Assembly: GCA_963815195.1 (NCBI GenBank)
Contig: CAWFGE010000015.1
Location: 384,001 to 448,000, forward strand
Source of the DNA: an uncultured Planctomycetaceae bacterium
GTDB lineage: Bacteria > Planctomycetota > Planctomycetia > Planctomycetales > Planctomycetaceae
DNA: 64,000 bases
Direction: 5' to 3'
The position numbers and the translations under genes were made by a program. Below are positions 1-64,000 of this stretch, one piece after another (position 1 is the stretch's first letter; every line of letters starts with the position of its first letter). The notes under the pieces are model-generated. The model was given only the letters and a program-made list of their open reading frames with translations. It searched no databases and was not told where the DNA came from.

Positions 1-156
1 TTCCGGGAGGACTGTTTCCATGATTTCACTCGGTTCCCGCGGGAAAATTCCCCACGCGGGTTTCATTGGAGGCCCGATGTTGCCGGCGGCGGTTGCGGGC
101 TAGAGTGGCTTTAGTCACCCGAGTTGTTTTTATGCCCGCTGTCATAAAGGATTTGA

Positions 157-2013
157 TTGATGCCGATCGCCACTGTGGGAAAAGGGAAAACGGATGTCGG
201 CCCCGGCGGTACGGTGGCCGATTATATTCTCCACCGCCTGAATGAATGGGGCATCGAGCGGATTTTCGGTTACCCGGGAGACGGGATCAACGGGTTTCTC
301 GGGGCGTTCCACCGGGCGGAAGGGCACCCGGAATTGATTCAGGCCCGCCACGAGGAACTGGCGGCGTTCATGGCCACCTCCCACGCCAAGTTCACGGGCG
401 AGGCGGGGGTGTGCATGGCCACGTCGGGGCCGGGGGCGGTGCATTTGCTCAACGGCCTTTATGATGCGAAGCTCGACCATCAGCCGGTCGTCGCCGTCGT
501 GGGACAGCAAAAGCGGATTTCCGTCGGGGCCGATTACCAGCAGGAAATCGACCTGTCCACGCTGTTTAAGGATGTGTCGGCCTACAGCACGACCATCATG
601 CACCCGGGAGCCGCCCGCCATGCCATCGACCGGGCGGTGCGGATCGCGCTCGCCACGCGTTCGGTCTCGACGATCATCATTCCCGAAGACGTGCAGGAAG
701 AGGATGCCCTCGAAGGCCCGCCGCGAATGCACGGCGCGGTGTATTCTTCGATCGGCTACATGGAGCCGGAAATCATTCCGCAGCGCGTGCAGCTGGAGCG
801 GGCGGCGGCGGTTCTCAACAGCGGCAAAAAGGTCGCGATGCTCGTCGGCCAGGGAGCGGCCAAGGCCGAGGACGAGGTGATCGAAGCCGCCGACCTCTTG
901 GGCTGCGGCATCGCCAAGGCCCTGTTGGCCCGCGCCCATCCGCCGGACGATCTGCCCTTCGTGACCGGCTCGATCGGCCTGTTGGGCACCAAGCCCAGCA
1001 ACGAGATGATGATGAACTGCGACGTGCTGTTTATGATCGGCACGAGCTTTCCGTATGCCGAGTGGCTGCCCGAAGAGGGCAACGCCAAGTGCGTGGAAAT
1101 CGACATCGACGCCCGCTACCTCGGCCATCGCTTTCCCGTCGATGTGCCGCTGGTCGGCGATTCTAAGTCCACCCTCCGCGCACTGCTGCCGCTGTTGGAA
1201 CGCAAACAGGACCGCTCCTGGCGGGAGCAGATCGAAAAGAACATCAGGGAGTGGTGGGCCATCCTGGAAGACCGCGCGATGCAGGACGGCGACCCGATGA
1301 ACCCGCAGCGCGTCGTCTGGGAACTTAGCAAACGCCTGCCCGACCGCTGCATTCTCACCGCGGATTCCGGCTCCTCGACCAACTGGTGGGCCAGGCATCT
1401 CAAACTCCGCAAGGGGATGGACGCCTCGCTGTCCGGAACCCTCGCCACGATGGGCCCGGCCATGCCGTATGCGATCGGAGCCCGATTCGCGTTTCCCGAT
1501 CGGCCGATCATCGCCACCATCGGGGACGGGGCGTTTCAGATGAACGGCATGAATGGTTTGATCACGATCAAACGCTACCAGGACCGGCTGATGGCCAGCG
1601 GCGCGCCGATGGTGTTTTGCGTGTTCAACAACCAGGATCTCAACCAGGTGACCTGGGAGCAGCGCGTGATGTCCGGCGATCCGAAATTCCCCGGTTCCCA
1701 GTTCATCCCGAACTTTCCCTACGCTCGATACGCCGAGCTGTTGGGATTCAAAGGGATTTACTGCGACAGCGCGGACACGATCGGCGCAGCCTGGGACGAG
1801 GCCCTGTCCACGACGGACCGCCCGGTGCTCTTGGAGGTCAAGGTCGATCAGGAAACCCCGCCTTTGCCGCCGCACATCACGTTCGAGCAGGCCAAGCACA
1901 TGATGTCCGCACTGATGGGCGACGAACCGGAGCGGTGGGGCATCATGAAGAAATCGCTCAAAGGCAAAGCGGTCGAGTTCAAGCACGCCATCACCGGCGA
2001 CGGCAGCGATTGA
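157..2013 (+). CDS. Thiamine pyrophosphate-dependent enzyme (pyruvate oxidase/acetolactate synthase superfamily)
   Basis: 618-aa ORF with N-terminal GYPGDG and RHEE motifs, and the TPP-binding GDGAFQMNG...NN motif. Confidence 0.9.
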   Translation: MMPIATVGKGKTDVGPGGTVADYILHRLNEWGIERIFGYPGDGINGFLGAFHRAEGHPELIQARHEELAAFMATSHAKFTGEAGVCMATSGPGAVHLLNGLYDAKLDHQPVVAVVGQQKRISVGADYQQEIDLSTLFKDVSAYSTTIMHPGAARHAIDRAVRIALATRSVSTIIIPEDVQEEDALEGPPRMHGAVYSSIGYMEPEIIPQRVQLERAAAVLNSGKKVAMLVGQGAAKAEDEVIEAADLLGCGIAKALLARAHPPDDLPFVTGSIGLLGTKPSNEMMMNCDVLFMIGTSFPYAEWLPEEGNAKCVEIDIDARYLGHRFPVDVPLVGDSKSTLRALLPLLERKQDRSWREQIEKNIREWWAILEDRAMQDGDPMNPQRVVWELSKRLPDRCILTADSGSSTNWWARHLKLRKGMDASLSGTLATMGPAMPYAIGARFAFPDRPIIATIGDGAFQMNGMNGLITIKRYQDRLMASGAPMVFCVFNNQDLNQVTWEQRVMSGDPKFPGSQFIPNFPYARYAELLGFKGIYCDSADTIGAAWDEALSTTDRPVLLEVKVDQETPPLPPHITFEQAKHMMSALMGDEPERWGIMKKSLKGKAVEFKHAITGDGSD

Positions 2014-2035
2014 ACGTGCTGCCAGGTCGTGGAAA

Positions 2036-4028
2036 TCAATCCTTCCATTCCACGGCCACGACACCGTAGACTTTGATTTTTGGCACCTGAAACATGGCTT
2101 TGCCGTTGGATTGCTCGAACTTCAGCGGCAAAGCGTTTTCGATATCGGGGGCCAATAACATCACGCGGGAGGCTCTCTTGTTCTCGGGCAGGCGCAGATG
2201 CACCGCGATGTTTTGGGCGGGTTTGGGCCGTTCCGTTTCCGGGCCGGTGCGGTTGTTTTCCGGGGCGCCTTCTTCGCGGTTGTAGTTGACGAGATGCAAC
2301 AGCATCCGCTCCGGTTGCGTGTAAGCCGCCGCCCGCACGGTCCAGGGGGCTTCGATGTTTGAGCCGCCGCGTTGCTGTAATGCCTGCTCAATTTCCTCGG
2401 CGGCACCTGCTGGGGTTTTGTTTTTAATCGGCTGAGCACGGGGAATGCCTGCGTCGGCTCGGAATTCGCCGCGTTCGGTGAGTGCGCCCGCATCGCCTTC
2501 TGTGAGGATTAGATTTCCCTTCGCGGCGAAATCCCAGAGGGCGGCGAGTTGTTGATCGGACAACGACAAGACCCTGGGCAGAATCACGGCCGGATATTGC
2601 GAAAGCCGTTCCGGCGTGATGTTTTCATCCGCCAAGACATCCAACAGCACTTGCCGCTCCACAAGGGCCTGGCCCAGGTCGCGAAAGGCGGCGAGCGATT
2701 CGGGCTTTCCATTCCAGACGCTTTGCCGGGGCAGCACCAGCGCGGCATCGGCGCAGGGCTTCGCGCCATCGTAAAATGTCGCGGTGCCGGTGCATGAAGT
2801 TCGTGTAGCGGGCGAGGACTTCAAAACCCGCCGGCTCCTCGAACCGCATATACCGTCCCATGCCCATCCCGCCGGTGGCGTAGCCCTCGGCCATGCTGAC
2901 CGCCAAACGCGTGTGGTCGTATTTGCCGATGACGAACGGCTTCCCGCCGGTCAGCTCGCGGACGTAAAGACAACTCAACCAGGCATCGCCGGCTTTGCCT
3001 TCCTTGAGGTTCAAGTTCTTCCCCACAAACGCCGCCCCGCCGGAGTACCAGAAATAATCCTCGCCCCGGCCGAACTTTGAGATCGGCAGAAACATCCGCT
3101 CTTCGCTCTGGCTGACGTGGCTCAGATGATCCCACTGGGCGATGAGCAAATCCTTTTTCAGCGACCGCCCGTAGTCCAGAAAAATCTCGTCGAACTTCTC
3201 CTTGAAATGCTCGGCTCCCCACCGCATCGCGAGCCAATCGAGTTCCGTCGCCGTCGCCGGATCGGGATAGCCCCCGATCTTTGCGGGGAGGTTTTTGAAG
3301 GTGTGCTCATCGAGGTTTTGGATGCCGAGCTTCGCGTTCAGTTCCTCCGGCGTCGGCTGAGTTTTGAGCCAACTTTTGAAAGCCGACTGGCAATGCGGGC
3401 AGGCGCAGCCGAAGCGGTAGTTGTATGTGGTGTTGACGCCGTCAATGCCCTGATCGATCGCAACCTTGAGCATTTGCTTGAGCATCTTCCGGGCGTGCGG
3501 ACTGCTGAGGCAGAGGGCCAATTGGCTTTGATTGTAACGGCCGAGTTGGATCGGCTCGCCGTTGGCGTCCCGCTGCAAGAGTTCCTTGAGTTTGGGGTGC
3601 GGCTTGGGGCCCAAAAGTTCCGCGGGCCAGCGGTGGTTGTAGTATTCGACGAAGCCGGTTTGCTCTTTCCAGTTCCCCATAACTTTCACCAGCCGAAAGT
3701 GCCCGACGACGGTGAGCCCAACGCGGTGCACCTCGGCGTTGAGTTTTCGCTGGTACTCCAACGCCGCCCGTTCGCCGGCGACGGGCAGCTGCATCGGCCA
3801 GCCGGTGGATTTTTGGTCGTCGGCATAGCCGTGGAACATCGCCCCATAGTTCCCGATCTGCACGACCTGCGGCCGAGCGGTCTTGAGGAAAGGCAGCAGC
3901 TTTTCATGCGTCAGCGACCGCGTGACAAAAAACGTCCGCAGCGGCTTTTGATCTTGCGAGCAAGCCGTTCGGTGCCCCAGCAAAACGATCAGCAGCGAAC
4001 AAAACATCGCGAGACGAGAAGAGAGCAT
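2036..4028 (-). CDS. Secreted glycoside-hydrolase-like protein (GH42-like with trimerisation-type C-terminal domain), frameshifted
   Basis: Signal-peptide-like N-terminus and a GH42-like CACPHCQSAF motif. ORFs 2625..4028 and 2036..2824 join (HRHRDIYDGAKP) if one base is removed from the A4 run at 2773-2776. Confidence 0.6.
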
Positions 4029-4052
4029 GTGGGATTCGCTTTCTGTTATTTG

Positions 4053-4116
4053 TCTGCCGCAAACGTGAGCGGCTGGTGCTAGCCGCCGGTCTTGGTCTTG
4101 ACGATGCCAAAATCGC
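4053..4116. repeat. REP-like repeat block A, truncated copy
   Basis: tctgccgcaaacgtgagcggctgg...gccaaaatcgc is repeated almost identically at 5369-5433. This copy lacks the second arm. Confidence 0.85.
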
Positions 4117-4242
4117 CGGGTGCCACTGGCAGTTTGCTGCCAGTGTTTTCCTCAGATCACATTCCAGTTTGATGGGAGCGTTCGTCAGCCTACTCCGTAA
4201 AAGCACTGGCAACAAGTTGCCAGTGGCACCCGAAAGATTTCT
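4114..4242. repeat. REPIN family B (inverted GGGTGCCACTGGCA..TGCCAGTG hairpins), copy 1
   Basis: Two inverted palindromic arms. This 129-bp block is directly repeated at 5243-5371 with one substitution (agtttgct vs agcttgct). Confidence 0.9.
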
Positions 4243-4323
4243 TATTGAGAGGACAACGAATTAAACTAACAGTGCCACCCCGCCGGGAAGCCCCCTTATG
4301 GAATCAAAAAGCCGCCCTTACAC

Positions 4324-5217
4324 TTACTTACGAGCTTGTTTTCTGGAAATCGCTTGGCGAACAAGCTCGTCTTTGTCTCCTTGGAGCCGGTCGACCATTT
4401 CTTGGGTGCGAAATTCCGAATGTTGGCTGAGAATCTCGGCGACATAGAGGCGGACCCACCATTCGTTATCCTTAGACAACTCGTCAAGCGCCGCAACGGC
4501 GTCCCGGCTCGCCTCTGTGAGTTTGCCTTTCTTGTTGAATCGTTTGAGCGCTAGCACATGACGCACGGAGTACTCCGCCCATCGGATCGCCCGCGTTCGA
4601 TCCGTTTCTGGACCACTGTAGTAGGCCTTCGTCATTGTCAAAAGTGCAGCCCCCGGTCCCTTTCGATAAAGAAATTCAACGGCATTCCTCGGCGGCAATT
4701 CCCCTTGGTCGGCGTAGCCCCTCAAGTAGATGTATTTAAAGCCGTGCTGTTCGCGAAAGCCCGGCTCCATTTCCACGATTAAGCGTTCGAGATTTATCCG
4801 GAACAGTTCGTCCTCGGCTCCCACATAGGGCAAAAGTGCGGAGAGAATCTGCCCCTCGCTGATCCCCAAAAATTGGATAATTATTCCCGGTGCCATCCCC
4901 TCTTGGACATCCTTTCCTCGGCTCAAGTAGTAAACGAGATTCGGGACCAACTTGCTGTAATTCTTGCCACCGCGCTTCGTAAGGAGATCCAGAGTCTCAA
5001 AAAAGGCCTCGCCCTCTTTTTTTCCTCCTGTAGTATACGCAACTTTGTTGATCAGCTTCTGAGTCTCCGGGTCCGGCTCGAAAGTGATTTTCATTTTCGT
5101 GGGCGGATCCGCAAGAGAGATGCTACTCATCACGATCAACCCCAGCATTAGCCAAAGTGACAGTAATCGGGACGATCTCGTGCAGTAATCAAGGCACAAA
5201 CCATTTCGCGAGTTCAT
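4324..5217 (-). CDS. Secreted hypothetical protein with C-terminal HEAT-like repeat (AT-richer cargo gene, possibly immunity-like)
   Basis: GGGGAG RBS before the ATG at 5217, signal peptide (LLSLWLMLGLIVMSSISLA), HEAT-like WWVRLYVAEIL...DELVRQA. Confidence 0.75.
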   Translation of the reverse strand: MNSRNGLCLDYCTRSSRLLSLWLMLGLIVMSSISLADPPTKMKITFEPDPETQKLINKVAYTTGGKKEGEAFFETLDLLTKRGGKNYSKLVPNLVYYLSRGKDVQEGMAPGIIIQFLGISEGQILSALLPYVGAEDELFRINLERLIVEMEPGFREQHGFKYIYLRGYADQGELPPRNAVEFLYRKGPGAALLTMTKAYYSGPETDRTRAIRWAEYSVRHVLALKRFNKKGKLTEASRDAVAALDELSKDNEWWVRLYVAEILSQHSEFRTQEMVDRLQGDKDELVRQAISRKQARK

Positions 5218-5242
5218 ATAAATCTCCCCAGTCAACGGTCGA

Positions 5243-5371
5243 CGCCGGGTGCCACTGGCAGCTTGCTGCCAGTGTTTTCCTCAGATCACATTCCAGTTTG
5301 ATGGGAGCGTTCGTCAGCCTACTCCGTAAAAGCACTGGCAACAAGTTGCCAGTGGCACCCGAAAGATTTCT
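5243..5371. repeat. REPIN family B, copy 2
   Basis: Direct repeat of 4114-4242. Confidence 0.9.
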
Positions 5372-5467
5372 GCCGCAAACGTGAGCGGCTGGGCGCTAGC
5401 CGCCGGTCTTGGTCTTGACGATGCCAAAATCGCATCATCGAAGCCGGAGGCTAGCGCCTACTGCTCA
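5369..5467. repeat. REPIN family A, full copy
   Basis: Arms tgagcggctgggcgctagccgccgg (5382-5406) and ccggaggctagcgcctactgctca (5444-5467) form an imperfect inverted repeat. Confidence 0.75.
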
Positions 5468-5484
5468 GATTTTGAAACACCTTC

Positions 5485-6576
5485 CTATTCAAACGGAATT
5501 CCGGTGTCTTTTGCAATCGTTCTGAGTTCGTTGACGACGGCGGGGATCAACGGGATCCCGTCGCGGCGGTGGATTTGTTCGGCTTCGTGTTCGGGTTGGC
5601 CGGGGATCAGCGGGCCTTGGGTGCCGGGGGCGGGGCGGGAGTTTCGCATGGTGCGGATCCAATCGTCCACCTGGCGTTTGAACTCCGTCACATCGGTGAA
5701 GGCTTCGATCTGCATGGCTCCGAAGAAATGGCCGAGGCCGAGGCCCACCTGCCGTTCCGGTTCGCCGTGCGAGACGGTGAACGCCGGGGTGAACGGCCCC
5801 CAATTCGCTCCGCCCAAGGGACCGGAAAGCAGATCGACCATCGCCGAGAGGCAGTAGCCTTTGTGCCCGCCGCGCTCGCGCGTGGAGCCCAGAGGCAACA
5901 AGGCCCCGCCGCTGGCGACTTCGTGGGGATTGGTCGTGCCCCGGCCGTCGGGGCCGATCGCCCAGCCTTCGGGGATGGAGGTGCCTTTGCGGATGGCCAT
6001 TTCCACTTTGCCGTACGCCGCCGCCGTGGTCGCCATGTCGATCACCACGGGCGGTTCTTCGAGACCGGGAAAGGCGATGGCGATCGGGTTGGTCCCCAGC
6101 ATGCGGTCGGCCCCGAACAGCGGAGCCACGATGCGGCTGGTGTTGGTCATCGCCCAGCCGATCTGGTCTCGCTTTAATGCTTCCAGGACATAATATCCCG
6201 CGATGCCGTAGTGGTGGGAATTGCGGACGGCGACCCAACCGGTGCCCACCGTCTCGGCTTTCTCCATTGCGATTTCATTCGCCCGCGGACCGACGACGAG
6301 GCCCAAACCGTTGTCGCCATCCACAGTGGCGGTGGAAGGAGTTTCGCGGATGATGCGGATATTGGGCCGCGTGTTGATCCGGCCGTCTTTCAACAGGCCG
6401 ACGTAACTCGCCAGCCTGGCGACGCCGTGCGAGTCGATGCCTCGCAGATCGGAGAGAGCCAGAACCTCCGCCGCGACGCGGGCTTCGCGCACCGGCACGC
6501 CGAAGTGTTGAAACACGCGGGCCGTAAAGTCTTCGAGGTGCTCGGCGGGATAGGATTGACGTGCGGGATCTGTCAT
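5485..6576 (-). CDS. Ldh_2 family (malate/L-lactate/ureidoglycolate-type) oxidoreductase
   Basis: DLRGIDSHGVARL, GTNPIAIAFP and GGHKGYCL motifs. Confidence 0.9.
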   Translation of the reverse strand: MTDPARQSYPAEHLEDFTARVFQHFGVPVREARVAAEVLALSDLRGIDSHGVARLASYVGLLKDGRINTRPNIRIIRETPSTATVDGDNGLGLVVGPRANEIAMEKAETVGTGWVAVRNSHHYGIAGYYVLEALKRDQIGWAMTNTSRIVAPLFGADRMLGTNPIAIAFPGLEEPPVVIDMATTAAAYGKVEMAIRKGTSIPEGWAIGPDGRGTTNPHEVASGGALLPLGSTRERGGHKGYCLSAMVDLLSGPLGGANWGPFTPAFTVSHGEPERQVGLGLGHFFGAMQIEAFTDVTEFKRQVDDWIRTMRNSRPAPGTQGPLIPGQPEHEAEQIHRRDGIPLIPAVVNELRTIAKDTGIPFE

Positions 6577-6625
6577 CGTTGGGTCGCTTTCAAATCCGTC
6601 ACGATACCCGAGCGGCGCCGGCGGC

Positions 6626-8125
6626 TCAATCGGTCGGAAGGACTTTGACGGCGATCGCGGTCATGTCGTCGCGCTGTTTGCCTTTGCCTACGAACTCGCG
6701 GACGGAATCCAACAGGCCGCGAAGGATTTCTTTCGCCGACTTGTGGCGGTTTTGGCGGATGCAGTTGAGCAGCCGTTCTTCGCCGTAGAAGTTTTTGTCG
6801 GTCGTCATGGCTTCGGTGATTCCGTCGGTCAGCAAGATCAGCACATCGCCCGGTTTGAAGGGGATCGGCTCGGAGAGTTGATATTCCGAATCGCGGAACC
6901 AGCCCAAAGGCGAGCCTTTGCTGTCGAGTTGCACGCGGACGTTGCCGAGTTCGTCCATGATGTAACCCGGCGGATGCCCGGCCCCGGCGAATTCGAGCGT
7001 TTTGCGTCCGGGGCTGAGGCGGACCAGGAACAACGTCAAATACTGTTCGGGCGGCGAATCGTCGATGAGCAACTCGTTGGTGATCGAAAGCACGGTCGCC
7101 AGGTTTTTTTCGGTCCGCGCGAGGGCGCGGAGATAGGAATGGGCGGAGGCCGTCAGAATCGCGGGGCCGAACCCGTGGCCGCTCACATCGCCCACGAGCA
7201 CCGCCACCTGCCCGTTCGGAAGCGGGATGAAATCGAAGAAGTCGCCGCCGCAGGCTTCGGCGGGCTTGGCGAAGCCGGCGATGTCGAGGCCCGGCACTTT
7301 GGGGGCGCGGTCGGGCAGCAGGGCCTGTTGGATGTGGCGGGCGACGTTCATTTCCTCCTCGATCTGCCGGCGTTCGGTGATGTCGAGGGCCACGCCGATC
7401 ACGCCCGCCACCGGGCCGCCGCCGGGCCGCCAAGGTTCCACGTGCACCTGCTGCGTTCGCCCGCGGACCTTGGTTTCAAAGCTGATGGACTGGCCCTCGA
7501 GCGCTTCCAAATGGGCGGCGAGCGGGCCGTCGTTTTCCTGCTGGACCTCAAAATACTCGGCGATCGTCATGCCCACGACCTGGTTCGGCCGCAGGTTCAG
7601 CCGGGCGAGACCGGCCCCCAAGGACGACGTGATCTGGAGATCGCAGTCCGTGGTCCACAGCACCGCGGGCAGTTGGTCCGTGAGCAGGCGGATGTCGTTT
7701 TCCCGCCGCAAGAGTTGCTCCTGCGCCTGGTGCCGTTCCAAGGCGTGGCGGATCGTGCGAGTCAAAAGTTCCTCGGTGAGGTGCCCTTTCACAAGATAAT
7801 CCTGGGCCCCCTTGCGGACCGCTTCGACGCCCGTTTGAGCCTCGTCGCGGCCGGTCATGATCAAAATCGGCACCCCGGGCGAATGTTTAAGGGCGGTTTC
7901 CAGCGTGTCCAGGCCGAAGCTGTCCGGCAGCGAAAGATCCAACAGCACCAGATCGGTCTGCCCCTCCGCCAGGCATTCCAGACCCGCCGCCAAGGTGCCC
8001 GCCGTTTGGAGCACGTGCGGAAACCCCTCCGCCTGTTTGAGCATCTCCTCGACGAAGACCACATCGTCGGGGCTATCCTCAATCAGCAGGATTCGTCTGG
8101 CGGCTTGGGCGGGAGAATCGGACAC
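6626..8125 (-). CDS. Response regulator receiver + PAS + SpoIIE/PP2C phosphatase (RsbU-like)
   Basis: ILLIEDS...LLDLSLPD...DYLVK receiver domain, PAS segment, and GGDFFD, GDVSGHG, TDGITEA, DDMT phosphatase motifs. Confidence 0.9.
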   Translation of the reverse strand: MSDSPAQAARRILLIEDSPDDVVFVEEMLKQAEGFPHVLQTAGTLAAGLECLAEGQTDLVLLDLSLPDSFGLDTLETALKHSPGVPILIMTGRDEAQTGVEAVRKGAQDYLVKGHLTEELLTRTIRHALERHQAQEQLLRRENDIRLLTDQLPAVLWTTDCDLQITSSLGAGLARLNLRPNQVVGMTIAEYFEVQQENDGPLAAHLEALEGQSISFETKVRGRTQQVHVEPWRPGGGPVAGVIGVALDITERRQIEEEMNVARHIQQALLPDRAPKVPGLDIAGFAKPAEACGGDFFDFIPLPNGQVAVLVGDVSGHGFGPAILTASAHSYLRALARTEKNLATVLSITNELLIDDSPPEQYLTLFLVRLSPGRKTLEFAGAGHPPGYIMDELGNVRVQLDSKGSPLGWFRDSEYQLSEPIPFKPGDVLILLTDGITEAMTTDKNFYGEERLLNCIRQNRHKSAKEILRGLLDSVREFVGKGKQRDDMTAIAVKVLPTD

Positions 8126-8268
8126 GGCAACTTACCTGGTGACCGCGACGGAGAAACCGCGGCGGACGGGCGGGACCAACGAAACGACGTGCCTGAGTGG
8201 GAACCCCATTATGAGGCAAAACGGGCGGGAGATCGACGTAGTATTTCGCAGAAAATCGGAATTACCCA

Positions 8269-8688
8269 TTATTCCGCGGAGGCGGGGGCGGACGTGTTTT
8301 CCACCCGAAGCTGCGAGGTGGCGACCTCCGAGTCCACTTCCCGATCCAGCAGCAGGTGCGAAATCGTGGAGGCCGGGGAATGGACATCGCCCGCGACCTT
8401 CGCAAGTTCGATAAGGAACACGCTGTCGCCCAACAACAGCCGGTCGCCCGGCTGCACCCTCGCATATTGGACAGTCTCGCCGTTGAGGATCGTGTGGTTC
8501 GTGGACTCCATGTCCCGCACGATCACTTCGCCGTCCGCGAGGCTCCACTCGCAATGCAAGCGGCTGATGAGCGGATGCGCGAATTGGACATCCGCGCGGA
8601 GGCTCCGTCCGAGGACAACCGGGTCTTTTGAGACCGTGAATTCGATGTCGGCGTAATTTCCGTTTTCGCTAATGAGTTGGACCCGCAT
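8269..8688 (-). CDS. FHA domain protein
   Basis: VLGRS...ISRLHC...DMESTNHT FHA signature. Start taken at MRVQL. Confidence 0.8.
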   Translation of the reverse strand: MRVQLISENGNYADIEFTVSKDPVVLGRSLRADVQFAHPLISRLHCEWSLADGEVIVRDMESTNHTILNGETVQYARVQPGDRLLLGDSVFLIELAKVAGDVHSPASTISHLLLDREVDSEVATSQLRVENTSAPASAE

Positions 8689-8987
8689 GGGAGGAATGAG
8701 TGTGTGCTGAAGAGGTTGGGGGGAGCGTCCTGCGGGAAGAAAAGGGGCCTCGTGCGCCACGACTTTTCCGGGGGGGAAGTTTCTGTCGAATTGAAGAACT
8801 GTGCGGAGTGTGGGGAGGGTTCGTTGGGGGAGGCTGTTCTATTACCTACTCATCGAAGGGTTCTGGGAGGTTGGAAATTGAGGAATGAAAGGATATTAAC
8901 TTGGGACCGGCGAAGAATCAAGCGTATAGAGAACTCTTTTCCACGCGATTTTGCGACCGATTTCGTAAGTTTCTCGTCAGTTTCATG

Positions 8988-9044
8988 AGGCCGAAGCGCA
9001 AGGGAGGGTCTTCATAAGTTCAACCCTCGCTTGCGCTTCGGGCT
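8988..9044. repeat. REP-like doublet (AGCCCGAAGCGCAAGCGAGGG family)
   Basis: aggccgaagcgcaagggaggg ... ccctcgcttgcgcttcgggct inverted pair, just downstream of the DUF1501 gene. Confidence 0.7.
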
Positions 9045-9099
9045 AGAATTTGCTTGACGACGACTTCCCAAGACCTACGGATCGACTCGCAAAGGGGCT

Positions 9100-10473
9100 T
9101 TAAATCACTTCGTGGATCGGTTCGATGCCTTGATCGACGAGGTACCGCGGGGTGCCGCCGCCGTCGAAGATGCGGGTGCCGTTGAGGTCGAGGCCGATGT
9201 TGTGGTACAGCGTGGCGAAGACTTCCTGAAACTTGACGGGCCGTTCGACTGCGTATTCGCCGTAGCGGTTGGTCTGGCCGATGACTTGCCCGGTCCGCAT
9301 GCCGCCGCCCGCGAGCATCGCGCACGAGACCTTCGGCCAGTGGTCGCGGCTGTTGTTCTGGTTGATCTTCGGGGTGCGGCCGAACTCGCCCCAGACGACG
9401 ACCGAGACATCTTTGTCCAGGCCGCGCTCGTGGAGATCGGTGACGAGCGCGGAAAGTCCTTGATCCAAGAGCGGAAACTCCTCGCGCGAGCGGGGAAAGT
9501 TCATGCCGTCGCCGCCGTGCCAGTCCCAGCGGCTGTAATTGAGGGCCACGAACCGCGCCCCGGCTTCCACCAATCGGCGGGCGATGCAGAAGTTCTCGAT
9601 CATTTTCGGGGCGCCGTCCCGTTGGAACTTTTCAATGCTTTTGCCGTAGCGGGCGACGATCTTCGGATCTTCTTTGGACAGGTCGAGGGCATCGGCGAGC
9701 GTGGACGTGGTAAGAATGCCCATCGCCTGTTGGGAGTAGACATCCATGCCTTCCATCACGCCGTTGGAGTCCATGCTCGCGCGGAATTGATCGAAGGCTT
9801 TCATCAATTGCCTGCGGTTCCTGAGGCGTTCGAGCGTGATGCCTTGGAGGACCATATTCTCCGCGGAGCTGCGGGCTTCCCGGCCGACGAGATTGAACGG
9901 GTTATGCTGGAGGCCCAAAAACCCTCCCGTGCCCGGTTCGCCCCACGTGCGGTTGCCGGTCTGGTACATGAGGGCGACATTCGGCGGCATCGCGGAATTG
10001 ACTTGCCCCTGGAGCTTGGAGACGAACCCGCCCGCCGACGGCCAACCGCCGGGCGGCTGCCGGTCCCCGACTCTGCGGCCCGTCATGCACTGGTAGCAAT
10101 CGTGCCGGCCGTCCGCGTCGCTGATGGACCTGATGGGGATGAACTTATCCATCATCTGGGCCATGCGGGGGAAGAGTTCGCAAATCTCGATGCCCGGCAC
10201 GTTCGTCGGGATCGGCTCGAACTCGCCGCGGATTTCTTTGGGGGCTTGGGGCTTTTGGTCCCAGAGATCGATATGCGACGGCCCGCCCGGGAGATAAATG
10301 TTGATGATCGCCCGGTGATTGCTGCCCGTGCCGCTGTTGCCGTCGGCCCGCAGCGCGTGCGGAAGGGCAATCCCGCCCAACGCCATCCCGCCGATTTTCA
10401 AAAAATTCCGCCGGGAGTAACCGTCGCAGAACTGTTTCCGAGTTTTATCCGCACGCCCAAAGATCGTGAGCAT
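9100..10473 (-). CDS. DUF1501 domain protein
   Basis: SRRNFLKIG twin-arginine-like motif, GGPSHIDLWD, WGEFGRTP. Confidence 0.9.
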   Translation of the reverse strand: MLTIFGRADKTRKQFCDGYSRRNFLKIGGMALGGIALPHALRADGNSGTGSNHRAIINIYLPGGPSHIDLWDQKPQAPKEIRGEFEPIPTNVPGIEICELFPRMAQMMDKFIPIRSISDADGRHDCYQCMTGRRVGDRQPPGGWPSAGGFVSKLQGQVNSAMPPNVALMYQTGNRTWGEPGTGGFLGLQHNPFNLVGREARSSAENMVLQGITLERLRNRRQLMKAFDQFRASMDSNGVMEGMDVYSQQAMGILTTSTLADALDLSKEDPKIVARYGKSIEKFQRDGAPKMIENFCIARRLVEAGARFVALNYSRWDWHGGDGMNFPRSREEFPLLDQGLSALVTDLHERGLDKDVSVVVWGEFGRTPKINQNNSRDHWPKVSCAMLAGGGMRTGQVIGQTNRYGEYAVERPVKFQEVFATLYHNIGLDLNGTRIFDGGGTPRYLVDQGIEPIHEVI

Positions 10474-10600
10474 GGTGTTCCTCTCCAATGATGATGGGCA
10501 AAATCTCGTCGCGTATCGGTATCAACCGACGCTTATATCATAAAATCCTCCCGCGAGTTCGTCAATCGGATCGTCGCCGGAGCCTCGACGGCAAAGGCAT

Positions 10601-10641
10601 AAAAAAAATCGAGACCGGCGAGTAATACGCCGGCCTCGATT
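10601..10641 (-). terminator. Rho-independent terminator of the STAS gene
   Basis: Minus strand reads aatcgaggccggcg-loop-cgccggtctcga followed by a T8 run. Confidence 0.75.
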
Positions 10642-10688
10642 CGCTGTGTTTCCCTTTGCCCCTGTGTGGCCTGTGCTCCTTCTGAGAT

Positions 10689-11126
10689 CTACCGCTCGCT
10701 CGTGACGTAATGGTTCGGCTGCTCGAGTTCTTCCCAGAGGCTCTCATCGGTCCAGTCGGTGTTGTCCTCGGCGAGCAATTCCAATTTGGGCTCGCTGTGC
10801 AGCCGATAGCCGCCGTTTTCGTCCGCATCGAAAAACTGCCGGAACCAGAGCATGTTGGCCACGTTGGGCTGCGGGGAATACAGGAAAATCTCGATCCCGC
10901 GCTCGTGGCAGTCGTAGAGCATGCCGAAAAAGCCGCTGGGGACGTATTTCACATAGGCCATGTTGACGCCGATGGCCCGGTGCTTTTCGACATCGACGAG
11001 CCGATGCAGCGTGTCCCTGAGCAAAGCCAGATCGGCACCGTCCCAGATTTCGATGGCCCCCAGATCCATCACCGCGACGTTCTGGTGATTCACGATATTC
11101 ATACGTTGTTTTTTTCGAGACCCCAT
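10689..11126 (-). CDS. STAS domain (anti-sigma factor antagonist-like) protein
   Basis: VNMAYVKYVPSGFFGML matches the STAS phospho-Ser region. Acidic C-terminal tail. Confidence 0.7.
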   Translation of the reverse strand: MGSRKKQRMNIVNHQNVAVMDLGAIEIWDGADLALLRDTLHRLVDVEKHRAIGVNMAYVKYVPSGFFGMLYDCHERGIEIFLYSPQPNVANMLWFRQFFDADENGGYRLHSEPKLELLAEDNTDWTDESLWEELEQPNHYVTSER

Positions 11127-11383
11127 AATCACCTGCCCTTTGAGTCTGCCGTCACAAGGAATGCGTTGTTCGACAAAGAAAACGCCGAACCGACGGGCGG
11201 GGAAAAACGCAAAGCCCGCGCCGCTTTCAGGCCCGCTCGACGGACATTCGCCGTAAACCCCGGTTTGCATTCGGATAATGGAAAATGATCCGCGCCTCGC
11301 CGTGCGGAGATGGAACCGGTGATGTTTCCGCGATGAAACGGCGAAGCGGCGAATGTTGCGTTTGCACAACAAGTTTCCCCTCT

Positions 11384-11409
11384 CGTTCCCAAGGTCCAGC
11401 TTGGGAACG
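11384..11409. repeat. REP-like palindrome (CGTTCCCAAG..CTTGGGAACG family)
   Basis: Hairpin cgttcccaag-gtccag-cttgggaacg. Related copy at 55451-55475. Confidence 0.7.
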
Positions 11410-11509
11410 CACTCCGGGGAAGCCCGATGACGAACAAATCGGACCGCTTTCCCTTGGGGAAGGATCTCGGCATACTGGTTGGAGTTTCCACCCCGAGCCG
11501 AGGCCGCTT

Positions 11510-12626
11510 ATGCGAATCCAAACTGTTGAAGCCATTCCCCTCACCGGGGCCACCGTGGACGGCGGTTGGCCGCAAGGCCACGAGTCGGAAGAAAACCTGC
11601 ACACACTGATCGAAATCACGACCGACGAAGGTCTCACCGGCGTGGGAAGCTGCTTCACGTCGGGCACGCTGGTCCGCGGAGCGCTCGAGTCTGTTGACGC
11701 CGCTCTTAAAAGATGAGTCCGCCGTCGAACCGGAACGCGTCACGGAGAAACTCCGGCGGTCCTCGTTCTGGCAGGGACGCGGCGGCGCGGTGGAGCACGC
11801 CATCAGCGGCATCGACATCGCCTTGTGGGACATCATGGGCAAAGCCTGCGGGCAGCCCGTGTCCCGGCTGTTGGGGGGCAACTATCGCAACCGCATCAAA
11901 CCCTACGGCTCCATCCTGTTCGATGAACCGGACGTGCTCGCGGCCCGATTGGAGGAAACCGTGGGCCGGGGTTTCCGGGCCATCAAAATGGGCTGGCGGC
12001 CGTTCGGCCGGCGGGACCGGAAGTTCGACGAGTTCCTGATTCGCACCGCCCGCAAAACCGTGGGCGACGACATCGAGCTCATGGTGGACGCCGGCGGCAG
12101 CGAGCAGTTCTGGCCGCACGGCCTCAACTGGGCGAAAGAGACCGCGAAGATGCTGGCGGATTATCACATCGTCTGGTTCGAGGAAGCCCTGCCGCCGGAC
12201 GACATCGAAGGCTATATCGAACTTACGAAACAATCGCCGGTGCCGATCGCGACGGGGGAAGTGCTGACCCGGCGGGAGTCCTTTCTGCCGTGGCTCGAGC
12301 GGCGGGCCGTGGACATCATCCAACCGGACTCGACGAAAAATGGCGGCCTGAGCGAATCCCGGCGGATCGCGTGGGCGGCGTTCGATCACAACATCCAACT
12401 CGTCTCGCACGGCTGGAACACCGCCGTGGGCCTGGCCGCCGACCTGCAGCTCGCCGCCGCGATGCCGGTGGCCCGCTATGTCGAATACTTGACGCCCTGC
12501 GCTTACGTGGAGGACCTGATGACGGAGCCCTTTGTGCTCGATGCCGAGGGCTATTTAGAGATCCCCGCGCGTCCGGGCCTGGGCTTTGAACTCGATCACG
12601 ACAAACTCAAGAAATACCGCCGATGA
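11510..12626 (+). CDS. Mandelate racemase/muconate lactonizing enzyme family (enolase superfamily), frameshifted near 11690
   Basis: N-terminus MRIQTVEAI...TDEGLTGVG in one frame, then AISGIDIALWDI, KMGW, MVDAG, WFEE and GE in ORF 11694..12626. Confidence 0.85.
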
Positions 12627-12699
12627 AGTGGGCGGCACGGCGCGAGCCGCTCTCTTGACTAAGCATTGCACCTGTTTCGCACCGCAGATGATTTGGAAG

Positions 12700-12783
12700 G
12701 AAAAAGCCGCGGAGCGACTCCGGGACCTCCAGGCATGGCGTCGCGAGGTGGATGCGGAGATGATGGAGCCAAACCCGGACTAC
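12700..12783 (+). pseudogene. Remnant of a sulfatase C-terminus
   Basis: EKAAERLRDLQAWRREVDAEMMEPNPDY resembles the terminal helix and PNPDY end of arylsulfatase-like proteins. No upstream gene body is present. Confidence 0.5.
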
Positions 12784-12829
12784 ATCCCCGACGACCCGGC
12801 GAAAGCGAAGCCATATCGAGGCAATCTCC

Positions 12830-14527
12830 ATGAGCGGACTCAGGTGCACTTTGTCCTTTGTGATCCTAATTGTTTTCGCGGCCGGTCAAACCGTCGCAGC
12901 GCCGCCGCGGTATGACGCGGACGTTTGCGTTTACGGCGGCACATCGGGAGGCGTTGTCGCAGCGGTCCAAGCGGCAAGGATGGGGAAACGCGTGGTTCTC
13001 GTCGAACCCGGCCGGCACTTGGGCGGGATGACCTCCGGCGGTTTGAGTGCGGTGGACATCGGCGATCCCCGCAGTGTGGGCGGAATCGCCCGCGAGTATT
13101 TCACCGGACTCGTCGCCCGCTACGGTAAGAAACTCCGTTGGGATCAGCCGTTTCGACGCACAGGCGGTCCCGCGACCGGCGGTGCCTACTCCATCGAACC
13201 GCACGTGGCCGAGGCCGTCTTCGACGAGATGGCCAAGGAAGCCGGCGTCATCGTGCTGCGGGACGCGCAGCTCAAATCGGCGAAAAAAGCCGACGCACGG
13301 ATCACGGAGCTTGTCACCGAAGACGGCTCGACGATCCGGGCGAAGATGTTTATCGACGCGACTTACGAAGGCGATCTCCTGGCGGCCGCCGGCGTGACTT
13401 ACACCGTGATGCGGGAGGGAAACGCCAAATACGGCGAAAAGTACAATGGCATCTATTACAGCCCGAAATACAAACCGCGAACCAATCACAAACAACCGGG
13501 GGCCAATGGCCGCGTCCCCGGCGGGCAAGGCGTCTGGGACCGGGATTTTCCGCTCGATCCCTACATCGTGAAAGGCGATCCGTCGAGCGGCCTTTTGCCG
13601 CTGGTCAACACAGGCGAGCCGGGCAAACCGGGAGAGCCGGCCCCGGGCGTTCAGGCCTATTGCTTTCGGTTGTGTTTGACGACCGAGAAGGCCAATCAGA
13701 TGCCCGTCACTCCGCCGCCGAATTACGACCCGAAGCATTATGAGTTGGTCGCGCGATTCATCGAAGCCTGCAAAGCCAATGGCGACGACATGGACCTGCG
13801 CTGGTTCAGCAAGCACGATCCACTCCCCAACGACAAATGGGATTTCAACACCGCCACGTTCGGAGCGAATCTTCCGGGGGCCAACTGGGAATGGCCCGAA
13901 GCGAGTGACCAACAGCGATCGGAAATCGCCAAGAAAATCGAAAACTACCACCGCGGACTGTTGCACTTTCTGGCGACGGATTCGCGCGTCCCGGAGAAAG
14001 TCCGCCGCGAGATAGAGCGGTTCGGTCTTCCGAAAGACGAGTTCACCGACAACGGCGGCTGGCCGCATCAGATTTACGTTCGCGAAGGCCGCCGGATGGT
14101 CAGCGATCTGGTGATGACCGAGCATCACACCTTCGGCCGCAAGACGGCTCCGCGTTCGATTGGGCTGGGCTCCTACGGGACCGATGCCCACGAAATCCGG
14201 CGGATCGTTAAAGACGGCGTGGTGACCCGCGAAGGCAAGATTGCCACCGGCCGCGGCGGGTTTGGCCCTTACCAGATCGGCTATGCCGCCATCGTGCCCA
14301 AACAGAGCGAGTGCGAAAACCTGTTGGTCACCTTCGCATTGTCCGCCAGTCATTCGGCCTTTGCCAGCATCCGCATGGAGCCGGTGTTCATGGTCACCAG
14401 CCAGTCCGCGGCGACGGCCGCTTGCCTGGCCGTTGATGCCGAGACGTCGGTGCAAAAGGTGGACTATGACAAGTTGCGAAGCCGACTGCTGGCCGATCAC
14501 CAGGTTTTAGAATGGCCCGTCCAATAA
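12830..14527 (+). CDS. Secreted FAD-dependent oxidoreductase (FAD_oxidored family)
   Basis: Signal peptide, DVCVYGGTSGGVVAA, IDATYEGDL, YVREGRRM, SIRMEP. Confidence 0.85.
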   Translation: MSGLRCTLSFVILIVFAAGQTVAAPPRYDADVCVYGGTSGGVVAAVQAARMGKRVVLVEPGRHLGGMTSGGLSAVDIGDPRSVGGIAREYFTGLVARYGKKLRWDQPFRRTGGPATGGAYSIEPHVAEAVFDEMAKEAGVIVLRDAQLKSAKKADARITELVTEDGSTIRAKMFIDATYEGDLLAAAGVTYTVMREGNAKYGEKYNGIYYSPKYKPRTNHKQPGANGRVPGGQGVWDRDFPLDPYIVKGDPSSGLLPLVNTGEPGKPGEPAPGVQAYCFRLCLTTEKANQMPVTPPPNYDPKHYELVARFIEACKANGDDMDLRWFSKHDPLPNDKWDFNTATFGANLPGANWEWPEASDQQRSEIAKKIENYHRGLLHFLATDSRVPEKVRREIERFGLPKDEFTDNGGWPHQIYVREGRRMVSDLVMTEHHTFGRKTAPRSIGLGSYGTDAHEIRRIVKDGVVTREGKIATGRGGFGPYQIGYAAIVPKQSECENLLVTFALSASHSAFASIRMEPVFMVTSQSAATAACLAVDAETSVQKVDYDKLRSRLLADHQVLEWPVQ

Positions 14528-14586
14528 TGCCCGCGCACTTCCTTTGGTTTACCGTCGTTCCGCGATTTCTTCACAGGTGCATTCGG

Positions 14587-16266
14587 ATGACATCCCCAGT
14601 TTTCAAAACAAGTCTCAGTCAGCGGACGCTCAGGTTCCTCGCTTTCCTTTGTGTCTCGTTCGCAATTCCCAGCTTGGCCGCAGAGAAAAAGCCGCCCGCG
14701 TTCCCGGGTACGCCAAGCGATTGGCACGGCTTTTCGCGGTACGATTTTGAGGTGGACGGCAAATCCGTTCTGGTGGCCGCTCCGAAGCAACCCGCGCCGG
14801 GGCGGCCTTGGGTTTGGCATGGCGAGTTCTTCGGGCACAAACCCGCCCCCGACATCGCCTTGTTGAAGCGGGGGTTCCACATTGTTTATATGCGGGTTCC
14901 CGACATGCTGGGGGCGCCCAAAGCGGTGGCCCATTGGAATGCGTTTTATCACGAACTGACCGAGAAATACGGGTTCGCCGAGAAGCCCGGGCTCGTCGGT
15001 TTGAGCCGGGGCGGGCTGTACTGTTACAACTGGGCGGCCGCCAATCCGAAAAAAGTGGCCTGCCTTTACGGCGATGCTCCGGTTTGCGATTTCAAAAGTT
15101 GGCCCGGTGGAACAGGCACAGGCAAGGGCAGCCCGCGAGACTGGAAACTCGTCCTGAAGGAGTATGGCTTCCAAAACGATGCGGAAGCCTTGGCGTACGA
15201 CAAGAACCCCGTCGACAATCTCGCCCCGCTCGCTGCGGCGAACGTTCCTTTGTTGCATGTCTACGGAGAAGCCGATGACGTCGTGCCTTGGACAGAGAAC
15301 ACGGGCCTCGTTGCAGAGCGTTACCGCAAGTTGGGCGGGGAGATCACGCTGATTGCCAAGCCAGGCGTCGGCCATCATCCGCACGGACTGGAGGATCCCA
15401 CCCCGATCGTCAATTTCATCGCCGAACATGCTTCCGTCGAGAAGCCCCCCGCCAAATCCGGGCGGAAGGATCCCGTGGGAAAACTGGCGGCCGACCTCGA
15501 ACCGGATCGGCTCGTGGTTTACAAAAAAGCGGCAGGCCGCGAACTCTATTTGCATGTCTTCGAGCCCGAGGGTTGGAAGCCCACGGACCGGCGAGGTTGC
15601 TTTCTGGTGATCCACGGCGGGGGTTGGACGGGGGGAGAACCCCGCCGGATGTATCCCTTCGCCGAGCATCTCGCCGGGTTGGGGCTGGTGGGCATCAGCC
15701 TCGAATACCGTTTGCGGAATCCCCAGCAGGGCACCACGGTTTTTGATTGCGTGAAGGACGGCCGCTCCGCCGTGCGGTTTATCCGCTCTCATGCGGAGAC
15801 TCTGGGGATTGCTCCCAACAAAATCATCGTCAGCGGAGGTTCGGCGGGCGGACATGTCGCGGTCGGCACCGCTTTGTTTGAGGGCATCGATGAAACGGGA
15901 GATGCGACCGAGATTCCCTGCACTCCCAATGCCTTGGTGCTGTTGTTTCCCGTGATCGACACATCCAAAGCCGGCTATGGGAACGCTAAAATCGGCGAGC
16001 GTTGGCGGGAACTTTCGCCCGTTCATCAGGTCCGCGGGAAAGTTCCTCCCACGCTGATTTTCCATGGCACGGGAGACACCGTCACACCCTTTGCCGGTGC
16101 GAAAGCCTTTCACGCCGCGATGCAAAAAGCCGGCAACCGCTGCGAATTGGAAGTCCATGACGGCGGCAAACACGGTTACCTGATGTTCGATCAAGCACTC
16201 TACCTCGACACGTTGAAAAGGACGGAGGAGTTTTTGAGTTCCTTGGGTTTGATTTCCAAACGCTGA
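14587..16266 (+). CDS. Secreted tandem alpha/beta hydrolase (two esterase domains)
   Basis: Two nucleophile elbows, GLSRGG and GGSAGG, plus HGGGW. Start position uncertain. Confidence 0.8.
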   Translation: MTSPVFKTSLSQRTLRFLAFLCVSFAIPSLAAEKKPPAFPGTPSDWHGFSRYDFEVDGKSVLVAAPKQPAPGRPWVWHGEFFGHKPAPDIALLKRGFHIVYMRVPDMLGAPKAVAHWNAFYHELTEKYGFAEKPGLVGLSRGGLYCYNWAAANPKKVACLYGDAPVCDFKSWPGGTGTGKGSPRDWKLVLKEYGFQNDAEALAYDKNPVDNLAPLAAANVPLLHVYGEADDVVPWTENTGLVAERYRKLGGEITLIAKPGVGHHPHGLEDPTPIVNFIAEHASVEKPPAKSGRKDPVGKLAADLEPDRLVVYKKAAGRELYLHVFEPEGWKPTDRRGCFLVIHGGGWTGGEPRRMYPFAEHLAGLGLVGISLEYRLRNPQQGTTVFDCVKDGRSAVRFIRSHAETLGIAPNKIIVSGGSAGGHVAVGTALFEGIDETGDATEIPCTPNALVLLFPVIDTSKAGYGNAKIGERWRELSPVHQVRGKVPPTLIFHGTGDTVTPFAGAKAFHAAMQKAGNRCELEVHDGGKHGYLMFDQALYLDTLKRTEEFLSSLGLISKR

Positions 16267-16279
16267 GGGCTTGCCCGGA

Positions 16280-18163
16280 ATGTCAAAGGTCGTCACGACT
16301 CATCACCTGGACTGCGACGCGCTAATCGCCGGTGGCGGAGCGGCCGGAGTGCCCTGCGCCTTGGCGGCCGCGCGTGGCGGGGCCAGGGTGATTCTCTGCC
16401 AGGATCGCCCCGTCCTGGGCGGCAACGCCTCCAGCGAAGTGCGAATGCACATCGTCGGCGCCAATGGCACAGGCCGCTTCGACCGCGGGCAGGAACTGGA
16501 AACCGAAGCCCGCGAGGGCGGCATCATCGAGGAAATCCGCCTGGAAACTTGCGTGCGAAATCCGCAGCGGTCGGCTGCGATGCTCGATCTGATCCTCTAC
16601 GAAAAATGCCGAGCCGAGCCCAATCTCACGCTGCTGCTCAACACCACCGTGGTCGGCGTGGACAGAGAGGGCGAGCGGATCGAACGAGTCATCGCCACCC
16701 GCGAAAGCACCGAGGATCAGTTTCGGATCGGGGCCAAGATCTTCATCGACTGCACCGGGGACGGGCGGCTGGGCGTGGAAGCCGGGGCCTCCTATTTGGA
16801 GGGGCGGGAAAGCTGCGAGCAGTTCGGCGAATCCCTGGCTCCCGAACGGGCAGACAACAGCCGGCTGGGTTCGACCCTCTTGATGCAAGCCCGCCGGCAC
16901 GACCGACCGATGCCCTTCGTCGCGCCGCCTTGGGCCAGAAAGTTCCGCAAAGACGAATTGGAGCTGCGGCTGTATGCCACGCCCGGCGAGGAAGAACCCA
17001 CGCACGAATACGGCTACTGGTGGGCCGAGTGGGGCGGGACGCGGGATACGATCAAAGACAACGAAGCCATCCGCGATGAATTGCTGGCCATCGTGCTGGG
17101 CGTCTGGGACCATGTGAAGAACGGCCCGCCGGACACATCGGAGACCGACCCGTTCCAGGCATCGCATTGGGCGCTCGATTGGTTCGGCTTCCTGCCTGGA
17201 AAGCGGGAAAGCCGGCGTTTTCTTGGGCAACACGTTCTCACCGAGCGGGATGTCCTCGAATCGAAGCGGTTTGACGATGCGATTGCCTATGGCGGTTGGG
17301 CGCTCGATCTGCATCCGCCCGCCGGGGTCGATGCCGCGAACGAACCGCCCTGCGAGCAACATCCGGTTCCGTATCTCTACGACATTCCACTCAGGTGCTG
17401 CATTTCGCGAGATGTTCCGAATTTGATGTTCGCCGGTCGAAACCTGTCCGCGACGCATGTGGCGTTTGCGTCCACGCGTGTGATGGCCACGTGCGCAACG
17501 GTTGGACAAGGCGTGGGAACCGCGGCCGCGTTTGCCGTCAGAAACAACCTCGATCCTGCGGACCTCACAGCACGCCGCCCCCTCCTTCATGCCGTCCGGC
17601 AACAGTTGCTTCGGGACGATTGTTACCTGATCGGCTGCCGAAATGACGATTCCGAGGATCTCGCTCGCGAAGCGACGATCACCGCGAGCAGCGAACAACC
17701 CGGCGGCGAAGCGATTCATGTCATTTCCGGTCAAACCCGGAGCGTGCACGGAGAACGCGGTGCCCCGCCGGCACGTTCCAATCCGGGAACGCACCGCTGG
17801 ATGTCCGATCCCGCTGACGGATTTCCCGTCGCAATCCAGTTGGATTGGGCGCGCCCCATCACGCCTCGCGAGATTCAGCTCATCTTCGACACCGGCCTGC
17901 ATCGGCACCTGACGCTCAGCCACCACGACGGCTACACGTCCAAAATGGTTTGGGGCCGTCCTCAACCGGAAACGATCCGGGACTTTTCCATCGAAGGGAA
18001 AAGCGGCGAGGAGTGGATTCCTTTGGCGGAAATCCGCGACAATTCCCAACGCCGCTTGGTCCGTTCAATTGAAAAACCACGCCCCGTCACATCCCTTCGC
18101 CTTCTTGTCAACGGGACCAACGGCCTGGACCACGCCCGGCTCTGCGAGATTCGAGTTTATTGA
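16280..18163 (+). CDS. FAD-dependent oxidoreductase with C-terminal discoidin/F5-8-like domain
   Basis: GGGAAG Rossmann motif, LGGNASSE, DCTGDG, KRESRR, STRVMATC. C-terminal ITASS...CEIRVY beta-sandwich. Confidence 0.85.
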   Translation: MSKVVTTHHLDCDALIAGGGAAGVPCALAAARGGARVILCQDRPVLGGNASSEVRMHIVGANGTGRFDRGQELETEAREGGIIEEIRLETCVRNPQRSAAMLDLILYEKCRAEPNLTLLLNTTVVGVDREGERIERVIATRESTEDQFRIGAKIFIDCTGDGRLGVEAGASYLEGRESCEQFGESLAPERADNSRLGSTLLMQARRHDRPMPFVAPPWARKFRKDELELRLYATPGEEEPTHEYGYWWAEWGGTRDTIKDNEAIRDELLAIVLGVWDHVKNGPPDTSETDPFQASHWALDWFGFLPGKRESRRFLGQHVLTERDVLESKRFDDAIAYGGWALDLHPPAGVDAANEPPCEQHPVPYLYDIPLRCCISRDVPNLMFAGRNLSATHVAFASTRVMATCATVGQGVGTAAAFAVRNNLDPADLTARRPLLHAVRQQLLRDDCYLIGCRNDDSEDLAREATITASSEQPGGEAIHVISGQTRSVHGERGAPPARSNPGTHRWMSDPADGFPVAIQLDWARPITPREIQLIFDTGLHRHLTLSHHDGYTSKMVWGRPQPETIRDFSIEGKSGEEWIPLAEIRDNSQRRLVRSIEKPRPVTSLRLLVNGTNGLDHARLCEIRVY

Positions 18164-19624
18164 GCAGCCCCATTTCTCGGTTTGATGGAGTTGACACGGA
18201 CGTGTCGCGTTCGTCTGCGGGCCGGGTCCGCCCTTCAGGGTGCAGCGGGCGGCGGATTCCGGCGGTGTGTGATCCAGTCGCCGGGACGCTCCATACAAAC
18301 CGATCCCCAACACAATCACCAGCACGAAAATCATCGCGCCTAAAATCACCCGGTTGTTCAAAATCGCCGACCAGCGAAACGCTTCGGGCTCCGATTTGCG
18401 GGGTTGCTGTTCGCCCAGTTTCGCCGGTCTCGGAACAAAGTCGGCCTCGAGCAGTTTCTCGAGGACTTGTTGATCGGTTTCGGCCGCCTCGGCGTCGGCG
18501 TCGCCGTAATCGAGCCGGTAGCTCCGCCCAGGCTTCGCCAGAAAATCGACCTCATAGATATTTCCTCGCGCGATAACCCCGGTGATGTTCAAGGGCGGGT
18601 TGTCCCGGTTTTCGAGAACGATCCGAAACTTGCGTTCCCGCTCTTCCGGAAAACGGATGGAGAGATGCTCCCGCGCGAAGCCCTGAAAGTCGATCCGCGT
18701 GAGCGTGGCCTCGCCGATCGCCCGCCAACTCCGCCGAACGCCGTCCACGTCTTCCACCTCCACAATGGCGTGGCGGCTGAAGTTTTGCTCGGGCGTCTCG
18801 ATCGTGAGCGAAGTGATCGGCTCCTGCCGCATGCCGATGAGGATCTGCGTTTGCTTCTCTTTGGGGTCTTGTTCCACCTGAAAGCTTCGGCCGGGATAGG
18901 TCTCGGTCACATCGGACTTGGGGACCTCGCGCGCGCGTTCCTGCCAGAAGTCGATGCGATCGACGCGAAACGGTCGCCGTTGAATCGAGATCCGTTCCTC
19001 GCGGCTGATTTCTTTGGCCCCTTCCAGCCGGCGCGTGAGTTCCAGAAGCTCCGACTGCTCTTTCGCCGTGACATTGTCGATCAGGACCCGCACATGCCGG
19101 CGGTCGGTTTGGGGGAAGGAGACGCTGTCGTGCCGGACATCCACGTAGCGGGAATAATCGAAGATCAGCGAATGGGCGACTTCCTCCCATTGCCCGCCGT
19201 CCGCCGAAGTCTCCACGCGAACCCGCTTTTCGAAGTTGTCCAAGGGCGTGACCAGCGTGAGTCCGTTCGGAGCCGGGTCGTCGGGATCGAGTCTCAGCGT
19301 GATTTCCAAACCGCCGTCGTCGGTCGGGCGGGCGGAGAGAATTTTTCCCATCCATGTTTGGCGCACGGTTTGTGTGCGGGTCGTCTTGATCTGACGCAGC
19401 AGAAAGGGAACAATCTGTCCCGCATCGTCCAAGAGCCGCAAGTCCTCCTGCCCGGTCTGCGTCGCATCATAAATCGGGGAATCCAATCGGACGGAAAGCA
19501 GCTCCTCGCGTTCCAGCGAAGGGATCTCGATCGGCCGCGTGAACTGAAACGCCGGTTCCGCGGTGAAGGCCATCGTGGTCAGAAGCCAAATCAAACCGGC
19601 GGCCCCGCATGTGTGCTTGCTCAT
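18065..19624 (-). CDS. DUF3999-like exported protein with C-terminal membrane anchor
   Basis: ATG at 19624 overlaps the TGA of the DUF2339 gene. Signal peptide, DLRLLD, NRDNPPL, C-terminal TM. The true stop is probably near 18235, because the ORF tail overlaps the convergent gene. Confidence 0.65.
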
Positions 19625-22139
19625 AAGTCTTTCTCCTCTTTGCGGGGCGTCTCCAACGCAAAGCTCTCCTGAAATCTGAGATACAGGAACGACCCGCCGA
19701 CCGTCAGGATGCCCAGCGTGATAAATGCGACAATGCGATAGAAGGAATCGAGCCGCGACAGATCGACGAAGAACACCTTCCAGGCGACGATCGCAAACAG
19801 GCCCAATCCCAAATACCTTAAGGACCGTTCCCGCCGGGCGATGCCTCGCAGGATCAGGCCGAGCGCGAACAAAGACCACAGAATGGAGACGCCTCCCGCT
19901 CGCAGACCTTCGACATAAGCGGAGAGAAAAGTGTTCGTTTCGAGCGTCAGATAGAGGAACAGCATGCCCAGGCTGCAAAAGCCCAGAAACCGGCCGACGA
20001 CGCGAGCCGAGAGCCGCCCGCTCAGCCAGGCCGCTGCAAACGCCAGGAATGCGACCACCGCCCCAAAGTCCAGGAGCCGGAGTGCCGCGTCGCGGAACGA
20101 GTACGGCCCCTGATAAAGAAAACTTTGCGTGACATCCCAACTGGGCAAATCGAAGACCAGCAGCTTGATCAACAGGCCGGAAACAAAGACCACCAGCAGC
20201 CCGAGGAGCCAGCGGTTCTCCCGCTCGAGAACCTGCCAGGTCAAAAGTCCGCACATCGCCAGCCACAACAAAGTGAGCAAAGGCAGCTTCATGGGCTGAT
20301 AAAAATAGCCCATCGTCTGGTTGAATTCGAGATGCAGATAAAGAAACAACATCCCGAGGGCGATGCCCGCCGCGAGCCGCACGATCCCCGCGGGAGAAAT
20401 CCATTCGGGAATGTCGTTGTCGCGGGACACAGGCCCGTCGGCATCGAGGTCTTGCTTCCTCATCAATCGGCACGCCCCGGCCAAAGAGGCGATCGGCACA
20501 CCAAACATGATGATCCGCTCCCCGAGGATCCGCAGGTAATCTTCCATAGGGATTTCGGCCAAAGACGGCTGTAGAAATTGAGCCGGAAGATCAATCAGCC
20601 CGAACCGGAACAGCACGATCCCATACAGCAGATAGGCCAACTGCTGCAGAAATCGGCTGCCCAGCTTGCCCGCAATCCACACCATCACAATCGCTTGGAT
20701 CGCCCAACTGGCCGTGATCCATTCCCGCGAGAGCACCAGAGGCATCGTCACCGCCAAAAAGAACGCCGCCAGTCCCATAAAGCTGACGAGCAACTCGCGG
20801 TCGATGATCCGCCACTTGAGAAACACCATCACATGCAACGTGTAAAAGGCCGCGAGCGACAACGTCACGACGGCCACCCACTCCCGGCCATAGACCGGCT
20901 CGATCAGCCAGTACGACAGAGCATAGAAAATCCCCGCGTTCGCGAAGAGGGCCAACAGATCCAGCAGGTTGGATTTGGTCCGATTGACGAGTTGATACAA
21001 AAACGTCATCGTCGAAAACAGCGCGAAGTAGGCGATGGCAAACGGGAACACCTCCCACAGATGACTGGAATTATATTGCTCGAGCGCCGCGAACAGCAGC
21101 CCGAAGGTGGCGGCGAAACTCAGGTAATTGACGAGCCGCCAGTTTCTCCAATAGCAAATGCCCAACACGCCCACGCCCAGAACAACCACGTAACCCAACA
21201 GGCCCGGAAAATTCACCGCGCCGGTGGAGAGCATGACGGGCGTTCCATATCCGCCGATGATTCCCAGCACCGCCACGAGAATTGAATTGAAGCGGACCGC
21301 AATGCCCCCCGCGAGCGCGGTGATCAGACTCATCAGCAGAAAACCGACGGGGACTTCGACGAGGTGGTAGAAGTTGACCGCCGCAAAGACGGCGAAATAC
21401 AAGGTGGCGAGCCCGCCGCCTTGAAGACCCTGGCCCAATATGTCGTATCGCCGACCCAACAGGCGCGTCCCGGCGATCAGCATTCCCAAGCCGGCGATGG
21501 CCGAGAGCGCCACGCGGCCGATTTCATTGATGAGGCCATGCTCGACAGAGTATTTCAGAAAGAAGCCGACACCCACCACGAAGATCAATATGCCGATCCG
21601 CAAAAGCCATTGGCTCGCGATGGCGTACTCCATCGACATCCCCGCGGGGACGTGCTCCTCGCCGACAATGATCCAGTTCCAAATCCGCCGGAGCGTTTCC
21701 TTGGCCGCTGTTTCCCAAGCGGGCGGCTCGCGATGCGCGACCGGGGGAAGCTCGCCGCGGTGCGAAGCCAATACCGGAATCGGAGCCGCCGGCCTCCGCT
21801 CGGGTCTCGCCCCGGCGGGTTCCGGTCTCTCCACAACTTCAATTTCGTCCGGCGGCACTTCCTCGGACGTTTCTTCGACGCCGGGCTTGGGTGGGATCTT
21901 GTGCTGCGGCTTTGGTCTTTTGCTCGACGAGTCCTTCCCATTCGGCCTCTTGGCCGGCCGGTTTCTCGGCGGTCCATCGTTTGAGTTGCTGGCGAAGGTC
22001 GCGGAGTCTCCGTTCGCAGCGATTTCAGACCGGCCTCGTGTTCCCGCCGGAGATTGCTGAGCGTGACCGCGATGATCACCGGCAGCGCAAACACCGCCAC
22101 AAGAACCCCAATGCCCAACAGGAACAGGATTGCATCCAT
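19621..22139 (-). CDS. DUF2339 family multi-pass membrane protein, with frameshift(s) at about 21920-22005
   Basis: Many TM segments, WLLRIG...[16 protein letters not shown]. The hydrophobic N-terminus [11 protein letters not shown] is in another frame (ORF 21585..22157). Confidence 0.8.
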
Positions 22140-22426
22140 GGACGGACCTCGGATCAAGCTCTGCGGAAGCCTGAGTTTCTGGGTGAGAGGACGTAGATAA
22201 AGTCATCATTCTACCCCCAAGGCGGTATCTTTTGGCGAATATCACGCCGCATCCCGGAATTCTTCCCATTCCTTCAGCGACGTGAAAAGTCGTGGCCAGA
22301 CGCGCGTCATAGCCGCATACCCGTGAATCGTGGCCGCTCCCCATTGAATGCGAACAGATCGTGAGGGACATCGGCGGGGCGGCATTTATGGCCCTGGCAA
22401 AAATCCGTCAAACGGATGAACTGTGT

Positions 22427-22448
22427 GTGCCACTGGCTCTGCCAGTGC
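22427..22448. repeat. REP-like palindrome (family B related)
   Basis: gtgccactggctctgccagtgc. Confidence 0.65.
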
Positions 22449-22582
22449 GTTTTTGAGACAATCGTTGAGACGAAGCTCGGCTGGGATCGTGTTCTGCTTC
22501 GGAGACAATCTGCTGTTGTTGGGAGCAAGAAATCAACAAGCCCTAATCGCACGAACACTTCACCAAGGCGCTGGCAGCTTCC

Positions 22583-22700
22583 GTAGGGCCGGCTCCCGCC
22601 TGCCTTCCTTTGGTGGTACGATTTGAGGATGCCCAATTATCGTCGGGCCCTCCAGCGACGCTATTACGAATCTCAAAAGGAAGGCTGCCCTACACTTACT
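22583..22700. repeat. GTAG-type REPIN family D, copy 1, with RAYT-like start (MPNYRRA)
   Basis: Left arm gtagggccggctcccgcctgccttcctt, truncated right arm aaggaaggctgccctac, then acttact. GAGG followed by ATGCCCAATTATCGTCGGGCC at 22629-22649. Confidence 0.75.
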
Positions 22701-22710
22701 AAGAGTCTTT

Positions 22711-22830
22711 CGGGTGCCACTGGCAACTTGTTGCCAGTGCTTTCCAGCAGCATGGAATCGGGGGGCGTTTCAAAACTCGCTTGGTTCATACGATTCACAC
22801 TGGCAGGCAAGCTGCCAGTGGCACCCGGCG
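22711..22830. repeat. REPIN family B, inverted orientation, different spacer
   Basis: Arms cgggtgccactggcaacttgttgccagtg and cactggcaggcaagctgccagtggcacccggcg. Fused via ggcg to a family-D arm ending at 22844. Confidence 0.8.
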
Positions 22831-22849
22831 GGAGCCTGCCTTACATCTA

Positions 22850-22902
22850 CTGCCCACCGATTATCAAACAGCTTCGAGAATGGTGGGCGATGCCCACCCT
22901 AC
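22850..22902. repeat. GTAG-type REP (GTAGGGTGGGCA..TGCCCACC family E)
   Basis: ctgcccacc ... ggtgggcgatgcccaccctac. The same family occurs at 26978-27047 and 29875-29897. Confidence 0.7.
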
Positions 22903-22908
22903 ACGACT

Positions 22909-23012
22909 CCACACAGGATTACACCGTCGATGAACAAGGCAATTTTGATCCTCAATTCGAGAAATTCAAAATGGACAATTTGAAGATCATTCGCTCAATC
23001 CTTCAACCTTAA
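22909..23012 (+). pseudogene. Start-less C-terminal gene tail (possible toxin tip)
   Basis: AT-rich open frame DYTVDEQGNFDPQFEKFKMDNLKIIRSILQP* begins just after a REP and stops just before the RBS of the next gene. Confidence 0.4.
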
Positions 23013-23026
23013 ATCTGGAGAACAAG

Positions 23027-23951
23027 ATGTTTCGATTTAGCCTTCTCACAATAACCGTATTTGGTTTGATGGTCGCCCCGGCCAAGTGCGAAGATCCTAA
23101 ACTCGAATTAAAGCTCTCCGTTTCCAAGAGCGAAATCGTTCAATTGGAGCCAATTGTTCTAACAGTCTCTGTGCAAAATCTGTCGAAAGAACCTCAAAAA
23201 ATTTATCCGATATTTGATCCAGATGCACATTACCTAAAGATTTTCTTAACAACGGACGAAGGAAAGACCTCTTGGGTACGTTCAGGACTAATTAGCGATA
23301 TTTCCTGCAAGCCATACACGTTTTCTCCAAAGGACGTGATCCGCTATAGGCTGATGCTTTCGGGACAACCCAAGGACTGGACGGATAGGCCGGGCGAGTA
23401 TAAATTGCACATTACGTTTAGTTGTCTCAAAGACGCCAAACCGCTGGAATCCAAGCCGGTGAAGTTGACCGTCAAACCGGCGGAAGGGGTCGATAAAGAG
23501 GCTCTGGATCGGTTTCGCGGGTATCCGCAAGCCGAGTTTCTCGCCAGGGGATCGACAGCCGAGGCCATCGCTGAACAATTTCGGTTCGTGATCCGAAAAT
23601 TTCTCGAACGATCTTTATACCCCGTGGTGTTATTACATCCTGGGCTGGGCCGCGCAAAACGACGACTTTGCCTCACAGGAGTCAAAAGCAGATGCTGCCA
23701 GAGATTATTATGGAAGGCTTCTCAAGGAATATCCGAAATTCCCCATGAAGACCGAAGTGGAATACGAAATGGCCCGCGAGTTATTGCGGCTGGGAAAGGA
23801 TGATGAGGCAGCCATCGACCAAATCGAAAGCCTTGTCAACAAACATAAAGACCTCAATGTGTTTCGGGATGCTAGTTTCACATTAAATTCATTCCGTGAA
23901 AGAGGCAGAATCGCCCCCGCAGAAGAATTGCCGCCCCACTATCCGCAATAA
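23027..23951 (+). CDS. Secreted Ig-like + TPR-like protein (possible immunity/accessory protein), frameshift at about 23600
   Basis: GGAG RBS, signal peptide, beta-rich N-terminal domain. Removing one T gives KFSNDLYTPWCYYILG...YYGRLLKEYPKF, which joins ORF 23745..23951. Confidence 0.7.
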
Positions 23952-24153
23952 CCCGAAACCGCCATGTCTCCCCACGGCCTCAAAGGTCGTGAGGATTCTT
24001 CTTCAGAAAGAATTGGACTCGTCCCGAATCCGAGGTTATAGTGAAGACGACATGGGAATTTTACTGCACTGGAAATGCACGCAATGGGTGCCAGAAGGGG
24101 CAAAATCAAGCCGATGCGAGCGAATGCGAGTTGCACATCTAAGCCTAGAAAAC

Positions 24154-24302
24154 AGTAAGTGTAGGGCAGGCTCCTGCCTGCCTTCCTTAACAGCATTTCC
24201 CGACTATGTGGAAACCTTCAACCGGGGACGTGGGCTCGACGATCAATGGGCGTCCTCGCATCCAACCGAAGGAAGGCAGGCGGGAGCCTGCCCTACTCGG
24301 CT
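24154..24302. repeat. GTAG-type REPIN family D, copy 2
   Basis: Arms gtagggcaggctcctgcctgccttcctt (24161) and aaggaaggcaggcgggagcctgccctac (to 24296), then tcggct. The minus-strand interior reads TPIDRRAHVPG. Confidence 0.85.
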
Positions 24303-24884
24303 GGGCGGCCATTTCTAGCGCTCGAGGCACCTTCAACAGACTTGACAACGGCTCCAAAGCTTGGGAGTGTACCACGGGTTCGTCAAAAGTTTGACGCCAC
24401 ACAACTCAGCGAAGAAGCGGTCGACATTGCAATTGCGAAGTCGATCCGCCGAAAATCGGGGGCAACCGGCAACTCATCAAGACAAATTGTAGCAACACAG
24501 GATCAAGCCGAATTCATTTTGAAGAAAATGACCGTATGGCGTAGAAATGTGCATGCCGAGAATCCACATTTGGCGTCCTTGCCTTCCAACGTTAAAGGCA
24601 CAATCCTGCATAGTTCCGTATCGAAAAGGATGAGGCGACTAAATGTTGCTGGCTTACGGATTAATGAAAGGTTGTACTCACCGTTCCATGCACCCGGCAC
24701 GAGTCAGTATCGGAGTCCCATAACCGGTCAACCCTACACTTACCGAATTCCCGACTTTAGGATGCAACCTACTATCTTCGATATCAAGCCGAAAGGAACT
24801 CCGCTCACGGGTCCTCAAGTCGATGACTTCATGTCATTTGGTAACACCAATGACATTCGATTTATCTATTACAGACCATTTTGA
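24303..24884 (+). pseudogene. Orphan polymorphic-toxin C-terminal domain, PD-(D/E)xK restriction-endonuclease fold
   Basis: Open frame starting at the REPIN edge with no evident native start. Basic sequence with H...RIPD...IFDIK...Q motif. Confidence 0.65.
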
Positions 24885-24889
24885 TTGAG

Positions 24890-25297
24890 ATGAATAAAAT
24901 GCTGACCCGAGCTGAAATATTGAAAATGCTTGTTGGTTTGAAAGAGGTCAACGACATTGACCTGCTAATGGATGATGACATATTGAATGCCAGTTGCATT
25001 GAATCAGACAAGCCAACCGTTCGAGCTATGGCTACCATCATCGACCAGATCTACAACGACTTCGACTACGAGTCAAGTCCTGAGTTTTTGCAGAAGATCG
25101 AGGGCAAGTCCGAGCAAGTGCAAGCCATGCATCGAAGGTTGCTTAACGAGGAAAAGCTCAAGCAGGCAGGAAAGCGACTTGGCGAATCGCTAACGGCCAT
25201 TTTGGATTCAGAAGATGCCTTTAATCTCGTGACTGTTGCTCATCATGACCGATTGGAGGCACTAAAGGAACTAGCAAAGTCACTATCTGAAACGTAG
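24890..25297 (+). CDS. Putative cognate immunity protein
   Basis: Acidic ~135-aa ORF immediately after the nuclease stop, with the same AT-richer composition. Confidence 0.6.
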   Translation: MNKMLTRAEILKMLVGLKEVNDIDLLMDDDILNASCIESDKPTVRAMATIIDQIYNDFDYESSPEFLQKIEGKSEQVQAMHRRLLNEEKLKQAGKRLGESLTAILDSEDAFNLVTVAHHDRLEALKELAKSLSET

Positions 25298-25627
25298 GTT
25301 CATTGCCGTTGCCCGTGTGTGCCCGTCTTAATTCTGATCGCATTCGTTGCCGAATTAACGCTGTAGGGGTTTTGGCTTGTTGATTGCCGTTTTGCCGAAT
25401 TGTTGCGAATTCTGGAGAGGGTGGGTGCGATGGTCTTGGACAACTCGCATCTTGCGTTGCTGTTCGTTGGTCGTTGGTCGCGGACAGAAGGTCACCCGCG
25501 CGCCACTCGCACATGTTCCACCACATCCTCCCGCACGCCCTCGCAAACCAAGCGAACGCCCGCAGGCAACCCAGAAGCCACCATCCAAAGCCCGCCAGCA
25601 TCCGTGCCCCCATACTGCCATTCCTCC

Positions 25628-25951
25628 TGTTCGGCGACGATTGGTTTTCCACTTTAGCGGCGATTAGAATTTCTGCCGAGTCGGTGAATTAACGCTCCGA
25701 AGGTGCCTGTGAGTCTTTGCCAGATTTGGCTTCTTTTGCCGTTTCCACGCGGTAGCTGGGGACGTTCAATTCCAGGATGACGCTGTGGTGGACTAGGCGG
25801 TCGATGGCCGCGGCGGTCGTCATCGCGTCCTTGAAGATTTGGTCCCACTTGCTGAAGGCCAGGTTGCTCGTCAAGAGCACGCTGCCGCGTTCGTAGCGTT
25901 CGGCCAACAGCGTAAACAGCACTTCCATCTCCTCGCGACTTTGCTGCACAT
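25628..25951 (-). mobile_element. IS21-family remnant (right end plus 3' part of istB)
   Basis: The istB tail is followed on the minus strand by attctaatcgccgctaaagtggaaaaccaatcgtcgccgaaca, an IS21-style repeated end finishing in CA. Confidence 0.7.
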
Positions 25952-25958
25952 AGCCGAG
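25689..25958 (-). pseudogene. istB: IS21 helper ATPase, C-terminal fragment
   Basis: LGYVQQSREEMEVLFTLLAERYERGS..TSNL..W..IF..AAIDRLVHH..SYR. Truncated at the REPIN just after the expected Walker B. Confidence 0.9.
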
Positions 25959-26096
25959 TAGGGCCGGCTGTGCCGGCCTTTTGTTTTTGACACAACGATT
26001 TTTCTCGCACCAAATGGCCGGCATACCCAGCCGCCAATTGGGCATAAGTATGATTCCCTTCGTCGAAAAGGCCGGCACAGCCGGCCCTACTCGGCT
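25952..26096. repeat. GTAG-type REPIN family C, copy 1 (145 bp)
   Basis: Perfect terminal inverted repeats agccgagtagggccggctgtgccggcctttt / aaaaggccggcacagccggccctactcggct. Identical copies at 29083-29354. Confidence 0.95.
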
Positions 26097-26821
26097 TATT
26101 TGGCATCCGGCAAAAGCGTTTTGGCCCCTGTTTCGATCTTCTTCAAAGTGAAAACAAACGTCGTCGTGCGGGGACGATTGGGATTGAGCAAATCTTGAAA
26201 CTCCACCTTCGCGGCAAGCAGCCCCGTGGGAACTTTCCCGTGGGACCAGAATTGATAGTGGCATTTTGCGGATTGCTGGCCGTCTTGAAAGGTCTTTAGG
26301 GCCTTGGTGCCGGCTTTTGCGACGAGTTTTCCCGATTGATACTCGACAGTCTTCGCCTCGTTGAGTTCCGACATTTCTTTGAAAGCATTCGGGAGAAAAA
26401 ACGCCGCCAGATAAGCATCCTTGGTCTTGGCAAAATTCTGTTCGACGCGTCGTGCTTTAAGCGAAGTTCCTCCAACCCAAATTCGCTTGATGCCATCCAG
26501 GGACGACTTGCCGTTGCCAATCTGTTGCTCGGAAACCAGGATTTTTTGAACCATGTGGACGATCGGTTTGCCTTCATTGAGATCGCGAATCACAAATTCC
26601 AGCCATCGGCAAGGCTCGCCGTCTTCAGTGGTGCGGTTGAGCGTCTTGACAATCAACTCGGCCACCATGGGATCCTTCTGGCCCTCGCCTTTGAGTTCGA
26701 GATGGTAATAAACCGCCTCGCCTTCTTTGGGCAATCGCTGCACCAGAAAATTCGCAAAAGCCGAGTTCGTATGTCCCGCGGCAGCGAGGAGCACAACAAG
26801 TTTAAGGAGATTTCGCATCAT
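26096..26821 (-). CDS. Secreted hypothetical protein
   Basis: 241-aa ORF with a signal peptide (ending SAFA). Its TAA stop abuts the REPIN edge. Confidence 0.75.
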   Translation of the reverse strand: MMRNLLKLVVLLAAAGHTNSAFANFLVQRLPKEGEAVYYHLELKGEGQKDPMVAELIVKTLNRTTEDGEPCRWLEFVIRDLNEGKPIVHMVQKILVSEQQIGNGKSSLDGIKRIWVGGTSLKARRVEQNFAKTKDAYLAAFFLPNAFKEMSELNEAKTVEYQSGKLVAKAGTKALKTFQDGQQSAKCHYQFWSHGKVPTGLLAAKVEFQDLLNPNRPRTTTFVFTLKKIETGAKTLLPDAK

Positions 26822-26860
26822 CGGGCCTTTCGCAAGAGAGTATTCCGGTTTTATCGAAGA

Positions 26861-26977
26861 TTAAGCGAATATGAGCCTTCCACGCGGCGTAGGTATCGGA
26901 CGGCCGAGTTCCTTTGCCGTCTCAATCCACTCCCGGATGACGACTTCCATATTCGCGAGCGCCTCCTGGTAAGTTTC
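26861..26977 (-). pseudogene. hicB: HicB-family antitoxin, C-terminal fragment
   Basis: ETYQEALANMEVVIREWIETAKELGRPIPTPRGRLIFA. The N-terminus is replaced by a REP. Confidence 0.8.
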
Positions 26978-27047
26978 GTAGGGTGGGCACTGCGGTGGGC
27001 ACTGCCCACCAATTCTAAAAAACTCCGATTGGTGGGCGGTGCCCACC
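26978..27047. repeat. REP doublet family E, right arm interrupted by IS
   Basis: gtagggtgggcactgcggtgggcactgcccacc ... ggtgggcggtgcccacc, followed directly by the IS left end. Confidence 0.8.
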
Positions 27048-28515
27048 CACCCCTTTCAACATGTTAGTTTTTTGCTATAAGTCGCTTCTACAGGGATTGT
27101 TGTATCAAACCTTATGGAGGCGGCAAGGATGTGGCCCGACGCTGTGCTTGATCGTTTTGTGGAACAATGTCCAGCAGCAGTGATGGTTCGAGCGACGCTC
27201 GAGAATCTTGTGTCGCCGGATCGCCTGGATGAGATTTTCGCCGACGCTTCGCAGAGACAATACGAGAAAGAATTGCTGTTTTCGCAAGTGGTGGCCCTGA
27301 TGATGGGCGTGGCGACGCGGACGCACAAGTCGGTCCATGCCGGGTACTTGGCGGCCAAGGAGCAACTGGCGGTTTCGCCGGCCGCACTTTATGGCAAGTT
27401 GAACCGTCTGGAACCCGGCCTTTCGGCGACGATGATCCGGGAAACGAGCCAGGACGCGGCTCAAGTCATCGATTCCATGCCGGGAGCGTGCCGCGAACTT
27501 TTGCCGGGCTATCACGTGCAGTATTTGGATGGGAATCATTTGGCGGCGACTGAGCATCGGCTGGCGGAATTGCGCGTCACGCGGGAAGGCCCTTTGCCCG
27601 GCCAGACCTTGGCGCTTCTGGACGCGCAGCGGGATCTGATTTCGGAACTGCTCCCGTGTGAAGACGGGCATGCTCAGGAACGTTCGCTTCTGCCGGAGCT
27701 TCTGGAATGGATCCGGGCCGAGACGGTGACAATCGCCGACCGGAACTTCTGCACGACCAAGTTTCTGTTTGGAATTGTCAAGCAGTCGGCCTACTTTGTC
27801 ATTCGCCAACACGCTTCGACACTCACCTGGAAACTCGTCGGTCGCCGGAAACGCATCGGACGCATCGAAACGGGTGTTGTTTTCGAGCAGTCGGCCGAGC
27901 TGTCCCAGGGTGAAGAGACGTTGCGAGTCCGGCGGATCACCATCCAATTGGATACGCCCACAGAGAATGGTGACACTGAGATTCACATCCTGACCAACTT
28001 GCCTGTCAAAGTCGCCAATGCGCAAAAAGTGGCTTTTCTGTATCGCAAGCGCTGGACGATTGAAGAAGCCTTCCAAACTCTGACCGAGGTGTTGCGCTGC
28101 GAAGTGGAGACGCTGGGCTACCCCAAGGCGGCGCTGTTCGCCTTCGCCACGGCGGTTTTGGCTTATAACACCTATGCCGTGGTGAAAGCGGCGCTGCGAT
28201 CGGTTCACGGTGAAGAAACGATCGATGAAGAACTGTCGGACTACCACCTGACGCAGGACGTGACTGCCACGACGGTGGGCATGAACATTGCCGTGGACGC
28301 CGAAGCCTGGCAACACTATCAAATCATGTCTGCTGGAAAACTTGCGAGCGAGTTGGTGCGACTTGCTACACGCATCGACTTGACGCGTTACCCCAAAAAG
28401 AAACGCGGGCCGAAAAAACCACAGCCTCGAAAAAAGAGCGGCAAACGGAATCACCATATCTCCACCGCGCGAACTCTGGCCAAATCCAGGGGTAAGTGAC
28501 ATGTTGAAAGGGGTG
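27048..28515 (+). mobile_element. IS4-family insertion sequence (1468 bp)
   Basis: Perfect 17-bp terminal inverted repeats CACCCCTTTCAACATGT (27048-27064 and 28499-28515). No matching flanking direct repeat. Confidence 0.9.
27114..28499 (+). CDS. IS4-family DDE transposase
   Basis: YLDGN, IADRNF and YRKRWTIEEAF (YREK-like) motifs, with a basic C-terminal tail. Confidence 0.9.
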   Translation: MEAARMWPDAVLDRFVEQCPAAVMVRATLENLVSPDRLDEIFADASQRQYEKELLFSQVVALMMGVATRTHKSVHAGYLAAKEQLAVSPAALYGKLNRLEPGLSATMIRETSQDAAQVIDSMPGACRELLPGYHVQYLDGNHLAATEHRLAELRVTREGPLPGQTLALLDAQRDLISELLPCEDGHAQERSLLPELLEWIRAETVTIADRNFCTTKFLFGIVKQSAYFVIRQHASTLTWKLVGRRKRIGRIETGVVFEQSAELSQGEETLRVRRITIQLDTPTENGDTEIHILTNLPVKVANAQKVAFLYRKRWTIEEAFQTLTEVLRCEVETLGYPKAALFAFATAVLAYNTYAVVKAALRSVHGEETIDEELSDYHLTQDVTATTVGMNIAVDAEAWQHYQIMSAGKLASELVRLATRIDLTRYPKKKRGPKKPQPRKKSGKRNHHISTARTLAKSRGK

Positions 28516-28590
28516 ATTGACCGCATCGTAACTGTAGCTGTACCGGCCCGTGGCATCGCTCATGAGGGTTCGGTTGCCGACGCTATCGAA
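28516..28590 (-). pseudogene. Rhs/YD-repeat fragment
   Basis: Translates as FDSVGNRTLMSDATGRYSYSYDAVN and is cut exactly by the IS right end. Confidence 0.75.
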
Positions 28591-28665
28591 GGGTGTCCTA
28601 ATTCCGAACGCCCTCTTGGCATCTTTTGGCCAGCACAGCTTTACCCGACAATTCTGATTGGCCCT

Positions 28666-28959
28666 TCAGAAATTTTGGTAACCAATAGTTCTGAGTATCT
28701 CCATATCAAGCAAAAAAAAGACGCGTAGCCAATAAAATGGCTTTACAATGATACTGTCAGGAAAATAAGCCACCCACCAAATCACTGGTTGGTATAACAA
28801 AACCCACCAAGTGGGAGGGGCAAATCCAAAAAAACCACCTTGGCCCTCTGGGACGATTAACCCTTCCATATCAGCCCAACATCGAAGAGTTGGAGCTGCA
28901 CTAGCAAGATAGAGGAACGCAAATACAGAAAAATCCAACCACGGAAGAGACAATACCAT
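28666..28959 (-). CDS. Small AT-rich membrane protein (possible immunity protein)
   Basis: Hydrophobic, Trp-rich 97-aa ORF between a truncated gene tail (29082-29013) and an Rhs fragment. Start uncertain. Confidence 0.45.
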   Translation of the reverse strand: MVLSLPWLDFSVFAFLYLASAAPTLRCWADMEGLIVPEGQGGFFGFAPPTWWVLLYQPVIWWVAYFPDSIIVKPFYWLRVFFLLDMEILRTIGYQNF

Positions 28960-29082
28960 AGCAATACGAACAGCTTTCTCACGCTTTACATCCTTCTGCT
29001 TATTGGGTGAACCTATTCCTTCGGTTCGGTAAGCCCTACTTTAATCGCCAAGTTCTGTTTTGTTGTGGAAATGTTTTGAGCG

Positions 29083-29354
29083 AGCCGAGTAGGGCCGGCT
29101 GTGCCGGCCTTTTGTTTTTGACACAACGATTTTTCTCGCACCAAATGGCCGGCATACCCAGCCGCCAATTGGGCATAAGTATGATTCCCTTCGTCGAAAA
29201 GGCCGGCACAGCCGAGTAGGGCCGGCTGTGCCGGCCTTTTGTTTTTGACACAACGATTTTTCTCGCACCAAATGGCCGGCATACCCAGCCGCCAATTGGG
29301 CATAAGTATGATTCCCTTCGTCGAAAAGGCCGGCACAGCCGGCCCTACTCGGCT
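29083..29354. repeat. REPIN family C, tandem dimer (127-bp period)
   Basis: A copy lacking its last 18 bp (29083-29209) is fused to a full copy (29210-29354). Both are identical to 25952-26096. Confidence 0.95.
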
Positions 29355-29356
29355 GG

Positions 29357-29482
29357 TTACAAGATATGATGAATAACCACATAGGACATGAATGCGCAGG
29401 TAAAGTCGCGTTCGCTATGGCCCCTTGGGGTTTATTTAAATGTATAACGTGTGATGATTGCTGTAAAACGAAGAGGAGATAA
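29357..29482 (+). pseudogene. Cys-rich C-terminal tail of a probable Rhs-type toxin
   Basis: LQDMMNNHIGHECAGKVAFAMAPWGLFKCITCDDCCKTKRR* is open from the REPIN edge and has a DxxNNxxG..C..CxxCC pattern. Confidence 0.5.
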
Positions 29483-29485
29483 TGA

Positions 29486-29806
29486 ATGCCGAAAGGATCT
29501 GTAACTAACTCGCATTTGCTGAAGTGTTACAGCATCACCTTTTTAATCATAGGTGCGTGCCTTTTGCTCTATTCTGTTTTGGGAAGCCCGTTGTACACTT
29601 ACGCATTAGCCGAACTGATCGAAGAACGTATTTCACAAAACTCTAACCCAAACGATACACGAATGACCATTTGGGAGCTTCTTTCAGCGAGGAACTTTGT
29701 TGGGAATATAGTAATGGGAGTTTCCGGAGGATTAATCTCCTTATTGTCAGTTTTATCATACTGGACGATACGGCAACTGGGCCAATCTGGACAGGAAGTG
29801 ACGTAG
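29486..29806 (+). CDS. Two-TM small protein (putative immunity protein)
   Basis: GAGGAG RBS, two hydrophobic segments, AT-rich, starts 3 bp after the tail stop codon. Confidence 0.65.
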   Translation: MPKGSVTNSHLLKCYSITFLIIGACLLLYSVLGSPLYTYALAELIEERISQNSNPNDTRMTIWELLSARNFVGNIVMGVSGGLISLLSVLSYWTIRQLGQSGQEVT

Positions 29807-29874
29807 CCTCGTGGTGCGGACCGATCCGACTACATCCTCACACCGCAATTGGTCCTCACAGCCTCGTAGGCTCC

Positions 29875-29897
29875 GGGCAGCGCGGTGCCCACCCTAC
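29875..29897. repeat. REP family E arm at the right border of the island
   Basis: gggcagcgcggtgcccaccctac, three bases from the stop of the PSD1 gene. Confidence 0.55.
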
Positions 29898-29900
29898 CTT

Positions 29901-32333
29901 TTAATCCACATACAAAAACTCATTCGAGTTAAACAACACATGGCAGAAGTCGGTGAGTTTTTCGCCGTTTTCTTTGTCGTCGGTGCCGTACACGAAGGTT
30001 TTCGCGGCTTTTAGTTCTTCGGGACTGGGATTGCGGCCCCAGGTGGTTTGGATCGCGGTTTCGATCGTGTCCGCCGGGGTGGAATTTTGCTTCCGCAATC
30101 GCTCGGCGAGTTTTTTGGCCTGGCCCAGAGAGTATGGGCCGTTGATCATCAACAGCGACTGCGTGGGCGTAGTGGTCGTGTTTCGTTCGGGCACGCTCTT
30201 GAGGCCGTTCGCCATGTCGAAGGCGCTCAAAAACGGATCGGGCGTGTTGCGGAGGGCTTTGACATACAGGCCGCGGCGGGGGACCTTGGCGTCGACGCTG
30301 GGGCCGCCGACTTTGGGTTGAAGCTCGCCGCTGGCCAGGAGCATCGCATCGCGGATTTGCTCGGCGTCCAACCGGCGGATCCGCGAGCGCCAGAGCAGCG
30401 TCTCGCCCGGGTCTTTCTGTTGATATTTCGCCGCTGCGGGATGATGCGCCGACTGCCGCCAGGTGGCGGAGGTGAGAATCAGCCTGTGCAGCGCCTTCAT
30501 GCTCCAGCCATTTTCCACATAGGTCTTGGTCAGCCAATCCAAAAGCTGGGGATGCGTGGGCGGTTGGCCGAGGTGTCCGAAATCGCTCGCGGACGGGGCG
30601 ATGCCCTGGCCGAAGTGGTACTGCCAGACACGGTTGACGATGACCCGCGTGGTGAGCGGGTTGTCGGGGCTGCCGATCCATTCCGCGAGCGCGGTCCGCC
30701 GGCCGGTGGTGTGCGAATCGACCGAAAGCTCCGGCCGATCGCCACCGAGCACGGTCAGAAAGCCCGGCTGGACGGTTTCGGGATCCGAGCCGACGGGAAT
30801 GACCGTGGGGGAAATCTCGCCTGCGAAATCGGTGACGGTCATCACCTCGCCGAGCGGTTTGGGTTTGATATCGTCAAACGCCGCGAGTTCTTTTTGGAGG
30901 GCCTCGTATTTGGCCTTGTCGTCTTTCTTCATGCTCTTTAAGGGCCCGCCGCCTTCTTCTTCGAACTGGCGGGACACGAGATAGGCCATCTGATGCTCCC
31001 ACGAGTTCCGCTCGGCCACCGGCTTATAGAACGCGGCCTGGATGTCCAAGGGAAACTTGTCGGCGGTCGATTTCCATTTCTTGTCGTAATAAGGTTTTAA
31101 GAGGGCGTCGATCTTGGCGCGAATCTCCGCCGTTTGTTCTTCCCAGGCGGCTTTTTGTTTTTCGTATTCCTGTTTTTGGTCGTTCGTCGCGTAGGGAATG
31201 TCGTCCCGCCAGATCAAAGGCTCGAAGAACGCCCGCAGCTTGAAATAGTCCTTTTGCAGGAGCGGATCGAATTTGTGATCGTGGCAGCGGGCGCAGGCCA
31301 TGCCCATCCCCAAAAACACGTCGCCCGTGACATCGGTGATCTCGTTCATGATGTCGTCCCAATGCGAGCGGGCGTCGCGCTGGTTGTATTCGTAAATCCC
31401 CAGCCGCAAATAGCCGACGGCCGCGAGAGGCTCGGGATCGCCAGAGGGCATCTCGTCGCCCGCGAGCTGCTCGCGCACAAATTCGGGATAAGGCTTGTCG
31501 CTGTTGAAGGAATCGATGACGTAATCGCGATACCGCCACAGTTGCGGGCGGAAGGCGTCCTGGTTCCAACCGTCGGACTCGGCGAAGCGGACGACATCCA
31601 GCCAATGCCTGGCCCAATGCTCGCCGTACCGCGGATCGTCCAACAGCCGATCGATCAGATTCTCCCAAGCCTTCGGCGAGTCATCGCGGATAAAGGCGTC
31701 GACTTCCTCGGGCGTCGGCGGCAGGCCGATGAGATCGAAATACAGCCGGCGGACCAGCGTCAATCGATCGGCTTCGGGCGCCGGATGCATGCCCTTTTCG
31801 GCGAGGCGGTGATAGACGAAGCGGTCGATCGCATTCGCGGACCAGTGGTCGCCTTCGTCTTTCGGGACAGCGGGTTTTTCCACCGGCTGGAAGGCCCACC
31901 ATGTTTTATCGCTTTCGGTGATCTTCACCGAGCCTTCCCGCAGTGGGCCGAGGTTCTCCGGCCAGACGGCGTTCTCGCGAATCCAGCGCTCGAAGCGGGC
32001 AATGTCCGACTTCGCCAACTGCCCGGTGGGGGGCATTTCGAAGCTTTCGTATTTGATCGCTTCGATCAACAGGCTCTCTTCGGGTTTGCCGGGGACAATC
32101 GCAGGGCCGCTTTCGCCGCCTTTGAGAATCGAAGCCCGCGAATCGAGCCGCAGGTGCCCTTCCTGTTTTTTCTCGCCGTGGCATTTGAGGCATTTCGCGA
32201 CCAGGAGCGGCCGGACGTTCTGCTCAAAATAAAGGCCCGCCTTGCCCGGCGGTTCGGCAGCCAAAACCGGGGCGGCGATTAAGAGGATGGTAATAAACAG
32301 CAAGGCAACAAAACGAGACATGGTTTCCATCAT
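29901..32333 (-). CDS. Planctomycete cytochrome c + DUF1549/DUF1553 (PSD1) protein
   Basis: CLKCH haem motif, YGEHWARHWLDVVRFAES, CARCHDHKFDP, PTHPQLLDWL, NEFLYVD. Confidence 0.92.
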   Translation of the reverse strand: MMETMSRFVALLFITILLIAAPVLAAEPPGKAGLYFEQNVRPLLVAKCLKCHGEKKQEGHLRLDSRASILKGGESGPAIVPGKPEESLLIEAIKYESFEMPPTGQLAKSDIARFERWIRENAVWPENLGPLREGSVKITESDKTWWAFQPVEKPAVPKDEGDHWSANAIDRFVYHRLAEKGMHPAPEADRLTLVRRLYFDLIGLPPTPEEVDAFIRDDSPKAWENLIDRLLDDPRYGEHWARHWLDVVRFAESDGWNQDAFRPQLWRYRDYVIDSFNSDKPYPEFVREQLAGDEMPSGDPEPLAAVGYLRLGIYEYNQRDARSHWDDIMNEITDVTGDVFLGMGMACARCHDHKFDPLLQKDYFKLRAFFEPLIWRDDIPYATNDQKQEYEKQKAAWEEQTAEIRAKIDALLKPYYDKKWKSTADKFPLDIQAAFYKPVAERNSWEHQMAYLVSRQFEEEGGGPLKSMKKDDKAKYEALQKELAAFDDIKPKPLGEVMTVTDFAGEISPTVIPVGSDPETVQPGFLTVLGGDRPELSVDSHTTGRRTALAEWIGSPDNPLTTRVIVNRVWQYHFGQGIAPSASDFGHLGQPPTHPQLLDWLTKTYVENGWSMKALHRLILTSATWRQSAHHPAAAKYQQKDPGETLLWRSRIRRLDAEQIRDAMLLASGELQPKVGGPSVDAKVPRRGLYVKALRNTPDPFLSAFDMANGLKSVPERNTTTTPTQSLLMINGPYSLGQAKKLAERLRKQNSTPADTIETAIQTTWGRNPSPEELKAAKTFVYGTDDKENGEKLTDFCHVLFNSNEFLYVD

Positions 32334-32405
32334 GATCGCAAGGCGGGAAATGGTAATGGATTGGAAGCAGAATCCGGCGGGCGTCTCTCACCAAGTATGG
32401 CGAGA

Positions 32406-35402
32406 TTATTTCCGTTCGTAAACCGGCCGGCCTTCCAACAGGGCGGGCGAACCGTCGGCTTGGGAGAGTTTTGTGGCACCGGTTTTTAGTTCGCCGATTT
32501 TCGTGTAGGTCACCGGGCCGGTTGCGGTCGTCCGCGTCAGCACGTAAAGGTCCGAGGTCCGGCTCGTGCCGGGCGTGGTCTCGTAGGTGATGGTCCACTG
32601 GTTTTTGCGGTCGCGGTGCAGCCAACCCACCCAGGCATATTCCGGCCCCAGGTCGATGCTGTTGAGGCTCTCCAGATACGCAGGCAACCCCTTGAGGGCC
32701 CCCTTCGTCGCTTGCAATTTGAGGAGAGCATCGGCGGCCTTTTGGCGTTCTTTGGGGGCGTCGGGGTTTGCGGGGTTGATCCAATTGGCGTTCGTGTCGA
32801 TCTGGTCCCCGAATTTCGCCAGGGTCTCGGTATCCAGTTGAAGTTGCTGTTTGAGATACACGCTTCCCAGGGTGCCAAACTCCTGCATTGCTTTGACCAA
32901 CTGGAATCTGACAAACGGATCCATCTTCTTGTCGTCTTCAAGCGTTTTCAGGATCTCCAAAAAATCCTGTTCCCAGGTTTTGGGGTCGGTGGCGAGTTTG
33001 TTGATCTTTTCCTTGGCGAACTTGCTGAACTTCATTTGCGGGCTTTCGAAATCATAACTCGCCCCGAGCGGCGAGTTCTTGACGTCCTCTTTTTTGACCT
33101 TGAGGTATTCTTCATCATCGAGGGCAATGTCCAACGCATAGCGAATCGTGATGTGCGTGTCCCCTAACGCCGTGGGAATTTTGGTCGAGTAATACTTCTT
33201 CCCGTCCTTGGTCTCGAGGAAATACAGGCTGCGGACAATGGGACGGTTGAGCACATCCTCCACGGCGGACTGAATCTTCCCCTGGTCGCGCAGCGCGAGG
33301 ACCTTGAGATACTCCACGATGGATTCAAGCGCGCGCTGTTCGGGAAAGCCGGGATATTTTTCGAGCACCGCGTTCGCCCGCGCGAGAAGATTGGGAACAC
33401 TCTTGGGATCGAGCGCCGCCAGGTTCGTTCCATTGAGCCGCTGCTTTAGCAAACGCCACTCTTCGAAGCCCGCCCACAGGTCGCTCTCGTTCTTGAGAAC
33501 CTGCTGAAACTCGCGGTGCCTGGGCGTTCCGGCGAATCGATCGTCCTGGACGTAATCGTCCAACTTTTCGCGATAGGCGTTGTGATCGCCGATGGCGCGG
33601 CCGATGCTGAGCAAATAGATCTCCTCGGCCTGGTTCAGTTGATGCTGCTGCTTAAGTTGGGCGATCTCGGCGAGCATCGGCCCCACCAATTGAGCCCCCA
33701 GTCCGGGGCTGAGCCATTTTCTGTCTTGGAGGACGTCGGCCTCCGTCTTGAGCCGCGGCAGTTCGTTGCCGTAGTTTGCCGCATCGGGGTCGAGCGATTG
33801 AATCTTCTGAGAAAAGTTCGCGACATCCGTCCGGAACCTCGTGTCCACCAGCTTTTGCACTTGCGTTTCTTTCGTCTGCGTTTCCCCGCGGAGCGCTAAC
33901 ACCTTGGCGCGCTCCATCTCGGTCTTGGAAATCTCGAACGCATCTTTTAGCGCATTCAATCCCTGAGGCACGGTTCCGAGCGAGGCAGGGTTCTCCGCCG
34001 AGAGTTCCTTGAGAACGTTCTCCGCCCGCGAGATATGCCGCTCGTATTTGGAACGGCGGTCCTTGTCGTCTTGCACTGCGTTTTCCATTTCGCGGATCAA
34101 GGCTTGAATGTCCGGATGGCCGTGGACTCGCGGGTTGTCGGCTTCGAGGTTCGCCACGTATTCCTGGGCTTTATCCAACTGTTTGTCGGCCAGAAGCCCT
34201 TTGAGATTTTCCGCGTGCGCCGAAACCTCCGCGCTCCGCGCATAAGTCCAAATCCCCGCCCCGACGAGCGCGAGCAGCAACACCGCCCCCGAAGCAATGG
34301 CGAGCATTTTGTTCCGCCGCCGGCGGGCGGTTTCCTGGTCGAGTTCTTCCACGCGAACCGTCAACCGCTCTCTAAGATTGTCCGGCACGCCGCGCCCGAA
34401 TTGCTCGATCTTATAGTACAAGGGTTCGAAGTCGGCTTTCGTGGCGTCTTGGCGGTCGAGGGCCCGCTCCAATTCTTTGACCGCCGCGAGATAAGCCGCC
34501 TGCTCGCGGTCCTGGCGGTCTTTCTCGGCGAGCCATTTGAGCGGTTCCTGAACCTTGGCCATGAGCGGATCTTGTTCCGAAAGCCTCGCGACCGCGACGT
34601 GCCGGCCCCATTCCTCGCGGAGCTTTCGGGCGGTCTCCACGTCCGACAGGGAATAGGCCTCGTTCAATAAGGGCTCGAGCTTGACCAGTTCGCTGCGGGC
34701 GTGTTTGCCTTGAATCTCCTGCGTTTTGGCGCTGGCGAAGCCAACGAGCTTGCCCGACGGTTTGACCCGCCATTCGCTGCTTTTGAGTTCCGACTCGATC
34801 GCCGCGAGACGTTTGAGATCCTCGCCGGCCGCGGCGGCTTTGCATTCCTCCAACACGTCGGCGAGGCGGGTCTTTTCGAATTCCTGGATCTCATCGTCCC
34901 ACAGAGGATTGTCCCGGTCGAGCCGGGCCAGTTGCCGCATGATCTCGATGCGAATGGGCAAGGGGCTGCGGGCGAGCGCGTGGAGCCGGTGCCGATACAT
35001 CAGGTCCGCGAGCGGCTCGGCGTCGGCCCAGGCGGTTTCGAGATCGTCCGCCACGTCCACCAAGAGCTCGGGAGCCCGCGCAAAGCCGCACTGCTGGACG
35101 TAATCGTTCCACAGTTCTTGCTCGTCGAAATCCAGCGTGTGCACGAGGTCCAAAAGCGTCGGCTCGACTTGGGCTTCCTGGATCGCCTCCGCCCGGAGGC
35201 CTTTTTGCAGCAGCTCGTCGCATTTTCGCAGCCGATCGTTCACCAGCCGCACGGCCTGGTCGTACTTCTGGTGCGTGCCACTGACGACGGAGGCCTCGAC
35301 TTCCGTGTCCAAACACAACAGCCCGTTGATGGCATCCACAAGCCGCTGAAAGTCCGCCGTGGTCTTCAGTTCGTTGAGTTCCATTTGTAAGTTCGGCATC
35401 AC
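32406..35402 (-). CDS. Large helical single-pass membrane protein, last gene of the GTPase locus
   Basis: About 360-aa helical N-terminal region, RRRRNK then TM, then a long helical region. GTG start overlaps the upstream TGA. Confidence 0.8.
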   Translation of the reverse strand: MMPNLQMELNELKTTADFQRLVDAINGLLCLDTEVEASVVSGTHQKYDQAVRLVNDRLRKCDELLQKGLRAEAIQEAQVEPTLLDLVHTLDFDEQELWNDYVQQCGFARAPELLVDVADDLETAWADAEPLADLMYRHRLHALARSPLPIRIEIMRQLARLDRDNPLWDDEIQEFEKTRLADVLEECKAAAAGEDLKRLAAIESELKSSEWRVKPSGKLVGFASAKTQEIQGKHARSELVKLEPLLNEAYSLSDVETARKLREEWGRHVAVARLSEQDPLMAKVQEPLKWLAEKDRQDREQAAYLAAVKELERALDRQDATKADFEPLYYKIEQFGRGVPDNLRERLTVRVEELDQETARRRRNKMLAIASGAVLLLALVGAGIWTYARSAEVSAHAENLKGLLADKQLDKAQEYVANLEADNPRVHGHPDIQALIREMENAVQDDKDRRSKYERHISRAENVLKELSAENPASLGTVPQGLNALKDAFEISKTEMERAKVLALRGETQTKETQVQKLVDTRFRTDVANFSQKIQSLDPDAANYGNELPRLKTEADVLQDRKWLSPGLGAQLVGPMLAEIAQLKQQHQLNQAEEIYLLSIGRAIGDHNAYREKLDDYVQDDRFAGTPRHREFQQVLKNESDLWAGFEEWRLLKQRLNGTNLAALDPKSVPNLLARANAVLEKYPGFPEQRALESIVEYLKVLALRDQGKIQSAVEDVLNRPIVRSLYFLETKDGKKYYSTKIPTALGDTHITIRYALDIALDDEEYLKVKKEDVKNSPLGASYDFESPQMKFSKFAKEKINKLATDPKTWEQDFLEILKTLEDDKKMDPFVRFQLVKAMQEFGTLGSVYLKQQLQLDTETLAKFGDQIDTNANWINPANPDAPKERQKAADALLKLQATKGALKGLPAYLESLNSIDLGPEYAWVGWLHRDRKNQWTITYETTPGTSRTSDLYVLTRTTATGPVTYTKIGELKTGATKLSQADGSPALLEGRPVYERK

Positions 35403-36991
35403 TGGGATTCCTTAAGGCTCCGCGCGAGGTACATCTTTTGGCCTTGGATTTCGGTGTAGACCGCATAACGGATCCGGGCCGACTTTTGCAGGTCCGCGAT
35501 ATGCGTTTGCATCTCGCCGCACCAGGCGATGTTTTGTTCGGCAAGTTTCATGTGAGACTGAAAACCATCGACAATGGCCTTTGCCTGGACGATCTGGCGC
35601 TCCACGAGCATCATGCTCTGCTCGAGTTGCTTTTGGACCGTATATGAAGGATTCTTATTGAGTTCGGCTTGCAATAATGCCAATCGGTTCTGCTGGTTGG
35701 AGACCACTTTGTTGGCCTCCGTATAGATCCGCGACTTTTCCATTTTTTCTTTGATCGCCGCGGCATCCTTCAGAAGCTTTTTCAGCACCACGGAATTCAC
35801 CGGTCTTCGGGACGCGTTAATCTGCGGTAATGAGCCTTTATTGATCTGCGCCGGTTTCAGCTCGTCCACGAACTTCCCTTCGGCAGAGGTATTGAGCACC
35901 AAAGCGGGACCGAATTTCTCATCAAACTGATAGGAAATCTCCAGCTCCACCTTCGTCTCCGAGTCGGGAAACATGATCGGGAAAATCGCGGTGTCCCCGA
36001 TCTTCATGCCTAGCTTCGTGGGAACCTGCTCCCCAATGCCTTGGAGTTCCACATCCAGGAGCAGGCCGCTCGGGTCGTGCACGGCTTGGGATTTCACGGC
36101 AAGGAAAATCCGCGTCGCCTTTCCCGAGTCGCCGTGCTCCTCATCGGCCAGTCGGGCATCGGGAGCATTGTTGGGAACGCATAACCGGCAAAACTCCGAT
36201 TTTCCGCCCTTGGCGATTTCGAGCAAACCGAACTGCAGGCTGAGGGGCTTCGTCCACGCCGGGGCTTCCATGTTCCACGCGAAGCTCAGGCTTCCGGCGG
36301 CCAGTTCAAACATCCCCACTTCCTCAAGCCGCTCTTGCTTTGTGAACGGGTCGACGATTTTCCTTTGCGCCGTCCAGCGGCGAAGTTTCCCATGATCCGA
36401 TTGTTGATCCTCCCGATCGATCACAAAACCGCGAGACGAGCCGGCTGTGTGGATTCTCAAATCGATTGTTGAGGGGTCAACCACAGGGATCTTGGCAATT
36501 TCGACCGGTCTGTTCTCGACGAGGCCGATCGTCTGCGCGCGCTCGGGCAGCGGCAAATAATGATTCTTCGCCAGGATGTCTTCGTTCCACCGGTCCAACG
36601 GTTCGGGTTTTGACGGGAGCGGTTCCGCCGTCGGCGTCAAGTTCTGGCGCGGGTCTTGGGGTTCCCGCCGGACAACCGGCACGGGATTCTCGGCTTCTTG
36701 TTTGGCTTGGAGTTCTTCGCGGGCTTTTTCCCTTTCGGATCGAAAATCCACATCAGCGACCGCGCGGCGATTTCGGGGGCGGGGTTCATCGGATTCGGAG
36801 GCGGCGACGGGCCGGCTGTTTTTGGCGAGCGTCAACATCGCATAAAACAGCACGCCCAGAAGAACGATCGCGGCTCCCGCGCCGATGCCGATCCATGCTC
36901 CGAGCGGCAATCCGCGGCGACTTCGCGCGGCCGGCGGAGGCGGCGGCGTCTTTTCTGCTCTGCGCGGCCTTGAACCTTGAGCACCCATCAT
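35399..36991 (-). CDS. Membrane-anchored coiled-coil protein, paralog of the C-terminal half of the GAP1-N2 protein
   Basis: N-terminal TM. Shares VADVDF, WNEDILAK.H.LPLPER.QTIGL, KPLSLQ..LLEI and GQK.YLARS with the upstream gene. ATGA overlap. Confidence 0.8.
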   Translation of the reverse strand: MMGAQGSRPRRAEKTPPPPPAARSRRGLPLGAWIGIGAGAAIVLLGVLFYAMLTLAKNSRPVAASESDEPRPRNRRAVADVDFRSEREKAREELQAKQEAENPVPVVRREPQDPRQNLTPTAEPLPSKPEPLDRWNEDILAKNHYLPLPERAQTIGLVENRPVEIAKIPVVDPSTIDLRIHTAGSSRGFVIDREDQQSDHGKLRRWTAQRKIVDPFTKQERLEEVGMFELAAGSLSFAWNMEAPAWTKPLSLQFGLLEIAKGGKSEFCRLCVPNNAPDARLADEEHGDSGKATRIFLAVKSQAVHDPSGLLLDVELQGIGEQVPTKLGMKIGDTAIFPIMFPDSETKVELEISYQFDEKFGPALVLNTSAEGKFVDELKPAQINKGSLPQINASRRPVNSVVLKKLLKDAAAIKEKMEKSRIYTEANKVVSNQQNRLALLQAELNKNPSYTVQKQLEQSMMLVERQIVQAKAIVDGFQSHMKLAEQNIAWCGEMQTHIADLQKSARIRYAVYTEIQGQKMYLARSLKESQ

Positions 36992-39626
36992 GGCCCATCT
37001 CCCCGTTTGTCATCCGGTTTTTTATCGTCCGGTTTTTTGTCGTCCGGCGTCGCGTTTTCGACTTCGGATTTGCTCCGCGCGAGGTAAACTTTTTGGCCTT
37101 TGACTTCGATGTAAATCGAATAGCCAATCCGAACGGACTTCACGAGGGCTTCAAATTCCGGGGCCATCGCATTGCTCCAACCGATGTTGGTTTGCGCCGC
37201 TTTAATGCGTTCGTCATATCCGCCGACGATTTCGTCCAGTCCATTGATGGACCGTTCGAGCGTGTCGATTTGACTCTGGATTCCCCCCTTGTCTTCGGGT
37301 TTTGCATTTTTCAGGTCCTCCCGGAGAGATCCCACATACTTGGCCTTTTTCGACCGTTCCGTCTTGATTTTAACCAGGTATTTTGAGCCACGCAGATTGT
37401 CTACAACCGTCTGCGAGTTCTTCTTGATCCGTTCGAAATCGCTCAAGTTTGTGGCAAACTTCATTCGTTCGAGAGGAATCTTGTGGGCTTCCTTGCGAGC
37501 GAGACTAATCGTTTCCATCTCCTCGTTTTTATTCTTTTTCTTATCCACAAGGACATTGCGAAACGTGTTTGCTGCGACTTCGAGACGGGGGCCTTGCTTG
37601 TCGTATTGAAAGCTCAGGTCCAATTCCACGTCACCGTCACCTGGGGCAACGTTTCGTTTGATTGTAAAGCTCGCCGTTTCTCCGACGCGCATTCCCTTTT
37701 TTTCGAACGGTTTTGAGGCGACCCCGTCCGCTCGGAGATCGAGAATCAAGGTGCTCGGGTCTTCGACGGCGCTCGAGTTGATGACTAAGGCCAGCTCATT
37801 CCCGCGGCTGGCGGGATCGAGGCTTCGACTTTCCGGATGTCTCGGTTCAGACAGTCGGCAGAGTTCCTGTTCTTTCCCTTCGCCCTTTGAGATTTCGAGC
37901 AAACAGTATTGGAGGCTGAGCGGTTTATACTTTTCCGACTTTGACGCTTCCATGTTCCAAACGAACGCAAAACGTTGATCGGCCAATTCAAACCTCCCCA
38001 CCTCGCCGACGTCGAAGTCTGTCCCGAGTTCTTTGGAACCCAGGGGATTCGGGACTTTCTTTTGGACAATCCACCGGCGAAGTTTCACGCCCTCATCGGA
38101 TTCCTCATCGTCGACTTGGAACACAAATCCGCCTGCGTTCGACCCGTTGCTGGCGGAGTGGAGTTTCAGATCGATCGATGACGGATCGCGGACGTTGATT
38201 TTCGCGAGTTCCACGGGTTTGCTTTCGCTGAGGCCGATGGTTTGCTTCCGCTCGGGTAGGGGGAGCGAGTGGTCCTTCGCCAGAATGTCTTCGTTCCAAT
38301 CGCCCAAAGGTTTTTGTTCGGGCTTGGGCTGCTCTGCTTTGGGCGTTTCTTTTTTCGGTTGAGTGATGACCGTTTTGACGCTTGCCGGCTTATTCTCGGC
38401 CTCTTGTTTGGCTTTGAGTTCTCGGAGTTCTTTTTCTCGTTGGGAACTGAAATCCACATCGGCGACCGGGCGCGTGCGGCGGTTTCGGGCGGAGTCGCGG
38501 GGCGATTCGGAGGCGGCGATGGTGGGGGGGAGGTTTTTGGTCATCATCGCATAAACCAGAGCGGCGACGCCCACGAACAGGACCAAGGCCGAGCCGCCCA
38601 AGATCCAGGGCAGCTTGGAGGAGGCGGCTTGTTTGGCGGGTTTGCCGAAGGGGCTTGCGGGAGCCGCGGGGCCGCCAAACGGACTGGGGGCCGTCGCCGT
38701 CGCGCCGCCGAACGGATTGGGAGCCGGGGCCGATTGCGGCGGGACGGGGACGGTCTCCGCGGCGGCGGGCAGGACCGTTTGCGCCGAGGCGCGAAGGTCC
38801 CGCCCATCCTGGGGGCCGAGGGCGAGGCAATGTCGGCCGGCCTTCCCGCGCGGGCGGCTTGGACGAAGGGGTTTCCTTCGGGGGCTCGGCGGCGGCTTTG
38901 GCGAAGCTCGACGAGATCGATTTTTCGCGAATGGCTCGCGGCGCGGGCTTGCTGGGCTTCGGGGCTCTTATCCAATACGAATCGCCACAGGCAATCCACG
39001 CCCGCGGGCAGCTTGGTGAAGTAGGTGCTGAAGGATGTCGTCCAGGCTTTCTCGCGGGGGAGGATCGACAGGGCTTCGGCGACGAGCGGCAGGACCTCGT
39101 CGCCGGGAGCGAAAATGATATACATCGGCCGGTTGCTGGCGTCGGCCGCCGACTCCGCCAGGACGCCCGCCCAGCCCGCATCGCCGGTGAGGGCTTCCCA
39201 GTGCCGACTCGGGCCCTGGTAAAACTCCGCCATCGGCAGAACCGGGCCGTGGGGTTCCCAGCGGGTTTGGCCGTCCCAGCGGGTCTGGCAGACGCCCGCG
39301 TCCAACAGGGCCGCGGGTCCGGACGCCGGCAGTTCGTCCAAAGTGAGGGCGACATGATGGGCGAGCTTGTTGGTCCGGCCCGAATAATCCATTCCGTAAT
39401 CGCCGACCCGCGACAGGATCTGATACCGCTTCCCGCCGAGGGTGTGCATCAAATGCGAATAGTTGACGGGGTGCGGCGGCTGGTCGGCCTGGCGGTATCC
39501 ACTGAGACCTTCCAGAAACTCTTTCAGATTCCGCGGCATGCCCTGCGTGCAGGACACGGTGCAAAACCCCTGGTCCGCGGGGTTCAAGCCTTCGGGAGCG
39601 GAGGTGTAAAGCAATTCCTGGCTCAC
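36988..39626 (-). CDS. GAP1-N2-like protein with Pro-rich linker, TM and extracytoplasmic domain (about 879 aa, frameshift in the G5 run at 38811-38815)
   Basis: MSQELLYTSAPEGL...GFCTV...LSGYR...DYSGRTNKLAHH N-terminus. Adding one base joins ORFs 38544..39626 and 36988..38601. Confidence 0.7.
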
Positions 39627-41226
39627 GGGCCGGTCTCCTTCAGGTAGGTTTCATTGGGGGCGGGATGTTCGGCGGGTTGGCCGTTCCGGGAGTCGTGCGT
39701 CGTTTTCTCCGACTTCCGCGAAACCGTTTCTTGCTCCTGGAGGGGAACCTCGCCGGCGCGGGGGCCGGCTTTGATTTGGGGCTGCGATGTTTTACGGGCG
39801 GCGGCGCCTGGTGACGCTCCTTTCGGGATGAACTTTCCGCGGCCGGCGGCCTCGCGGTCTCGGCGGTCACCGGCGGCACGAGGCCTTCGACCGAGCGGTG
39901 CATTGCGTAAAGCAGCGGCACTTCGGCAAATTGCGGCTCGACGTTCCGCGGACGCACGACGAGTTTCCCGCTCGACGGATCGACTTCCGGCGTCGTCCCC
40001 AGCGCGCTCACCGGAATGTAAGTCACATCCGCGAAGTTGCCCTCGGCGGCGGTGACCACTTCGGGCGAATACTTGTTCAACACGTTCCGCACCTGGGCGG
40101 ACAGCGACAGGAGCTTGCGAACGTCCAAACCGCTCCGGCCGTCGGTGCGGGGCTTGATCAGCCAACTCGGATCGAGGGCCACGTTGTTCGTGAGCGCCAA
40201 CCACGCATCGTATTTGGTCACGACCACCACCAGAGGCTGCGAGCATTTTTCGTGCTGGCTGAGTCCGTTTTGCGTTTTGATGCGGCTGGCGGCCTCGGCG
40301 ATGACGCCCTCCTGCGGGTTGACGCTGCCGTACTCGCTCAGCTGCGGATCGTCGCTTTTGCCTTCGCAGGCCTGGCGGAATTTGTAATGCTGCGTCGGGT
40401 CGAACAAATACAAGAGCGAACTGGAGAGGGCCAGGTGTTTGGTGACAAACTTCCCCGTCGCGTCGCCGCCCGGCATGAAATGCTCGCCCGCGTTGTCGTA
40501 CAGGCACAGCGCCCGCGTGAGCCGTTTGGATTGGGACGCGTCCTCGAACCGCGCACCGTCCGGCAGCAGCGAAAACACGAACGGCTTCGGATAAAACACG
40601 CCGCGACCCTTTTCAAAAACCGCGTTCAGCAATTCCCCGCCGGCGACTTCCGTCTTCCACAGCGAGACCAGCGAATCGGGCTTGGGGTTTTTGAAGAGGA
40701 TTTCCTCGTAGCGGTTTAAGACCTGGTTGGCTCCGGGATCGGAATCGACAAACGTGATGCCGAATTCCCTCGCCAAGGTGGTCCGCATCTTCCAGGTCAT
40801 CGCGGCCAGGAAGTTCGATTTGCCGGACGCGGGAGCCCCGAGGATCGAAATAAACAACGGCGACATCTCCACCAGCGCCCGCGAGACGATCAGATGGCAA
40901 CTGGGGCAGGCCAACTGGCTGCAGACGTCGCCTTTGATGTCGACCGCTTCCCCGCGCACCGTGAACCGCGAGGGCAAAAACCGGGCCTGGGCCTCGGTGC
41001 CCAAACGCTCGTCCCCCTGCAAGTCGGGGTGCGCGCTGACCCACTTGATGTCGCCCGGAGCGAACAGGCTCCAGCAGTGCGGGCACCTCACGCGGGCTTT
41101 GAGCGGGAGTTGGATGCGAGTTTTCTTTCTGCCTTTGGCCACAACGGGTCCCCTCTGTTTTTGGCGTCCGTCTTCTAATACCGGGCAATCATCGATCGTC
41201 AATCCCTCTCTCTTTGCGGAACCCAC
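39623..41226 (-). CDS. Zn-finger + TRAFAC-like GTPase (double-GTPase/GAP1 system type)
   Basis: CPHC and CPSC, G1 GAPASGKS, G3 DNAG, G4 TKYD, G5 SAL. The low-complexity tail is probably frameshifted: the alternative frame ends at 39623 with a GTGA overlap. Confidence 0.8.
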
Positions 41227-42233
41227 CGGCCTCCACCGGATTCGCCGACGGGCGCTCGATGTCTATTTCGTAAGTTCGTCGGCAGTTGGGTGACGGCCGG
41301 GATGTTTTGTGCGGAAGAACTTGCCCGCGAATGGCTTCCGTCGAAGGCTCCCGCGGCCCACGCGAATAATAGAAACATGACCCCGAGGATGAAGAGGCTC
41401 AGGAACACCGCCAACCCGATCCAGACCGGCTGATAGTCCCGCCACAGATTGGAATCCGTCCGGCGGCCGGGAACCGACGGCTGCCGGGGAACGGCCGGTT
41501 TGGGCGGCGGAGTGGGAGCCGGAGGAATCGCCGGCAGATCTTTCGTCGGCAATGGCGGGGGGGATTTCTGCGCGGGAAGCGGAGGCATTCCTTTGGAACG
41601 CTCCGGCACCGGCGGCGGGGTTTTGGGATAATCCACCCGGTAAGCCTGAAACTCCAGGTTGCTGTCGTCCGGCGGCGCGTCTTCGGCGGCGACAACGGTT
41701 CTCGGCGGGGGCGAGATCAGTTTTGTCCGCGTGGTGCCAGTGGCCGATACCGTGTCCGTCTCCCCCGGAGGTTTTTGTTCGCGGCGTTTTTTTGTCCATT
41801 CGCCGATGAGTTCTTCGATCCGCTCGGAATCCACCTGCTGAACCAACGCCAGCCAGCGGCGGAGGTCGTTCACGTTGCACGACGGGCCCGAAAACGTCGG
41901 GTTCGTGGAATAGAGTTGATACAGTTGGGAAATGAGGTTTTGATCGTACTCCTGCCAGCGGTTTTCGTCGGACACCGTTCGCCGGGCCTCGGCCAGGAGC
42001 CGCTGAAAGGCCAGAGCCCGCTCCCGAACCTGTTTGTCCTTATGGTTTTGGCATTGAAACAGATAGTCGCCGGCGGCTTGGAAGGAATCGAGCAGCCCGT
42101 CCCGGTTCCGGCAGAGACGGGGTTGTCCCACCAGTTGGTAGAAATCCGCCGGCCGATCGTCGCGATTCAACCACTCTTTGAGCCGAGCTTCCACCATAGG
42201 TTTCGATGCCGTTTGCGTTGTCGTGTCTGCCAC
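41199..42233 (-). CDS. J-domain-like N-terminus (no HPD) + Pro-rich linker + TM protein
   Basis: PADFYQLVG...LAEARRTVSDENRWQEYD resembles J-domain helices. TM at VWIGLAVFLSLFILGVMFLLFAW. Confidence 0.6.
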   Translation of the reverse strand: MADTTTQTASKPMVEARLKEWLNRDDRPADFYQLVGQPRLCRNRDGLLDSFQAAGDYLFQCQNHKDKQVRERALAFQRLLAEARRTVSDENRWQEYDQNLISQLYQLYSTNPTFSGPSCNVNDLRRWLALVQQVDSERIEELIGEWTKKRREQKPPGETDTVSATGTTRTKLISPPPRTVVAAEDAPPDDSNLEFQAYRVDYPKTPPPVPERSKGMPPLPAQKSPPPLPTKDLPAIPPAPTPPPKPAVPRQPSVPGRRTDSNLWRDYQPVWIGLAVFLSLFILGVMFLLFAWAAGAFDGSHSRASSSAQNIPAVTQLPTNLRNRHRAPVGESGGGRWVPQRERD

Positions 42234-42370
42234 ACTGGGAATCCTTTATCGTAAAGGGGGATCGGATGGGATTCAATCATCCAGTGCCCGGAATCGGCTT
42301 GTTTCAGAGGGTTTCTCGGTTTCGGCCCTGGCGGCTTGCGGCCGGTGTCCCGGAAGGCCGTGTGTGGGAA

Positions 42371-42397
42371 GCACTGGCAACAAGTTGCCATTGGCAC
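42371..42397. repeat. Single REP arm, family B
   Basis: gcactggcaacaagttgccattggcac matches the right arm of the 4114/5243 elements with one mismatch. Confidence 0.8.
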
Positions 42398-42502
42398 TAT
42401 TGGCAGCCTTTCTTCCAATTCTCCGGAACCACGCCCCTGGATCGCGAAACCGGCCCCGTTCCCGACAGGGGGGCCGATTTTGGCGAACGGAAGGCCGATC
42501 TA

Positions 42503-45500
42503 TTATTTGGTGCCGCTCTTTTCCGCGAGCCAGGGATCGATCCAGACGGGGTATTGGCTGGCCAGATTGTTGCTGTCGGTGAGGATTTTCAGATGCTTCA
42601 CCTCCGAGACATCTACGGAAAATGATTGGCTTTTGCCGGGGTCGCGGAGGGGGTCGGAGGTCCAGAGCACTTTGCCGTCCCCCACGATATGGAAGGTGGT
42701 CGAGACCCGCGTGCGGTCGGCTTTTCCGTTGTCGTCGATGCCGACCTCTCCCGCCAGCCGGGTGTACCGCAAGCCGAGCGCATACTCCACGGACGCGGGC
42801 GGTTGGGGCACGCCCGTGCGGGTCCACAGGGAATGCTTTTTCGGCTTTCCTCCAACGGAAACCGCCCGCCCCTCCAAATCGCCGGCGATGTTTTGTTTGA
42901 GGGGCGTCAAATCTTCGAGATAAATCCAGTCCCCGACTTCCGAATCTGTGGAAGATGGCCGTGAAGGAGGCCGGCGGTCGGGCGCTGTTGCTCCTCCGCC
43001 ACCACCGCCATTACCTCCACCTCCACCACCGCCATTACCTCCACCTCCACCACCGCCGCTACCTCCGCCTCCGCCGCTACCTCCGCGTTGGGGCGTTTGG
43101 GCGAGTTGATTCAACAATTGGCGGGCTCGATTGGCCGCCTTGGTGTGGGGATATTGCTTGACTACATCTTCCAGCCATTCTTTGCCCTTGTCGGTCTTGC
43201 CTTGATCCAATAGACCGATTGCGAGCCGGACGCGCTCCGCCGCCTGTTCTTCGTCCGTGCGATTATAAACGGGGGGCTCCTTTTGTTTTTCCTCCGGTTC
43301 CTCGTTTGCCGATTCACCGGGCGACTCGGCGGGCGGGGAATGCGGGGTCTGCGAGGGATTTCCCTCGGCGAGCACCGTCGTTTGCGGCGTGCTGCCGGGA
43401 ATGGGAACCGCGTCCGGGCCTGTCGTCCGTTCAAACTCGCAGACGAGCAGTTTGTCGTTCGGTTTGAGCTTGCCGGTGTAGTATTTCACCTCGCCGTCGT
43501 TCTTGACGGCCACGCGGAACTCCGTGGGGTCGGCCGCTCCGTGATTGGCGTAATGATGGGCCAGAACGCGGTACTTTCCGCGCGGGGCGGTGCCGAGCGG
43601 CCAATAGACATTCTCGACGGGTTCCTCGGACCACTCGCCCCCCGCGTTCATATCGACATCCAGTTCGCCGCCGCACCGCGATTTGCGGTGGCGAAAGTAG
43701 ATCACCTCTCCCGAAGGCGCCTGCACGTGGAGATCGATGTCGTTGATGTTGTCCCACAGCAGGGAAACCTGCACATCGCCGGATTTGGCTCCGGCCCGTT
43801 CGAGCCGACTGCGAAAGTCCTCGCGGGGAACGGAAGCTTCCGGTTTGACGGTCGCCGTTCCCTCGGCGTGGATCGCCCCTGGCGGAGCAGGGGTTGCAAA
43901 CGCCTTTGCCACTTCCGCAGGGTCTTCTCGGGTGGGTTTGAGTTTGATTTCGCCCAACGCGGCGGGTTCCTCCGCCGTGAAGCGGGCCGTTCTCTGCTCG
44001 GGCTGAAACCCCTTCGCCGAGATCGTGACCAGGGCTTCGCCGGGCGGGAATCCCGCGAGGCGAAATTCGCCCTCGTCGTTCGGCGAGCCCTTGACCGATA
44101 TGCCTTCCACATGGATGACAGCCTCCGGCAAGGGCCGGCCCGCTTCGCTGACGACCGAACCGACGACCGCCCCCGCCCCGCTGAGGACAATATCCACGTG
44201 CGTTTCTTCGCCCGGGCCCAGCGTTCTCGAAACGACGGCCGGTTGATAGCCCGACCGCGCCGCGTCCAGGTCGGTTTGAGCGGCGGGCAGGTTCTCGAAC
44301 CGAAACTCGCCCTTGTCGTTGGTATTGGTTTTCCGCGAACTGCCGGCGATTTGGACCAAAACCCCCGCGAGCGGCCGGTCTCCCGGACTCGCGACGACGG
44401 TGCCCGTCAGCACGGCGTCTCCCGTCAATCCGATGTCCACAAGAGACTCTTCGCCGGTCTTGAGTTCCGCCTCCTGCTCCCGGCTGGGATAGCCCGCGGC
44501 GGTGATTTTCAATTTCACCGGGCCGGCGGCGATGTCTTCCAGGCGGAACCGGCCCTCGGCATCGGTCGTCGTCTTTTGCGTGCTTCCCGCCACTTCCACC
44601 AAAGCCGCGGGGATTGCGGTTTTCGCAATCGCATCCTGGATCCGGCCCGATAGAATCGTGCCGCCTTTCAGTTCGACGTTGATCGTCGCTTCCCGGCCGG
44701 CTTCAAATGTCTGCGGCAGTTCCTCCTGCCGATAGCCGCGCCCCACCACTTGCACCGTTGCGGCCCGGGCGGGAATCTCGGCGAGCATAAATGTGCCGTC
44801 CGCGCCGGTTTTCGCCGAGAGGTCGGTCCCCGCAATCCGCACTTCCACGCCGGACACCGGTTTTTTTTCGACCGCATCGGTGACGCGGCCCTTCAACAGG
44901 CAATTGCCGACGAGGGCAATCTCCAACGGCCTGTCCTCGCCCGCCGCGCGAATCGTCTGCTGGAATTCCAGGAAACCGGAAGCCGCCGATTGCAGAGGAA
45001 ACTCGCCCGGCGGGAGTTTTTCCAGCCGGAATTCGCCCCGCTCGTTGGTGGTCGCGGTCAGGTTCAATCCCGGCACTTCGACTTTAACATTCGCGAGCGG
45101 TTGGCCGTCGGCCTTGGCCTTCACAAAGCCTCGCGCCGTCCCCGCTCCATACAAACCCACGCGGATCGGCGTGACATCCCGCTCGACCTGCCGATCCACA
45201 TGCTCCGCAAGGTAGCCCGCGGCTTGCACGGCGATCGCGGCATCTCCGTGGGGAAGGCCGGCGATTTCAAATCGGCCGTCGGCGGCGGTCTTGGCGGTCA
45301 GCGGCGTTCCCAGCAAAAACACCGCCGCCTCTGGAACCGGCCGGAGCGTCAGCGCATCAATCACCGTCCCCGCCAATTTCCCCGTCCCCGCCAATTCCAG
45401 CGTGACGCGCCCCGGCGACTTCTCCCCTAGCGTTTCTTTGCGGGCCTCGGTTTGAAAGCCCTCCGCCGAGACTTCCACCTCGACCGTTCCGGCGGGGACT

Positions 45501-46549
45501 TCGGGAATTTGGAACTCGCCCTGTTCATTGGTTGGCACCGTGAGGCCCCATCGCGGAAGGGACACGAGTGCCGCGGAAACGGGCCTCTGGTGAATGCGAT
45601 CGATCACCCGCCCCGCGAATGTCGCCGCCCCGCGGAGGGGCACGTCCAACGTGCGCTCGCTGGCTTGGGAGAGATCGGCCTTGCGCTTCTCGGCGAGAAA
45701 TCCCGGCGCGGCGATTTCGAACTCAGCGGAGTCCGGGGCGAGATGCTCGAGATGAAAACGGCCCTCGGCGTCGGTTTGGGTTTGCGTTTCCGTTCCCGTA
45801 AGTTTGACCGTGGCCCCGGCGATGGGCTTTTGTCCTGCGAGCGACACCACCCGGCCTTCGACCGCGACCAACGCCGGCGGACGCGTGAGCCAATAGCCCG
45901 CGCCGCCCGCCAATAGCACCAACAATAACAGGGCCGCGAGCAGTGGAACCGGAGACCGCGGCACCTTGAGTTTGGCCCCGCACCGGGGGCACGCCGGGCG
46001 GCTTTCCGTGAGGATCGCCAGCGTTTGGCAATCCGGATCTCGGCAGATCACCGGCTGGCCGCTTGCTGAGGTTTTGCGTTCATAACCCCAAAGCCAAACC
46101 AGCCGCCACAGCCCGGACGAGTCGAGATATTTGCAGAACACGCCCGCTCTCGCCGCCTTGTGCGGGTCGGACCGGAGTTGTTTCAGGCCGCCCAGCATCA
46201 CGTGCCTTAAGGCGCGTTCGGTCCCGGTGTGGGCGGGAGCGGCTTCCAGTTTTTGTTCGATCGCGTCGAATTCCTTGCGGAAGGCTCCTTGGCATTCCGC
46301 CGCGGTCAGGGGCAGGATGTTTTTCGGAATCACCCGTTCTCCGGCATCGGTCCGCAATTCATACCGGACGAGATTGCCGTCCCACTTGGGTTCCGCGAGG
46401 TACGAACCGAGCCATTTCCGCAAAATCCCGGCGTGCGCACCGCCGCGGTCCAAAAGTCCCATCCCGGGCTGAAGCGCCAATCGGCGAAAGTCCGCCGCCT
46501 GATCCGACAAATCGACTAAAACGACGGAATTCACGCTCATCACCCCCAC
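42503..46549 (-). CDS. Membrane-anchored mosaic protein: N-terminal domain, Zn ribbon, TM, 8 carboxypeptidase-regulatory-like repeats, YfaP/DUF2135-like domain, TPR-like helix pair, Gly linker, NPCBM/NEW2 domain
   Basis: CRDPDC..CPRC; eight G.V.D....P..GA.V.....T...G.F repeats; VSLLWDNINDIDLHV..P.GE..LDVD..PVEN; VGIDD..F.IVGDGK.LW. Confidence 0.85.
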   Translation of the reverse strand: MGVMSVNSVVLVDLSDQAADFRRLALQPGMGLLDRGGAHAGILRKWLGSYLAEPKWDGNLVRYELRTDAGERVIPKNILPLTAAECQGAFRKEFDAIEQKLEAAPAHTGTERALRHVMLGGLKQLRSDPHKAARAGVFCKYLDSSGLWRLVWLWGYERKTSASGQPVICRDPDCQTLAILTESRPACPRCGAKLKVPRSPVPLLAALLLLVLLAGGAGYWLTRPPALVAVEGRVVSLAGQKPIAGATVKLTGTETQTQTDAEGRFHLEHLAPDSAEFEIAAPGFLAEKRKADLSQASERTLDVPLRGAATFAGRVIDRIHQRPVSAALVSLPRWGLTVPTNEQGEFQIPEVPAGTVEVEVSAEGFQTEARKETLGEKSPGRVTLELAGTGKLAGTVIDALTLRPVPEAAVFLLGTPLTAKTAADGRFEIAGLPHGDAAIAVQAAGYLAEHVDRQVERDVTPIRVGLYGAGTARGFVKAKADGQPLANVKVEVPGLNLTATTNERGEFRLEKLPPGEFPLQSAASGFLEFQQTIRAAGEDRPLEIALVGNCLLKGRVTDAVEKKPVSGVEVRIAGTDLSAKTGADGTFMLAEIPARAATVQVVGRGYRQEELPQTFEAGREATINVELKGGTILSGRIQDAIAKTAIPAALVEVAGSTQKTTTDAEGRFRLEDIAAGPVKLKITAAGYPSREQEAELKTGEESLVDIGLTGDAVLTGTVVASPGDRPLAGVLVQIAGSSRKTNTNDKGEFRFENLPAAQTDLDAARSGYQPAVVSRTLGPGEETHVDIVLSGAGAVVGSVVSEAGRPLPEAVIHVEGISVKGSPNDEGEFRLAGFPPGEALVTISAKGFQPEQRTARFTAEEPAALGEIKLKPTREDPAEVAKAFATPAPPGAIHAEGTATVKPEASVPREDFRSRLERAGAKSGDVQVSLLWDNINDIDLHVQAPSGEVIYFRHRKSRCGGELDVDMNAGGEWSEEPVENVYWPLGTAPRGKYRVLAHHYANHGAADPTEFRVAVKNDGEVKYYTGKLKPNDKLLVCEFERTTGPDAVPIPGSTPQTTVLAEGNPSQTPHSPPAESPGESANEEPEEKQKEPPVYNRTDEEQAAERVRLAIGLLDQGKTDKGKEWLEDVVKQYPHTKAANRARQLLNQLAQTPQRGGSGGGGGSGGGGGGGNGGGGGGGNGGGGGGATAPDRRPPSRPSSTDSEVGDWIYLEDLTPLKQNIAGDLEGRAVSVGGKPKKHSLWTRTGVPQPPASVEYALGLRYTRLAGEVGIDDNGKADRTRVSTTFHIVGDGKVLWTSDPLRDPGKSQSFSVDVSEVKHLKILTDSNNLASQYPVWIDPWLAEKSGTK
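42993..43086. repeat. Coding tandem repeat (24-bp units, Gly-rich linker)
   Basis: ccaccaccgccattacctccacct units encode GGGGGGGN. Confidence 0.85.
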
Positions 46550-46682
46550 GGATCGGCTCAGGAAACGCCCGCAGATATTGGAAGGGAATTTTCTGGTTTC
46601 CCTTAATTGTAACGGGTTTCAGACCAGATCTCACGACCTTTCCCGCAAATTGCCGGCGTTCCGGAAGCGGATCGTCATCCCA

Positions 46683-48173
46683 TCAATCGATCCGACACAG
46701 CTCCGCAGTTTGGGCTTCGTCCGGGGGAGCAAACAGGTAGCTCGCGAACGAGCCGATGAGAATCGTGGGCAGGCAGGCGATGGCTCCGTACCACAATTCG
46801 CCGACGCCGGCCCACATCGCGGCCGCGACCGAAACCAGGCCGCCCGCAAATCCGACGATCGCTCCGCCGGTGTTGGCCCGGCGGGAGAATATCCCCAAGA
46901 GGAACACGCCGAGCAGCATGCCCAGAAACGTGCCGGCGATGACCATCAACACGCGAAACACATTCCCCCCGACTTCGCGGAGGACCAGGGCCGTCAAAAT
47001 CGCCGCCACTCCAAACCCGGCACACAAGAGCCGGCTGACCCACAAACCGGGATGCCGGCCGGACAGCCAATCGCAGACCACCGAGGCGGTCAAACTGTTG
47101 ATTCCGCTGTCGATGCTGCTCATGGCGGCCGCAAACAAGCCCGCCAACAGCAGCCCCGCCAACCCGTATTGCGGAACCACGCTGACGATAAACCGCGGCA
47201 AGAGCTGGTCCTCTTTCCCCGCGGCCGCCAACTCCGCATAAGCCGGGTCGCCGGTTTGCTGATAATAAGCGAACAGCGCGCTGCCCACGAGGAAAAAGAT
47301 CAAGCAGACGGCGGTCACCATGATCCCGTTGACGACCAGCGATTTGCGGGCGGCGGCGATGCTGGGCATGGAAACGTACCGCTGCACCGCCGTGAAATGC
47401 ACCGCATGCCCCGCGAGATACACGAAAAACCCCGTCGCGCAAATGGACGCGAGGTTCGTCTTTTGCACCAAGCCTTCATAACTCCAATCGAGATGCACGA
47501 GCCGGGTTTTGCCGTGCTCCGTGCCGATGCTCCACACCGCCGCCCAGCCGCCGTCGATTTGATTCACCGCGGTTCCCAACACAATCAACATGCCGATCCC
47601 CAAGGCGAAGGCCTGGAGCGTATCGGTCCAGACGACGGCTTTCACGCCGCCGATGGTGGTGTAAAACGTCGCGAACATCCCCACCGCGACGAGCATCCAA
47701 GCGAGTTGGGAATCGGTGAGCCGCATGACTTCCTGCAGGATCTTCCCCACCGCGACGAGCATATTGCCCATCCAGCCGATTGTGTAGAACATGAACAACC
47801 CGCTCGCCAGCAGCCGCACGCTCCGGTGAAACCGCAGCTCCAGGTATTCGTAACAGCTCGTCACGCGGAGCTGGAAGTAGAGCGGAATGAACAGCCAGCA
47901 CACGATCGGCGTCACGATGAGCGGGATAAACAGGATCGCGATGAAGAACTGGTAGTCGTCGTAAGCGGCCTCGCGGGGCAGCCCCACAAACGACAGGGCG
48001 CTGAACGTCCCCGCGAAAATCGACAAGCCGATCGGCAGCCAGTGCATCGTTCGGCCGCCGACGAAATAGTCTTCGTTGTCGTGCTGCTCGCGGGCGAACC
48101 ACACCCCCACCGCGAACACGACCAGCAAATACGCCGCACAAATGGAAAGATCGAGAATCATAATCCCTGCCAT
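46683..48173 (-). CDS. Sodium:solute symporter (SSS) family protein
   Basis: DYFVGGR, YEYLELRF, GGVKAVVWTD, AAAMSSIDSGINS, and many TM segments. Confidence 0.9.
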   Translation of the reverse strand: MAGIMILDLSICAAYLLVVFAVGVWFAREQHDNEDYFVGGRTMHWLPIGLSIFAGTFSALSFVGLPREAAYDDYQFFIAILFIPLIVTPIVCWLFIPLYFQLRVTSCYEYLELRFHRSVRLLASGLFMFYTIGWMGNMLVAVGKILQEVMRLTDSQLAWMLVAVGMFATFYTTIGGVKAVVWTDTLQAFALGIGMLIVLGTAVNQIDGGWAAVWSIGTEHGKTRLVHLDWSYEGLVQKTNLASICATGFFVYLAGHAVHFTAVQRYVSMPSIAAARKSLVVNGIMVTAVCLIFFLVGSALFAYYQQTGDPAYAELAAAGKEDQLLPRFIVSVVPQYGLAGLLLAGLFAAAMSSIDSGINSLTASVVCDWLSGRHPGLWVSRLLCAGFGVAAILTALVLREVGGNVFRVLMVIAGTFLGMLLGVFLLGIFSRRANTGGAIVGFAGGLVSVAAAMWAGVGELWYGAIACLPTILIGSFASYLFAPPDEAQTAELCRID

Positions 48174-48422
48174 CGTAACCCGACGGCCGCCGATTCCGCT
48201 ACGCGCCCGCAAAGGGATCTTGCCGCCGCGACGGAAGATGCCCGAAGAAGGCGTTTGTCATTTTGTCCCTTTGGGGAAACCTCGCGTTGTAAAAATGCAA
48301 CGCGAATCATTCCCAAAACCCCGCAAATCCCGGCGCGGGACGGCGAAATGGCGATCGGCACGGGTTTTGTAGTCTCTCTGGACACAACGGCTTCACAGGC
48401 TCGACTCCGGGACGCTTTCGCT

Positions 48423-48569
48423 ATGAACCTGAAACACGTGGCTCTTTTGGCGGGTTTCGTCGCGCTGGTCATGCTGATCGCCGCCGGCGGGCACATTCAC
48501 GCCGGTCTGGTCTTGACGGTCACGCTGACGTTGCTCCTCTGCACGGTGGACTTGATTCCCGCCCGGTGA
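48423..48569 (+). CDS. 48-aa two-helix membrane peptide
   Basis: MNLKHVALLAGFVALVMLIAAGGHIHAGLVLTVTLTLLLCTVDLIPAR lies in an intergenic gap. Confidence 0.45.
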   Translation: MNLKHVALLAGFVALVMLIAAGGHIHAGLVLTVTLTLLLCTVDLIPAR

Positions 48570-48645
48570 GCCTGGGCCGGATTCATCACCAGAATCATGG
48601 GACGCCGCATCATGATTCTGTTGATTCGTCCCCCGGCGACATCCT

Positions 48646-49467
48646 TTATTCGGGAATCAAAATCTCGCCTTTGCCGAGTTCCAGGAAATCGCCCAGGTAG
48701 CGGTGATACTTGGCCTGGAAACAGTCCTCCGGAACGGGAAAACCCTGGCGGGCGAGTTCTCTCAGAAAAATCTGGAGGAACACGGGCTGAAACGTGCAGG
48801 CGTGGCGGAACGTGGGCAGCATGTCCGGCGGGTCGGACGGCGAAAACAGCCCGATCGTGCCTCGCCGCATGCTCGCACCGGGGCGGATGCCGCTCTCGCC
48901 GAAGATGAGCACCGAGCCGGCGATCATATTAAATCCCGTGGCGTCGCCGGCCTGTCCGCCGACGGCAATCAGCCCCCGCCGCATCGTGTGGCCGATTTCG
49001 TTGCCGGCGTTTCCGTGGATCAGGATCTCTCCACCCGTCATGCCCCGCCGGCCGCCGCGATAGACCGCTCCGACCAGATGCCCGGCATTACCCAGCACGC
49101 GAATTCGCCCGCCGTGCATCTCCGCCCCCACCCAATCGGCCGCGTTGCCTTCCACGAGAATCTCGCCGCCTGTCATCTCGGCACCCAGATGCATGCCCGC
49201 GTTTCCCGCCACGCGAACCCGTCCGCGCTTCCAATGGGTGCCGATGAGCTTGACCTTCGAGCAATCGCCTTCCCAGACGAGTTCCTCGTCCTCCGCTGCG
49301 GATCCTTGGACCCGAAAGAATTCGCCCAAGGGCAGTTGTTGGTTTCCGCGCTGAATGAGGATTCGCTTCACCTCGTCCGGAGTCTGGGATCGCACGGTGT
49401 CGAGTTGGACCGTGTCCACTTCCAGCGGAATGGCCGAGGGCTGGGTGAGAGTGAGCGTCAGAGGCAT
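48646..49467 (-). CDS. fhcC: Formylmethanofuran dehydrogenase / formyltransferase-hydrolase complex subunit C
   Basis: GxGxG beta-helix repeats (G.EM.GG.I.V.GNA), MRRGLI, GDFLELGKGEIL C-terminus. Confidence 0.88.
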   Translation of the reverse strand: MPLTLTLTQPSAIPLEVDTVQLDTVRSQTPDEVKRILIQRGNQQLPLGEFFRVQGSAAEDEELVWEGDCSKVKLIGTHWKRGRVRVAGNAGMHLGAEMTGGEILVEGNAADWVGAEMHGGRIRVLGNAGHLVGAVYRGGRRGMTGGEILIHGNAGNEIGHTMRRGLIAVGGQAGDATGFNMIAGSVLIFGESGIRPGASMRRGTIGLFSPSDPPDMLPTFRHACTFQPVFLQIFLRELARQGFPVPEDCFQAKYHRYLGDFLELGKGEILIPE

Positions 49468-49596
49468 AGCGGCCGAGGGGATCGATGAAAAAGGAAAGGG
49501 ATCGACCGTTTCATCAACGTCGATCCCCAAGTTTTCGATTTCTTCACGGATTCTAGCCGCGACGGGCCGCTTCGCCAAGCGTGGCCGGTGTACTTC

Positions 49597-50325
49597 TCAC
49601 GGAGCCGCCTGGGCGAGGACGACCTGATTGACCAGGCGGTCCAGGAACTTGCGGCTGGCGATGTATTCGTTGGGAGTCATGTCCCGGATGTGATCTTTCA
49701 AGACCGCTTGCATTTGCCGGGCGGCATCGTGAATTTTCTTGGTGTTGGATCGGCTGCCGGTGTCCGCCTGCAACTGCAACTCGTCTTCGATTTGCTTTCG
49801 GTAATCGGAGTAGATCGGGGCTTCCAGAGCTTCGGGCCACTGCAGATCGCCAGTCTGCGTGTCGAACTGGCTGGGAGGAAGGACTTCGGGTTTGCGGTTG
49901 CGGTTGTATTCCAGCCGTTTTTTCAGGCGGGCGTCGAACGCGGCCCGATCCTTGGCGTACTCGGCCTGGTTCCTGCGCCTCCGCTCCCAATAGGTATTGG
50001 TCCACTTCGCTTGGTTATCGAGATATTTGGAATAGGCGTCCTGGTTGTTGATGTGTGCCTGCGAGATGTTCTCCGCCGCTTGTCCCTGGGAGCGAATAAT
50101 ATCGGCCATTCCGCGCTGAGCCCCTTCCACCGGAGAGTAGCCTCCTCCATAGCCCCCATAACCGCCGTATCCCCCCATACCAGCTCCGTACATACCAGCT
50201 CCGTACATACCGCCTCCGAAACCAACGGCGCCAACCCCCGGCCGATACCAGCGGACTTGGGCCTCAGTCGATTCGGTGAACACCACCAGGCTCATCGCGG
50301 TGAAGAAGAAAGTCAGCACCTTCAT
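49597..50325 (-). CDS. Secreted Gly/Tyr-rich hypothetical protein
   Basis: Signal peptide, GMYGA repeats (15-bp tandem near 50176-50220), helical C-terminus. Confidence 0.75.
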   Translation of the reverse strand: MKVLTFFFTAMSLVVFTESTEAQVRWYRPGVGAVGFGGGMYGAGMYGAGMGGYGGYGGYGGGYSPVEGAQRGMADIIRSQGQAAENISQAHINNQDAYSKYLDNQAKWTNTYWERRRRNQAEYAKDRAAFDARLKKRLEYNRNRKPEVLPPSQFDTQTGDLQWPEALEAPIYSDYRKQIEDELQLQADTGSRSNTKKIHDAARQMQAVLKDHIRDMTPNEYIASRKFLDRLVNQVVLAQAAP

Positions 50326-50569
50326 GGGGTCGCTATTCCGGTTTTGGGTAAGTGGACCATCAAGTCGAACAAAGCGTGCATCAACCAGAGTATTATAAAC
50401 CGGAGGCTTCGCAATTCATCCGAAATTCGCCAATTCTCTGGTGGAATCTCTTCCGGCAATCTGGCTAAAATGCAAAAGTAACGAAAACTCTCTCTTTCTG
50501 TTGTATCGAGCAAATTCCCAAACATCAACTTGAATCTGACGATTTCCCAATTTGGCCTTGGAGACTTTC

Positions 50570-52632
50570 ATGTTGAAATTGCTGCGTTTCTCACTGTTTT
50601 TGGCGGGAACGGTCTCGGCTGCTGTCGCCTCGGCACAGACGAACAGCGCCGCACGCGAGCGCGCCTTAGCCTTGGTCGGGAAATTGGAGAAGACCGAAGC
50701 TGGCGAACAATTTCAGGCGGTGGCGGATTTGGGCGATCTGGGGCCGCTCGCCAAGCCCGCGGTGCCCGCGCTGGTCAAAACCCTCAAATCCAGCAAAGAT
50801 TTGGCGCTTAAGCATGAGATTCTAATTGCCCTGGGACGGATCGGCGCCCCGGCCGCCGAAGCCGTGCCCGCAATCGCCGGCTTCCTCGATAATGATTCCC
50901 CCGTGCTCCAATACGAGGCCGTTCACGCCTTGCGGAAAATTGGACCCGATGCGAAAGCCGCTCTGCCACAACTGACCGAATTGATGAAATCCGACAAGCC
51001 CATCGTCGCCGTTCCGGCCGCCTGGGCCGTTGTGGTGATCGGCAACAAACCGGACGACCGCGGCGAGGCAGTGCCCGTGCTGATGTCCGGATTGGGCAAC
51101 CAGGATTTGAGCGTGGTGAGCGACGCCGAAATGGGCCTGGGTTCCGTGGGCAAGGATGCGATTTCCGGTCTCGCATCGCGCGTCCGGGGAGACAACCCCG
51201 ATGTCGCGAGTCATGCGGCGGACGCTTTGGGAATGATGGGACCCGAAGGCGAAGCCGGCATTCCCGCGTTGGTGTCCGCGCTGGGCCATTCGAACGCGGC
51301 CGTGGTTTCACACGCGGCTCAGGCCTTGGGCAACATCTCGCTACGGCCGGACGCCGTGGTCCCGGCGTTGGCCAATAAACTCCAGGACGCCACGAACGAA
51401 GTGCAAATGGCCGCCGCACTGGGTTTGGGCGGATACGGACCCGCGGCCAAAGACGCCGTCCCGCAATTGGCCGCCGCACTCTCGGATGATGCCGTGGAAG
51501 TCCGCGTGGCGGCGGCGCGGGCCTTGGCGTCCATCGGCCCGGACGCCAAACAGGCGGTTCCCCAGTTGAACAAGGCCCTCGATGATTCGGCGGGGATCGT
51601 GACATTTTCCGCCGCCGAGGCTTTGGGAGCCATCAAAGGCCCCGCGGTCGAGGTGCTGGCGAACCGCTTGGACGATCCCGCGTTCCTGCCTCTGGCGGCC
51701 GCCGTGTTGGGACACATCGGCCCCGACGCGAAAGCCGCGGTCCCGGCCCTCGTCAAACGTCTTTCCACGAAGGAACCCGAATCGCAAATGGAAGTGCTGC
51801 TGGCGCTCGGTGCGATCGGCCCCGATGCCAAAGCCGCCACCGAACCGCTTTTGGATCTCGCGAAAAATGGAGAGGGCCTTGCCCGCCGGGGAGCCGTTTA
51901 CGCCCTCGCGAAAATCGGCGCGAAACAAGCGGTCCCGCTGCTCCAACAGACCGTGAAGGAGACCGCGGACCCCTTGTTGCAGCGTGTCAGCGCCTGGGCT
52001 TTGGTGATGATCGATCCCCAAAATCCAGCGTACGTGAAGCAGGCGCTGCCGCATTTGACGGCGGGATTGTCGGACGAGAGGCCGCTGGTTCGCCGAGAGT
52101 GCGCGGTCGCCATTCAGAAGCTGGGGCCTCAAGCGAAAGTGGCCATTCCCGAACTGCGGATGGCCCTCGCATCCTCCGACGCGGACGTGCAGGCGGAAAT
52201 CCTCGATGCGCTGGTTCAAATCGGCCCCGAAGCAAAAGCTGCGATTCCCGAAGCCGTGAAACTCCTGAGTAGCCCCGATCCACAGGTCCGAAACACGGCG
52301 ATCTTTTTTCTCGGAACGCTCGGCAAGGCGGCTGAAGATGCCGCACCCGCACTGGAGCAATTCGCCCAAGGCCAGGACGAGTTCGGCCGCGCGGTCGCGG
52401 CCTGGGCGTTGGTCCGCATCAATCCCAACCCCCAACACGTCCAGCAGGCGATTCCCCTGATGATCAAAGCCTTGGATCATAGCGTGCCCGCGGTCCGGGC
52501 CAAGGCGGCGGAAACGCTGGGGCAAATCGGCCAAGGCAGCGCCCGGCCAAAGCCGCGCTGCAAAAAGCCACCCAGGACGACGACGAAACCGTCCGCAAAG
52601 CCGCCGAAAAAGCCCTCGCGGAGATCATGTGA
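50570..52632 (+). CDS. Secreted HEAT-repeat protein (frameshift at about 52543)
   Basis: Signal peptide and many LG.IGP.AK.AVP.L repeats. The final repeat AKAALQKATQDDDETVRKAAEKALAEIM* is in another frame. Confidence 0.88.
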
Positions 52633-52724
52633 TCTGTTCGGAGCGGCCGGACGAGGTTGACGTTCCGCAACGCCGCGTGGCGTTTTCGTCACACAGGATC
52701 GCGGTGCGGCCCGTCCCTGTGCCC

Positions 52725-52740
52725 CGGCATGGAAGTTGCC
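52725..52740 (+). promoter_or_regulatory. Candidate sigma-54 (-24/-12) promoter
   Basis: CGGCATGGAAGTTGCC has GG-N10-GC spacing and lies about 55 bp upstream of the ATG at 52795. Confidence 0.4.
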
Positions 52741-52794
52741 CGTGCATTGCATCTGATTGACGGCTCAGAATCTCGTACAAGAATCGCAACGCCG

Positions 52795-53523
52795 ATGATT
52801 ACCGTCGCGGAATTCCATCACGTCAACCAATTGGCTCCCTTGGCGGGGGTCTGGAAGCGATTGCACGAACAGACGCCCGCAGCCTGCCCCGGCCAATCGT
52901 TGGAGGCGATCATGTCCCTCAAACTCGGCGACCACGCGAAACTCCGCGTGCTGCTGGGAATGCTCGGCGGCCGGCCGTTCGGGATCCTGCCGCTGAAAGT
53001 CGAGACCCGGCTGACCCAAGTCGGCCCGCTGCGGATTTTGTCCGGAGCAAGCGAACCGCAGTCGCCGTTTGCCGGTCCCGTCGGTCCTCACACGACCGCC
53101 ATGCTCACCGCGGCTTTCCGGCGGCTTTCCCGCACCCGCCGGGATTGGGACCTCATCGAATTCCATCAGGCCGATCCCACCGAAATGGAGCATCTCCGTT
53201 TGCAGAACGCCTTTCGCCTTGTGGGTTGGCGGTGCGATGTGCAGGCTTTCCAGTTGCCGTTTTCCGAGCGGGAGACGCATGCAAGTCCGTCCGGTTTTCG
53301 CTACACTCACGTGAGAACCTGGGCCCTGCGTGCGCGCTGGCTGCAAATGTGCGGACGCATCGGAACCTTTTGGAGACGAGACGAACCCGCGCCGGCGGCC
53401 CCCGTTCCCGAACAACCGTGCGGACTCCAACTTTATTCGCCTCAGCCTCATTTCACCTTCCCCACCCCTCGTCCCGCAGACTCCCATGAAAATCGCGCTC
53501 GCCACGGATCATGCCGGTTTTGA
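52795..53523 (+). CDS. CelD/BcsL GNAT-like protein, apparently lacking most of the acetyltransferase core
   Basis: L...W..L..Q, GILPL, GPVG, RRDWDLIE resemble the N-terminal half of this family. Confidence 0.5.
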   Translation: MITVAEFHHVNQLAPLAGVWKRLHEQTPAACPGQSLEAIMSLKLGDHAKLRVLLGMLGGRPFGILPLKVETRLTQVGPLRILSGASEPQSPFAGPVGPHTTAMLTAAFRRLSRTRRDWDLIEFHQADPTEMEHLRLQNAFRLVGWRCDVQAFQLPFSERETHASPSGFRYTHVRTWALRARWLQMCGRIGTFWRRDEPAPAAPVPEQPCGLQLYSPQPHFTFPTPRPADSHENRARHGSCRF

Positions 53524-53920
53524 ATACAAGGAACTCATCCGCGAGCATCTGCGATCGCTGGGGCACGAAGTGGACGATCTGGGGACGAATTCGGCCGAGC
53601 GGGTGGATTACCCCGATTTCATCCGCCCCGCCGCGCTCGCCGTCGCCGGGGGCCGCTGCGAACGGGGGATCATTTTGGGCGGATCGGGAAACGGGGAAGC
53701 CATCGTCGCCAACCGCGTGCCGGGCATTCGCTGCGCGGTGTGCTGGAACGTGGAATCCGCCCGCTTCGCCCGGCTGCACAACGATGCCAACATGATTTCC
53801 CTCGGCCAGCGGATGATGACCGCCGAGACCGCCCTGGCGATTGTGGACACCTGGCTGGAAACCCCGTTTGAAGGCGGCCGGCACGAAGAACGCCTCCGCA
53901 AAATCGACGCCCCACATTGA
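53486..53920 (+). CDS. rpiB: Ribose-5-phosphate isomerase B
   Basis: DHAGF, DYPD, GGSGNGE, HNDAN, FEGGRH. Confidence 0.95.
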   Translation: MKIALATDHAGFEYKELIREHLRSLGHEVDDLGTNSAERVDYPDFIRPAALAVAGGRCERGIILGGSGNGEAIVANRVPGIRCAVCWNVESARFARLHNDANMISLGQRMMTAETALAIVDTWLETPFEGGRHEERLRKIDAPH

Positions 53921-54014
53921 GCCAAGAGACGGAGAGCGCAGAGCCAATCCCCAATGCGCGCGGTGCCCAGTGGCATGGCCGGACAATTTACAAAGACAGT
54001 GCAAGGAGGAATCC

Positions 54015-55394
54015 ATGGATTCCGAACACGGGCTGCATGTGATGACCAAGCCCATCGGCCCGATCTGCAACCTGGACTGCGAATACTGCTATTACCTCCA
54101 CAAGGAAGAACTCTACCCCAAGGGCGAGCGGTGGCGGATGCCCGGCGAAACGCTTTCGGCCTACATCCGCCAATACATCGAAGCCCAGCCCCCGCACGCT
54201 GAGGAAATCACGTTCGCCTGGCAAGGCGGCGAACCGACGTTGTTGGGCGTCGAGTTCTTCGAGCACGCCGCCCGACTCCAACAACAATACCAACGCCCCG
54301 GCCAGAAAATCGTCAACACGCTGCAAACCAACGGCGTCCTCCTGGATGACCGCTGGTGCGAGTTTTTTCAGCGGCAGGGCTTTCTCATTGGCATTTCCCT
54401 CGACGGCCCCGCGGAACTGCACGACCATTACCGCTTCGACAAACAGGGCCGGGGCAGTTTCCAGGCGGTGCTCCGCGGACTCAAACTGCTCAAAAAACAT
54501 CAAGTCGATTTCAACGTGCTCGTGGTGGTCAACCGCGTGAACGCCGATCACGGCAAGCGCGTCTATACCTACCTCCGCGACAACGGGGCCGAGTTCTTGC
54601 AGTTCATTCCCCTCGTGGAAAAAATCGGCATCGGCAGCCACGCGGAGACTGAGCCCCCATCCCCCGAACCCATCACGGCCGAGACCGATCCGCTCTCGCT
54701 GGTAAGTTCCCGCAGCGTGAAGCCGGAGCAGTTCGGGGACTTCTTGATCGAGGTCTTTGGCGAATGGATCCGCCGGGATGTGGGCAAGGTCTTCGTGCAG
54801 ATTTTCGATCAGGCTTTGAGCGCGTGGGTGGGCCTCGAACCGTCCTTGTGCATCTTCCGCAAGCGGTGCGGGTCGGCGCTCGCGATGGAGCACAACGGCG
54901 ATCTTTACAGCTGCGACCATTTCGTCGAGCCGGGGTATCTTTTGGGGAACATCCACGACCGCCCCATTTCGGAACTCGCGAACTCCCCCAAACAACGGCA
55001 GTTTGGCGAGGCCAAGGAAACTTCGCTTCCGGAATACTGCAAGCGCTGCGAGGTGCGGTTCGTCTGCAACGGCGAATGCCCGAAGAACCGCATCCTCACG
55101 ACGCCCGCCGGCGAGCCGGGCCTCAATTACCTCTGCGCGGGCTACCGCAAGTTCTTCAATTTTATCGATCCCTTCATGAAAATGATGGCCGAGGAAGTCC
55201 GCCACGGCCGCCCCGCCGCCAACGTGATGAACGCCCTCAAAACCAGCCGCCCCGCCAAACCCCAGCCCGCCGCCGCCCCGCCGATGCAAACGGCCAAGAT
55301 TCGCCGAGCTCCGCCCGGCCAAACGGTCAGCCGCAACGAACCCTGCCCGTGCGGTTCCGGCAAGAAATACAAGAAATGCTGCCTCCCGCGTTAG
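54015..55394 (+). CDS. Anaerobic sulfatase maturase (radical SAM/SPASM) with C-terminal SEC-C motif
   Basis: CNLDCEYC, WQGGEP, YSCDH, C..C.....C.GEC SPASM cysteines, RNEPCPCGSGKKYKKCC. AGGAGG RBS. Confidence 0.92.
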   Translation: MDSEHGLHVMTKPIGPICNLDCEYCYYLHKEELYPKGERWRMPGETLSAYIRQYIEAQPPHAEEITFAWQGGEPTLLGVEFFEHAARLQQQYQRPGQKIVNTLQTNGVLLDDRWCEFFQRQGFLIGISLDGPAELHDHYRFDKQGRGSFQAVLRGLKLLKKHQVDFNVLVVVNRVNADHGKRVYTYLRDNGAEFLQFIPLVEKIGIGSHAETEPPSPEPITAETDPLSLVSSRSVKPEQFGDFLIEVFGEWIRRDVGKVFVQIFDQALSAWVGLEPSLCIFRKRCGSALAMEHNGDLYSCDHFVEPGYLLGNIHDRPISELANSPKQRQFGEAKETSLPEYCKRCEVRFVCNGECPKNRILTTPAGEPGLNYLCAGYRKFFNFIDPFMKMMAEEVRHGRPAANVMNALKTSRPAKPQPAAAPPMQTAKIRRAPPGQTVSRNEPCPCGSGKKYKKCCLPR

Positions 55395-55450
55395 CGTCAA
55401 GGGATTTGGAAAGTTGCAACGCCTTGCTGTTTTTCCCCGCGTCTTTCCCT

Positions 55451-55475
55451 CGTTCCCAAGCAGGAGTTGGGAATG
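55451..55475. repeat. REP-like palindrome
   Basis: cgttcccaagcaggagttgggaatg, related to 11384-11409. Confidence 0.55.
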
Positions 55476-55622
55476 CGGGCGAGAAGGACATCATTTTGGC
55501 AACGGACGGCTTCATGCGAGCATGCTCCTGCCAAGCGGAAACTCCTCCGGCTTGGTTTTGCTTTTCCCGAATCCGTGCTTTATGCTCGATGAATCGGGCG
55601 GTTTTTCGCGAGGGGGCTTCTG

Positions 55623-57962
55623 TTGTTTCAGTATTTTCTCAATCCCTGGATGTTGGCGGGGCTGTTGGGGCTGTCGCTGCCGATTCTCGCGCATTTGCTC
55701 AGCAAGAAACGCTACGACGTGGTGCATTGGGGGGCGATGCAGTTTTTGGAGCTGAACCCCAACGCGAAGCGGAAGCTCCGGCTCGAGCAACTGCTGTTGT
55801 TGTTGCTCAGGATCGCCTTGATCGCGTTGATCGTATTCGCCCTCGCCCGGCCTTGGGCTCAGGGCGGCGTGTTTTCGCACCTGGCCCCGGCCAACAGCCG
55901 CGACGTGGTTCTGATCGTGGACGGCTCTTACAGCATGGGCTGGGAAGGCGGTGCCGTCACCCCGCATCAGGCCGCCCTGCGCAAAGCCTCCGAGATTCTG
56001 GACGACCTGCACTCGGGCGACAGCGTGGGTTTGATCGACGCCCGCGACCAGGTGCGGGCCGTGATCGAAACGCCTTCCCGAGACTTCGCGTTTGTCCGCG
56101 ACCAGTTGGACAAGCTCCCGCCGCCTTCGGGGGCCGGCAATTTGCCCGCGGCGATTCACCGGGCGATCACCATGCTCTCCGCTACGACGAACCCGTCGCG
56201 GGAAGTCATCATCCTCACCGACGGGCAGGCGCTCGGCTGGAAAGCCGATGATGAAAATCTCTGGGCCCGCGTGGACGATCTTCGCCGGCAACTTCCCGTT
56301 CCGCCCCGCATCTGGGTCTGGGATGTGACGCGGCCCGAAGGCGAGGACAGCGCGTCCTCCGTTTCCCCGGCCGCCCGCACGAACTTCAGCGTGGATCGGC
56401 TCGCGCTGTCGCGGGAACTGACGGTCCCGGATTTCCCGATTCGCCTCAAAACCAAAATCCGTTATCACGCCGGCACGAAAAAATCGGCCGAGGCTCCCGA
56501 GGAAACGTCGCGAAACGTGTATTTGGAAGTGGACGGGCAACGGCTCCGCGAGAAGCAGCAGACCGTGCGCCTGAAGCCCGGCGGCGAAGCCAGCGTCGAG
56601 TTTGAATACCGGTTTCTCTCAGCGGGATCGCATGTGTTGTGCGCGGTGCTCGACGACGACAACCTGCCCGGCGACAACCGCGCGGAAGCCGCCGTCACCG
56701 TCGCGGAGGCGATTCCCGTGTTGTTGGTCGACGGCCATCCGGGATTGGATCCCACCAAGACGGAGACGTTCTTTTTGCAGGCGGCCCTCTCGCCGTCGCT
56801 GTTGGATCATCCTCTCGTCCAAGCGACGGTGGTGCCCTGGAACGCCTTCCAACCGAGCCAATTGGACAAACAGGCCGTCGTGATTCTGGCGGATGTCCCG
56901 CGGTTGACCGCGCCGCAGGCCGAAGCCCTGAAAACGTTTGCGTCCAAAGGCGGCGGGCTGTTGATGGCATTGGGCGACGGCGTGGATGCCGCGGCGTACA
57001 ACGAACATCTCTATGCGGACGGCGAAGGCTTGTTGCCCGCGAAGCTGTTGCAGATTCAAACGCCTCCCAAAAACGACGGCGAAGGCGTGAACGTGCAGGA
57101 TGCGAGTTTGGAACTCACGTGGCTCATGCCGTTCCGCCGGGCGAACGACGGGGAGTTCTACACGGTGCGGTTTGAAAAATGGTGGCTGGTTCTGCCGGCT
57201 CCCGCGAATGCGGGGAACGAGGACGCGTCCCTCGCGTCCACGCCGATCGTCGCGGCCCAGTTGGAGACGGGCGATCCGCTGCTTGTCACGCGGAAGTTCG
57301 GCAAGGGCAGCGTGATGCTCTTCACGTCGCCCTTCGATGCCGAGTCCCATTGGAACACGCTGGGCATCAGGCAGCACACCTTCGTGCCGCTGATTTACGA
57401 GATGGTGTTTCACCTGGCCTCGCCGGGCACGTCGCGGAACGTGGAAGCCGGCATGCCGCTGGTCGTGGAGGTTCCCGCGGATTTGAAGTTGGACGATTAC
57501 ATTTTCGCCGGCCCGGATGAAACCGAACATCCCCCCGCGCCGCAGCCCGCGGAAGATGGGCGGCGGTTCGTGCGGCTGAATGAAACGCAGCTTCCGGGCG
57601 TTTACACGTTCCGCCATAAGGTCAAGCCCCCGCCGCCCGCCGCGCTCGCGCCCGAATATTTCGTGGCGAACTTCGACCGCAGCGAATCCGACCTGACGCC
57701 GCTTTCCGAGGAAGAACAAAAGCGGTTGGAACAGGACGGCCGCACGACATTCGTCGCCGGTCTTTCCTACCTGATGGAGAACATGGTCGACGATTCCACG
57801 CGGGCGGAGTTGTTTCGGTATCTGATGATCCTGTTTCTCATCATTCTGGTCGGGGAAGTCGTGATGACCCGCCGGCTGGTGCAAGGCGGCCACATCGATG
57901 TGGACATCGAAACCGCCGCGGGCGAAGAGCAAGACCACGAACCCGCCCGCATGCCGGCTTGA
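55623..57962 (+). CDS. BatA N-terminal + vWA + class I GATase-like domain membrane protein
   Basis: F.NP...PILAHL..W.AMQFL, DGSYSM MIDAS motif, TDGQ, DNR, ESDL, C-terminal TM. Confidence 0.85.
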   Translation: MFQYFLNPWMLAGLLGLSLPILAHLLSKKRYDVVHWGAMQFLELNPNAKRKLRLEQLLLLLLRIALIALIVFALARPWAQGGVFSHLAPANSRDVVLIVDGSYSMGWEGGAVTPHQAALRKASEILDDLHSGDSVGLIDARDQVRAVIETPSRDFAFVRDQLDKLPPPSGAGNLPAAIHRAITMLSATTNPSREVIILTDGQALGWKADDENLWARVDDLRRQLPVPPRIWVWDVTRPEGEDSASSVSPAARTNFSVDRLALSRELTVPDFPIRLKTKIRYHAGTKKSAEAPEETSRNVYLEVDGQRLREKQQTVRLKPGGEASVEFEYRFLSAGSHVLCAVLDDDNLPGDNRAEAAVTVAEAIPVLLVDGHPGLDPTKTETFFLQAALSPSLLDHPLVQATVVPWNAFQPSQLDKQAVVILADVPRLTAPQAEALKTFASKGGGLLMALGDGVDAAAYNEHLYADGEGLLPAKLLQIQTPPKNDGEGVNVQDASLELTWLMPFRRANDGEFYTVRFEKWWLVLPAPANAGNEDASLASTPIVAAQLETGDPLLVTRKFGKGSVMLFTSPFDAESHWNTLGIRQHTFVPLIYEMVFHLASPGTSRNVEAGMPLVVEVPADLKLDDYIFAGPDETEHPPAPQPAEDGRRFVRLNETQLPGVYTFRHKVKPPPPAALAPEYFVANFDRSESDLTPLSEEEQKRLEQDGRTTFVAGLSYLMENMVDDSTRAELFRYLMILFLIILVGEVVMTRRLVQGGHIDVDIETAAGEEQDHEPARMPA

Positions 57963-58140
57963 GATTTCCCTCGTCGAGTTTTTCTGGTGCAAATTCGAAG
58001 CACGAAATCCGAAATAGGCGCCTTAGGTCCAAGAATCAAGGATGCGGATTTCGTGCGAGTGGAATTTCTCGCTCCGATGCATTAAAATCCATTGATCCTT
58101 CCACCAAAATCTCGCCAGCTCCAAGTCGAAGATCTCGCCC

Positions 58141-61077
58141 ATGATCCGAATTTCCGTTTTCCTGGCCTGCGCGGTTTCCGTCCCACTTTTCTTTGCCTCG
58201 GCCTTGGCTGACGAACCCACGGCGGAAGGGCGGAAGTTTTTTGAATCGAAGATTCGGCCCGTGCTCGTCGAGCGATGCTATCAATGCCATTCCGCCGAGG
58301 CCGCCCGCAAAGGCAAGTTGGAGGGGAAACTGTTGCTCGACACGCGGGCGGGAATCCGAAAAGGCGGCGAAAGCGGGGCGGCCATCGTCCCCGGTCAAGT
58401 GAAAGAAAGCCTGCTGATTGCGGCCATTCGGCATGAGTCCTTTCAAATGCCGCCGGATACGAAACTGCCGGCCGATCTGATTGGCGACTTCGTCAAATGG
58501 GTGGAGATGGGCGCTCCCGATCCGCGGGATGGAAAAGTCACCCAACCGAAAAAACCTCAAATCGACATCGAGGCAGGCCGAAAGTTTTGGGCGTTCCGGC
58601 CATTAAAAGCCGCCAAGCCGCCGCAGGTCACTCAGGCGGATCGGATCCGCACCGATGCGGACCGCTTCATCCTGGCGGGTCTCGAAGAAAAAGGGTTGAC
58701 CCTCAACCCAGCAGCGGGCCGGCGGAGTTTGATTCGGCGGGTGTATTTCGATCTGTGGGGCTTGCCGCCCGACCCGGCCGCGGTGGAATCCTTCGTCCAT
58801 GATCCTTCGGAGAACGCCTACGAAGAGTTGATCGATCGGCTGTTGGCCGGGCCCAATTACGGAGAGCGCTGGGCTCGGCACTGGCTCGATTTGGCCCGCT
58901 TCGCGGAAAGCAACGGCTATGCTTTCGATAAAGATCGGCCGGCGGCCTTTCACTATCGCGACTTTGTGATCAAAGCCCTCAATGCCGATATGCCCTACGA
59001 TGAGTTCGTGCGGTTGCAAATCGCGGGGGATCAGATCAAGCCAAACGACGACATGGCCCAAGCCGCGACGGGGTTTCTGGCGGCGGGGCCGTTCACATCT
59101 CAGCAGACCCAAAAGGAACGCGAACGCAGCCGGTACGAGCAGCTCGATGACATCGTGGGCACGATCGGCACCTCCATGCTGGGATTGACGACCGGCTGTG
59201 CCCGCTGCCATGACCACAAGTTCGACCCGCTGCCCACTCACGATTACTACCGCTTCGCCGCGTGTTTTGCCGCCACGGGTTTTCAGGATTACGATTACGA
59301 TCCCGACCCGGAAGGCACAAAAGCCGCCCAGGCGAAATTCGACGAGGCCCACCAGCCCTTCGTCGATGCCCGCGTGAAATACGAGAAAGACCAACTGCCC
59401 GTCCAACTCGCCGAGTGGCTCAAGACCAACAGCGAACCGCCTCCGAGCGAAACACTGGGCCCTTGGCACGTCATGGGACCGTTCCCCGCCGGCGATTTCA
59501 AGAAAGCCTACAATCAAGCCTTTCCACCGGAGAAGAAGGTCGATCTCACCCAGACCATCGGCCAACTCAAATGGACGCCCCAACCCGCTTGGAAAGACGG
59601 TGAAGTTCATAACACGCTCACCGGCGAGAACAGTGCGAATTACTTGTACCGCACGATTGAAGTCCCAGAAGCGGGGCCGTTGAATCTCTCCCTGGGACGG
59701 GACGATGCCATCAAGGTCTTTCTGAACGGCAAAGCGGTTTTGGGCAAAGAAGTGACGGGCGGAGCGGCGGCGGATCAGGATCAAATCACGCTGCAACTCC
59801 AAGCCGGCCAGAATGAACTCCTACTGAAAATTGTGAATGCCTCGGGGCCGTCGGGGTTTTACTTCAGCACGAAACCCGCGATCCCCCAAAACATCCAAGA
59901 CATTTTCAACCTGGCGGAGGCCAAACGCAGTGACAAGCAAAAACAAGACTTGCTCAAATGGTTTGCCCCCCGTGATCCCGCGTGGGCCAAACTCAACCAG
60001 GCCGAGCAAGCGCATTTGAAGCAGAAACCTCAGCCCGACATCACCAAAATCTTCGCGGCCCGCAAAGATGGGGCGACCTACAATTTCGGCCCGGATACCC
60101 GCAAGGTGTATTTTCTCGCCCGCGGAAATTCCAACTCCAAGCAAGGGCCGGCTTCGCCGGGATTTCTCCGGGTGTTGATGGTGGACGACGGGATCGAACG
60201 AGGATGGCTCACCTCGGAAAGCACCGGTGCCAAAGCCGAGCCACTTCCCCCGCGGATTGCTTTGGGGAATTGGATTACGGATGACCAACAAGGTGCCGGG
60301 CATCTCTTGGCGCGGGTGATTGTCAATCGGCTTTGGCAGCATCACATGGGCCGGGGCATCGTGGCCACGCCCAGCGATTTCGGCAGTCAGGGGGCGAGAC
60401 CGACTCACCCCGAGTTGTTGGATTATCTGGCAACCGAGTTGATTCGCGGCGGTTGGAAACTCAAACCGATTCACAAATTGATCGTGATGAGCGCCGTGTA
60501 TCGCCAATCGGGTGAGGACGACCCGCACGCTGCCCAAGTCGATCCGGAAAACCATCTCTGGTGGCGCCGCGGCGCGATGCGACTGGAAGCCGAGGTCATT
60601 CGCGATACGTTGCTCGCCGTGAGTGGTTCGCTCGATCAAACCATGTTCGGCCAAGGTTCACTCGATCAAGAAAACCCCCGCCGCAGTGTTTATCTGACGG
60701 TGAAGCGCAGCAGCCTGATTCCGATTCTGCAACTCTTTGACGCCCCCGCAGCCATTCAGAGCACCGGCCATCGCAATGTGACCACCGTGCCGCCCCAGGC
60801 GCTGGCGATGATGAATTCGGCGTTCATCCGCGGGTTGGCCGAGAAATTCGCCAAGCGGGTCGAGCCCTCACCGGATGCCACGCCGGAACAAATCGTCGAG
60901 AATGCCTATGCCTTGGCTTTGTCGCGTTCGCCGACCGCTGAGGAAAAACGCCGCATGGTCGGTTTTCTGGAATCTCAAACCGCTTCCTACGGTGGAAACG
61001 CTCAGGGCAAGGCCCGTGCCGTAGCGGATTACTGCCAACTGATGTTCTGCCTGAACGAGTTTATTTTCATCGATTGA
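58141..61077 (+). CDS. Planctomycete cytochrome c + DUF1549/DUF1553 protein with inserted beta-sandwich domain
   Basis: CYQCH, YGERWARHWLDLARFAES, CARCHDHKFDP, insert WHVMGPF...GQNELLLKIVN, NEFIFID. Confidence 0.92.
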   Translation: MIRISVFLACAVSVPLFFASALADEPTAEGRKFFESKIRPVLVERCYQCHSAEAARKGKLEGKLLLDTRAGIRKGGESGAAIVPGQVKESLLIAAIRHESFQMPPDTKLPADLIGDFVKWVEMGAPDPRDGKVTQPKKPQIDIEAGRKFWAFRPLKAAKPPQVTQADRIRTDADRFILAGLEEKGLTLNPAAGRRSLIRRVYFDLWGLPPDPAAVESFVHDPSENAYEELIDRLLAGPNYGERWARHWLDLARFAESNGYAFDKDRPAAFHYRDFVIKALNADMPYDEFVRLQIAGDQIKPNDDMAQAATGFLAAGPFTSQQTQKERERSRYEQLDDIVGTIGTSMLGLTTGCARCHDHKFDPLPTHDYYRFAACFAATGFQDYDYDPDPEGTKAAQAKFDEAHQPFVDARVKYEKDQLPVQLAEWLKTNSEPPPSETLGPWHVMGPFPAGDFKKAYNQAFPPEKKVDLTQTIGQLKWTPQPAWKDGEVHNTLTGENSANYLYRTIEVPEAGPLNLSLGRDDAIKVFLNGKAVLGKEVTGGAAADQDQITLQLQAGQNELLLKIVNASGPSGFYFSTKPAIPQNIQDIFNLAEAKRSDKQKQDLLKWFAPRDPAWAKLNQAEQAHLKQKPQPDITKIFAARKDGATYNFGPDTRKVYFLARGNSNSKQGPASPGFLRVLMVDDGIERGWLTSESTGAKAEPLPPRIALGNWITDDQQGAGHLLARVIVNRLWQHHMGRGIVATPSDFGSQGARPTHPELLDYLATELIRGGWKLKPIHKLIVMSAVYRQSGEDDPHAAQVDPENHLWWRRGAMRLEAEVIRDTLLAVSGSLDQTMFGQGSLDQENPRRSVYLTVKRSSLIPILQLFDAPAAIQSTGHRNVTTVPPQALAMMNSAFIRGLAEKFAKRVEPSPDATPEQIVENAYALALSRSPTAEEKRRMVGFLESQTASYGGNAQGKARAVADYCQLMFCLNEFIFID

Positions 61078-61101
61078 CTGCTCATTTCGGATACCAATCT
61101 C

Positions 61102-62547
61102 ATGCCGCAATCGACGTTTGATTTTCAGGCCCGGCGTTCCTTTTTGAAGCATGCGGGGCTGGGGTGCGGAAGCCTCGCCTTGACGAGTTTGCTGAACGAG
61201 GAAGGGTTGCTTTCGCCCGCCGCTGCCCGATCGCCGGGTTTGATGCAACCGCAAGCCCCGCATTTTGCTCCCCAGGCAAAGGCGGTGATTTGGCTGTTTA
61301 TGCCCGGCAGCCCATCGCAAGTGGACACCTTCGATTACAAACCCGAGCTGCAAAAACGCGATGGGACAAAGCTGGACGGGGCCGATCCCAAAACGGGCTT
61401 CTTCACCACCAGCGGAAAATGCCTCAAGTCGCCTTTCCGATTTCAGCAGCATGGCTTATCGGGGGCGTGGGTTTCGGAGATCTTCCCGCACATGTCCCGG
61501 CATGTGGACAAGATGGCCTTGCTTTACTCTTGCTACTCCCAATCCAACAATCACACCCCGGCCATGCTGGAGATGAACTCCGGCATGTTTTTGCAAGGTC
61601 GTCCGTGCGTCGGTTCGTGGGTCACATACGGCTTGGGCAGCGAGAATCAAAACCTGCCGGGCTTTGTGGTCCTGCATGGGGCGATGCCCCGCGGCGGCAA
61701 GCCGATCTGGTCGCCGGGCTTTTTGCCGAAAGCGTATCAGCCGACGGCAATCGATGGCCGCAATCAAACGCCTATCGCCGATTTGGCCCGCCCTCAAGGC
61801 ATGACGGAACAACAACAGCGGGCTCAGCTCGACATCCTCAAGGCGATGAACCAAAAGCACCAACAGCTCAGGCCCCACGAAGCCGACCTCGCCGCCCGGT
61901 TGGAATCCTTCGAGTTGGCTTACCGCATGCAAACCGCCGCACCGGAAGCGATGGATATCAGCCAAGAATCCCAAGCGACCCAAAAAGCCTACGGCGTGGA
62001 TCAGAATGAGACCGAACTCGTCGCCAAACAGTGCATCACGGCTCGGCGGCTCATCGAACGCGGGGTGCGGTTCGTGCAATTGTACGCGGGCACCAACGGG
62101 GGCGGTGGTGGTGTGGCGGATGTTCCGTGGGATGGTCACAACGACATCGGCGGGAACCACCGCATTGCCGCCAAAAGCGTCGATCAACCCATTGGGGCCT
62201 TGCTCGCCGATTTGGAGTCCCGCGGTCTACTGCAAGAGACCCTGGTGGTTTGGGGCGGCGAGTTCGGCCGGACATCCGATTCCCAAGGCAGCAAGGGCCG
62301 CGATCACAATCCCCACGCTTTCACGATGTGGATGGCCGGCGGCGGCATCCGGGGCGGCATCCAATACGGAGCGAGTGATGAGTTCGGTTACAAGGCCGTG
62401 GAGAATCGCATCGGCGTCAACGACCTTCACGCCACGATCTTGCATTTATTGGGTATCGATCACGAGCGTTTGACCTACCGCTTCAATGGTCGGGATTATC
62501 GCTTGACCGATGTCGCCGGCCGCGTGATCTCGGAAATCCTGGCCTAG
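61102..62547 (+). CDS. DUF1501 domain protein
   Basis: ARRSFL twin-arginine-like motif, GSPSQVDTFDYKP, EFGRT, RLTDVAG. Canonical partner of the upstream DUF1553 gene. Confidence 0.92.
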   Translation: MPQSTFDFQARRSFLKHAGLGCGSLALTSLLNEEGLLSPAAARSPGLMQPQAPHFAPQAKAVIWLFMPGSPSQVDTFDYKPELQKRDGTKLDGADPKTGFFTTSGKCLKSPFRFQQHGLSGAWVSEIFPHMSRHVDKMALLYSCYSQSNNHTPAMLEMNSGMFLQGRPCVGSWVTYGLGSENQNLPGFVVLHGAMPRGGKPIWSPGFLPKAYQPTAIDGRNQTPIADLARPQGMTEQQQRAQLDILKAMNQKHQQLRPHEADLAARLESFELAYRMQTAAPEAMDISQESQATQKAYGVDQNETELVAKQCITARRLIERGVRFVQLYAGTNGGGGGVADVPWDGHNDIGGNHRIAAKSVDQPIGALLADLESRGLLQETLVVWGGEFGRTSDSQGSKGRDHNPHAFTMWMAGGGIRGGIQYGASDEFGYKAVENRIGVNDLHATILHLLGIDHERLTYRFNGRDYRLTDVAGRVISEILA

Positions 62548-62701
62548 TTCTGCCCATCACCGCAAACCCTAGCACTTCTATGCGCACTTCCCGCGTGATG
62601 TGGAACCGCAAGTATGTTGCATCTCATCCGGCGGCCAATGGGCTGTTTCCTTTCGCAGGAACGCAGCCCATGTCGAGCAGAAATTGTGAAACGTCCGCCC
62701 G

Positions 62702-64000
62702 TCATTCCGCGGGCGATGCGATTTCGGGGACGGGGCGGGGTTCGACTTTTTCGCCGTCTTCGAGATTGGCTTCCGGGGCGATAATCACGTCTTCGCCGGC
62801 TTCGACGCCGGCGAGAATTTCGGCGCGGAAATCGTTGAGCAGGCCGACGTCCACGTTCACCCGCCGGGCCCGGCCGTCGCGGACGACGAATACCTGCCAG
62901 TTCCCGTCGCTGCCGCGGAACAACGCCGAGCGGGGAATGCGGAGCGTGTTTGACCGCTGGCCGGTGAAGATGCGAACCCGCACGCGGTAGTCCGCGCCCA
63001 AGACCCGGCCGCGTTTTTGGAGTTCCTCGAGTTCCCCCGGCCGAAAGGCGATCACCACCCGCACCCGCTGCTGTTCCACGCCCAGCGATGAGATCTTTGT
63101 AAAACCCTGCGGCTCGATGCGCTTGATGAGTCCCTGCACGGACCGACTGCCGATCGCCGGCCCGACGATTTCCACGGAGAACCCGTCCCGCATCACGACC
63201 GCATCCTCAGACAGGATCTCCGCCTCGACTTCGAGCTGTTCCATCCGGCCGATTTCCAAGAGGACTTCGCCCGCCGGCAGCACGCGCTGGTTGGAGACAT
63301 GCCGCTCGAGCACCGTCCCATCCACGGGGCTTTGAAGTTCGCTCCGCGCGAGGTCGCGTTCCAACTGCTCCAATTCGAAGCGGGCTTCGGCGAGTTCCTG
63401 ATCGAGCACCGCCTTCTCGAGGCTTTTCTTTTCGATGTATTTCTCGATCGATTCGCGGCCGACGACCATCGCACTCCGGACGGATTCCAGCGAACTCAAG
63501 GTCAGCATGTCCTTGGCGTAATCCACCCGGCTCTGCTTCTGCAGCAGGTCCGCCTCGGCGATTTCTCGGTCGGTGGTGGCGTTTTTGGCTTTGAGACGCT
63601 CCTGGCGGGCGAACTCGGATTCCGCAAACTCGACCTTGGCTTTGCTGGCGGTGGTTTGCTCCGCCGCGGCCCGCACCGTGTCGTTCATGGACCTTAAAAA
63701 CTCGTCGAACTGCTTAAGGGCGTTGTCCTCCAGGCGGGTGTCGTTATTCTGGACGATCTGTTTTTCCAACCGGGCCACGCGGGCTTTGCCTTTCGCAACC
63801 GAAGTCTCCAGGTCGGCCGCTTCCAGCCGGGCCACGACTTGCCCCTTCTTCACCGGGTCGCCCGCAATCAACGCGATGGGCAGCACCCGGCCTTCCAGGG
63901 GCATCGTGATTTTATACACCTCGGGCAGCCGGGTTTTGGCCTGTTCCTCGACAAACGTGGAAATCGAGCCGACCTCCGCCCGGCCGACGTCCACGGGCGT
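62702..64000 (-). CDS. Efflux RND/ABC periplasmic adaptor (HlyD family), 5' end outside the window
   Basis: Lipoyl half-motifs (GDPVKKGQ, SPVDGTVL), coiled coil, KISSLGVEQQRV. Confidence 0.88.
   Translation of the reverse strand, partial: TPVDVGRAEVGSISTFVEEQAKTRLPEVYKITMPLEGRVLPIALIAGDPVKKGQVVARLEAADLETSVAKGKARVARLEKQIVQNNDTRLEDNALKQFDEFLRSMNDTVRAAAEQTTASKAKVEFAESEFARQERLKAKNATTDREIAEADLLQKQSRVDYAKDMLTLSSLESVRSAMVVGRESIEKYIEKKSLEKAVLDQELAEARFELEQLERDLARSELQSPVDGTVLERHVSNQRVLPAGEVLLEIGRMEQLEVEAEILSEDAVVMRDGFSVEIVGPAIGSRSVQGLIKRIEPQGFTKISSLGVEQQRVRVVIAFRPGELEELQKRGRVLGADYRVRVRIFTGQRSNTLRIPRSALFRGSDGNWQVFVVRDGRARRVNVDVGLLNDFRAEILAGVEAGEDVIIAPEANLEDGEKVEPRPVPEIASPAE

Follow-up and report, generated by a model that had tools for sequence, protein, structure and literature searches.

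Relationship between the island and REPINs

The interval at 22427..29899 (∼22.4–29.9 kb) of the window, the whole 64,000-nt stretch of DNA that was analyzed, is probably an array built by a RAYT enzyme, in which unrelated pieces of DNA have been fused at a CT to the ends of REPINs. The joins occur at fixed dinucleotides, CT for REP families of the GTAG type and mostly CG for a second group, and the flanks of a REPIN are not the two halves of one target. In addition, a CT marks the start of tandem duplications and of remote copies at 98–99% identity, whose other end is often the REP's own CT. An earlier note had proposed an integron-like platform for capture by REP/RAYT recombination; the join signature, the RAYT, the remote copies, and the variable cargo support capture but not the chemistry of integrons. 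The term "integron-like" is apt for the outcome, a growing cassette array, and not for the chemistry. The genome studied (G000) is a draft assembly of 25 contigs (C8, C12, C14, and so on) with some indels, and it was compared with a sister species (G001) in a set of four genus genomes that also included G002 and G003.

Organization of the interval

The interval is AT-richer than its surroundings (GC of 0.44–0.58 in 500-bp bins versus ∼0.60) and contains several repeat families. Eleven GTAG-type arm ends within it terminate in CT and adjoin unrelated DNA. The cargo pieces starting at 22909 and 24303 begin just past a CT that lies 4–5 nt beyond the arm end, and the same spacing is seen at 26971 (−), 29082 (−), 29355, and 25951 (−). 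These results confirm the earlier description of an AT-richer mosaic of pieces bounded by REPs or REPINs, including the start points given for the pieces, which are REP ends.

At the left edge, a remnant of another REP-family element (22389..22577; 92% to C8:152738-152928, with CT at the join) is cut at CT by the arm of the next REPIN. That REPIN is of the GTAG type and resembles family C (22576..22700; inverted arms at 22583–22614 and 22682–22700; CT at both outer ends). It is followed by a family B REPIN of the CG-joining group (22711..22831; 8 copies at 85–100%), whose right end is fused to part of an arm of family C, and by a GTAG-type REP of family D on the minus strand (22881..22908), which forms a hairpin (z of −3.9) and has its terminal CT at 22907–22908.

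The first cargo piece (22909..23012, plus strand) comes from a gene for a giant secreted protein, of which a 3′ tail without a start is kept; it is 55% identical in amino acids to C14:8022-8114, the end of a long ORF; the C14 paralog has a zincin HExxH motif just 5′ of the segment retained here. The partner gene at 23027..23951 (plus strand) has a signal-peptide-like start and amino acid matches of 68 and 61% to C14:8147-9061, which the same tail precedes. This paralog is one continuous ORF, and the frameshift near 23600 in the copy found here is either real or a sequencing error. Of the proposed order of REP, start-less tail, and intact gene, the tails are borne out, but the partner gene at 23027..23951 reads as frameshifted in this assembly.

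A family C REPIN of the GTAG type (24154..24302; 28-nt arms; fold z of −6.8; CT at both outer ends) precedes a start-less, Tox-REase-like tip (24303..24884, plus strand). The tip has 64–65% matches to the last 165–190 amino acids of proteins of 2,290 and 6,073 amino acids, and its relatives have RHS Pfam hits and an Rhs core; the atlas assigns the tip to Tox-REase-9 (0.93). These matches identify it as the C-terminal toxin domain of large Rhs-type polymorphic proteins; its predicted fold has a pLDDT of 41. No paralog of the tip was found in this genome or in 60 relatives. The intact gene that follows (24899..25297, plus strand) has 10 homologs with no family assigned, and the same tip, or a remnant of it, lies directly upstream in five of the six loci with a full-length match. 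This conserved position 3′ of the tip suggests that the gene is likely to encode the cognate immunity protein.

Pieces of dispersed repeats (25317..25626; matches of 78–86% on C15, C14, and C9) separate this module from the istB 3′ stump of an IS21 element (25619..25953, minus strand; PF01695, E of 1.6e-22). The stump is cut at CT, and its 98.5% match at C14:127417-127751 carries CT at the join. It is followed by a 145-bp REPIN with 31-bp arms (25952..26096; 15 copies at 97–100%), which by sequence comparison derives from the C12 RAYT cassette through an internal deletion. The end of this REPIN overlaps the stop codon of an intact gene for a 241-amino acid secreted-type protein (26096..26821, minus strand), which has two homologs and matched no known family in Pfam/NCBIfam profile searches. 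Upstream of that gene, a hicB-like antitoxin gene is represented by a 3′ tail without a start (26861..26971, minus strand), which begins after a CT and is 78 and 68% identical to full 70-amino acid genes of PF15919/PF21748. Both the istB stump and the hicB tail had been recognized in the earlier note.

Repeat comparison and folding identify a family D REPIN at 26972..27047 that is interrupted by an intact 1,469-bp IS4-family insertion sequence (27047-28515, plus strand; transposase at 27114-28499; PF01609, with an NF033592 score below the cut-off). This element makes up a fifth of the interval and was absent from the earlier note. It has 15 copies in the genome; a 10–11-bp duplication is present at 9 of 13 near-full copies, and the copy in the interval has no target duplication. 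IS4 and IS21 elements have also reshuffled the interval. The Rhs YD-repeat fragment at 28516..28590 (minus strand; 89.6% in nucleotides to C15:300488-300564; PF05593, E of 0.0047) is real, and an Rhs gene of this contig matches it at 88% in amino acids, but it adjoins the IS4 element and not a REP.

The next piece (28666..29082, minus strand) consists of a 23-codon start-less tail and a hydrophobic 97-amino acid ORF, with no match among 200 genomes of the family and no atlas hit; this piece and then the YD fragment may stand in the order of an Rhs orphan array. Repeat comparison identifies a tandem double of the 145-bp REPIN at 29083..29354, in which a 127-bp unit starts at a CT within an arm and extends to the terminal CT. 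The last cargo piece (29355..29806, plus strand) contains a 41-codon, Cys-rich, start-less tail and a hydrophobic 106-amino acid ORF, with no homolog and no match among the 200 family genomes. The array is anchored by a family D REP (29878..29897, minus strand) beside the stop codon of PSD1; its arm lacks the CT spacing of the others, and a REP is present at this 3′ end in all four genus genomes. Profile searches with Pfam/NCBIfam gave no family for most of the cargo in the window.

Of the five modules of tail and gene in the window, two are verified as a toxin-type tail with a conserved next gene, and a third is an antitoxin tail with an orphan gene (26971-26096). The pattern of tip and next gene recurs at other islands. 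Elsewhere in the genome there are at least seven more REP-fused toxin-type tails, with small genes behind EndoU, Hint, Rhs, and HNH-like pieces, and the islands contain SUKH/SMI1, Imm22, and MafI genes.

Join dinucleotides and unbroken paralogs

Across the genome, CT is found at a fixed offset at 35 of 38 ends of the 145-bp family and 41 of 52 ends of family C. In the second REP group, CG is found at 38 of 44 ends in one family and 11 of 11 in another, and in only ∼5 of 15 rows of family B; the background frequencies of CT and CG are 4.6 and 11.2%, respectively. An unbroken paralog was available for 23 of 142 GTAG-type ends, and 22 of these 23 carry CT at the join, as 13 of 17 carry CG for the CG group; these rows are partly non-independent, since several are other REP arms.

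For the 145-bp element, CT is present in 10 of 12 mappable flanks, and the other two (paralogs at 81–82%) have TT (one of 30 flanks was left out as mis-projected). The other side of the paralog was found on the opposite flank in none of 10 cases, so the flanks never rejoin. The unrelated flanks and lack of a target-site duplication are not those of a MITE mobilized by a DDE transposase. In G001, 78 of 89 ends carry CT when three offsets are allowed, and CT is at the join in 14 of 17 usable paralogs (two misses and one unclear; two rows were left out as copies of the same unit). Flanks of the same REP in other genera are mostly of normal GC, and a terminal CT is present in 17 of the 30 arms sampled there. 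A coding-frame score applied to 184 joins as a measure of their polarity called only 52 of them (29 away and 23 toward) and missed known tails.

Cleavage at CT and strand exchange in vitro have been published for REP/TnpA(REP) systems. The CG joins depart from the published guide rule, in which GTGG gave CC, and they predict that a second group of RAYTs is specific for CG, a preference not reported before. The RAYT at C11:44433-45059 is the candidate enzyme for this group.

A RAYT gene accompanies the REPs

The repeats are short palindromes with a GTAG or GTGG tetranucleotide at the foot, occur as inverted doublets, and have many copies. An intact RAYT gene is present at C12:908727-909341 (NF047646, 164 bits; cut-off, 80) and is flanked by the same arms as the REPs of the interval; its product has the DHLH motif listed for subclass 2.5 in the classes of Quentin et al. 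REPs and RAYT are both present in G001 and G003, where the intact gene is also flanked by inverted REPs, and both are absent from G002. The genomic footprint is consistent with the REP/REPIN-RAYT hallmark of cutting and joining at CT without a target duplication.

We infer the enzyme, the single-stranded intermediate, and the order of events as follows. The RAYT, whose gene lies on a different contig, would cleave single-stranded DNA behind the CT at a REPIN end, a second cut would be made at a distant CT, and the two ends would then be joined. Because REPs often lie just 3′ of genes, a piece that begins at any chance CT farther upstream and extends to the REP end would keep a start-less tail and any small gene behind it; taken from an Rhs or Hint toxin locus, such a piece would carry a toxin tip and its immunity gene. 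The arrays are likely to persist where the joins do no harm.

Copies, tandem gains, and variable cargo

One 317-bp tandem unit runs from a CT within a core gene to the terminal CT of a REPIN. The 5′ half of the RAYT gene has a 326-bp copy (99.4%) behind a REPIN on another contig; in G001, a 963-bp copy (98%) begins at a CT in htpG, and a 545-bp internal piece of topA (98%) sits between two REPINs. Such remote copies of gene pieces behind REP ends indicate capture and not deletion alone. A 2.3-kb duplication on C20/C21 also starts at CT, but it has an insertion sequence at its end and was excluded. No donors were found for most of the cargo. Much of the cargo is housekeeping or mobile-element debris (htpG, topA, istB, and RAYT itself).

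The earlier note had suggested comparing cassettes in the interval between DUF2339 and PSD1. Cargo does vary: at the PSD1 anchor, the four genus genomes carry different REP-bounded cargo (1.0 kb, 2.5 kb, and more). The DUF2339-PSD1 interval itself was rejected as a conserved unit, since gene arrangement differs across the genus, and only the 3′ end of PSD1 thus serves as an anchor. In G001, the two genes are 4.6 kb apart, PSD1 is inverted, and three ordinary genes lie between them, two of which are on other contigs in G000; a search of G002 and G003 did not find DUF2339.

A low-GC 1-kb flank accompanies 16–62% of the copies of eight island families, versus 3.5% at random and 0–6% of copies in 15 other repeat families. 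Against the preferred reading, however, only 32 of 321 low-GC regions are at an island REP, and only 3 of 25 SMI1, Rhs-core, or Hint hits are within 1 kb of one.

Alternative explanations

It is rather unlikely that this is an adaptive platform in which capture by RAYT is broad and genes that confer immunity to the toxins of neighbors are kept by selection, although the two verified pairs of tip and conserved next gene, the additional REP-fused tails and immunity families in the islands, and the tip without a paralog all fit it. The earlier note had held that selection keeps the immunity genes; toxin and immunity families are no commoner in REP-adjacent low-GC ORFs (9 of 63, or 12 with ankyrins) than in REP-free ones (3–8 of 36), in a small sample with crude ORF calls, differing thresholds, and some provisional labels. 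Immunity genes are thus no richer here than in other AT-rich DNA, and selection for immunity is not supported. The same reading is weakened by the frameshift in one partner gene, the truncation of another immunity-type gene by a REP, and the loss of upstream promoter context by orphan genes. We consider it similarly doubtful that RAYT and REPINs in these planctomycetes form a dedicated acquisition machine that joins single-stranded DNA, foreign DNA from outside included, to REPIN ends at enzyme-specific CT or CG sites and stockpiles functional immunity genes against the toxins of neighbors. If it were so, the benefit to the host that has long been sought for REPIN-RAYT systems would be found, and integron-like arrays would have a second, HUH-based route of origin.

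Less probable still is an invasion by REPINs of pre-existing Rhs orphan arrays or AT-rich DNA, with RAYT cuts at CT making local deletions and no capture. Large toxin loci without REPs exist, 29082-28516 looks like part of an Rhs orphan array, truncation in place has removed the 3′ ends of ankyrin and SMI1 genes, and island REPs touch only a tenth (32 of 321) of the low-GC regions. Local deletion does not account for near-identical htpG, topA, and RAYT pieces on other contigs that start at CT behind REPs, for CT-to-CT tandem duplications, which are gains, or for unrelated cargo at the PSD1 anchor in four genomes. Many individual joins are equally compatible with local deletion. Ordinary debris of insertion sequences and homologous recombination, or an integron array lacking its integrase (CALIN), in either case with REPs that are mere passengers, is very improbable, even with an IS4 element lacking a target duplication, an IS21 stump, and shuffled gene order across the genus. 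It is contradicted by the joins, which fall on REP ends and have a dinucleotide that is specific to the REP family and is also present in the unbroken paralog. Integron cassettes do not begin inside genes, whereas the pieces here start inside genes at CT and are not whole genes at an attC/attI crossover. The earlier note saw no integrase or attC-like array. A weak scan of the interval (one of two attC sites recovered elsewhere) found no attC-type site, and no integron integrase was found in the window; the genome has intI on C25 and attC cassettes. A misjoining of unrelated contigs at repeats has hardly any likelihood. The assembly is a draft with indels, and of six public sequencing runs that contain this DNA, none recorded as RNA, the four that were mapped cover the interval at a depth of ∼3 and bridge none of the joins; yet misjoins would be expected inside a repeat, whereas the joins here lie at a CT in single-copy DNA of unrelated origin, and the same signature is present in the independently assembled sister genome.

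Comparison with known systems

The preferred reading, a RAYT-built array, shares features with several known systems. IS200/IS605, IS91/ISCR, and Helitron elements use HUH single-strand chemistry, leave no target duplication, and capture adjacent DNA. The island resembles them in such capture, but here miniature repeats would be the substrate of an enzyme working in trans, and a dinucleotide is all that the far end requires. Integrons and Rhs/CDI orphan or recombinase-associated immunity arrays hold variable cassettes at a fixed anchor, with toxin tails followed by immunity genes, and this arrangement is also seen here. The island differs in that the weak scan found no attC, a tyrosine recombinase is absent from the array, modules are not separated by conserved Rhs core repeats, and cassettes start at random intragenic CTs. 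It offers a possible route of spread for orphan immunity genes that needs neither an integrase nor homology in the Rhs core.

The REPtrons formed by REP/BIME and TnpA(REP) have GTAG hairpins, an HUH Y1 gene flanked by inverted REPs, CT cutting, strand exchange, and tandem amplification (PMC3333891, PMC8266576, PMC2817692), all features with counterparts here. Unlike them, this genome has non-REP joins genome-wide, multigene mosaic arrays, remote donors, REPIN copies that are not clean insertions, toxin tips with their next genes as cargo, and several RAYT/REP groups acting together, one joining at CG. As in Pseudomonas and enterobacteria, REPINs are nonautonomous doublets with a single intact cognate RAYT, and loss of REPs accompanies loss of RAYT; the REPINs described there are vertically inherited and intergenic, with unclear benefit (10.1101/2021.07.10.451892), whereas those studied here are in accessory DNA, cut genes, and move DNA between loci.

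The mechanism is not entirely new; the earlier note had known of no description. Cleavage at CT with sequestering of flanking genes was proposed in 2011 for TnpA(REP), with codA-cynR and rayt pieces as examples of sequestered genes or fragments; that article leaves open the frequency and in vivo outcome of this recombination (PMC3333891). Our literature search, with thin coverage of subscription journals, found no publication of the footprint in a genome or of such cassette arrays, and no toxin-immunity or gene-fragment arrays built by REP/RAYT. Gene capture by REPs was thus previously proposed, and its demonstration at this scale was not found in the papers searched. The reason bacteria retain RAYTs and REPINs is described as unclear (10.1101/2021.07.10.451892). 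This genome and its sister species provide a readable record of exact join sites, donors, and products, with named enzymes and substrates. By this record, REPINs seem able to shuffle genes, to duplicate them, and to gather them. In picocyanobacteria, TnpA(REP) beside lanthipeptide genes was proposed as a diversifier of conflict-related genes on the basis of co-location, a causal claim that the authors withdrew (10.1101/2020.03.09.984088); unlike that case, join dinucleotides and donor copies are identified here.

REP joins to unrelated DNA

The interval at 22.4-29.9 kb of the window (C15:384001-448000), bounded by a DUF2339 gene and a PSCyt/PSD1 protein gene, is AT-richer than its surroundings, as the earlier note had reported. 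These two gene families, like the named relatives of the cargo, indicate a planctomycete. It contains four REP families plus one 145-bp REPIN that is present in 15 copies (97-100% identity) in this 8.87-Mb genome of 25 contigs (G000). At eleven GTAG-type arm ends of the interval, CT lies 4-5 nt beyond the arm and unrelated DNA follows; the previously proposed cargo starts at 22909 and 24303 proved to be the first base past such a CT.

Across its 15 copies, the 145-bp element has 29 valid flanks, 12 of them with a paralog; CT lies exactly at the join in 10 of these and TT in two diverged ones, and the opposite flank never held the other side of the paralog (0/10 CT-join cases). Among GTAG-type arm ends genome-wide, 23 of 142 had an unbroken paralog, and CT was kept in 22 of these 23. 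The ends of two second-group families instead carried CG (38/44 and 11/11), a signal that was less clear for family B, and CG was common to second-group ends and paralogs in 13 of 17 rows. CT and CG occupy 4.6 and 11.2% of background positions, respectively. Not all paralog rows are independent, as several are joins into other REP arms, but the independent ones include istB, two RAYT genes, an IS, an Rhs gene, a core gene, and others. In the sister species (G001), in a sample of 22 loci selected around REP matches, CT was present at 78 of 89 arm ends and common to 14 of 17 usable paralogs.

The interval also holds an intact IS4-family element (27047-28515, 15 copies) that was missing from the earlier inventory. 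Target duplications are present at 9 of 13 near-full IS4 copies and absent at this one, so IS4 also rearranged the interval. IS4 lies in or beside family D arms at several loci (window 27030-27047, C23:198128, and C13:376712), which suggests that REP arms are targeted by IS4. Stop codons of cargo genes fall within or a few bases before the GTAG-type foot (window 25294-25297 and 29803-29806; 14287-14300 of locus L013), and two more family B REPINs flank AT-rich genes at window 4078-5461, forming a similar but smaller island.

Capture behind REP ends

On C12, a 317-bp unit running from CT in a core gene to the terminal CT of the following REPIN is duplicated in tandem, and its product is exactly a REP, a start-less tail, and a REP. 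The double REPIN at 29083-29354 reflects the same kind of event with a 127-bp unit. On C20, a 326-bp copy (99.4%) of a RAYT 5' half lies behind a REPIN and starts at CT. In G001, a gene read from its sequence as htpG remains complete in place, and a 963-bp copy (98%) that starts at a CT within it follows a REP on a different contig; a 545-bp internal piece (98%) of topA (a label based on PF13368 in the G000 ortholog-type gene) sits between a pair of REPINs and is bounded on each side by CT, read on opposite strands, with three extra bases at one end; and the entire RAYT cassette was duplicated with 190 bp of a neighboring gene's tail. These sequence comparisons indicate that the events go beyond deletion and include capture of DNA behind REP ends.

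Integron integrase sequences, comprising intI at a contig end and 3' intI stumps with a promoter, an attI-like site, and then attC cassettes, occur at C25:20804-21541, C21:244862-245059, and C18:170171-170386 and in G001 loci L158 and L164. One such stump, which lies behind htpG in G001, has been copied onto a different contig in a segment that begins at a REP-CT join, so REP capture can move integron platforms. The same REP-fused 104-codon tail is found on two contigs (C1:3890 and C21:251450).

RAYT enzymes and proposed mechanism

G000 has 14 RAYT-like matches, four above the NF047646 cut-off. The arms of the 145-bp element recur, identical and inverted, on either side of an intact RAYT (C12:908727-909341), and the element's right part matches the start region of this RAYT at 80%; the element is thus a gutted copy of the C12 RAYT cassette. 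Its REP was found in 10 of 61 genomes; it surrounds a close RAYT ortholog in G001 and G003, and G002, from the same genus, has neither REP nor RAYT. CG-joining families flank another intact RAYT, located on C11.

Near-identical scattered RAYT pieces cut by REP joins occur at C15:625671-626102, C13:936703-937155, C13:939208-939348, C20:247103-247360, and C10:219119-219361. Some 60 short repeat families remain in core DNA without island behavior, at least two of them linked to class 3 Y1 enzymes (C13:617 kb and C19:251 kb), and a 36-bp repeat with 129 copies resembles a CRISPR repeat.

The system belongs to the REP/RAYT family. Most likely, a RAYT acting in trans would make two nicks in single-stranded DNA, one following the CT of a REPIN end and one following a CT elsewhere; the free REPIN end would then be joined to the other piece, and units between a random CT and the CT of a REP would be excised, copied, or inserted behind a further REP. 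We infer this enzyme and these intermediates from the joins and products observed. In vitro, the E. coli and Stenotrophomonas enzymes cleave at CT and carry out strand exchange (PMC8266576, PMC3333891). PMC3333891 also proposed, citing a few cases, that TnpA(REP) may sequester flanking genes or fragments; a preprint (10.1101/2020.03.09.984088) linked TnpA(REP) to lanthipeptide diversity, with the causal claim withdrawn, and 10.1101/2021.07.10.451892 terms the benefit of REPIN-RAYT unclear. Neither CT/CG joins to non-REP DNA across a genome nor toxin-immunity arrays built by REPs turned up in the literature searched. The likeness to integrons proposed earlier holds for outcome only.

Variable arrays and their cargo

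In all four genus genomes, the PSD1 ortholog is followed at its 3' end by a REP and then by unrelated cargo; the DUF2339 side is not conserved, so the anchor is the PSD1 end only. The array measures 1.0 kb in G002 and 2.5 kb in G001 and is closed by the same next gene; the G000 counterpart of that gene, on C10, is preceded by REP-bounded cargo. In eight REP families, 16-62% of copies have low-GC DNA on a flank, and these families cluster mutually (36-76% versus 7% at random); neither property is seen in 15 other abundant repeat families. This contrast is descriptive, as the eight were chosen from the window and islands near it. Between genus members at 85-88% identity, gene order is broken every 2-5 kb (L013 versus G000), and REP joins may contribute to such breaks.

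Within the interval, the hicB tail and istB stump were both confirmed. The tip at 24303-24884 is 64-65% identical to the last 165-190 residues of 2,290- and 6,073-aa proteins (21 matches), has relatives with RHS repeats and an Rhs core, and lies close to Tox-REase-9 in the atlas. Of six loci that match the next gene over its full length, five have the same tip, or what is left of it, immediately before it, the order expected for an immunity gene. The segment 22909-23012 is the C-terminal end of a giant protein whose C14 paralog bears a zincin motif and directly precedes a paralog of the 23027 gene; 23027-23951, previously called intact, is frameshifted relative to that paralog. Homology searches with modules 29082-28666 and 29355-29806 and the 241-aa gene gave no informative relatives, so the claimed pairing of a toxin-type tail with a conserved next gene was verified for two of five modules.

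The earlier note attributed this pattern to selection retaining immunity genes. Other islands do carry REP-fused HNH-like, Hint (the HNH and one Hint match being weak), EndoU, and Rhs tails with small genes behind them, as well as SUKH/SMI1, Imm22, MafI, DUF7674, and DUF4274 genes. Toxin/immunity families nevertheless account for 9 of 63 ORFs near island REPs (12 counting ankyrins) versus 3-8 of 36 in a sample of 20 large REP-free low-GC regions, which does not bear out such selection. Among SMI1, Rhs-core, and Hint matches, 22 of 25 lie >1 kb from any island REP; 289 of 321 low-GC regions lack one, and flanks of the same REP in other genera are mostly of normal GC. Because REPs lie behind genes, a 3' tail plus the next small gene would be a natural product of the joins, which explains the pattern without selection. 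We consider a platform under selection for immunity genes unlikely.

Large Hint/Rhs toxin-gene regions without island REPs occur on C9 (105 kb), on C14, at C15:300-330 kb, and at C10:447-482 kb, and are possible donor pools. At C15:246-253 kb (L028), a zincin tail is followed by tandem ankyrin-repeat genes interrupted by REPINs and an IS4.
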